A DNA stretch of 34,111 nt from Parasitella parasitica NRRL 2501. Its lineage: Eukaryota > Fungi > Mucoromycota. The stretch lies in the NCBI GenBank assembly GCA_025201805.1, contig MU619368.1:12346-46456 (forward strand), read 5' to 3'. The notes beneath the pieces are model-generated. The model did no database searches. It saw only the letters and a program-made list of their open reading frames with translations, and was not told where the DNA came from. Below are positions 1 to 34,111 of this stretch, in pieces; positions within the stretch are counted from its first letter, which is position 1; every line of letters starts with the position of its first letter. Made by a program: the position numbers and the translations under genes.

Positions 1-728
1 TGCCTTTTGTTTGGAGTAACTTTCCCCTGCTTCGACCCAAACCCCACCACTGCCAAGCGCAAACAATTCAACAATTTAGCCCTATCTTTTTTGTACAGAA
101 AACAGATGCTGGGCTCGCCTTTCGATGGAGGCAATACTCTTTGAAGATTAGTAAAGAAATATAAAACGTGGAGATAACTCAATATTAATCGAGCGCTGCA
201 TCTTTGACTTTGACCTTTTAATACTATTGGGTAAGTGACATTCCCACTTATAAATTGTTTATAAAAAGTAACCAAAAATCATCTGTTTCTTCTTTCGGAA
301 TTTAGCTTGATATACCGTTACAGTATATAAAGATATGGATAAAAATGGGCTGCAATACATGTACTGTAAGATATTAAGATTGATAAATATATCATAGTAA
401 CTGCTGCATTGTTGAGACGAAAAAGACTTGAGGATAAATAAAAACTTCTTGATGCGGAACGTTTATGTGCAATCGTTAAACTCGATGCATGCTCTAAATC
501 AAAATAAAAACCCTAAATCAGGCTTGACATCATAACAGCTGCGTTCAAGAGCTCGAAATGTTCCAACTGGAGAATATAGCTTATCAAAAAAAACTACAAT
601 ATCATCCACTTAACAGTAGTATCAGTTACCAATGCTATTGGCTCTGGTCTTCTTTATTTTCCAGAGGCAGGAGGATTCTTTTATTTTTTATTTTTCACTT
701 TTTCTGACTACAACGCGCTCGAGATACA

Positions 729-2254
729 ATGAATCCAACAATGGTTCAAGGGCAGCATGCGCTTGTTTACAACCCCATGCTTCCACCTGGATGGATTGAG
801 CACCGTACATCTACTGGCCAGCCTTATTGGTACCATACCGTCTCTGGGCAAAGCTCTTGGCTATTTCCATCACCTTTGCCGCCACTTTCACAACAGGAAA
901 CGCAGCCCAAAAAGAAAAAGAAGCAGATAAAGTAAGACGAGCCCATGATACGAAAGCATAAGTACTGAAAAAGCTTAGGAAAAAGATTCCACAAACAAAT
1001 TGGCTGTTTGTTTTGACACACGATGGATACGAGTTTTATTACAATCGAGATACCAAGACTTCTGTTTGGGAGATGCCTGAGGAGCTCAAGGAGCCAATGG
1101 AAGAGCTCAAGAAATTAGAAGAGGAGGAGAAGAAGCAAATCAAGCTAAAGCAAGAAAACCAGGCTAAATTAGCACAAAAAGAAAAAGAGGATGCAGATAA
1201 TAAAAAGAGGTTGCTAGAGAAACAAGAGGCAGAGCAGGAGGCTAAACGAGTCAAGTTAGAGCAAGAAATTGTTGACGAAAAAGGCGATAAATCAGATGAG
1301 CACGCAGATGAAAACGAATTGGAAGCAACTGAGTGAGTACCTTGGATGATGCTTGATGTTGTGATTTTAACATGATTTGCGTAGAATGACAGAAGAAGAC
1401 ATCATGTGGCAGTTGCAGCAAATGGCAGAAGTTGAAGTGGAAGAGACAAAAGCAGAACAAGCAGAACAAGTAGAACAAGCAGAACAAGCAGAACAAGCAG
1501 AACAAGCAGAACAAGCAGAACAAGCAGAACAAGCAGAACAAGCAGAACAAGCAGTAGAGATAAGCAAAGAGCCAAAGAAGCTCAAATTACCAGAAGAAGA
1601 ATGTCTTTCGCAGTTCAACCAGTTATTGGCAGAAAGAAACATCTCGCCGTTTGCCGTGTATTCAGCAGAATACCCCAAGTTAATGACAGATCCTAGATTT
1701 TCATGTAAGTTTTGGTTTTAGTACATGTTTACTGTTGGCTTTATGTATAATTTATTATTTTAGTGGTACCACACAACAAACAAAAGGCATTATTTAATAA
1801 ATATTGCAACGCATTGGGCGAAAAGATTAAAAAAGAGAAGAGCAAAAAGGTAAAGGAATCAAGAGGATGAGATAGGGTATACATGTCATATTTACAAACT
1901 ATGTAGAGACCAGAAGATGAATTTAAAGATCTGCTTGTGTCCAAAGTAACTCAAAAAATGTACTGGGATGATTTTCGCCGCAAACACAAGGATGATCCAC
2001 GATTCAAAGCCATTTCCGTTACAAAAGAAAAGGAAGCACTGTTCAAAGATCATGTGAAACATCATCTGGGAAAGAAAAGACCAACGGATGAATACATGGA
2101 TCTCTTGCGTGACACAAAAGACATCCGCCCAGGGATTCGATGGAGAGATGCCAAAAAAATTCTTGAAAACGACGATAGATATTACTTGATAGAATCAAAG
2201 ACTGACAGAGAAGACTTGTTTCGTGATTATCTGCAAGAAATTTCGAGTAAATAA
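729..2254 (+). CDS. WW/FF-domain protein, TCERG1(CA150)/Prp40/Urn1-like transcription-splicing factor, ~436 aa, 5 exons
   Basis: Exons 729-931, 979-1332, 1385-1704, 1764-1849, 1907-2254 (1311 nt), all GT-AG. Two WW domains (LPPGWIEHRTSTGQPYWYHTVSGQSSWLFP; NWLFVLTHDGYEFYYNRDTKTSVWEMP), a charged coil, then FF repeats (WDDFRRKHKDDPRF; RWRDAKKILENDDRY...REDLFRDYL). Confidence 0.88.
1452..1550 (+). repeat. Coding tandem repeat, 11 x 9 nt (GCAGAACAA, one GTAGAACAA variant), encoding (AEQ)n
   Basis: Read directly: 99 nt, 10 identical units plus one variant, inside exon 3 of the WW/FF gene. Confidence 0.97.
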
Positions 2255-2342
2255 ACATTCAAAAGCGTCATTATAAACAGTCAGGGTTTACCATGGCTGT
2301 GCCCGAGGATCTTCTACTATAAAAATGTCTTGACTGCGGTAG

Positions 2343-2660
2343 CTAGTTGTAATGGTATACCTTGGGTGGTTCTGTTGTAAATCTAACAGAATGATGCGAT
2401 AGGCTTTTATGTGGTATCATGATTTCTTTAGTGTTAATGTTGCTGTTGCTGCTTCCGCTGTGGCCTTCCAATGGCTTTAGATTTACGCTCCTTGGCGGGC
2501 AGCTGAAGCGCAATAGCCTTGATTTTATCAGCATTTCCTCCTGCTTGTTTTCTTCCTTCTCTCTTTCCTTGATGATGGCTTGAAGTAGAGCGAAGCTGTC
2601 GCTTCTGCGATGCCGTCTGTGATCTAAAGGGGATGGCGGTGGCGAGGGTAGCGAAGACAT
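2343..2660 (-). CDS. Small hypothetical, probably disordered protein (105 aa) with a C-terminal RVxF-like motif
   Basis: Single exon from the ATG at 2660 (MSSLPSPPPSP...). The upstream in-frame part is pyrimidine-rich and looks like 5'UTR. Ends HSVRFTTEPPKVYHYN. Confidence 0.65.
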   Translation of the reverse strand: MSSLPSPPPSPLDHRRHRRSDSFALLQAIIKEREKEENKQEEMLIKSRLLRFSCPPRSVNLKPLEGHSGSSNSNINTKEIMIPHKSLSHHSVRFTTEPPKVYHYN

Positions 2661-3181
2661 TTCTCTGTGATCAATAAATAATAGCGGAAAAAGAGATAAA
2701 AAGGAAAAAGAGAAAACATGGAAACCATATTTAAATACCATGGAAAAAAAGAGGGGGCTTACAATTGCAAACCAATCAATTCATGTAGATCCTCAATTTT
2801 GTCGATCTTTTTATGATTTTCTCGGCTAGACATTCATCCGCGTTTTTTGGTAAATGTAAACAAATAAGACCATAACATGTACAAAACTTGGACAAAGCAG
2901 ACAAGAAATCCCCTTGGATACCATTGGTATCGCATACACAAGATGCAACGGAGGGATCCGATCGCAAAAAGAAAATCCTGATTAGAAGATTTATGTTGCA
3001 CTGCGCCGATGTCATGTAAAACAGTGCAAATCACTTTTGTATCATCGGATCCCTCTATAAAAGTCCTATGTTTTGTTGTTTCACCTTTTAATATCACCCT
3101 CAAGGCATTACAGTGTTGAGACAATACTGTTTTTTTATTCAAATATATGGAGTAAAGGGGCAAGAAAGGAAAAAAAAAAGG

Positions 3182-6100
3182 TTATTCATCGTCTTCATCA
3201 TCATAGTCATGATCGTCGTCTTCATCATCTTCGTCTTCGTGATATCTTGAGTGTTGTTTTGGTCTCTGATTTAATTGGTTGTTATAGTGATGAGATGATG
3301 AGGATGAAGCAAGTGTCAAGACACCACCTGGACATAGTTCTTGTAATTTACCATCAAAAATTTTCTAGACATGATACGTGTTAGTGTATGAAGATCGTGT
3401 ATGGCTCATTCAAATTACCTGCATTTCATTGGCGTCTTCGTATACAAACGAACCTTCTTCGTTAAAGATCCTTGCATTGTTAAACATGAGATGAAAATCA
3501 TCTCTAAAATGGGCGATCGTTCTATAATAAGTGGAATTGAGGCGTTTTTTGATCATATTCATAGATATCGGAGTCTTGATCATTGTGTAATACAGAGGAT
3601 AATCACGTTTGCTAACGAGATCCATAAAAAGCTCGCTTCTGCTACGGTAAGTCCTATTTTACATGCATGCGAGATAAGTGTGCGGTTTCCTATAAAGGCA
3701 ATTTACACTTACTCTTCATCTTCCTCCACAGCTTCTTCTACAGCTTTGTAGCATTCCTTGAATATCCTCAGCATGTTTTCTCGCAAATGAGGAGGCACAG
3801 TATCGGGCTTATTTAAATCTGCATCGTTTTTACCTCGCTTGCGTTTAGACTAACAGAGAAGCAAATTAGCGAAATGTTGTAGAACAATGATTTAGTGTTA
3901 CCTCTGGCTCTCCCTTCTTTGGCCTTCCTCGCTTTTTACCAATATTTTCTTCATGAGGGTAGCTTTCTTCACGTCTACGACGTCCTGGACGTTTAGCTTC
4001 TTCCACTGGATCAGGCTCGCCTAATAATCTGGCCATGCGCTTCTGCTTTCTTCTCTCTTTTTTGGCAATTAGCTCGTCTAAATCTACATTGTCATCCTCT
4101 AGCGCGTTAAGCCATTGTTCTTCTGTTAAGCCATCATCATATCTGACAGAGTCTCTGCTACGTTGGCCACGGCCAAGAGAGAGTGGATCATCAATGTCCT
4201 CATGCACAGGATCATCGTTCAAATAGATCTCAGGCAATTCAGATTCTGTAATTAAACGCTCAGGTTTACCACGACGGCCCATTGCTTGCCAGTTGCGCAG
4301 ATCACCTTCCTCCCGTTCATCATCAATGCGGTGGAATACAGGAATGTCAGTTTCATTTCTTTGCAGTATTTCATTTAATTCTTCGTCGTCAATGTCCTCA
4401 TCATCGGCGTCATTTTCCTCGTCTGCTTTATCTTCCAAAAGAGACCTCAAAAATGCCTCGCGATCTTCTTCTGTGCTACGGTTATCGAATTTACCAGCTT
4501 GGATGACTTTGCCGTCAATGTCTAATTTGTAGTTTGCTCTGGCAAGAATACTTTCTTCGACTGAATTCGTCGAAATCAAACGGAAAATACGCACTTCTTT
4601 GGTTTGGCCGATACGATGTGCACGATCTTGAGCTTGTAAGTCCTGGTGAGGATTCCAATCTGAGTCAAAGATAATGACAGTATCAGCAGTTTGCAAATTG
4701 AGACCAAGACCACCAGCACGGGTACTGAGCAAAAACACGAAATAGGGTGATTCAGGTGCGTTGAACAGTTTTAATAGTTCGGAACGATCATCTGCTTTGG
4801 TGGAACCATCTAAACGCAGATAGCTGAATCCCTTGTAGTTGAGAAAATCCTCCATGATGCTCATGACCTGGGTCATTTGGAAAAAGATAAGCACCCGATG
4901 ACCTGTTTGCTGCAACTTGGGTAACATTCGATCCAAGAGCTCGAATTTACCCGAGGTACGGAAGAGTAAGTCGTTGGACATGCCGCTGGGGTTCACCAAA
5001 GATTCAACTTCTTCAAAAACGAAAGGGTGGTTACAGATTTTACGCAATTGCATGATGGTATTGTTGAGGCCTTTAACGCCGGATTTGCCTTTAACGACTT
5101 CAGATGTGTATAGAGTACCGTTGCGCTTCATTTGAGTGTATAGATGTGTTTGTAAAGACGACAGTTTACACTTGATAACACGCTCCACCTTGTCTGGTAA
5201 TTCAGATTCGACATCACGCTTCAGACGTCTCAATAAGAAAGGACGCAATACTTTGTGAAGACGCTTAATGATCAAAAGCTGTTCTTCTTCATTCAAGCCA
5301 ATCTTGTCAGCTACACCTTGCGTGTTGAACGGCGTGTTGAACCATTCTTCGAAACTCTTGACACTCTTGAAAATCTTGGGCAAAACAAAATTGAGCAAAG
5401 CCCACAGCTCTGGCAAGTTATTCTATACAACACTTCAGTGATGATAAAATCAAGTTTTGTGCTGATCATACCTGCAACGGCGTACCGGTTAGAATAAGTC
5501 TGTATTTTGTGTGGTAATATTGTCTAAGCACGACAGTCAATTTGGAGTTGGTATTCTTCATACGATGACCTTCGTCCACAATCATATGCAACCATTTCAC
5601 CTTACTGAGAATAGGTCTATCTTTGATGATGTATTCAAATGTTGTGAGGAGAACTTGGAAATCGTTGTAGCGAATTTCATTTTGGAGTTCTTTACGAGCA
5701 TTAGGAGGCCCCTTATAAATAACGGTTTTGATAGCAGGAGCCCATTTTTCAAATTCAAGAGTCCAGTTAGTAAGTGTGCTATGAAAATATTGATTAATAT
5801 GCATGCTAGCATAGCCCAAAAACTACTTACGATAATGGCACAATAATGAGATAGGGCCCATTTTGCCTCTTCTTTTCGATTAGATATGTAATCAGACTGA
5901 TAGTTTGGATGGTCTTACCCAAACCCATCTCATCTGCCAAAATGCCGTTCAAATGATTGTTATAAAGAGAAACCATCCATTGAAGACCCTTAAGCTGGTA
6001 GTCTTTCAATCTTCCGCCGATCAAAATGTCAGGCTGAACCACTTCTTCCTTAATACGGTGGGTAACTTGGAAATAGTCGTTCTTTGCATCAGGATCGCTC

Positions 6101-7629
6101 GCGGTCATATCATCATCATCGTCATCCAAGTTGACATCTGTTCTATACATGCTGTCATTTTGCTGCTCTTGCACAGCCTTGGTCAGTGAATCCAAGAAGG
6201 AGCCAGTCTGCTTCAACAATTGAGTTAAACGAGTATCCTTGGCTTCATCAATCAATTTCATGTACGCTTCTTCATCATCGTTCTTCAAGGCACGAATACG
6301 TTCCTTGGAAATACGCTCAGCACGCTTCTGTTCTTCCTTTTCAATGTGCTGATGGTATTGCAATACAGCTCTACCCAATTTCGTCTGCTTGGATCTATAA
6401 TTTCCCTGGGCAGCTGTTAAACTGCGGCCATGATCACAAATAGTTTGCAAATAGTCCAAATGCTTTTGCTTTTCGCGGTGTTCACGATCAGTACGTTGTT
6501 GACGTTCAATTTTTTCTGTCATACGGGCTTCACGCAACGATTGCTTTTTCATACGACGATACGCTAAGCGATCAGCAGAAGAGGCCAAGGTGGTAGAACG
6601 CTTCATACCAGCCATGATTTCCTCCCTCAATTGCTTTTGTTTGCCCAACAAACGTAATGCTTTAAGTTCCACAATAGCCTTGAGCTTGACGGATCCATTT
6701 TGCTGACGAATATCTTGCTCCAATGCTTGTGCTGCATCGCTAAGGTTACTCGGCAATTTTTCAAGTTCGGCAATACGATATTGAATAAGGTTGAGCATTC
6801 GACGTTCACGTTCAGAGATAATGGTGTAAGGATCCGCACCAGTGGGTGTAATGCTAGGAATCAGCAGGCGCTGTTGACGCGAAGCGTGAGCAAAGGATGT
6901 AATTGGTTTCTTCAACAAATCGTAAGGCGATGCGTAAGCGTTGTACTCAATCTTTGCTGCTTCTGCTGCAGTTGTCGTTGAGGGTACAGTGCTAGCGATG
7001 TTGGCAGTTACTGGAGCTGTTATTGCAGCAGGCGTAATAGCATTAGCAGGCGAAGATAAAGATGGAATGACAGGTGGTGTCATCTGTTGAGGAGGTTGTC
7101 CCATGTTGGGAGGCTCTACCAAAGTTGAAGTAGGTGATAAAACAGCTTGCTGAATGTGAGGTGGCAACGCTACATTCTTGGTAATCAACTTGTATGCTAA
7201 AATTTGGTATTTCAAAGCAGCTAATTGTTGTTGAGAAAAAGCAGATGGCATATCTACTCGTAAATCAGAAGGGTTTGTTGATATAAAATAAACATTAAAT
7301 TTATCTTGTTATACGATAATTACCAGGACTAGGACCATTAGTAACGGATGAAGCCATAGATGGAGACGAGTTGGAGGATATGATTTGTTCAGGCATACCA
7401 GGACGCGTTTGTTGTTGCTTTTGAAAACCTTTCAAAAATTGCATTATTTGAGCATACTCTGGATTATTGTCTTCTTTTGCGCCTTGAGATTGAAGAAATC
7501 GAACGCGCTAATTTGTACTTAGTTGATCAAATGTTTAGATCTTGCGAGTTTCTATGGTAATACCTGAACAAGACTTTGCAACTTTTCCTTATTAAAACCA
7601 CCTGGTGGATGATTAGGCAAGGAGTTCAT
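3182..7629 (-). CDS. SNF2: SWI/SNF-RSC catalytic ATPase (Snf2/Sth1/Snf21/BRG1 family) with QLQ, HSA, helicase and bromodomain, ~1351 aa, 8 exons
   Basis: Exons 7629-7564, 7507-7324, 7253-5831, 5778-5472, 5422-3902, 3849-3713, 3653-3419, 3364-3182 (4056 nt). QLQ ([15 protein letters not shown]), [33 protein letters not shown]-hook KKRGRPKK, bromodomain ([15 protein letters not shown]...[16 protein letters not shown]), acidic tail. Confidence 0.96.
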
Positions 7630-8814
7630 TATCTTTTTCTTTATATTGTTACTATATAAATTTAAAGCAATTCATATCAAATGAACGTGAGTGATGGAAA
7701 GTCAATTAGTCCTACCTTTGTCACTATTTTATTTACGAAAAAAAGAAGGTTTTTTCCTAATAAAGAACTAAACTACAATTAAGAGGATGATAAAAGAAAG
7801 GGGGGATGTTGATAATGGGTAAGAAAAGCAGTTGTTGAAAGCTTTTGCTAGGAGTCACATCGGGTGAGCAATAATAGTGGTGATGGGAAGCATATAGGGA
7901 GGCCTAAACCATTGGAACATCTCACTACGTAACTTAGCAACCGTTAGAACTCCGACATTTTTCTTCTTAATTTTCAATCATCATTATCGATTAGTAGAAG
8001 GTGTTTTTTTTTAAACAAAAATATACAAATCGTAAGGACGGCCCTCTTCGGTATACTATAAAAGTTGTTTTAGGCTAAAAAAAGCTAAATTGAAGGAGAT
8101 AATACAATTTTTAAAAGAGGTGTCGATTAGCTTCAAGTGATTAAAGCAATCTACTTTACAGAAAACAAAACCTCTATTGATGCTCAAATTATATAATGAA
8201 ATATCATTGTCTAGAAGTTGAAAAAGTTGCTGGTATAGTTTAAAATATGTGAATCGGTGCACAAAACGGCAAAAAAATCCTTGATAAATAGCAAAGAAAG
8301 ATGGATTTTTCGAATATTAGGGCGGCGCGTAAATTGGGTAATGTGTTGGCCAATACAAATACAGTATTTCTTAGACTGAGAAGAAACAGATATTTGATTT
8401 ATACTACCATATCGCAACTATGATAGATGGCTATGTCAATCAACACTGAATGAGGATATAAACATGAAATAAATAGAAAACAACTCCCACTTGGTAGATT
8501 TGTATACTAATTAATTGTATTCAAGGTCTTTACTATACTAATTTGTTCTCGAAATGTTGCTATCTTTCATTGGTTTAGCTGCAGTCTGAAAACCATGCCA
8601 ACACGTCACCCTTACAACAACGCTCATTACAACTTTTTTCCCTTATTCAATACAGAGTTTTCAGGATAGTTTTCCTCATCGTTTTCTTCTTTGTTTTTTT
8701 TTTTTGTATTTTTTCGTTTTTTCTTTTTAGCCAACATTTGCTTGTAAAACAAATCGTTCTTCGTTTAAACTTATATACATTTCATACTAGAAAACCCACA
8801 TTTAAACACATAAT

Positions 8815-9956
8815 ATGACCGCTGTAAGTTCTGTCGCTGATGTTGACGCTTGGATCGCACAACTCTCTGATTGTAAACAACTACCAGAGGCTGAAATAAA
8901 GAAACTATGTGAAAAGGTACTTATATTTTATATGCGCAATCTTATTGTTGCATTGCAACGGTAAATCAAGTATCTTTTGCAGTAACTAAATAGAAATTAT
9001 TAGGCACGTGAGATTCTTCAAGAAGAATCCAACGTTCAGCCCGTAAGATGCCCTGTTACTGTCTGTGGTAAGCTTACGTTTTACACATCAATGTCAACAA
9101 AGATAAGGTCACTAAATAAATGATCTTAGGTGATATTCACGGCCAATTTCATGATTTACAAGAGCTTTTCCGCATTGGTGGCAACTCGCCCGACACTAAC
9201 TATCTGTTCATGGGCGATTATGTTGATCGAGGTTATTACTCTGTCGAAACTGTTACATTTCTGGTTGCTCTCAAAGTAAGGTACAAGGATCGTGTTACTA
9301 TTCTTCGTGGTAATCACGAATCTCGCCAAATCACTCAAGTATACGGTTTTTACGATGAATGCTTAAGGAAATATGGCAACGCCAATGTCTGGAAGATGTT
9401 TACAGATCTTTTTGACTATTTGCCCTTGACTGCACTGATTGAAGAACAAATCTTTTGCTTGCATGGTGGTCTCTCACCATCGATTGACACATTGGATCAA
9501 GTTAAATCCTTGGATCGTGTCCAAGAAGTTCCTCACGAAGGGCCTATGTGCGATCTTTTATGGTCTGACCCTGATGATAGATGTGGTTGGGGTATCTCAC
9601 CCCGTGGTGCCGGTTATACCTTTGGTCAAGATATTGCAGAGACATTTAACCATAACAACGGCTTAACATTAGTTGCAAGAGCCCATCAACTGGTTATGGA
9701 AGGCTACAATTGGACTCATGACCGAAATGTCGTTACTATTTTCAGTGCACCTAATTATTGTTATCGTTGTGGCAATCAAGCTGCAATCATGGAAATCGAT
9801 GAACATATGAAATACACATTGTAAGTTTAATTTTTTATAATTGATTGTATTATAGATATTGATTGTCTTTTTTTTTTTAATAGCCTTCAGTTTGATCCCG
9901 CTCCTAGACGTGGTGAACCACACGTTACTAGACGTACTCCTGACTATTTCTTGTAA
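8815..9956 (+). CDS. PPH21: Protein phosphatase 2A catalytic subunit, 309 aa, 4 exons
   Basis: Exons 8815-8916, 9004-9067, 9130-9820, 9884-9956 (930 nt). [29 protein letters not shown] and the PP2A C-terminus RRTPDYFL. Confidence 0.97.
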
Positions 9957-10326
9957 AAAAAACTGTATGCCACTAAACAGAAAGTAATTGAAGACTTAAC
10001 ATTCATATTATATATATAATACGCATAAAAATTTCAAAAAAAAAGACCACTTTTATATCTTTAAACCACCTTTTTTCTTTTTTCATACCTTTGCCTCCTT
10101 ATTTTTTTTATAAACAAACATTTCTTCTACTTTTTTTATACCTGCGCTTCTTATTTGCTTATACACACACATAGCGTTTGACGCGTGTAAAACCGGGAAA
10201 TATTATTAAGCTTTAAAAACAACCTATGAAAACAAAATCATCAATAAATAGTAGCCCTTGTCATTTAGCGAAACTTTTTGTTTCTCATCTCTTTTTTTCT
10301 TTTCCTGCTTTGTTACATTAAACAAA

Positions 10327-10820
10327 ATGAATAAATACACCTTTACTACCATCATAAAGACTGCATCTTGTAGACTAAATCAACACCAGACAAGGTAGGT
10401 GCATATTATTGGCATGACATTCGATGCAATATTCCTTGACATTTATGCATGAATCCCCAAGATGCTTATCTGTTGGTCAGCAGTTGTTTTTTAAAGAAGG
10501 TCTTGGTTTTGACAAAGATAAAGGTATCAATTGACATTTGATGCGGTAACAAAAGGCTAATTTCTGATTGTTTATCAGTTGACCGCGAACCGACTTTAAT
10601 GGAGAATGCCCCCAACTGGAAAGAGAGCACTGCTACAGAAAGTGAAGCTGATGTAAGTGAGGTTTGTTTGCATTCGCATAAAATGTCAACTCATTCCAGC
10701 TATACACTTCAGATCAAAGCTGAGAAAGAACCTGAAGTTGCCCCCGAGATTTTGAAGGAAGAAACTGCTGAATGGGTCAGATCTCATAAAGATAAAGACG
10801 GCAACATCCCATCTCATTAA
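10327..10820 (+). CDS. Small hypothetical protein, putatively mitochondrial (~103 aa, 4 exons)
   Basis: Exons 10327-10394, 10462-10523, 10579-10652, 10713-10820 (312 nt). The N-terminus is basic/hydroxylated with no acidic residues (MNKYTFTTIIKTASCRLNQHQTRCLS). Spliced core is WKESTATESEADIKAEKE. Confidence 0.7.
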
Positions 10821-10998
10821 AATCCTGGTCTGTCAGAAATCATTTTTAATAAAGCTTTTTTTTTTCTCGATTCGTCTGACCATTCATACCCACATAAATA
10901 AACTGACACATTAAACCTCCGGTGTATCCAAAATACCATATCTCAAATGGAGAGGCCCGTGCCCTTGTGCTTCCTTCCCTTTTCATTTCTCTAACAAT

Positions 10999-11790
10999 AT
11001 GAGGTAAACCTAAAGACTCAATCATCCATCCATCAAAGGAATGAATGCATCCATCAGATAGAACGATATATCCATATATCATAATCATATTGGGATGCAA
11101 TTGGTGTCATGATTAGTTGAATTAACACATTTCAATGTTTGTAGTAAAGTCAGCGCTTCTGCCGTCAGAGAACTTGTCAACCAAATTCAGGCCGCCTCTG
11201 CTGAAAAGCAACGCAAGTTTGTTGAAACCATCGAACTTCAAATTGGTTTGAAGAACTACGATCCCCAACGTGATAAGCGTTTCTCTGGTACCATCAAGCT
11301 CCCCAACGTTGCTCGTCCCCGTATGACCGTCTGTGTTCTCGGTGACGCTTTCCACTGTGATCAAGCCAAGAGTGCCGGTATGGAATTCCAATCCGTTGAC
11401 GATCTCAAGAAGCTCAACAAGAACAAGAAGCTCATCAAGAAGCTCGCCAAGAAGTACGATGCTTTCCTTGCTTCCGAAGCTTTGATCAAGCAAATTCCTC
11501 GTCTTTTGGGTCCTGGTCTCCACAAGGTCGGTAAGTTCCCTACTCCCGTCTCTCACAACGACTCCTTGACCGATAAGGCCAACGAAATTCGTGCCACCAT
11601 CAAGTTCCAGTTGAAGAAGGTTCTCTGTCTTGGTGTTGCTATTGGCCACGTTGGTATGACCGAAGATGAATTGATCTCCAACATCATGTTGTCTGTCAAC
11701 TTCCTCGTTTCCTTGTTGAAGAAGCACTGGCAAAACGTCAAGTCTTTGTACTTGAAGTCTTCCATGGGTAAGCCTTACCGTCTCTTCTAA
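10999..11790 (+). CDS. RPL10A: 60S ribosomal protein uL1 (L10a / yeast L1), 216 aa, 2 exons
   Basis: 5-nt first coding exon 10999-11003 (ATGAG), intron 11004-11144, exon 11145-11790. MSKVSAS...[26 protein letters not shown]...[11 protein letters not shown]. Strong high-expression codon bias. Confidence 0.97.
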
Positions 11791-13360
11791 GATGCCTACA
11801 TCTTTTCTTTTTGTTTTCTAGTATTTCAATCATGATCTCTTCATAGAATGTGTGTTATGCTATCAAAACAGAACCTATTTCTGACGGTCCACCAAGGTTT
11901 CTAATTCGAAATCATTTGGGAGCTATCATGACTTATTCATATAAAGTATCATCATTGTCATACTAATAAAAGACATTCAAAAATTAAGGGCTTGAAGTTT
12001 TTGCTTTGGAAGAAATGTTATCTGGATTGATCGTTCGAAAAATAGTTGAGAAAAATTAATAGTTTATAATAGTTTTATAACATGTAACTGATACAGATGA
12101 ATTCAAAATATATTCAAGATGTCAAGAAAGCATGGAGGATTGGATCAAAGTCTTTCATGTAAGCCTAAACGTGTTGTACATGGCGACGTTTTAATATATT
12201 AAACGAAAATGTCTTGGGAAATGAGAAGAACCATTGTAGCCACTTTATGCAAAATGTAGCTTAATAACTGGCCATAGTCTTTAAGTATTTCTATAAGATT
12301 CGAGGATTTTGCGTCGAAATGACATCTAAAAAGGATAAAGCTCCCTTTATCCTTAAGTTATATTTATCAAAACCTTACATAATACACGTTTAGGTATTAG
12401 AGTTTTGTTTCAGCTATGTTTCAAGCCCTTGTTTGTAGCTGTATCTGCATTTCTCATAGAAAAAAACTATTTTTTGACCAATTTTTGGGAGATTTCAAAA
12501 TTATGTCGAGCATAAGGCTGGAAGATCCTAAAAATCAATAATTTACAAAATCGGTTGTACCTTTACCAAATCTCGATGTTTTATTGATCGGTAAAACGAA
12601 TTGAGTGGTATTAATACTATCAAATGAATGTGAATATATACTATTCGTTAATCTCATTATGTGTGAAAATTTGAATACATATCAAAAAAATTATTAAAAA
12701 AAAAAAGTATATGATATTCGCATATGTGATAAACATCATTTTTTGTCAGACTATAAAGAAACTTAAATTATGGCTCTTTGTGCTACACTACGTCAAAATG
12801 ACTGCAGCAAGTCGATTATGCATGGATTGAATCATGTTGAAAGCCCTTTACTCTGAATCGATTCAGTATAATATTTCGTTCCTGTAACAGTTTATAGTAT
12901 CAATGGGGCTTGGATTTGCTTGTATTTTTAGTTGTAATGAGTCTCATGCTATTTCTGTACAATTGCGAGCTTCTTCGTGAGCAGTAGATATTGAAATCAA
13001 ATCATAAACTTGGCTCTCCAGTATATGTGTTATCTTGGTACAAAAACTAATGATTTATTCTGCTGAAACATAGAAGATTTTATTACTTCGATGCAAGAGT
13101 CAATACAATGACATTGAAAACTCAGAAATGTATGGAAATAGATCAATAATGCATTATTTTCTGTAAAATAAACGATATATGGAGTAATTAAGCAATATAT
13201 TTTTTAGTCTGAAACTTTGCAAAGTACGACATGAACGAGTCTGCGGAGAGGCATACCGGTGTTGATGCAGATGCAAACTAACGTTACGTCTGTGACGTTT
13301 GATACCTGGCTTAATTTATGAGTTTTTCTTCTACTTTTCGTCTACTATTCAAGATATCAA

Positions 13361-15991
13361 ATGCTTAAGGTACCGAAAAACCCAGGCTTAGCTCGTTGTC
13401 ATGGTTACCACAAGACGTCGATACGATTATATCACATTGATCAACATTTAAGGCGGCATGTAGCGAGACCGAGAGTGCCAATCATAGCAAACTCAGCAGT
13501 AATAACAGCACCAGTATTGCAACATCAACAACGTTCAATATCCATTATACCCACCGTTGCTCGAGTAGCATTCTCAGCTGTGAGATTGCCGTTGTTTCTT
13601 GCAGGCACTGCTGTGGCAGGAGCAACTGTTGCGTCTAATAAGTTACAGGGCAAGTACATGGCTTTGATAGCAAATCTCGAGATATATTCTCATCTTTCTC
13701 TAGATTTAGCAGATATGGGGTCCACGTTTGTGAACGATGCTAAAAGTATATTAAATAGCGTTGGTGAAAGTATACAAGATATAGATATTCAAATACCCGA
13801 AATGAACATCAAGCTGTCGGATTTAGTGAGCGATATTATGGCTGCTGCGAGAGATAAGACACAATCCATCAACCACATTTTTAACTCGACATTTCCAAAG
13901 CGTGAAGAAAATCATTCATCGTCAGAGCAGATAGAACAATCGACTGTGCCGATAACTGACACAAACAAGGAATTGCATGATTTGAAGCAGCAAATCATTG
14001 AGGAACAAGAGGAGGAGGATGAAGTGGACTATGAAGCTCTGGCGAAAGATGCAGCAATAAGGATGAAACACCAAGATCACCAGTTTATTTTATTGTGCCG
14101 AAAATTTGCAAGTATTCGAGCTACGTTGATGTCTATTCAGCATCGAGTAATCCCTAATGTTCCATCCATTGTCATGATTGGATCAAGGCATAACCACCAA
14201 GTCGTCATTGAATCTATACTCGGTCAATCCTTTGCACTTGCAGACACTTTTTATGAAAACAACAGAACCTTGGAATTTTATTTCATCAATAATTCAGATT
14301 TGAAGGAGCCAAAAATACAAATCAATGGACAAGAGACGTTAATTTCTGTCGCGGAAGCAGAGCAACTTGTACAGAAACTGATCTCTGAAGACCAAGATGC
14401 AATTCAGATCTCCATTTACGGGCCAGATGTGCCCTACCTCAACCTTTACGATATACCCGAGGATAACCGTGAATTGTGCGAGAAATATATTGGACATGAT
14501 CTCAATACGGTAATCATGGCAGTATACGACACAACAGTACCCTCATCTGAAAGCAGGACGTCAAAACTATGCGAGAAATATGATCCTTTAGGGAGAAGAA
14601 CAGTAGGAATATTGACCAAGAGTCATCATCCTCCACAAGAGTCAACAGTACCATCATCTGAAGACCAAGAGGAGCAAGGGAATTCTGTCTTAAGCAAAGA
14701 ATCAACCATCCCAGCCTCATCTGTCGTTGGCAATTACCGTCCACCGCTGAGCCTTGGCTATATCGATATGACGCACGAAGCTACCGATATGGAAAAGGAG
14801 AAACGACTCTTGCGCCACCATATTTTTGGTATCGTTGAGCAATCCATGGGTCGATCTATTTACAACATTGCTGATTCCATCCAGAATGAATTGGAGGAGA
14901 CCAGCTACCTTTTCAAGGTGATTTACAATGATCATACAATGACAGCAGCCTCTTATTTGACAGACTCTATGGATGAACTAAAGCGTGGATTTAAGCAATT
15001 TGCCTCCTCATTGGGAAAACCGCAATTGCGAGCAGAGGTGCGAAATCTATTAGAGCAAAATGTACTGAATGTATGTGCCGAACAATATTGGTCTGATGCA
15101 AAAATTTTGGATCTAGCGAAAGCAGACGCTGACGAGTTTTACTGGCTGTACAAAATGGACTTGGCATCAGCCGCTATCACAAAAAGTGGCATTGGCCGCA
15201 TCACAACCCAACTCGTCATTGATGTGATAATAAACAACATGCAGCATCTAGTTAAAATGGATCCATTTCAGCACCATCCTAGAGTTCAGAAGCAAATTGT
15301 GGATTTAACAGGCGATATGCTGAGGCAGAGGTTTTTGGCCACGAGTGATCAAGTAGAAAACACAATTAAGCCATACAAATATGAGGTTGAGGTCACTGAT
15401 GAAGAGTGGAAAGATGGCGTGAAAAGAACCATCAAACTCTTGGAAAAGGAATTAGCTATGTGCGAGGATATGCTTTGGATGCTGAAAAGGAACATTGGAA
15501 GGAAAAGACTGCGAAGTGCTATTAAACGAGTTTTGAATGAAGAAAAAGTACATCTTGTGGAAGAAGATGCCGAACAACCACATCGCTTTCTTGAGAAGGC
15601 AAAAGAAGCCTTGTTTTTGCAAGATCGTGCCATGATTATTAAGTACCGACTGGCTGCTTTGAAAAGTAGGCAGTGCAAAACCTCTGACAACAAACAGTAT
15701 TGCCCTGAGGCTTTTTTGAACATTATCGCAGAGAAATTAACGTATACAGCCGTCATGTTTATCCAAGTGGAATTGTTGAATGATTTTTTTTTCAATTTCC
15801 CATTGGAAGCCATTGACGATCGCATTGTCCATCCAATGTCAATGACCCAGATTGACAAATTTGCTAAAGAAAATCCATCAGTCCAAAAGCATCTTATTCT
15901 GCAAGATCGAAAAATGAAACTGGAAGAGGTGATGGACATGCTCAAATACCTAGTAAAAAGACATGGTATTGATCCGCCCAGTAAATACTAG
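13361..15991 (+). CDS. MGM1-like: Mgm1/Msp1/OPA1-like mitochondrial dynamin-related protein with a degenerate, predicted inactive GTPase domain (876 aa unspliced; 858 aa if the GC-AG intron 13650-13703 is removed)
   Basis: Arg-rich presequence and TM segment (RLPLFLAGTAVAGATVAS). Mgm1-type scaffold (PSIVMIGS, LCEKY, DPLGRRTVGILTK, PLSLGYI) and a conserved-looking stalk/paddle/GED (VENTIKPYKYEVEV, CPEAFLNIIAEKL, FAKENPSVQKHLILQDRKMKLE). Motifs G1-G4 are all substituted. Confidence 0.9.
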   Translation: MLKVPKNPGLARCHGYHKTSIRLYHIDQHLRRHVARPRVPIIANSAVITAPVLQHQQRSISIIPTVARVAFSAVRLPLFLAGTAVAGATVASNKLQGKYMALIANLEIYSHLSLDLADMGSTFVNDAKSILNSVGESIQDIDIQIPEMNIKLSDLVSDIMAAARDKTQSINHIFNSTFPKREENHSSSEQIEQSTVPITDTNKELHDLKQQIIEEQEEEDEVDYEALAKDAAIRMKHQDHQFILLCRKFASIRATLMSIQHRVIPNVPSIVMIGSRHNHQVVIESILGQSFALADTFYENNRTLEFYFINNSDLKEPKIQINGQETLISVAEAEQLVQKLISEDQDAIQISIYGPDVPYLNLYDIPEDNRELCEKYIGHDLNTVIMAVYDTTVPSSESRTSKLCEKYDPLGRRTVGILTKSHHPPQESTVPSSEDQEEQGNSVLSKESTIPASSVVGNYRPPLSLGYIDMTHEATDMEKEKRLLRHHIFGIVEQSMGRSIYNIADSIQNELEETSYLFKVIYNDHTMTAASYLTDSMDELKRGFKQFASSLGKPQLRAEVRNLLEQNVLNVCAEQYWSDAKILDLAKADADEFYWLYKMDLASAAITKSGIGRITTQLVIDVIINNMQHLVKMDPFQHHPRVQKQIVDLTGDMLRQRFLATSDQVENTIKPYKYEVEVTDEEWKDGVKRTIKLLEKELAMCEDMLWMLKRNIGRKRLRSAIKRVLNEEKVHLVEEDAEQPHRFLEKAKEALFLQDRAMIIKYRLAALKSRQCKTSDNKQYCPEAFLNIIAEKLTYTAVMFIQVELLNDFFFNFPLEAIDDRIVHPMSMTQIDKFAKENPSVQKHLILQDRKMKLEEVMDMLKYLVKRHGIDPPSKY

Positions 15992-16983
15992 CAATCTAAT
16001 TGACTATAGATAGCACCTTGTAATTTACTAATATACTTGAATAAAGACTATTTGGATACTAGTTATCCGATCAAATTGCCATTCCTGAGAATCTTGATCT
16101 TGATCTTTTTGACTTTTGTCGCGCGTATCTCGTTACACACAAACAACAATTTGATTTCATCTTACTAAGGTGCGTAAAACTATTTACCGAGGCAATATCG
16201 AGGTAAAATACGAGAATGATATTAAAAAAAACGTTAGAAGACAACTTTTCCATTAATTGCATGTTTACCGACATGCCAATATATTTCACTACATATGCAT
16301 ATATGTAGAGTTTCTTTGCATAAATGCAAACTGCTATAAATATCTGAATAACGAGTAAGGCAAGGATGGGATTTTCTTGGCAAATACAGGATAGACAGCA
16401 TTAGACATGTCGCCAAAACGTATTGCCTGATAGTACTGCATTAATGTTACTAAAAAATCTAAATGGCAATGGAAAGTTACACATTAGATGAGCCACGCCA
16501 CGTATACTGTGACTAATAAGCTCATCTGGCACAAGACTGCACTACCATTACTTTTGACTAATATTCTATTTATCCTTATGGCTATAATGGAGATCAATAG
16601 TAGAATAGATCTCCCTAATGGGTCCTATATAATTTTCCAGTTTTGAACGCATCCAGTGTAAACTTAAACACAATTGGCTTTTTATACTGTCATAGAGTTT
16701 CATTTTCGTACTAGTTGATTTTATTTCTATTTTTGGGAGTATTGGCGACTGTGTAATGCAAATGTGGGCATCTCGATAGCCGAAGTGTAAGGATAGTAAA
16801 ACGTTATTTGATTTGTGTCACTGAATAGAATTATCATATGTATACGATTTGATTGAGAACATTAAATATTTTTTATCGCAAAGAGTAGTAGATAGTAGTA
16901 GCAGTGGGGGTAAAATTGTACATTTTCGATGGTTGTGCTAGGATATATATTTACAATGGGAATCCTGACAGCAACTTTATGAT

Positions 16984-17193
16984 TTATGCGCGGAGCCGAG
17001 CAATAGAGTAAGAATACCCGTTGTATATCAGTGTCATCATTGATGTATCAACGTAAATTGGTCCTTGGAATGCCTCACTTGTAACCCAACTGGCTTGATT
17101 GCCACTCCAAAGCTTTTCGATTTGCATCTGTGCTGTGGAATCGAGACAAAGCCAACATTGCCCTGAAGAATATAGCCATTTTGTTATTGCCAT
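16984..17193 (-). CDS. 69-aa stand-alone WWE-domain-like microprotein
   Basis: Single-exon ATG ORF in otherwise stop-rich AT DNA. The pattern W6..W14..IE26..YVD49..M52..R66 matches WWE-domain spacing. Confidence 0.65.
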   Translation of the reverse strand: MAITKWLYSSGQCWLCLDSTAQMQIEKLWSGNQASWVTSEAFQGPIYVDTSMMTLIYNGYSYSIARLRA

Positions 17194-17957
17194 TTGAAAG
17201 AATATTAATTTTTTATCCAGTTTTTTTTTTCAGGAAATTTGAAGCTTCTTATATATTTTTATTGCCGTTGATATGTTACACGGTATACCAAAATTGCAAC
17301 TATTATTATCTTGTAAAGATTTATTTGGAAAACTGCTGCTATAAAATTAACCTGAATAAAACTCGTTCTCCGAAATGTAGAAGGAAATAATCTCTATCAG
17401 TGCTTTCAAGATCTTCTGGTTGGTTTTGTATAATACAGGATGTATTTTGTGCCTAGAGAAGAGGAGAGAGGGGGGGAGTGTTCTTAAAACAGAAATCGTA
17501 AGCCCAGGATATTTTCTCATGGCCTATTGTCTGCTCATTCATTGTTTACGAAAATTTGTTGCTGCTTGGTAAACTGTAGATTCCGTCTACTTTATCAGTT
17601 TTAGCATATTATTTATGTGTTGATCCTTTGTTAAATCACAAGCTTCATATGATATATAAATCCATGTATAACAGAATACTCTTTTTTTATAATGTCAATT
17701 AAACTAAATTGGACATGCTCGTAATGAGATGTTTAGTCTTCTTTGTCGCAATATCAACATATGCTAAAATCATGTAGTCATTCAGAAGCACAAAATAAAA
17801 AAAAGAGCCGGGATGTTATATGTAGCATATCTCAATTAAGAATGACCGAATTGAAGGAATCAAAAATAGCCTTTTTCATTTTGCATTTAACTCTGTTACA
17901 CAGCAGTGTCTTGATGAGTTAACAAAAGTACCACAGATAAATCGAGTATGAATCGCT

Positions 17958-18339
17958 TCAAAAGAACAGTTCGAAAAGTTTGATAAGACCTAATAAAGAG
18001 TTAGAAACTCGGCCATTCTGCCGTATGTACAATAATTCATACTTCCACCAAAGATTGCAAAAAGGAAAACACCCAATGCGAAAAAGGAGATATCAACACT
18101 TCTAGGGTCTCTAAATTTCTGTAATCAATGTCAATATAAGTCTAGAAATGACATTCAAGTATTAAGCGTATCTCATACCTGGATTGCCTTATAACATATA
18201 AGCCCCTTCCTGGATTGATACTTGTGCTTGAGCTTGTTTGTTTTACAAATTTGGGGATTCAATGAGTCATTTATAGCCTGCAATTTTGCTTGGGTTAATC
18301 ACAAAACGTCAAAACTTTTATCATTTAAAAATGTACCAT
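17958..18339 (-). CDS. RAMP4/SERP1/Ysy6-like tail-anchored ER protein, 69 aa, 4 exons (absent from the ORF track)
   Basis: Exons 18339-18337 (ATG only), 18277-18179, 18118-18043, 17989-17958; three GT-AG introns of 59, 60 and 53 nt. Protein MAINDSLNPQICKTNKLKHKYQSRKGLICYKAIQKFRDPRSVDISFFALGVFLFAIFGGSLIKLFELFF: basic N-half, then a C-terminal TM ending GGS-LIKLFELFF. Confidence 0.75.
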
Positions 18340-19248
18340 TTCGTTTAAGAGGAAGAAAAGGGTTGATGTATACCCTCATTGTTCTTGATCTACTATATAG
18401 CATTTATTTCTAAAAGAATGCGACAAATAACATGGCAAGTTGTGATTGGGAACCAGAAGTATAAATACTTTAATGGAACCATTCCTAGTAGCTTTTACTA
18501 TCACCGATTCCATCATAATAGAGTTCAAGTAATTTCTGAAATTAGTGAAAGAATGAGCTAAAAAAAATTACGATCTATCATCGACCAATATAATTACATT
18601 TGCAAAAGCTTTTATTTGGATATACTTATATTTGATGCTGTTGTAACTAAAATTTGATGAGAGTTACGAAAAAGTTGTGGTATTCAAAGGAAAATATCGA
18701 TAAGTTGTAAAATGGCTACAGAGAAAACAGTTAATAACTACATCTGACAAATGACTTGCATCATACCTCCACCAAATAAAGCAAAACACAGAATACCTAT
18801 AGCCCAATACGAATAATTGGTTTTGGGAACGGTCTTGATTTTCTATAGTCGATATTAGTGGCTATATCGCATCACTGGCTATGGAATCAGCAATTACCTC
18901 TGCTACTATGCCCTTGGCAGATCTGTTCTTATAGATTTGGTTCTTTTGACGAAGTGTAGGAGTGGAAGCCTAGTCGAAAAAATATTGTTGTTAATTTCCA
19001 GTTATATTTTAGCATTATATCAGGCTGTACCATATTTTAAGATGGTGAGAAGTAAAAGAAGCAAAATAATTTGAATTGTCTGGTTTATTTAATTATTGAA
19101 CATGGCAAGTTTTTATTGGTTTAGTTAGTGGGTAGGCAGCATTGGAAACCCAAAATCAAGAGAAAGGTACACCTTATTCGGAAAATTGACAATCAATTTC
19201 CGAATAAGGCGAATGTAAATTGTATATGTATGCGCAAATTGCCAAAAT

Positions 19249-20092
19249 CTACCAAGGCATAGCCTTGCCTTCAAAATCATAATAACCACCATTCTCTTCT
19301 TTGCCAAATTTAGCAAGATTTGCAAGTTGACCAGACACAGATTGCTCTGTTGAAACCGGAGCGTCTTCACCACCCATATCTGTTGCCACCCATCCTGGAT
19401 GAGAAGCAAAAACAACGAAATTCTCCTTACCCAGTTTATTAGCTGTCATTTTTGTAAGCATATTAATGGAAGCCTTGGAAACACAATAAGCAACACCAAA
19501 TCCCCAACCATCACTATCCTCCATTTGACTGATAGAACCAAGAATAGAAGACATGTTGAGAATCTTTTTAACTTTGTTTTGCCCCCGTTTACGAAGAACT
19601 GGAAGGAAAGCTTTCGTGATCTCGTTGACAGAGAGAAGATTTGTCTCTAAAACACGAATCAACTCTTCCTTGGAGCTATAGTGTATAGTTATATGCGCTG
19701 TAGATCTGTCCTCGTCGTTGATCTGTGTAGTTGGCTTACCTAGCTTCAAAATCAAGACCCATCGTACCACAAATACCAGCATTGTTAATCAAGCAATCAA
19801 CACCCTCTGGTGCTTTAGATTCTATTTCAGCAGCTGCAGCCTATTCATTACAGTTTGTTTAAAAAAATATCGTCAAATTTCATCATATATCACAAACTTT
19901 GATAGACTCATCGCTTAAAGCATCTAATTTGACAGCAAACACTTTCTTATTATCAACCAGTTCTGATAGAACCTTGGATCCATCAGGATTCCGAGCACAT
20001 GCAAATACAGCGTTACCAGCAGCTGCAATTTGCTTTACAAATTCTAGTCCGATGCCACGAGAAGCACCAGTTACAATATATGTTTTGGCCAT
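19249..20092 (-). CDS. Classical short-chain dehydrogenase/reductase (CsgA/C-factor-like), 240 aa, 3 exons
   Basis: Exons 20092-19898, 19840-19740, 19675-19249 (723 nt). TGASRGIG, INNAG, NMSS, YCVSK (YxxxK), HPGWVATDMGG. Confidence 0.93.
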
Positions 20093-21894
20093 TGTGATGG
20101 TTTTTGCAGCAATTGATAAAATATAAAAACCAAAGAAATTTCGCTTATAAAACTTTCGAGTGTCTCGGATAAAATATATTCAGGGTAGTAATTAGTAATC
20201 TATTTACTGATGTTTTATAACCCTTTTAATACTTTTTACCAATTCATGTTTCAAAAAGGGTATTGTTATTCGGATAAACAATCAATCTGTCAAGAAATGC
20301 ACCTTTTCAATTTTTACCCATCATAGTGTAAATCATCAATAATCATCTACGAAATACTACTCGTTGCATAAGGCAATGGTATCATACTTTACGTTGGGAG
20401 CGGTCGCTCAAACGAGAGAGAGTGTGCAAGTACTCCTCTCCCTTTAAATCATGAAAATAACAAACAAACAGAAGAGCAAATGCAAATATCATCATTATTA
20501 TCAGTATACTGTAATTCTTTATCCCCTCTATAAGTTTGATTTTTTTTATCTCACTTTTCCCTTGCATCATGGAAGTAGTATTTGAGTAATAGCTACTTCA
20601 AGTATCGGAATTTATATCAATAGTTGAATAAGCGTAATCTATTTTTTCTCTACTTACATTAATCAGAAGTAAAAGATGAGTAAGCAACAGGTTTCCTTAA
20701 ATATTGTAAAGTTCGTATTCAGAGTACTTACCGTATTATTAAACGGCTCATACGATTTTTGTTAATTCTAGAATATAATGGTTTCTTATAAGCTTATACG
20801 CTTACAGTTGGCTTTAGTATTCTTTTTCTTTTGATTTCACCCTTTGATGTGTCAATTTCCCAAACTCAATACTGAACGCAATGCAGGAATATACTCATAA
20901 CTCAACACGACATGTTTATGGACAATAGATACAATCTAACATCACATTCTCTAAATTACACCATTTTTTACACACTTACACCTTATTCCCCTATCAGTCC
21001 ACTTAGATTCATCATAGTATACAAACCATCATATATTTTCCATGTAATAAAGATGATCTTTACTAGCTTAATACACAACCGTTTTATTCGAATAATTTCT
21101 CATTCTGCTAAATCAGTATGAACGTTGGCATACGACCAGTGTCTCAACATTGGAAAACCACCTTGTTGAAACAAGAAAAGATAAAAACCAAAAGTTAACG
21201 AGATACAAAGACTTTATGATACTTTAAGATCGACATTGCATACCTTTTACAACTTCGTAAATTTATGGTGACTTATTTAGATCACTAATTGACAAGACTA
21301 TAAATTTCCAGTAACAATCTACTTGACAGGGTATGATGTAAGGTATACAACAAGGGCTACACGTCTTTGATCTGACAGTGTCTAAATCTCTATCCTGGTG
21401 CTCAGATCTAAGTTACTACGGGAATAACCTTCTTGACTTGAACCAGAGACTTTATTCAAGCGTATCACATCAGATCATTGAATCTTCAATCTTCAATTTT
21501 CAATCTTCAAATCGAAGTATATTGCCATAATCTCATATCTATAATTAAGACAGATCAAATGGTAACCATTATAATCGCTATATAAGGTAGCTGCTGAAAA
21601 ATTTGTTGCGTTACTGTTCCTACGGAGCGCAGTTTAGGGTCATTTGAGTAGAACAGTCGATAAAAATCCATCAAATGTTGCCGATCGTGGAGACACGTCG
21701 TATATCACTAGCAAAAACTGGCTGATGACATTCTGAGCATGGCTCGATTGTTTTATTAACTGACAATAAAGCAAGAACAGTCAATCTATAAGATGGCTTA
21801 ATTTACATGAAGAAGGGAGTGTGGTGGATGGTTGAAAAAGGGGGGGAAATGAACATATAAATCAATAAAATTACAAAAGAAAAGAAATCTAAAT

Positions 21895-23698
21895 TTAACT
21901 TCTACCACTTCCCAAACCATATTTTTCGATACTCTTGTTCACATCGCGCAAACCTTGGAGATTACCTTGCGCAACTACAGTAGGCTTTCCACTTCCACCA
22001 CTAGAGACACTAACAGCACCACGGACTACACGACTGGCAACACGTCTCAATTCATTTACATCCACTTTGTCAATGTTTTCTAACATTTCGTCGATGCCAG
22101 TCTTTTTACCGTGTACTTGTATTTGTCGGCCAAGATCTTCCAATTGCACCATGCGACTTTCCAGGTTCATTAAAAGAGAACTCTTTAATTGATTCTTGGC
22201 ACGATTTAGTTCAGTATCAGTCACGGCAAGCTGTCCAACGTCTCCTCTTGCAACGATATCTAATTCACGACAGATGACTTCAAGAAGAGCGTTAGCATAT
22301 TGTGGTTGGCAGGAGCCAGCAATGCCAAAGAGACCAGAGTCAGTGTAACAATGATTGAAGGCTTGACATGATTCAGCCCAATAGTGTTGATTCAAAACAT
22401 GCGTAAAGAGACGAGAGTACATACCCTTACCAGGGCCACCAGCAGAGAATGAGCCGCCACCACCAAGCAAAATTTGAAGAGTGGTAAGAGCATAGATATC
22501 GGGATCATCAATAGAAAGACCTTCAAATGCAACGTAGACATGTGTCAATGGTGTTTCTGGACCAGTTTCCATGAAACTAGTGCCGCCGGTGTAACGCGCA
22601 GGTTGCGTGGCGATTTCAAAGGGTGTAAGTCCATCCTGTTGATATTGTTGCTTTTTGGAGCTGTTGAACAATGACTTGACAAAAGATTTACTGTCGTCGC
22701 TGCCACCATGTTGAGCTTGTTCGCTTTGTTTCTTCAAAGCTTCAATATGTGTCATGACAGAATCCAAACTTTCTGAAGACTTTGGAACATTGCCAAAATA
22801 CTTTACAGCCAAATCAACAACTTCTTCATGCTCAGCTCCACAGGCAGAAATAACCATACGTTCAGGGCGATACCATGTCTTCATGTAGTTGCGGATTAAT
22901 TCAGGCGTCATTGACTCTAGATTTTCAGGTGGGCATAATAAAGGGTTGCCGAGTGTATTTCCTTCATAGGCAACTGTGTGTAATATCTCTGGTAAAATCA
23001 TTTCGGGCTTTGACCAAATTTCCTTGATTTCATATAATGCCGTTTGTCTCTGTTCCTCTACTTCAGCATCGTTGATAGTGGGATGGCAAATAACATCCGA
23101 AAAAAGCGACAGGACTCTGCTCAAGTCTTGAGAGAATATAGCGGATTGATACATGATAGATTCGCGAGATGAAGAGCACATAATATTGCCACCTAATGAC
23201 TCCAATTCGGCAACGACTTGGTCAGCGGAGCGATTAGCTGTGCTCTATTGAAGGAATTAATCATCTAAATGATGCCTTGCCAACGTTCCCTATTTACCTT
23301 AAACGCCAATCTATCTAAAATATGGCTGACACCTCTCGTAGCAGCCGTTTCATAGCGACTGCCAGCATCGACATATACACCTACCGCGCTAAAATGGCCT
23401 GGTGTGTTTTCAGAAGCAACACGGATACCATTAGGCAAGGTCGTAACTTTACATAGACCAGTGGATGCTTTCGAATATTCTTGAACAATGGTTGGAAATC
23501 CTTTTACTGTAGTCTTTATTTCAAAATTTAGCAATGTTACTTTTTTCTTTTTCTTTCTTCTTTTTTCTTTTTTACCTTGCCATTGTAAGGAATAGTAGAC
23601 TCTGAACGCTTGATGATGGATGAATTAGCATTCTTCAATACCAAACTATTAGATTTCAAGATGGCTCTTGAAGCAGAGTTTAAGAGTCGAGAAGTCAT
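21895..23698 (-). CDS. MAS2: Mitochondrial processing peptidase alpha subunit (M16B), ~562 aa, 3 exons
   Basis: Exons 23698-23576, 23513-23298, 23244-21895 (1689 nt). Presequence, TTLPNGIRVAS, DAGSRYE, non-catalytic HILDR, glycine-rich loop GGGGSFSAGGPGKGMYSRL. Confidence 0.95.
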
Positions 23699-24118
23699 AA
23701 TTTAAGGATAAATAGAGGGAAAATAAAATGCAGGGTCATTGCCAGAGACACTTCCATAATGTCCCTCATTATGGGCAGTTTGCATGGTCACATCATGACG
23801 TTCTCCTTGGGATGCTACTGAAAGATGTAGTTGATTGGGCATACAGGATGTATCTCATCCAAAGGGTTTTACCAAAGTTTTGGTACATCTAAATTCATAT
23901 CAGCAAGTAAAAAATGAGCCACAGACTAACTAAGCAGTGTCGTAATGATATTTTCTACATTGCACTGTTCCTCTCCATGGCACTGATTCGATGGGATGTA
24001 TCATATAGACAACATCTATGTGACTTGGATAGTCTCTTGCAAATGTCAAAACATCTTCCATCTTGAATGTCCTTTTTGGAAATCTGCTTTTTTTTTTCTT
24101 ATCTTGACAATTAGAAAA

Positions 24119-25128
24119 ATGGCAAAAGAAGAAAATACCAGCACCAAGGTAGAAGAATCATCGTGGCATGAGGCTCCTACTCAAGGAGAGCCTGTCAAGC
24201 CTCAAAACCGTAAAGTCATTGTTGTACTCGAAAACGCATCTTTGGAAGCAGCTCACTTGAATAAACACGACAGTAAAATGCAATTACTAAACTGCGATGA
24301 ACATCAATCTATTCTAAAGAGGCTTGGAAGAGATATTGCTGATGCACGACCCGATATTGTCCATCAGGTACCTCGTATAATTACTGTAAAGGCTATCATG
24401 ATTAACTTTACTCTTCTTCATACATAGTGTTTGTTAACCTTATTAGATAGTCCTTTAAACAAATCAGGCCATTTGGAAGTATGTCCACTGCATGTATGAA
24501 TGAAGGTGACATGCTTTTATTGATTATTTTACTAGGTTTACATCAATACCGCTAAAGGAACAGTGATTCGAATCAATCCTGAATGTCGTATACCCAGAAC
24601 TATTAAACGCTTTTCTGGATTAATGGGTAAGGAATGCATATCTATCCACAACTATTTAACTGATCGGTATTATATAGTTCAACTGTTGGAAAGAGGGTGC
24701 ATTTCTGGTGATCCTGAAGGACATACAAAATTGTTGGAAATTGTGCCATCGCCCGTTGTTCAATATTTTCCAAAGGATTGTCCAAAAATTGGCAAGTGTC
24801 ATGGCACACTTCTTTGCAAACAAATCATGACTAATGCGATGGAATAGCTCTCTCATGGAATGCACCCCAGGTTCGCTTAAGTCAGTTCTTTAAGGGGATT
24901 CCTTTCAACACACCTATCGTGGTTGCTGTTGGTGCCATGGCAAAAGGACCTGATACTTTTGCTGACGAATATGTTAAAGAAAAGATTGGTAAGCTTGAGA
25001 CATCTGAACAGATTTTTTTTTTAAATAGTAATTACCTCTTATTAGGTATCTCTTCTTATGCTTTATCGGCATCAGTAGCCTGTGCTAAAGTTTGTTGTGC
25101 TTTGGAGGATCTTTGGGATATTATGTAG
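24119..25128 (+). CDS. EMG1: Nep1/Emg1 18S rRNA pseudouridine N1-methyltransferase (SPOUT), ~242 aa, 6 exons
   Basis: Exons 24119-24367, 24428-24478, 24536-24626, 24678-24791, 24848-24988, 25046-25128 (729 nt); intron 4 has a GC donor. LLNCDEH, RPDIVHQCLLTLLDSPLNK, RIPRTIKRFSGLMVQLL, VGAMAKG, LSASVAC. Confidence 0.92.
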
Positions 25129-26204
25129 TTTTTTTTTCTCTTTTTTATATATTGTAAATTCTTTTTTCTATAAGATCATATCTTGTTATTCCATTGCAGT
25201 ACGAGGCTATTTAAAGACAAAAATGCTCTTAAAAAACGGATCGAGAAATTGTGATGGTATTATGGCACCATCTTCATATACATCTGCTCAAATATAAATT
25301 TTGTCCTCCTATCATTGTGTGTATATGATTCTCACGAGTCCAAGGTTTAATTTTAAAGGTGGCTTTGTGGTCGTACACAACCATTTAAGCTTTTGAAGAT
25401 TCGAGGTTTGATTACTACAAGTCCTATAGACATGATAGAGCCTAAGAATACATCAAACGGATGTTATCAAATTTGTAAACACCCCTGATACGATACATCT
25501 ATTTATTTCTAGTAGATAAAAAAGGAACCAAGTCGTGTATATCAGAAAATTATTAGTTTTAACAAAATGTAAAACTTAACTTGCCACTCGTAAGCGAAGG
25601 AACGCAACATAGGTCATATTATATATTGATTTTGGCTGCTTTCGTGAGCACAACAAGAAGTTCAGTTTGAGTTAGAGAGTTGATATATCAAGCATTTGAC
25701 ACGTAAGCTAAATCTGAAAATGGGCATCCTCAAGACTTGTAACAAAGTCAGCATTAGTTAATTGGTGTTTGCATGATAATCAGCTTCAAGGTCTCCATGG
25801 TAACAGAGCATTTTTACGAATGGTATAGTACTACAACAGTCTCTCTTTCACCCTTTAATATGGGAATATTTCCTGCATTGATGATTGCGTTCATGGACAG
25901 AATTTCATGTACATTGTCAATAAGGCATATATAACAAGGAAGCACGACATTCATTGATAGTGACACTATAATATACTTGGTTTGTAGATGCCAAAAGTTC
26001 TCAGCAGCGACCTAAGATCTGATTGTACAGTATTCCATTGGATCTATTTTTATGCTTCGGTATTTCAAGTAGCAAACCTCCACACCCCTTATTCTAGTCA
26101 AAAATCTAAATATAAATCAAACGATTCTCTTTATTCTCTCTTTTCTTATTTTTGCTTGCACACAATCTCAAAGAAAGTTAAATAATAGATATAGTCAATT
26201 GCAG

Positions 26205-27010
26205 ATGATATCCAGTACACAAAGCGAACAGACTGGGCCTTTATTTCTCGATGTAAATGAAGACGAACTAAAGCAGGTATGGTATTGGTAAAGAGCGCCA
26301 GGTATCTTTGTACATAACCTCAGTATGATATCATAGATTATATATGGATTACCCATAGATCATCGCACAAATAGAATAATGTTAATATCAAAAAAGGACA
26401 AGGAAAAGGAAAAGTGGGTTTTGGTAAGATGGCATTACATTTGATTGTATTGGAGGAGCATTGGTTTTAATACATTGTTGAAATTATAGCCCAAATCTGA
26501 AGTAGACAGCCATGAAAACCAGGAAGCAGATGTTATTCGAGAAATCTACGAGCAAGGTAAATACGTACATAGTACACGCGGATAACGTAACTCAGTCTGA
26601 AGCAACAACAAGTGGGCGTGCGAGGACAAATTGTAGGCCTTGTTGGATCTTTTTACGAGTCGGGTAAAAAAGGAAAACCAAAATCTCACATCAAGGTCTA
26701 CGAATTGCGAATCGACGAATTGTTCAAAAAGTGGCCACAGAAAAAGGAGAAAGACAGAAGATGGGTAATAAAGTGAATCAATTTTGAGACGTGAAAGGTT
26801 TAACAAATGTGTTTCTAGTTTTCGTATCAAGAAGTCTCGAAAATTCTGGATAACAAACCTTACTTGATTGAGGCGTTACAGCAAACGTGCTTTGCAAACA
26901 CAACCATCATTGAGAGGCCTCCCAAACCCACCGCTCCCCCGGCCGATGACAAAACGACAAAAACAAAGACATTCAAAAAATGGTTTAATAAATCTGAAAA
27001 AAAGGAATAA
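26205..27010 (+). CDS. DIPP/Ddp1/Aps1-type Nudix protein A with a degenerate Nudix box, ~189 aa, 5 exons (absent from the ORF track)
   Basis: Exons 26205-26276, 26337-26423, 26490-26556, 26613-26764, 26819-27010 (570 nt), GT-AG. Reads RIMLISKK...WVLPKSEVDSHENQEADVIREIYEQVGV...WPQKKEKDRRWFSYQEV. Confidence 0.85.
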
Positions 27011-27086
27011 AGGGAATAAGTCGAAGAAAAAATGAGTTTTATGTGGAATGCTAAAGTAAATGCAAAAGTGTGTATATTAATGGCAG

Positions 27087-27676
27087 TTAATGGGATAAAG
27101 AACAGTTGTTGAGAGCTAAACGGGAGATATGACGGTCAGCAGAAGCAGCGATAGCTTCTTCGATGGTAAACTAGACGGAACAAATGTCAATTGACTTTTG
27201 CACAACACAGCTCAATAGCACATGAACCTACCCAAACACGCTTACGATCCAATCCAGGCCATGTATCCAGAAGCTTTGGATTTGCAACCTCAAACATCCA
27301 ATGGTGCCCGACGATCTTACCTTTTTTGTTGGCTTCGGTGTATGTGCCAACTCGCTGAGTGACACGCTCAGCCTTAACACCGGCCTCATCATGAAGCACA
27401 CGGACAACTGCTTGTTCGGGTGTCTCATTCTCGTCACAGTTGCCGCGAGGAAGACGGTATACGCCATCAGCCTTACGACTAGAAAGCATCAGCACTTTGT
27501 TATTGGTAGTGTCGATTACAAGGCCACCAACAGCCTAATCACTGCAATTGAATATTACACATGTAGCAAATGTGGAGCAATTTATTTACCTGACGGATCT
27601 GCTTTTTGGTCTTGTTTCCGGTGTCTGTGGCGGGATCAATGGTGGCGGGCTGGGTGGTGTTATCAATTGCAGGCAT
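27087..27676 (-). CDS. DIPP/Ddp1/Aps1-type Nudix protein B with a degenerate Nudix box, 157 aa, 3 exons
   Basis: Exons 27676-27590, 27534-27232, 27170-27087 (474 nt); good start context (CACAAAATG). Reads KVLMLSSRK...LPRGNCDENETPEQAVVRVLHDEAGV...WPGLDRKRVWFTIEEA. Confidence 0.88.
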
Positions 27677-30600
27677 TTTGTGGCGGTGGCAATGGTATGA
27701 AAGACGATTGAAATGTAAACAAGAAAAAGAATAGAAAAAATTTGATTCAAACAGACTCTCCTATTTATAACCAAAAAAGAAACCAAACCAACAAAAAAAA
27801 AATTCCAATCCCCCTCGGCTCAACTCTACGATTTTTTCTTATTTATTTGCTTGATGTGTATTAATCGATCTGTCTCTTCCTTCTTTTTCGTTTTATAGTG
27901 TTTTGTACTTTTTTGCTGTTTGAATACATAAACCCACCGAGGAGGTAAGAACAAAACAGGGAGAAGCAAACAAAGGGCATCAGAGGCTGTATTCCTCAGG
28001 AGATGTTGAACAAATGAGAAACTGTCTAGAACAACGCACCTGGTATCGCGTGCTCAATCTCCAAATAGAAAATGCAGGTAATTCTCGTACGCTGTAGAAT
28101 GTTTGCTTCTTACGGCAATACAGTGTGTCCAGCACTATCGGACTCATCTGTCTGATCACCGCACTAAATGCGAGCATTTCATCATACTCCTTTATCATAG
28201 TGTGTAGAAACAATGGACTTCTCCTGCAGATTATACAGAGCCATCCATACATTTCCCAAGCGATTGTTTTGATCGGCGCAACTGTTATTTATATTTATAG
28301 AAAGCGGACAAAGACGTAATGCTGTCATATTGTACCGTACGAAAACTATAGTTTCTTTGTAGGCAGTTTTTACCAGGCTTCTTATATCAGTCTTGGATTC
28401 GGCAAATTTAACGGTATCTGGATATGCAAATTAGTTTTACACTGCTCGCTTTCTCTTCAAATCTCGTCCAAGATAAGGACTTTCCGTCATATTTATGTTA
28501 CACTTGATAAAGGCATGAGTTGCGCAGCTTCGTTCCTGATTTATCTACAATACCATTCCTTATACAGTGTTTCTTTTTCCACTCATGCTATAGGCAGCCA
28601 ACAATATAAAGGTCCATATGCTCTGGCTATCTCAGCTCCATGTTATGCATGTTAAGCTCTAGGATTTCTTTGGGATTGAGACACATGTAACTGTACGTTT
28701 CTGCATCTTGGCAATTTTTCCATAAATATCGATGATGATAGTGTCATTAGCTCTTCAAGCAAGACAATGCATATATAAATATATTGATTGTAATGTTTAA
28801 AAAAAAACTTTTACCATAACTAGAGGACTAAAAAATAACCTGGAAGCTCATTGATTCAATGTAGATTTTGCTGGTAAACCGAGATTCATGTAAAGTGATA
28901 CTATAGGAAAAAAAAAGGGGGAGGGGAGTGGGGCGTTATGAGCGTTCCTGAATAGACGACCCTTAGTTATTTAGGGCTGCAAACTTGATATGATGTGAGG
29001 TTTGTTGATTTGAAAAATTAGACGCTCGATGGTATGATTGCAGTAACCCTAAATCGATTCTGGGGAGGTGATTTTGAATAGACCAAGCAATAAACAAGTG
29101 ACAATTCTCAAGTTATCCAAGTCTTATCTTTACTGGGCAGATAAAATCGTGTAAAGCCAATCAACCAAACATCAAAATTAATTATGATTTGGTATGACTT
29201 ATTTACTTGAACCGACATTGCATTGGTGTGAATATTCCAACTTGTCTATCTGATTATTATTAATAAAACATTCAGTCGATTTTCTTTGTTGTTTAGATTC
29301 AAATATTGTTGATTATAGCCTTTAAAAAGAGTCCATACACCAAGGGCCAAAATGGGGTAACTCATTGTTTTCTCGCTCAAAAATTGAGAATTTTAGACTA
29401 TTCGATAGCTTTATGTTTTCATTGTAAAAATTCATTTTAGAGCAAACTTATTATCGCTTCAAGCTTGAAGAAAATACATCGAATATCCAAGTTTCTGCCA
29501 AGAGATATAAATTTTTCTTTCCAGATATTCGTCTGAAACGAACAATTCTACTAGGAAATTAAACTGCAAACAGCCTTAGATAATCATTCAAGCTAAAGAT
29601 TCTTGATGTAAAAAGAAAAAATTAACAGCTCTAGCAGCTAATTGAAGTTGAGCTTTGGAAGGGGCATTTAGATATTAAAACGTGTTTGTTTTTTTTTGAG
29701 TACTTAAATATGACTCGTGAAATTTGATACTTGCTATAGGACCAGTTACTATAAAATCAGCATACTAACCTTGTTTTTGTGATATGTCTACAACAAAGAA
29801 AGATACGATAGCGAGGAGGCTCTGTTAGCGTAGCAGCCTTAGGATGTATTCTTTCTTTGGACCCGAAATCCGTACCTAAAAATGATCCCGAAGGCTACTC
29901 AAAAGTTGAAAATTGAAAATCAAGTCTAAATTTTAATTGATCTACCATACCAGGCGTTAGCAGCAAAGTTAATCATAAAAGGAAAGTGCTGTGAATTAAT
30001 GAGCTTGGCTTTGGCTCTTTTTATACTATATACGTCTAACTATGTGATATATATAGTTACTAAAAGTGTGAAATGCTCCTAACGTATGTGGCGAGCGTTA
30101 TATGGTTTGACAGGCTGATAGTTCCTATCTTGATAGAACACCGAAATCAAAATTTCAAAGATGTGCCAAAGAAAAAGAAATAGAGTTTAGCTGAAGTCTG
30201 TGTCTCTATCACTCAGCATATTGCAAAGATATTAGACACGTAAGATTATGCTTTAAGCGGGAGGAAGGTGGCATTTGTATTCAGCGAAAGATAAAGCTAA
30301 GTCTATATTTTATAACATCTCAGCTACCGATATGTAATCAGACATGTCAGGGTACCTAGTCGGCTATATTTTACCACAAAATTGCGCATAGGCACACGCT
30401 GGCATAGCATGTACTGTATAAAACAAATATTTCAACTCGTATGAACTGATTTTTTGTTAACAAGTCATCACTAACGGTAATATATCCTAGTTCAAAAGCG
30501 TCGATGGTTAGGGGGATAAGTGACATGCTTGTATTGTTTAAAATTGTAGCGACTATATTTATATGCATACATAGCATATCGAAATGACATAGCATTCAAA

Positions 30601-32571
30601 TTTTCTCAATACAAACTAAGTGTATGAGTATTGCAATCAAATAGTTGAGTACTCCTAAATTACAATAAATTCAAACGAGCATCTGCATGAATTACGCCTA
30701 TTTATTTCATTAATCATATTGCAAGAGTTCAAATATGATTACGCCAACCAACATTGTAGATAATACCTAATATTACTAACCTGATAATTAGAAAAAAAAA
30801 TTTTTTTTTGAAGGCTATGATATGCCGCATTCGTTATTTTTTAACAATGGCATAACTGATACGACATAATATATGTATATACACGTTTTATCATACAGCG
30901 GCAATTAGATGATTGGTGTTAAAATACACATCACTGGCATAAATGAACATGGTTTTGAATTTCCCAATTACTTTCTATATCTTCTACGCATTCCTATGGC
31001 AATGACTAGCATACAAATTTGATTACTTTATATTCGAATAGTTCCATCTCAAAATGCTGTATTTTAGTTTTACTGTTATATTTATGATATCACTTTAGTG
31101 GAAGAGACACATGGATGCTTCATGATGCATTTATTCAGCAAACACATAATTGTACAAGTGGTTCATTGCAAATTTAACCTGCTTAAATTTGCGAATTTAC
31201 AAGTCTTTGATTTTGTTAAAAACCTACCTTTCAGATGTAATTGCAATTTTATCACATGCATTAAAAACACTGTTGTATATATCATATTACTGCAGAAACG
31301 TGTCGATCTTTATTTTAAAGTAGGTCTCCTTACAAATGTGCCTGAGTGATGGGCTTTTTCACATACCTTATATACCATTATAAGAAATGTTGTCAAATGA
31401 TTTTACTGCAACATCCAGCTGTATTTACATGTTGAATACATTTTGAATAGTGTACATTGCTTAATTACTTACATATATATTATGCTGCTTGATTATTCAT
31501 GTATCATATAATTGATTCCTCTTATCCTGAAGAACGTATTGTTAATACTAATTGGTAAGGTTGACATCGCGATTTTCACCAATAAGTACCACTAAGAACG
31601 CAATCGTAAATAATTGATCACGCAAACCCTTTAAACATTTGTCTCCTCTCTTAGACGAAAAGTTGCACAAAGTAAGCATAATGGTAACTCAAAGTTTAGG
31701 TTTGGGACATCCGATTAATTAAATACATACTGCAGCGGCGTACTGGAGGAGTAAATCATGCAGCGTTGAGACTTCTGTACACTATATTACACTATAGTAC
31801 CGCAATACACATGAAAAGTATATCAATATACTCGGTACTGCAACGCCCACATATAACAACGTAGCGTTGGTTGAATAGGTTCCTTTCCGAATAAAGGCAA
31901 GGCAACAAGAGAGAATATATTAGTCATAAATCCGAACGAGACAACAACAAACATAGAGATTTAGTCCTGTAAGATGTAGGTTATACAGTAGTTTATTTTC
32001 TGGTTCACGATAATGTTTACTATATATACATGAATGTATACAGATGCCTGTCAACCTAACCAACAAGGCTGTTTTACGGACCCAGATAGTATGGATACAT
32101 TCCATCAAGGGGCAATGATTTATTTAGCATTGATTATTTAGACAGTGTAAAATCGCCTATAGACAGAATTCATTCAGTTCACACCATATAAGGAATGTTC
32201 TTTGTGTAATGCCGTTAAGGAGAAAACTTAGCATGTTTAAAGCTTCAAGAGTGCCTCCAATAGAAACATACAATCAAATTCTAAAGTAGGACGAACTTTT
32301 TCATTGATAGATTTAGAAACTGCCTTGCACCCTAGCAGAAAATTTTACAAGATATACGTGCACAAAAACAAGAGGAAAATGAGCAAAGGCTTTAATAAAT
32401 AAATTTCGAGCTTAGCATTCTTTTGAAATGCTTATTAAGGCTGAGTGCATGGCTTCCCTGCGAACTCTAGCCATGCAGGCTGCTTTGTGGCGTTGAGCAT
32501 CTACCATTAAAGATATGCTCTAAAGAAGTTGCCAACATTCAAGGAGTTGTTAATTTTATTATCATTAACCA

Positions 32572-32774
32572 CCACGCGGCCACACGCGGCCGAGACAGCG
32601 AGAATTAAGGAGAAAGATGACAAGGTTCACAGACTGTTTGTTATCATATATAATACATTCATGTAGTTCAAGAAACAAGACAATAATTCCTTCTCTCTTT
32701 TTCTCTCTCTTTCCTTCGTTCCCTCTTTCTCTTACCCTCCCTCTCTCCCACCTTCATTTCTAGAACCATCCTAT
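32572..32774 (+). promoter_or_regulatory. Probable core promoter/5'UTR of the kinase gene
   Basis: Doubled GC-rich CACGCGGCC (~32573-32591), TATATAA at ~32647, and a long CT-rich tract ~32688-32760 just before the ATG. Confidence 0.45.
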
Positions 32775-33976
32775 ATGACCGACCCTAACCAATTCTTACA
32801 TTCATTCATTGACAATCAATCCATTGAGCTTGTATCAGTTATTGGATCTGGTTCATACGGAGTTGTGTATTTAGGCCGCTATGTCTACACAAATCGCTAC
32901 TATGCTGTCAAATGTCTTTTGGACAACCATGTTACAAGAAATGAGATAGAGATGCATTCGACATTATCAGGCCATGCCAACATTTTGTCACTCGAAAAAG
33001 TGATCAAAGAAGGGAATCATGTATTCATTGTCATGGAATACGCTACGCATGGCGATTTATTCTCCAGCATCACTCAAACAAAGCTGTCTCAGTCCATCAT
33101 CGGCAAAACAAAAGTTATCCGCCATTTGTTTCTGCAGATACTTGACGCTGTTCAACACTGCCATCACAACATGATTGCGCACCGGGACCTTAAGCCCGAA
33201 AACATCTTGTTGCTATCAAACCATCGAGTCAAGCTGGCTGATTTTGGCTTGACAACAAATCAAGCTATATCTAAAGAATTCAACTGCGGATCATCATTTT
33301 ATTTTTCTCCAGGTAGATTGGATGGATGCGTATCATGTGATATCATTTACTCATATCGTTCAATTTAGAATGTCAAGGTGTTACTGTAGCTGGTCATAAG
33401 GCTATGAAGCAGGTTCAGTATTACGACACATTCGCCAATGACATCTGGAGCCTGGGTATTATTTTAATCAATCTGGTGTCTGGCCGCAACCCGTGGAAAC
33501 AAGCAAATATGCAGGATCCTGCTTTTGCAGCCTACGTTAAACATCCCCGCCGCTTCTTCCAAACCATTCTTCCTGGCATTTCAAAGAGCTTGGACCGTAT
33601 TTTGACTCGCATCTTTTGTCTAGATCCAGCCAAAAGAATTACATTGCCAGAGCTGAGAAATATGATACTCGCATGTCGGTTATTCACTGTAGCGGCTCCT
33701 AACATCAGCCAAGAGGTCAAATCAGCTGCTCCAGTCCAATGTAGCGAGTCCCTTGAAAGCACCATGCTGGCATACATAGGAGATTATACAGACGATGAAG
33801 AGTTCAACACGTTACGCCGTCAGTGCGAATTGACCTCGTCTAGTTCAGATGATAGCTTATCAACATGTGACGAAGACCCTTCAACCCCATGCAATGATAT
33901 TAGTCCTGTATCTAATTTTCACTATCATCAAAAGACACACTATGAGCACAATTACGTAAAAAACTATGGGTACTGA
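32775..33976 (+). CDS. Ran1/Pat1-like (Sks1/Vhs1 family) Ser/Thr protein kinase, 381 aa, 2 exons
   Basis: Exons 32775-33312 and 33369-33976 (1146 nt). GSGSYGVV, AVKCL, HRDLKPEN, ADFGL, CGSSFYFSPEC, NDIWSLGIILINLVSGRNPWKQA. Confidence 0.92.
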
Positions 33977-34041
33977 GAGAATATCCTGCTTACATTAATT
34001 AGATTCCTTTTTAGACACTTTTCATACATTTTACCTTTCAT

Positions 34042-34064
34042 ACACACACACACACACACACACA
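34042..34064. repeat. (AC)11 microsatellite downstream of the kinase stop codon
   Basis: Read directly. Confidence 0.95.
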
Positions 34065-34111
34065 ATCACTATGTTGCCCTTTCACTTGATTCAATAGTTT
34101 TTTTCTTTTTT

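Follow-up and report, generated by a model that had tools for sequence, protein, structure and literature searches.

A transcribed Mgm1 paralogue of Parasitella parasitica that has lost the GTPase motifs and retained the membrane anchor, stalk and paddle

The DNA analysed here, a stretch of 34,111 nucleotides from Parasitella parasitica NRRL 2501, a mould related to Mucor (referred to as the window), encodes an Mgm1 homologue at positions 13361..15991 of the forward strand, in an open reading frame of 876 codons. The encoded protein, called pseudo-Mgm1 in the following, has kept the presequence-like N-terminus, the transmembrane (TM) anchor, BSE, stalk, paddle and GED of Mgm1 under strong purifying selection. 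By sequence as well as fold homology it belongs to the Mgm1/OPA1 branch of the dynamin superfamily, and it fits a pseudoGTPase paralogue in that the catalytic motifs are lost from a fold which is predicted to persist, and in that selection maintains the gene, which is also expressed. We give about even chances to the reading that it serves as a non-catalytic, permanently membrane-anchored Mgm1-type subunit, i.e. a hard-wired "l-Mgm1", which co-assembles with the canonical Mgm1. The features of the gene and its product are listed in Table 1.

Table 1. Positions of the features of the pseudo-Mgm1 gene and protein within the window.
Feature	Position	Strand	Basis and remarks
Spliced transcript contig (RNA run X1)	13352..16017	+	2636 nt; 5' end adapter-truncated; 3' end 26 nt beyond stop codon
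Exon 1: start codon, Arg/Lys-rich presequence, TM anchor	13361..13649	+	Transcript and sequence
TM anchor LPLFLAGTAVAGATVASNKLQ, aa 76-96, homologous to TM1 of canonical Mgm1	13586..13648	+	Sequence comparison
Intron, 54 nt, in-frame, GC-AG (GCAAGT...TCTCTAG)	13650..13703	+	Transcript joint 13648/13703, skips 54, 1-nt ambiguity
Exon 2 to stop codon: IMS linker, BSE, dead G domain, stalk, paddle, GED	13704..15991	+	Transcript and alignments
Degenerate G domain, aa 263-478 of the 876-codon ORF	14147..14794	+	Pfam, alignment, conservation, model
G1/P-loop remnant GSRHNHQV, aa 274-281	14180..14203	+	Alignment
G2/switch I remnant NNRTL; catalytic Thr of VTRRP replaced	14258..14272	+	Alignment
G3 remnant DIPE; Gly to Glu vs. 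DLPG	14450..14461	+	Alignment
G4 remnant TKSH; specificity Asp lost, vs. canonical TKMD	14615..14626	+	Alignment
Acidic/Ser-rich insert after G4, predicted disordered	14627..14737	+	pLDDT < 50, P0001 405-441
BSE helix 2 and stalk helices	14795..15403	+	Alignment, omega 0.013-0.053, pLDDT > 90
Paddle/lipid-interacting stalk, Pfam LIS_MGM1, aa 682-774	15404..15682	+	Pfam 3.6e-23, omega 0.02-0.08
Two paddle cysteines and flanking residues, SRQCKTSDNKQYCPE	15665..15709	+	Alignment
C-terminal stalk helix/GED/BSE helix 3	15683..15958	+	Alignment, omega 0.01-0.07, model

The relatedness to Mgm1 is evident from a phmmer match to the Chaetomium thermophilum protein (6rzt/6ql4; E 1.7e-91 over aa 239-864), from the Pfam family LIS_MGM1 (PF24550, at 3.6e-23) and from an AF2 model whose best Foldseek matches are Mgm1 structures (E 1e-34), while the family Dynamin_N is recognized only marginally (1.2e-6; 29 bits vs. 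a cut-off of 27). The search for a second, canonical MGM1 proposed in the preliminary description of this DNA was successful: a copy with all motifs intact (GSQSSGKS, VTRRP, DLPG and TKMD) is located elsewhere in the same genome and shows 52-68% identity to pseudo-Mgm1 in the stalk, paddle and GED, with the canonical gene being analysed exon by exon and the database proteins P0018 and P0001 being used otherwise. Pseudo-Mgm1 arose by a DNA-level duplication within the Mucorales. Its intron corresponds in position and phase to intron 1 of canonical MGM1, and this common position indicates duplication at the DNA level, so that a processed retrogene, i.e. an intronless copy of a spliced parent, is ruled out; introns 2 and 3 of the canonical gene are absent. 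In the phylogenetic tree, pseudo-Mgm1 nests within the Mgm1 proteins of the Mucoromycotina, and its evolution at the protein level, which follows a long stem that spans 1.7 substitutions per site, is 2-2.6 times faster than that of canonical Mgm1. In two relatives, both genes reside on one chromosome. A similar gene with dead G motifs, a single TM segment and no cleavage segment occurs in Umbelopsis, and an independent duplication in this genus is allowed by AU tests run on a 24-row set under LG+G4.

The pseudo-Mgm1 gene is transcribed and spliced, as shown by a contig from RNA data which aligns to positions 13352-13648 and 13703-16017 with 0 mismatches, while the flanks at 13181-13307 and 16102-16600 have zero cover in the same run (X1). 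The k-mer depth of 128 in one RNA data set, which is a rough measure only, suggests substantial expression under ordinary culture. The uninterrupted reading frame of 2.6 kb recognized earlier is indeed open throughout the DNA with its 876 codons, but does not represent the coding unit as such, because the in-frame GC-AG intron of 54 nt is removed from the mRNA, leaving a mature protein of 858 aa that is identical to the database model P0001. In other species, intron 1 of the pseudo-Mgm1 gene is out of frame.

The four strings previously reported in place of the erased motifs, GSRHNHQV, NNRTL, DIPE and TKSH, were recovered at exactly the coordinates assigned to them, and the loop deletion noted after G3 corresponds to a switch II loop of 15 residues, which is missing directly after DIPE in alignments with C. 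thermophilum Mgm1 and the canonical copy. In these alignments the strings match the positions of the canonical motifs precisely. The P-loop remnant lacks the second Gly, the Lys and the Ser/Thr of GSQSSGKS and is one residue shorter, and the enzyme signature (G1 GxxxxGK[ST], G2 Thr, G3 DxxG, G4 [TN]KxD) is absent from pseudo-Mgm1. The loss of G1-G4 is common to all orthologues of the pseudo-clade, whose P-loop regions range from 5 to 11 residues and also vary in sequence, and whose G4 positions read TSSA, IKSP, VKGS, TKHE, TEGE, AATK or TAAK, differing in nearly every genus. Since the P-loops of the orthologues differ in length and sequence, no alternative nucleotide site is conserved. The G domain retains 31 of the 122 columns that are invariant in 29 canonical Mgm1s, and its fold is nevertheless predicted to be preserved (pLDDT 68-88). 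Moreover, the dead G core (aa 263-422) does not evolve neutrally, exhibiting omega values of 0.09-0.20 along with many clade-specific fixed replacements, and the acidic/Ser-rich insert falls in the fastest-evolving segment tested (aa 423-478; omega 0.18-0.36). The predicted fold and the constraint on the core would be compatible with an enzyme still able to bind or hydrolyse a nucleotide by means of non-canonical residues, but this appears highly improbable for a protein without GK[ST], the switch I Thr, the DxxG Gly and the G4 Asp, with the switch II loop deleted, and with a P-loop and a G4 motif that vary among the orthologues as described. The retained and constrained G/BSE module probably acts as a structural or docking surface instead of an enzyme.

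Syntenic orthologues with equally dead and length-variable P-loops, preceded by an upstream gene for ribosomal protein uL1, are present in Mucor, Blakeslea, Choanephora, Benjaminiella and Cokeromyces. Intact pseudo-Mgm1 reading frames were found in more than 10 species from at least three families, with word-based homologue searches recovering only close members of the pseudo-clade. For six species pairs, the overall omega amounts to 0.05-0.11, with values of 0.01-0.05 for the stalk, 0.02-0.08 for the paddle and 0.09-0.20 for the G core. The domain-wise dN/dS analysis agrees with the expectation of the preliminary description (purifying selection on the stalk, relaxed G motifs): purifying selection peaks in the stalk, paddle and GED, whereas the G domain is relaxed. 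Decay into a pseudogene, or an artefact of annotation, would account for the vanished catalytic motifs and for the accelerated protein evolution relative to the canonical copy, but is hardly credible at all given the intact frames across families, the low omega values, the conserved synteny and the spliced transcript; the earlier caveat of a young pseudogene is refuted by the same observations.

As judged from the columns invariant in 29 canonical Mgm1s, rather than from experimentally defined interface residues, the stalk keeps 46 of 65 positions (19, or 29%, are changed), the paddle 12 of 13 and the GED region 18 of 21. The paddle cysteines C754 and C763 (P0001 numbering) and their flanks do not vary in any of the 40 Mgm1 and pseudo-Mgm1 sequences aligned. 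In canonical Mgm1, omega values of 0.016 for the G core and 0.003 for the stalk were obtained from one identical species pair, which places the stalk dN/dS of the pseudo-copy about 20 times above that of the canonical stalk. In view of this difference and of the 19 changed columns, the interfaces may have re-specialized towards self-assembly. Pseudo-Mgm1 might then build a static scaffold of its own, a homo-oligomeric lattice that lines the inner membrane or the cristae from the IMS and stabilizes cristae without canonical Mgm1, in functional analogy to the pseudo-DRP Mmc1 of the matrix side. The conserved stalk, paddle and GED agree with such a function, the substituted stalk columns and the faster stalk evolution are compatible with self-specific interfaces, and a GTPase-dead DRP scaffold in fungal mitochondria provides a precedent (bioRxiv 10.1101/2023.10.03.560745; PMC13530016). 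However, most of the interface-bearing stalk columns are identical to those of canonical Mgm1, and the prediction of a heterodimer described below was not rejected, so we regard an autonomous scaffold as unlikely.

The N-terminal region can be read directly from the sequence as presequence-like, the first 60 aa carrying a net charge of about +9 with one acidic residue. Homology of the following TM anchor to TM1 of canonical Mgm1 is marked by an R-x-P-x4-AG motif, and the anchor is conserved in those orthologue models of the pseudo-clade that include the N-terminus. It constitutes the single TM segment upstream of the G domain (aa 76-96), whereas the canonical paralogue contains a TM segment plus AAAAAVAAAAGF. 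TM1 is combined with an Ala-rich second hydrophobic segment of the rhomboid type in 17/17 canonical Mgm1s examined, while 8/9 pseudo-clade models possess TM1 only and the ninth, from M. bainieri, has a doubtful N-terminus. The second hydrophobic segment is thus absent from pseudo-Mgm1, as had been suspected, and consequently no s-form is expected. The hydrophobicity of TM1, a difference in which would bias stop-transfer, showed no clear difference between pseudo and canonical proteins (KD about 1.3-1.7 in both), in a comparison where segment matching was faulty in several rows. The cleavage segment is not invariably lost together with the G motifs, since a G-dead Mgm1-like gene of Nadsonia retains the second hydrophobic segment.

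In the function favored here, pseudo-Mgm1 would be imported and arrested in the inner membrane through its TM segment, where it would neither be cut to a short form nor bind or hydrolyse GTP; a protein both uncleavable and GTP-dead would therefore form a permanently anchored, non-catalytic subunit. It may co-assemble with active, mainly short canonical Mgm1 through the stalk interfaces and the cardiolipin-binding paddle and would thereby nucleate lattices of Mgm1, or tether them, at the inner membrane or the cristae, the GTP-driven remodelling being supplied by the canonical partner only. In yeast, both forms of Mgm1 are needed for fusion, but GTPase activity is essential in s-Mgm1 only, as stated in the review PMC11885689 (citing DeVay, 2009; Zick, 2009). 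By extension, inner-membrane fusion and cristae upkeep in the Mucorales might tentatively be viewed as depending on a genetically hard-wired two-subunit machine, composed of an anchored, GTPase-dead and rhomboid-resistant "l-Mgm1" and an active canonical Mgm1, although we hold this broader proposal to be somewhat doubtful. Neither the TM anchor nor the cleavage segment has been lost from the canonical copy, which presumably can still make l- and s-forms; since it has an anchor of its own, a separate supplier of the l-form is not obviously needed. From the preliminary description, the paralogue turned into an anchored and probably l-form-only pseudo-dynamin is retained, but the proposed split of the isoform roles between the two genes is not reciprocal. 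A pure anchor role would also leave the purifying selection on the dead G domain unexplained.

The modelling of a complex with canonical Mgm1, which had been suggested as a check, gave an ipSAE of 0.55 for the stalk-stalk heterodimer vs. 0.01 for the best control, a value rated as "weak support" by the tool. We do not take this score as an indication that the two proteins bind, because the structure of a comparable complex, the Mgm1 dimer, has already been solved and the score may merely echo that structure. The same prediction would also agree with a negative regulator that co-polymerizes with canonical Mgm1 and caps or poisons assemblies for want of a G interface, lowering inner-membrane fusion in a dominant-negative-like manner, perhaps in particular situations, for instance dimorphic growth, anaerobiosis or the parasitic fusion with hosts. 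The motifs of the G-dimer interface (switch I, switch II and G4) are destroyed with the stalk being kept, and a separate gene with its own promoter allows for independent regulation. Such a poisoning role is nonetheless distinctly improbable, because the depth reported above, rough as this value is, suggests substantial expression in ordinary culture, and a constitutive structural role agrees no less well with strong, long-term purifying selection in several families.

Compared with known systems, pseudo-Mgm1 shares with canonical fungal Mgm1 (S. cerevisiae Mgm1, S. pombe Msp1, C. thermophilum Mgm1; 6QL4, 6RZT, 6JSJ) the domain order, which runs from presequence and TM1 through IMS linker, BSE, G fold and stalk to the paddle, with its invariant cysteine pair, and the GED, but differs in the lost G1-G4 motifs, the deleted switch II and the absent rhomboid-cleavage segment. 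It resembles l-Mgm1, whose GTPase activity is dispensable for fusion according to PMC11885689, in that it is expected to remain membrane-anchored, but is a separate gene and not an isoform. The Mmc1 protein of S. pombe, a DRP-like pseudoenzyme working with MICOS (Kumar et al., bioRxiv 10.1101/2023.10.03.560745; Curr Biol 2024), likewise belongs to the dynamin superfamily, resides in the mitochondrial inner membrane of a fungus (a location predicted here for pseudo-Mgm1), lacks GTP-binding motifs and is proposed to be a static scaffold. However, Mmc1 is BDLP/mitofusin-like, has no Pfam match, carries two C-terminal TM segments and is located on the matrix side (bioRxiv 10.1101/2023.10.03.560745), whereas pseudo-Mgm1 is an Mgm1 paralogue (E 1e-91) with a single N-terminal TM segment, a predicted IMS-facing body and a C-terminus that is not hydrophobic. 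Membership in the Mmc1 family is ruled out by topology, lineage and the Mgm1-type domains, and the origin of pseudo-Mgm1 is independent of Mmc1 and, as far as seen, confined to the Mucorales. The L-OPA1/S-OPA1 pair of animals also comprises an anchored inner-membrane dynamin form that cooperates with a soluble one, as would be the case here, but L-OPA1 needs GTPase activity for fusion, according to PMC11885689. Stalk and paddle are built alike (Foldseek matches 8eew and 8ct1), with only about 12% identity in the fold alignment between pseudo-Mgm1 and the OPA1 structures. The OPA1 isoforms originate from one gene, by splicing and proteolysis.

Why both long and short forms of Mgm1/OPA1 are needed, and what the long form contributes apart from GTPase activity, is a long-standing question. 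Evolution appears to have run a separation-of-function test on it, with one gene keeping only the anchor, stalk and paddle and being maintained in this state by selection in several families of the Mucorales. If the two-subunit machine holds true, its occurrence together with an independent origin in Umbelopsis would make it a recurrent solution and a natural proof of a purely structural role of the long form. Orthologues are present in genetically tractable Mucor species, and pseudo-Mgm1 thus offers a clean system for asking about an anchored non-catalytic role, about co-polymerization with active Mgm1 and about the constraint on a dead G domain. A description of pseudo-Mgm1 was not found in the literature that could be searched, where Mmc1, from a different lineage, comes closest, and after Mmc1 pseudo-Mgm1 would represent the second, independently evolved dynamin-family pseudoenzyme of the fungal inner membrane. 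The automated labels "mitochondrial dynamin GTPase" and "Msp1" attached to proteins of the pseudo-clade are misleading.

The 2631-nt open reading frame of the pseudo-copy encodes an Mgm1 homologue, of which residues 239-864 align to Mgm1 of Chaetomium thermophilum (6rzt/6ql4) with an E value of 1.7e-91 in a phmmer search against PDB sequences, followed by a match to yeast Mgm1 (6jsj, 3e-84). In the alignment with the Chaetomium protein, GSRHN-HQV stands opposite G1, ENNRTL opposite ITRRPI in G2, DIPE opposite DLPG in G3, with a gap in place of the switch II loop, and TKSH opposite TKMD in G4. The Pfam model of the paddle (LIS_MGM1) matches solidly (3.6e-23), while Dynamin_N scores 29.1 bits, barely over its cut-off of 27. 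As judged from the phmmer alignment and the Pfam matches, the erasure of all four GTP-binding motifs claimed in the preliminary description is real and specific, and the motif strings quoted there all lie in the ORF at exactly the coordinates given for them. The protein belongs to the Mgm1 family by homology; it does not qualify on enzymatic grounds or by its rhomboid site.

The region N-terminal to the G domain was compared by a Kyte-Doolittle scan of 17 canonical Mgm1s (Mucorales, Umbelopsis, Endogonales, Glomeromycota, Mortierella, Penicillium and one further representative) and nine models of pseudo-Mgm1 orthologues (the pseudo-clade). Each of the 17 canonical proteins has TM1 and, roughly 65 residues ahead of the G domain, a second hydrophobic segment rich in Ala (AAAAAVAAAAGF in the canonical Mgm1 of the NRRL 2501 genome), which we take from established knowledge of yeast Mgm1 to be the region of rhomboid (Pcp1) cleavage. 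Of the nine pseudo-clade models, eight contain TM1 only (R-L-P-L-F-L-A-G-T-A-V-A-G-A-T-V-A, a clear homologue of canonical TM1), confirming the suspected absence of the second segment; in the ninth, from M. bainieri, the N-terminus is doubtful and TM1 was not seen in the scan. The expected site of the second segment is polar and acidic in the pseudo-clade, which, together with the presence of TM1 alone, supports a pseudo-Mgm1 that would be uncleavable and permanently anchored. The proposal that the two isoform roles have been split between two genes is supported for the pseudo-copy as a probably l-form-only protein, but the isoforms are not reciprocally partitioned, because the canonical paralogue keeps both TM1 and the cleavage segment.

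This second, canonical MGM1, whose existence had been left to be checked, was found by searching all six frames of the assembly from which the window comes (32.8 Mb, 450 contigs), as the one other Mgm1 locus, on contig C115, with pieces including MVTRRPIEL, later TKMD, and then AVMFIQVELLNEFFF. Its database model is P0018 (930 aa), and the gene was analysed exon by exon or via database proteins returned by the searches. It contains three introns; the first (GT-AG, 51 nt) and the intron of the pseudo-copy sit at the identical codon position and in the identical phase. This common intron argues for a DNA-level duplication, with introns 2 and 3 presumably lost later from the pseudo-copy, and against an origin as a retrogene. 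A single contig of the other Parasitella assembly (LN725615.1) carries both genes, separated by about 64 kb, and a single Cokeromyces scaffold (JAIWNH010000002.1) carries them about 585 kb apart, which hints at an intrachromosomal event instead of duplication of the entire genome. In both, canonical MGM1 is followed by a CK_II_beta gene.

The best database match of the window ORF, P0001 (Parasitella parasitica, 858 aa), is identical to the ORF except that 18 residues right behind the TM segment are missing. A 2636-nt contig from X1, the only public RNA run containing the window-gene sequence and seen as contigs only, matches the window without mismatches and leaves out 54 nt; its 5' end bears an Illumina adapter, and the flanking stretches have zero cover. 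The skipped intron (GCAAGT...TCTCTAG) is of the GC-AG type, with a joint ambiguous by 1 nt; it is in frame in the NRRL 2501 genome and out of frame in Mucor and the other Parasitella assembly. The pseudo-copy is therefore transcribed and spliced in this one RNA data set, yielding a protein of the length of P0001, which answers the question of expression raised in the preliminary description. The k-mer depth of the contig (128 vs 2 for a neighbouring contig), a rough measure only, suggests appreciable expression. With the intron retained, the protein would gain 18 residues (GKYMALIANLEIYSHLSL) immediately behind the TM anchor; the single transcript contig contains the spliced form only. An antisense ORF of 198 aa inside the GED-coding region, with a TTG start and without support, is probably a mechanical by-product.

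Coordinates of the pseudo-Mgm1 gene, associated features and two further G-dead loci
Feature	Location	Strand	Remark
uL1/L10a ribosomal protein ORF	window 11248-11790	+	conserved upstream neighbour of pseudo-Mgm1
Pseudo-Mgm1 ORF	window 13361-15991	+	
X1 contig, first block	window 13352-13648		
Intron	window 13650-13703		
X1 contig, second block	window 13703-16017		
Antisense ORF	window 15349-15945	-	
Umbelopsis nana P0289	L026:8001-10448		
Nadsonia fulvescens Mgm1-homologue ORF (annotated in part as P0157)	L027:2722-5547		

Proteins with degenerate motifs were found in Mucor velutinosus, M. atramentarius, M. plumbeus, M. ambiguus, M. bainieri and M. lusitanicus, and the same motifs recur in the second Parasitella assembly, Blakeslea, Choanephora, Benjaminiella, Cokeromyces and several environmental contigs. 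A uL1 (L10a) gene lies upstream of pseudo-Mgm1 in the window, the other Parasitella assembly and Cokeromyces, so these copies are positional orthologues. In a maximum-likelihood tree (LG+C20 PMSF, 45 rows) the pseudo-copies group together with full support; this clade lies within the Mucorales and Umbelopsis part of the canonical Mgm1 tree, with a stem of 1.7 substitutions per site and internal branches 2-2.6 times longer than the matching canonical ones. AU tests (24-row set, LG+G4) did not reject a sister relation to the canonical clade of Mucor, Rhizopus, Pilobolus, Choanephora and Benjaminiella (p 0.53) and rejected an origin before the Umbelopsis split (p 0.013); this placement is tentative because of the long branches. 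Public annotations name the proteins "hypothetical", "GED domain-containing" or "mitochondrial dynamin GTPase", the last of which is misleading. A Rhizopus arrhizus fragment, P0296 (KAG1065084.1, 231 aa, on an 856-bp contig), clusters with Mucor pseudo-Mgm1 at at least 90% identity and represents either contamination of that assembly or the sole hint of pseudo-Mgm1 in Rhizopus. Between the two public 'Parasitella parasitica' assemblies, dS is about 0.7 in both genes and amino-acid identity is 84% in the pseudo-copy and 96% in the canonical protein, a divergence far above expectation for one species.

The whole pseudo-Mgm1 protein is under purifying selection, as seen from the dN/dS values (omega). 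In the G domain the constraint is weaker by about 12-fold, yet evolution there is far from neutral, and the stalk is under purifying selection, in line with the pattern predicted beforehand. Given these data and those on expression, it is very unlikely that the copy is a pseudogene.

Omega by region (Nei-Gojobori, exon 2; six species pairs with dS 0.5-1.6, values approximate owing to high dS; canonical values calculated per exon from the same two Parasitella assemblies, at a dS close to 0.7 for either gene)
Region	Pseudo, six pairs	Pseudo, Parasitella pair	Canonical
Whole exon 2	0.05-0.11	0.114	
IMS linker	0.05-0.14	0.134	
BSE1	0-0.05	0.053	
G core	0.09-0.20	0.20	0.016
Insert after G4	0.18-0.36	0.363	not comparable
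Stalk	0.013-0.053	0.053	0.003
Paddle	0.02-0.08	0.040	0.037
GED	0.01-0.07	0.063	0.023

The omega values are matched by a column-wise comparison. Of the alignment columns that reach 93% invariance or more among 29 canonical Mgm1s, ranging from chytrids to Dikarya, the pseudo-clade retains 31 of 122 G-domain columns, 46 of 65 stalk columns, 12 of 13 paddle columns and 18 of 21 GED columns. Many of the replacements in the G domain have themselves become fixed across the clade (Q276R, A285S, H289Q, A391T, D394P), which points to a new constraint on the dead G domain rather than drift. The P-loop and G4 regions differ between genera in both length and sequence, as would be expected if nucleotide binding were absent; a residual, non-canonical binding of nucleotides is very unlikely.

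An AF2 model of P0001 (40-sequence alignment, mean pLDDT 72.7) predicts stalk, paddle and GED confidently (pLDDT > 90) and a folded G domain of alternating strands and helices (pLDDT 68-88), with the N-terminus, the linker and a 37-residue insert after G4 disordered. Foldseek returned Mgm1 structures first (E 1e-34 to 1e-28), with Drp1, OPA1 and dynamin far behind. A stalk-stalk heterodimer of canonical residues 511-918 and pseudo residues 461-852 was predicted concordantly in three runs, with an ipSAE of 0.55 vs 0.01 for the best control and a partner pLDDT of 81, a result that the tool grades as weak support. In its calibration, 51 of 78 solved complexes attained that mark, as did 2 of 108 mismatched pairs; at values up to 0.60, five of 78 solved complexes passed, and all four passing mismatches (of 180) fell there. 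Since an Mgm1 dimer has already been solved, the pass may reflect memory of it, and the predicted score is compatible with, and no evidence for, binding between the two stalks.

Pseudo-Mgm1 is an expressed, selected paralogue devoid of GTP-binding motifs and cleavage segment, with intact anchor, stalk, paddle and GED, and shares its genome with a canonical partner gene. According to a 2024 evolutionary review, inner-membrane fusion in yeast requires both l- and s-Mgm1, the essential GTPase activity being that of s-Mgm1 only (PMC11885689, citing DeVay 2009, Zick 2009). The favoured explanation is that pseudo-Mgm1 represents a hard-wired l-Mgm1-like subunit, which would anchor or nucleate Mgm1 assemblies via stalk and paddle, with catalysis supplied by canonical Mgm1. 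Competing explanations are a capping or negative regulator, or a static scaffold that works independently and resembles Mmc1 of S. pombe. Canonical Mgm1 is the closest relative of pseudo-Mgm1; Mmc1 is the closest functional precedent, but belongs to a different lineage, being BDLP/mitofusin-like with C-terminal TMs and located on the matrix side (bioRxiv 10.1101/2023.10.03.560745). Full-text literature searches on Mgm1 in Mucorales, pseudoGTPases and paralogues yielded no description of a GTPase-dead Mgm1 paralogue, nor do the 2024 review and a 2026 cristae review (PMC13530016) mention one, the latter naming Mmc1 as the sole GTPase-dead dynamin-related protein.

Further G-dead Mgm1-like genes were encountered elsewhere. 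P0289 of Umbelopsis nana, with environmental relatives P0171 and P0288, is extremely divergent (G1 GPHA---HT, G3 LMVLDG, G4 VVVDV; stem 2.6-4.7 substitutions per site) and has one TM1-like segment without the Ala-rich second one; uL1 synteny was looked for at its locus and is absent. A sister relation to Umbelopsis' own Mgm1 was not rejected (AU p 0.50), so an independent origin by duplication of that gene is possible. Nadsonia fulvescens contains an intact Mgm1-homologue ORF of about 912 aa (G1 GAKEEDQRE, G3 DLPI, G4 TQID) which keeps both TM1 and the second hydrophobic segment; its annotated model, P0157, is partial and lacks the N-terminus. Two Mgm1-like proteins, P0219 of Schizophyllum amplum (GSQSSGKG and TKMG, without DLPG) and P0243 of Podospora appendiculata (without G1-G3, TKMD kept), may either reflect faulty gene models or represent additional degenerate copies.
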